From assembly GCF_003334255.1 (NCBI RefSeq), contig NZ_QOWU01000190.1: a DNA stretch of 773 bases; one strand, given 5' to 3'. The translations under genes were made by a program, and so were the position numbers. This document shows, one piece after another, positions 1 through 773 of this stretch. The stretch comes from Escherichia coli. Its GTDB lineage: Bacteria; Pseudomonadota; Gammaproteobacteria; Enterobacterales; Enterobacteriaceae. The stretch's first letter is position 1, and every line of letters starts with the position of its first letter. The notes beneath the pieces are model-generated. The model saw only the letters and a list, made by a program, of their open reading frames with translations. It had not been told where the DNA came from and searched no databases.

Positions 1-773
1 GCCAGCGGCAGGCCGCGATGGTCGCAGTGGTACAGGTGGATTTTTCGCGCCGGCGTGTACACCGGGTCCATCTGGTTTTGCATCTGCTCCACGGTCAGGC
101 CGCACGATGCCAGCCAGCGGCGGCTTTCCTCACTCACCCGGTCAGCCAGGATTTCACTTTCCAGCCGGTCGAGCATCTGCACCAGCACCGGCGGGAACAC
201 CACACTGCCACCGTCTTCGCCGCCGGACTGCTGAAGGGCATCCGCCAGGCTGCGGCGCTGCGTTTTCGCCAGCTCACCGGTGGCAGTTTCGACCCTGATG
301 AGTGGCGTGAAGCTCCCCGGCTGATAAATCGTCTGGATGCGGCTCCTGTCGTTCTGTATCGTGGTCAGCCGGTCGCCGTCCCAGCCGTACCAGGTCACTT
401 GCGGTTTCCGTGACAGCGACATCCAGCCCGTCAGGTCCCGTTCACGCCGCCACACCCGTTTTGCCACCCTGCGGCCCAGCGGGTCGTAAAGATAGCGACT
501 TTCGACCAGCGGCTCTTCATATTGTGTCCGCGTGTAGTGCACCAGCCGGTGCTGACTGTCGTAATGGTACCGGTGAGTCCGCTCATCATCCGTGCGGATA
601 ACCCCTTCCGGGATGAGGTCGGTTTTCTCTGTCAGCCTGCCGTGACGGTCATACCGGTAAAGATAGTGCGCGTCACGGGCGATACGGTTATCCGGCCACA
701 TGCTGAGGGTGCTGTCCGGGTGCAGCTCCGGGTCGGGCAGGCGGTTACCTGCCGGGTCTGTGGCATACGGGAT
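1..773 (-). CDS. rhs: Rhs-family polymorphic toxin protein, conserved core region (YD-repeat protein); internal fragment, partial at both ends
   Basis: Minus-strand frame with codons 773..771 down to 5..3 is open for all 257 codons with no stop. Translation contains YD-repeat motifs ([47 protein letters not shown]) and the stretch ...[113 protein letters not shown], which I recognise from memory as the E. coli-type Rhs core (rhsA/B/C/D family). Paralog cannot be assigned from this window; 'rhs' is a family prefix only. Hand-counted GC about 63% (488/773) fits the known GC-rich Rhs core. No start or stop codon delimits the gene within the window. Confidence 0.93.
357..395 (-). repeat. Degenerate YD-like repeat, motif [13 protein letters not shown]
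   Basis: Minus-strand translation [13 protein letters not shown]; aromatic-x-aromatic-D-G-D-R-L-T resembles a diverged YD repeat (W in place of the second Y). Confidence 0.45.
459..497 (-). repeat. YD repeat (protein-level Rhs repeat), motif [13 protein letters not shown]
   Basis: Minus-strand translation [13 protein letters not shown] fits the RYxYDxxGR consensus; plus-strand text ttttgccaccctgcggcccagcgggtcgtaaagatagcg. Confidence 0.7.
540..572 (-). repeat. YD repeat (protein-level Rhs repeat), motif [11 protein letters not shown]
   Basis: Minus-strand translation [11 protein letters not shown]; RYxYD followed by hydrophobic RLV, a slightly degenerate YD repeat lacking the Gly. Confidence 0.6.
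630..665 (-). repeat. YD repeat (protein-level Rhs repeat), motif [12 protein letters not shown]
   Basis: Minus-strand codons tat ctt tac cgg tat gac cgt cac ggc agg ctg aca match the xRYxYDxxGRLT YD-repeat consensus; plus-strand text tgtcagcctgccgtgacggtcataccggtaaagata at 630..665. Confidence 0.7.

Follow-up and report, generated by a model that had tools for sequence, protein, structure and literature searches.

The 773 nt of Escherichia coli DNA analysed here (hereafter the window) are part of the conserved core shared by the clade-I rhs genes (rhsA/B/C type) and form, at the DNA level, a multi-copy repeat, a reading in which we have very high confidence. The window is a whole contig and not a slice of one gene. 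Judging from the coincidences of its boundaries and from the contigs of the same size found elsewhere, we also consider it highly probable that it is a collapsed exact repeat, which short-read assemblers emitted as a node of its own. On this reading the contig represents several copies of rhs, among them a silent orphan and, for certain strains, a gene with a frameshift.

The window has a GC content of 63%. On the minus strand a reading frame runs from 773 down to 3 through 257 codons with no stop, and each of the five remaining frames contains 1-12 stops; when the window was shuffled 20,000 times by mononucleotides, only 91 of the shuffles had any fully open frame. We compared the translation with family models. 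Its residues 1-257 align to NCBIfam RHS_core (NF041261) over positions 913-1169 of the 1261 in the profile (E=7e-166, 554.1 bits). The whole-protein cut-off of this model, 2000 bits, is out of reach for a 257-aa fragment, and full-length RhsB, which contains the window identically, scores 2643.8 bits over residues 1-1247. Further, TIGR01643 YD_repeat_2x reaches 25.6 bits against a cut-off of 15.8, and a motif scan located three canonical YD repeats (YxYDxxGR[LR]) at residues 39-47, 69-77 and 94-102 of the translation, the last of which reads YLYDPLGRR. Pfam matches were weak, with E=0.016 for RHS PF03527, whose domain is cut by the window end, and E=0.05-0.7 for RHS_repeat. Since the best Pfam E-value was 0.016, Pfam alone is insufficient to assign the family, and the RHS_core match is decisive. 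The window is an internal segment of an Rhs/YD-repeat core, a non-Rhs identity being already excluded at E=7e-166. The original prediction, made from the letters alone, had placed an uninterrupted 257-codon minus-strand frame with YD repeats inside an Rhs core, and it was correct as to family, strand and position; the translation also ends in the residues that it had given, after which two bases (GC) belonging to an Ala codon close the contig. It had further proposed that a search with Rhs models would settle both family and paralog. The search did settle the family, but a single paralog did not emerge, the same 773 nt being found at several loci. The parts of the window are as follows.

1..773, minus strand: internal Rhs core coding segment, an open frame with a match to RHS_core and 100% identity to rhsB, equal to residues 899-1155(6) of 1411 in K-12 RhsB.
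282..773, minus strand: part of the YD-repeat beta-strand shell (residues 1-164), which aligns to solved Rhs cocoons (phmmer against the PDB).
465..665, minus strand: the three canonical YD repeats (residues 37-103), from the motif scan and TIGR01643, with weak Pfam RHS_repeat matches at residues 38-52 and 66-83.
42..281, minus strand: a segment of ~80 residues without YD periodicity (residues 165-244), ending ...YTPARK, to which no solved Rhs chain aligned (phmmer).
1..41, minus strand: start of the hyperconserved RHS protein domain (residues 245-257), truncated where the contig stops (positions 1-13 of the 38 in the Pfam PF03527 model, E=0.016).
773..773, no strand: contig end, equal to the 5' edge of the orphan core homology (alignment of rhsB with the K-12 orphan).
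1..1, no strand: contig end, equal to the last base before rhsA-type and rhsB-type sequences diverge at rhs gene nt 3468 (mismatch lists).

In the phmmer search against the PDB, residues 863-984 of Tse5 (8cp6_B) aligned to residues 24-165 of the window with E=6.7e-14, and the Salmonella bongori Rhs core chains 8qjd, 8qjb and 8qjc matched it with E about 2e-8. Solved Rhs cocoons of type VI secretion system (T6SS) toxins are those of P. aeruginosa Tse5 (8cp6), S. bongori Rhs (8qjb-d) and Photorhabdus Rhs1 (PMC8636562). The YD part aligns to Tse5 and S. bongori Rhs, at low identity, and a 12-residue stretch of the window aligns to the FFHTDHLGTPL region, directly before the C-terminal plug. The segment without YD periodicity follows the last YD strands and precedes the hyperconserved RHS domain, and none of the solved Rhs chains aligned to it in this search. 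From the last YD strands to the hyperconserved motif we counted 76 residues in the window (165 to 241) but only 31 in Tse5 (984 to 1015 of the chain). When RhsB is compared with RhsD, the same segment is the most divergent, with 67.5% amino acid identity versus 86% for the YD part. It may represent an insertion into the Rhs shell that is specific to the clade and has its own role. The TIGR03696 Rhs_assc_core model covers residues 1170-1247 of full-length RhsB, starting 14 residues outside the window.

On the model of published relatives, we infer shell encapsulation, autoproteolysis, T6SS delivery and the switching of tips by recombination for these proteins as well. The window itself encodes the closing YD-repeat strands of the shell, a beta-cocoon that would surround the C-terminal toxin, then the ~80 residues without YD repeats, and then the opening 13 residues of the hyperconserved domain, which runs into the aspartyl-protease plug. 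Everything that comes next, from the plug and the putative PxxxxDPxGL self-cleavage site to the polymorphic tip and the predicted immunity gene, lies past coordinate 1. In such a protein the shell would enclose the tip and aspartyl autoproteolysis after DPxGL would free it, the T6SS would deliver the toxin, and the downstream protein would protect the producer (PMC8636562, PMC3150448).

The plus strand contains an ATG-started ORF of 131 aa at 18-413, antisense to the rhs frame, and the real feature of the window might be taken to be a plus-strand gene at this place. We rejected this candidate and regard it as scarcely credible. The antisense frame across rhsB shows stop-free runs of 220, 175, 261 and 137 aa, as expected for a gene of 62% GC, and since such runs are typical throughout rhsB the ORF is most likely a by-product of composition. 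Moreover, the RefSeq records of the examined loci annotate no gene at this ORF, and a consensus scan of the window for promoters and terminators returned 0 sites of either kind. Internal promoters have been reported inside Salmonella rhs (PMC7043789); with no promoter-like site, the window gives no sign of one of that kind. At a permissive threshold, Rfam returned only a chance-level match to b55 (19.9 bits, E=0.94, with the gathering score set at 70), and no Chi site was present on either strand of the window.

The window is 100% identical to nt 2695-3467 of rhsB of K-12 MG1655 (codons 899-1155 of 1411; locus L001, 6001-6773). The earlier remark that nothing in it looked novel was therefore justified, and E. 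coli rhs cores, YD repeats, the DPxGL boundary, polymorphic tips, immunity genes and orphan cassettes have themselves been known for decades. By megablast the window is present in 3,886 of 5,426 complete E. coli genomes, with a median of 5 places in each; identity reaches 99% or more in 1,588 records. Within K-12, its identity is 99.1% to rhsA (7 mismatches), 97.7% to rhsC and 78% to rhsD, and the ybfO orphan fragment is 98.3% identical over the full window, with 13 differing positions; in three complete genomes, copies of the orphan are 100% identical to it. K-12 RhsB (WP_000015298.1), RhsA and RhsC share the RHS_core equivalog model, and the window does not differ from rhsB at any base. It nevertheless cannot be assigned to one paralog, because the same 773 nt occur in genes at the rhsA, rhsC and rpmE-metJ loci of other strains.

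Both ends of the contig fall, to the base, on points where rhs copies part. At coordinate 773 begins the core homology of the orphan rhs fragment (the K-12 ybfO pseudogene) downstream of rhsC-ybfB, and the AT-rich linker between ybfB and the orphan lies upstream of this position (...GTAACCTGGGCATTGAT). At the other end, the first mismatch between rhsA and rhsB past coordinate 1 is at rhs gene nt 3468, and the rhsA-locus copies of J53 and ATCC 8739 have 0 nt of further identity to rhsB. Sequences expected to continue beyond coordinate 1 are, for example:

rhsB/rhsC type: GCTCATCAGCACGG
rhsA type: CCTTATCAGCAAGG
orphan type: GCTTGTCAGCACGG

The same boundaries can be seen within a single genome. 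SWYHX138.261ft has two exact copies of the window, in rhsC and in the orphan, 1,871 nt apart, and outside its bounds the two agree for a further 0 nt on the upstream side and 3 nt on the downstream side. The contig is thus the maximal exact sequence common to at least two genomic copies, ending where they diverge, and as an exact multi-copy repeat of 773 nt it is expected to be emitted by short-read assemblers as a separate contig. Since the K-12 orphan differs at 13 positions, the source genome must have identical copies, as the three complete genomes do.

Independent assemblies contain contigs of the same kind. In an exact-product look-up, the only records of the 257-aa product were stand-alone contigs 771-773 nt long. 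These five contigs (L010-L014), which cover 11 samples, were drawn from two metagenomes in ENA and three draft genomes in NCBI. On the 773 side they all share their first base. None of the five was identical to the window over the full 773 nt; two were identical but 1-2 nt shorter, and the other three carry one synonymous base change (position 429 or 681, counted on the reverse complement). Their lengths differ by 0-2 nt at the coordinate-1 side, which fits strain-specific sets of copies that shift the branch points.

The exact match to K-12 rhsB could also be taken at face value, the window being then an arbitrary slice of one intact rhsB-type gene with one tip (Tox-JAB-2/DUF4329) and one immunity gene, yhhH. 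K-12 rhsB is indeed intact and is followed by both, and rhsB is the commonest annotation of the 100% matches, among the matches listed. However, the window is the whole record, both of its ends coincide to the base with divergence points of paralogs or the orphan, a contig with the same bounds recurs in independent assemblies, and five different tips follow the identical sequence. We therefore give the single-gene explanation only a small chance and retain the collapsed repeat. More generally, short stand-alone windows from drafts and metagenomes can be collapsed repeats, and extending the sequence then has no single answer.

What lies past coordinate 1 can be followed in detail at K-12 rhsB. 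The core-end motif, PISDIDPLGL, occupies residues 1238-1247, so that from coordinate 1 there are 82 codons to its P, 87 to the start of the closing pentapeptide and 92 to the final L. This spacing was the same in 5 of the 5 genomic contexts examined, that is, five of the six with an exact window, the J53 rhsB copy having been left out. According to Poole et al. 2011 (PMC3150448), PxxxxDPxGL marks off the variable Rhs-CT; the paper also describes orphan modules. RhsB also has a DPIGL 17 residues upstream of its DPLGL, a pair that corresponds to the double-motif arrangement of Photorhabdus Rhs1, a protein with a shell and plugs that is cleaved after the second DPLGL (PMC8636562). Exactly after the core-end motif the GC content of rhsB falls from about 62% to 32-40%. 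The tip that follows has 164 aa and matches Pfam DUF4329 (E=4.6e-40), and its family was named Tox-JAB-2 by Zhang et al. 2012 (PMC3482391). The co-directional gene yhhH (127 aa) overlaps the rhsB stop and matches Imm-NTF2-2 (E=3.4e-26), which is the predicted cognate immunity family of Tox-JAB-2 (PMC3482391). At the other end of the protein, within residues 1-450, DUF6531 matched with E=5.8e-18 and PAAR_motif weakly (E=0.21). At the K-12 locus no vgrG adjoins rhsB, and nikR lies upstream.

In other strains and at other loci the same 773 nt lead elsewhere. We took the structure of the copies from individual loci (L001-L009), and found at least five unrelated tips, of 164, 130, 147, 150 and 152 aa, after the identical sequence:

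K-12 rhsB: tip of 164 aa, then yhhH.
rhsA-locus genes of M217, ATCC 8739 and J53, with the exact window: tip of 130 aa, then yibA (HEAT repeat).
rhs gene of 2013C-3264 between rpmE and metJ (L004 1305-5491), with the exact window: tip of 147 aa, then dsORF-f3.
Full-length rhsC of SWYHX138.261ft, with the exact window: tip of 150 aa, then ybfB.
5'-truncated orphan downstream of rhsC in SWYHX138.261ft, with the exact window: tip of 152 aa, then ybfC.

The frame runs through the core-end motif into a tip and a downstream ORF in every complete-genome context examined, and yhhH, yibA, dsORF-f3, ybfB and ybfC are predicted to be immunity genes (PMC3482391). With different tips behind the same 773 nt, the tip that belongs to this contig is undefined and cannot be recovered by extending it. 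The original prediction had set the variable part beyond coordinate 1, with the core-end motif roughly a hundred codons away, then a low-GC extension and a short co-directional ORF. The direction was right, motif and low-GC tip following in this order in the five contexts, and the distance was a fair estimate of the 82-92 codons found. The drop in GC was seen at rhsB, and the co-directional ORF is yhhH there and a small ORF in each of the other contexts. The predicted variable tip and immunity gene are likewise where they had been placed, but a single tip is not what follows, since there are five.

Exact copies of the window also exist in genes that are no longer intact, which suggests another origin for it: a decayed, isolated remnant of a core, from a doubly truncated orphan or part of a frameshifted pseudogene, with no functional tip. 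Such copies were found in 5'-truncated orphan pseudogenes and in an annotated frameshifted rhs gene, that between rpmE and metJ of 2013C-3264, where the open frame reaches back only 383 codons upstream of the window. Orphan fragments are indeed interrupted by IS elements, for instance by IS1 in M217. Yet the frame of the window is fully open, every context examined reaches a motif, a tip and a downstream ORF, and the coordinate-1 end is a boundary set by paralog SNPs and not an IS junction. A decayed remnant is accordingly very improbable, even more so than a slice of one intact rhsB, and the collapsed multi-copy repeat remains our preferred explanation. Two observations can be added on 2013C-3264. 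After its rhs gene come an IS1 pseudogene and a yiiX that contains an internal stop, so that the locus seems to be in decay. The tip of 147 aa shows an H[ST]H...S..D pattern like that of the Tox-JAB-2 tip of RhsB.

The orphan deserves separate description. It lacks roughly the first 900 codons and a start signal, and only 15 non-Rhs codons are open upstream; the window is therefore, at that place, not part of an expressed full-length toxin. Its core-end motif is PVQYIDSMGL (in SWYHX138.261ft, L009, about 340 codons after 6121; in K-12, L007). The proline beside the catalytic aspartate is thus replaced, the orphan having DSMGL where the other four contexts have DPLGL. Among the closest known systems are the orphan rhs-CT/rhsI cassettes, such as K-12 ybfO+ybfC and that of Salmonella LT2 (PMC3967940; PMC3150448); the window-bearing orphan continues into a motif, a tip and a downstream ORF of its own.

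In Salmonella, recombination of the main rhs gene with its orphan makes the orphan toxin active (PMC3967940), and LT2 is the only strain for which this loading of an orphan tip has been shown experimentally (PMC3967940). The contig ends can be placed in a similar scheme. At 773 the truncated orphan cassette begins to share the core, at the other end the paralogous cores diverge ahead of their tips, and the shared tract in between is probably the homology through which rhs copies recombine and swap tips. It is conceivable, although we hold this only tentatively and think it somewhat doubtful, that the tract of the window and about 275 nt downstream of it are kept identical by gene conversion between full-length rhs genes and orphan cassettes, and serve as the substrate of toxin-tip switching in E. 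coli. The window itself carries little biological weight, being known sequence; the variable part is the tips of the source strain, whether loaded or orphan.

Mosaic SNP patterns between rhsA and rhsB are present in J53, MG1655 and M217 and show that the copies exchange sequence. In SWYHX138.261ft, a perfect direct repeat of 776 nt (L009 4250-5025 and 6121-6896) links the full-length rhsC to the orphan, and a single crossover between its two copies would delete 1,871 nt, comprising the rhsC tip and ybfB, and fuse the 152-aa orphan tip to rhsC. In J53, rhsA (L006 1307-5440) carries rhsB alleles at nt 1893-3231. J53 and MG1655 rhsA (L002 9058-13191) differ exactly where MG1655 rhsA differs from rhsB (L001 3307-7542), namely at nt 1893 and 3108-3231. 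From these alleles, the J53 tract looks like a gene conversion from rhsB to rhsA within the K-12 laboratory lineages. The rhsA-locus gene of M217 resembles rhsB as far as nt 3495 and rhsA from nt 3510 onward, with a crossover point that differs from that of J53.

Follow-up and report, generated by a model that had tools for sequence, protein, structure and literature searches.

A conserved, predicted helical insert in one cage turn of the Escherichia coli Rhs protein RhsB

The window, meaning the whole analyzed stretch of 773 nt from Escherichia coli, lies within a gene read on the minus strand, where frame 1 stays open from end to end. On this strand the window shows 100% identity to rhsB from E. 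coli K-12 and many other strains, and matches to it were found in 3886 of 5426 complete E. coli genomes with a median of five copies per genome. The product RhsB comprises 1411 residues, of which residues 899–1155 are encoded here (window residue 1 being RhsB residue 899; numbers below refer to RhsB unless marked as window residues). RhsB is a known, annotated protein that belongs to the oldest known Rhs proteins, and a public AlphaFold model of it exists (P16917). It matches the NCBIfam profile NF041261 (“RHS element core protein”) with 2643.8 bits against a cutoff of 2000, residues 1–1247 covering profile positions 1–1261; this end-to-end match includes the Tyr-free segment that is the subject of the present analysis. 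The N-terminus holds a DUF6531 domain (46–123) and a PAAR motif reduced to a remnant. The repeat family TIGR01643 is matched at E = 1.4e-40, RHS_repeat matches lie upstream of the Pfam RHS domain PF03527 (1143–1179, E = 1.4e-15), and the Rhs-associated core (TIGR03696) covers residues 1170–1247, with a ..DIDPLGL end representing the PxxxxDPxGL-type close of this core. A scan of the window against Rfam returned no RNA family. Open reading frames on the plus strand (e.g., 18..413, 131 aa) were not counted as genes, being antisense to the coding region, of 59–66% GC, and without other support. In K-12, rhsB is flanked by nikR and yhhH. To our knowledge, E. coli K-12 has no type VI secretion system and, consequently, no function can be read from this neighborhood of nik genes and yhhH.

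The first-pass annotation had highlighted nt 54–296 (window residues 160–240, RhsB 1058–1138) as a Tyr-free segment that interrupts the array of YD repeats. Tyr residues occur at window positions 3, 37, 39, 41, 69, 71, 80, 85, 94, 96, 129, 150, 239, and 248; hence, the claimed absence of Tyr between Y150 and Y239 is exact, as is the peptide quoted for it. No other Tyr-free run among the 1411 residues of RhsB is as long as this gap of 88 residues. When the window protein was shuffled, 3.3% of the shuffled sequences had a run of at least this length, making it only moderately unlikely by chance; by a hand estimate, ~0.17 such runs are expected per 1000-residue shell (6.5% Tyr in the RhsB shell). 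The YD motifs of the window are found at window residues 39–46, 69–72, and 94–99, with none in 160–240, and the RHS repeat family PF05593 has no match over RhsB 1061–1142. With respect to composition, the described richness in Leu, Glu, Gln, Ala, and Arg held for the first four residues but not for Arg. Compared with the remaining shell, the insert (bounds given below) is enriched in Met (4.2-fold), Val (2.2-fold), Gln (1.7-fold), Ser (1.6-fold), Ala (1.4-fold), Glu (1.35-fold), and Leu (1.2-fold), whereas Arg is not enriched (0.82-fold). Tyr (0.17-fold), Ile (0.31-fold), and Thr (0.66-fold) are depleted and His is absent. Its charge is net –3, with 9 Lys and Arg residues versus 12 Asp and Glu residues. 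The single Tyr of the insert, at position 77 of 82, is located within nt 54–296 but beyond the Tyr-free run.

Positions of the individual parts were derived from alignments and from AlphaFold2 models, all of them on the minus strand. The YD-repeat shell strands upstream of the insert (899–1057, window residues 1–159, nt 297..773), assigned by translation, motif scan, and AlphaFold2 strands, include the sequence YLYDPLGRR and align to the shells of Tse5 and the Salmonella bongori Rhs. They end in the last shell strand before the insert (1055–1062, ..PLIRVETA, nt 282..305; residues 1004–1011 of the AlphaFold2 model), whose anchor hardly varies among homologs and can be aligned with Tse5, Tse15, 8qja, and the S. 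bongori protein. The first strand after the insert (1141–1148, RKIHLYHC, nt 24..47; model residues 1090–1097) contains I1143, the first residue of PF03527, which extends past the end of the window; here a YHCDHxGxP anchor is likewise nearly invariant. Between both strands, alignment breaks and predicted helices delimit the insert to residues 1063–1140 (78 residues, nt 48..281), or to 82 residues if counted between the sequence anchors E1060 and I1143. In comparison to the bounds drawn initially, “RVE” is part of the strand before the insert and “TPA” after the Tyr is part of the insert itself.

The alignments of RhsB to every solved Rhs structure break at ~1060 and resume at ~1143. As judged from these alignments, the insert occupies one hairpin turn that joins the last strand of the YD shell to PF03527, ahead of the Rhs-associated core. 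The initial view of a non-repeat insert within the shell-forming region is therefore retained, with the correction that it is found at the junction turn between the repeat array and PF03527 and not in the middle of the array. Counting the residues between the two flanking anchors in alignments to solved Rhs structures, this linker comprises 3 residues in the S. bongori PAAR-Rhs (E1312-KGQ-L1316), 7 in Pseudomonas protegens RhsA (7q97), 15 in the Advenella VgrG-Rhs (8qja), 36 in Tse5 (8cp6), 42 in Tse15 (8uxt), and 82 in E. coli RhsB; across Rhs proteins, the turn ranges between 3 and more than 100 residues. The S. bongori protein (8qjb/8qjc/8qjd), with a tight three-residue turn and no insert at the equivalent position, can serve as the “empty site” reference. 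The paper describing its structure singles out this loop (1312–1315) as the site of larger loops in other Rhs proteins and calls the exteriors of type VI Rhs proteins smooth and undecorated (bioRxiv 10.1101/2024.02.26.582050). Cages work with a turn of 3–7 residues, so their basic mechanism does not require the insert.

The fold of the insert was addressed by two AlphaFold2 predictions. A model of RhsB 52–1251 (71-sequence alignment; RhsB number equals model residue plus 51) reached a mean pLDDT of 81.3 and a pTM of 0.76. In structural comparison it came closest to Tse5 (TM 0.78/0.86), with other Rhs cages, teneurins, and TcB-TcC ranking behind. The model consists, in the region of interest, of the strand 1055–1062, five helices within 1063–1132, and the strand 1141–1148, with no strand inside the insert. 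Here, the pLDDT is 76–88, except for 57 across the Gly/acid loop SGGEDGG. The second run was confined to the insert and its hairpin stalk (RhsB 1046–1167) and used 32 diverse insert sequences. Folded alone, this part yielded the same five helices with a mean pLDDT of 86.6, rising to 91–95 over helices 3–5. These models predict that the insert folds autonomously, as a small helical unit carried by a two-stranded stalk.

By DSSP on the models, helix 1 covers residues 1063–1067 (TGELA, nt 267..281) and helix 2 residues 1074–1081 (LADALQQS, nt 225..248), the latter containing the invariant L1074. An acidic Gly-rich loop of low confidence follows (1082–1092, nt 192..224), which also harbors an indel in the alignments; the linker SGGEDGG named in the first-pass annotation is this loop between helices 2 and 3. 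Helix 3 is the longest (1093–1107, nt 147..191; hydrophobic moment 0.46) and holds the invariant E1103, helix 4 (1113–1121, EESRRWLAS, nt 105..131) holds the invariant L1119, and helix 5 corresponds to residues 1126–1132 (VEQMQNQ, nt 72..92). Hydrophobic moments are 0.32–0.51, and none of the helices is strongly hydrophobic. The suspected helix-favoring character of the segment, unlike the hairpins of the YD repeats, is borne out by this prediction, and ordinary YD hairpins continuing the shell were not seen. The insert is part of the same polypeptide as the YD repeats (PF05593, TIGR01643) and flanked by shell strands on both sides, but differs from them in having no YD motif and in being predicted as helical rather than as a hairpin.

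No Pfam family was detected in a scan of the insert, the best hit being “ELF” at E = 0.18, and Foldseek comparison of the insert model with the PDB retrieved nothing at E ≤ 0.001 (best E ~1). Against AFDB50, 380 matches were obtained at E ≤ 0.001. The best 50 of these are all Rhs proteins, including P16917 (RhsB) itself, and among these 50 there was no sign of the module in a non-Rhs context.

For two of the solved structures, the insert at the same site has been described. In Tse5 of Pseudomonas aeruginosa, our linker (residues 1029–1064; chain 8cp6_B with 1121 residues representing Tse5-Shell 48–1168, residue number equal to chain index plus 47) coincides with the published “Helical Region 2” (1031–1062), a resolved protrusion of helices from the surface of the shell, which Rhs1 and RhsA lack (PMC10684867). 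From molecular dynamics, the same study proposed that this region aids interfacial membrane binding; it also states that 13 homologs are devoid of the region, and its Foldseek list includes E. coli RhsA-D (PMC10684867). Both inserts are helical and share the hairpin turn between the strands “PGxFxPLxRxE” and “YHxDHLGTP”, but the one of Tse5 has ~36 residues in contrast to 82 in RhsB. Furthermore, Tse5 carries a pore-forming toxin, whereas the RhsB-type insert is net acidic and accompanies several tip families. In Tse15 of Acinetobacter baumannii, residues 1256–1267 were the only cage segment left unmodelled, and the authors call them a “solvent exposed exterior loop” (bioRxiv 10.1101/2023.11.18.567679). 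This stretch falls inside the Tse15 linker under either PDB numbering (8uxt/8uy4). The Tse15 linker shares the insertion site and is partly exterior, but it is shorter (42 residues), partly disordered, not described as a folded helical unit, and without sequence similarity to the RhsB insert.

A profile of 32 insert sequences aligned to Tse5 only at the flanks (chain residues 967–984 and 1015–1042) and, among PDB sequences, Tse5, Tse15, 8qja, RhsP, and RhsA were all aligned only over the flanking strands. Homology of the RhsB insert to those of Tse5 and Tse15 was rejected on this ground. The latter may be independent insertions and need not behave like the RhsB insert. The paper on Photorhabdus laumondii Rhs1 makes no mention of this loop, and a description of the larger enterobacterial helical module was not found in the literature searched, the coverage of which was incomplete.

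The distribution of the insert was determined by searching RhsB 1000–1250 against 1.84 billion cluster representatives, which gave ~110,000 hits, and extracting the linker between the anchors. E. coli-type linkers have either 87 or 82 residues, differing by a five-residue indel (SGGED/EGSED) in the loop, and linkers of this type occur in Escherichia, Shigella, Salmonella, and Citrobacter. Serratia and other relatives that are ~50% identical and carry “YHCDHLGTP” possess alignable forms of 73–81 residues, while more distant Rhs proteins have other helix-rich inserts of 67–118 residues at the same site. Named carriers of the insert are Escherichia, Shigella, Salmonella enterica, Citrobacter amalonaticus, and Serratia silvae. 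Deletion variants of the insert were seen only on contigs of ~250 nt. A search with the 86-residue insert alone gave only short E. coli fragments, in which divergent E. coli variants are visible, and one with RhsB 250–1250 gave only Escherichia and Shigella. The Serratia homolog is encoded directly downstream of vgrG and upstream of a small ORF, an arrangement consistent with delivery of the insert-bearing family by type VI secretion.

An alignment of 32 inserts shows no variation at L1074, E1103, and L1119, together with conservation of the hydrophobic positions in helices 3 and 4. The mean pairwise identity of the insert is 0.65 versus 0.80 and 0.79 for the flanks; toward the Serratia-type forms, the identity decreases to ~25% in the insert versus 52–65% in the flanks. 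We calculated dN/dS for a single pair, the K-12 paralogs rhsB and rhsD, using a custom script (Nei-Gojobori). The ratio is 0.29 for the insert, 0.09 for the flanking shell (899–1060), 0.09 for the RHS domain plus Rhs-associated core (1143–1245), and 0.19 for the shell 300–898. The insert is under purifying selection, yet it is the fastest-evolving part of its region. A poorly conserved spacer, one of the outcomes considered beforehand, does not agree with this ratio and with retention across genera. The cautious suggestion of the first-pass annotation that the segment may belong to the conserved Rhs core is supported by the span of NF041261 and by retention across enterobacterial genera under purifying selection. 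Cores that are at least 95% identical and have the same insert bear different toxin tips (PF15606, PF14220, PF15523), which makes the insert a feature of the cage rather than of the cargo.

Taken as a whole, the segment is best explained as a conserved exterior helical subdomain of ~80 residues, placed in one turn of the RhsB cage and representing a generic module of enterobacterial Rhs cores, a reading to which we assign a probability of roughly 0.7. The five-helix subdomain would sit on its hairpin stalk and project from the outer face of the cage, by analogy to Tse5 and Tse15, and would not be part of the wall, the plugs, or the lumen. Most likely it acts as a generic exterior module of the Rhs cores of enterobacterial type VI secretion. 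Its surface, close to where the cage ends C-terminally, could serve in docking or buttressing, whether for contact with the spike or an adaptor or for cage stability. This generic role is favored by the independence of toxin type, the net acidity, and a conservation that is found mainly at buried-looking hydrophobic positions, with drift at the others; a toxin-specific or membrane-inserting role is less likely. In respect to the family, the insert is a lineage-specific decoration of a well-known protein.

Among the alternatives, the one surviving best, though still unlikely, is a neutral decoration tolerated at a permissive turn and kept as a harmless fold with no function of its own. Such tolerance would agree with the wide range of turn lengths among Rhs proteins, with the faster evolution of the insert than of its flanks, and with a conservation largely of hydrophobic positions, as though the fold alone were maintained. 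However, similar length and helix pattern are kept across at least five genera down to ~25% identity, the dN/dS of 0.29 is well below 1, the invariant E1103 is polar, and the restriction of deletion variants to ~250-nt contigs also speaks against neutrality. The faster evolution itself could be that of a binding surface or, just as well, of a decoration under loose constraint.

Ranking next, and doubtful, is a more specific form of function, namely a dedicated docking module of enterobacterial Rhs cores that is recognized by the VgrG spike, an adaptor, or a factor triggering the opening of the cage. If this were true, the insert would be a new structural element in Rhs effector loading, and the suggestion of the Tse5 study that helical protrusions at this position mark membrane-targeting toxins would lose weight. 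The PAAR remnant at the RhsB N-terminus is an observation to be placed beside this reading.

[quoted passage not shown] Its basis would be the shared site, the helical content, and helices of moderate amphipathicity (hydrophobic moments 0.43–0.51). Against this, the insert is net acidic, shows no sequence similarity to the insert of Tse5, and goes along with PF15606, PF14220, and PF15523 tips, none of which is shown to be a pore-former, so that it tracks no single toxin type; moreover, the role in Tse5 is itself based on a molecular dynamics model. Least probable is an internal element, whether plug, cap, or lumen-facing chaperone for the unfolded toxin, since, despite its place just ahead of the C-terminal region by which the cage is closed, the insert (1063–1140) is separate from the plug elements (DUF6531, 46–123; TIGR03696, 1170–1247), same-site inserts are exterior in Tse5 and Tse15, cages with a 3–7 residue turn close normally, and the insert does not vary with the toxin. 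Of the possibilities raised at the outset (plug, cap, or inserted domain), a plug or cap is thus unlikely.

In the usual description, Rhs cages are smooth beta-cocoons in which only the protease and the two plugs have a function. Our finding leaves the general picture of Rhs proteins unchanged, and a helical protrusion at this turn was already known from Tse5. Nevertheless, the core of enterobacterial Rhs proteins, among them the classic E. coli RhsA-D, carries a conserved, predicted helical module of ~80 residues at a turn that has 3–7 residues in the S. bongori Rhs and P. protegens RhsA. A helical protrusion at this turn should hence not be taken as the signature of a membrane-targeting toxin. 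In parallel, the module offers a testable handle on the share of the cage exterior in loading, secretion, and toxin release.

In the alignment of the homologs, the insert predicted to form five helices in the RhsB cage varies in length at a Gly/acid loop, encoded on the minus strand at window positions 192-224 (RhsB 1082-1092) and carrying a 5-residue indel. Presence of SGGED or EGSED in this loop gives a linker, i.e., the residues between the two anchors flanking the insert site, of 87 residues, its absence one of 82. As judged from these sequences, the indel is a clean length polymorphism separating clades of Rhs cores. Larger gaps of 24 and 31 residues within the insert were found in the alignment of two E. 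coli fragments, P0015 and P0037, respectively; since both derive from contigs of only ~250 nt, these gaps may be errors of sequencing or assembly and not genuine deletions occurring in nature.

Two further homologs retrieved in the searches were conspicuous. P0102 (509 aa) contains a junction duplicating the region that follows the insert, which suggests an rhs core that has either recombined or been misassembled. The AlphaFold database entry A0A077ZH48 (1605 residues), labelled as Trichuris trichiura (whipworm), shares 98% identity with E. coli Rhs across the insert region and is almost certainly a bacterial contamination in a eukaryotic assembly.

A second non-repeat stretch of 34 residues was recognized by translation and in the AlphaFold2 model at window positions 666-767 on the minus strand (window aa 3-36, RhsB 901-934). 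It lacks Tyr over 33 residues and is abundant in Pro and Asp; its predicted conformation is coil, with a pLDDT of ~70. It adjoins the position of “Predicted Helical Region 1” (residues 873-914) in Tse5, the Rhs cage of P. aeruginosa, which is likewise a variable surface region. On the plus strand, opposite the rhsB frame, long ORFs of 131 aa (window 18-413), 63 aa, and 63 aa were not taken as genes: with a GC content of 59-66%, a coding region is expected to show such antisense frames, and no other gene evidence was found.

At the N-terminus of K-12 RhsB (residues 1-123, positions 3307-3700 of its locus), DUF6531 covers residues 46-123. Residues 2-20 align with the C-terminal 19 of the 70 positions in the PAAR model (E = 0.18); because only a remnant of this motif is present, the means by which the core would be joined to a spike is not obvious.

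In Serratia silvae, an rhs gene with the insert forms a compact module together with vgrG and a 125-residue ORF (positions 5793-12458 of locus L003), surrounded by housekeeping genes and at a distance from a full type VI secretion cluster. The 125-residue ORF, for which Pfam returned no match, is likely the immunity gene.
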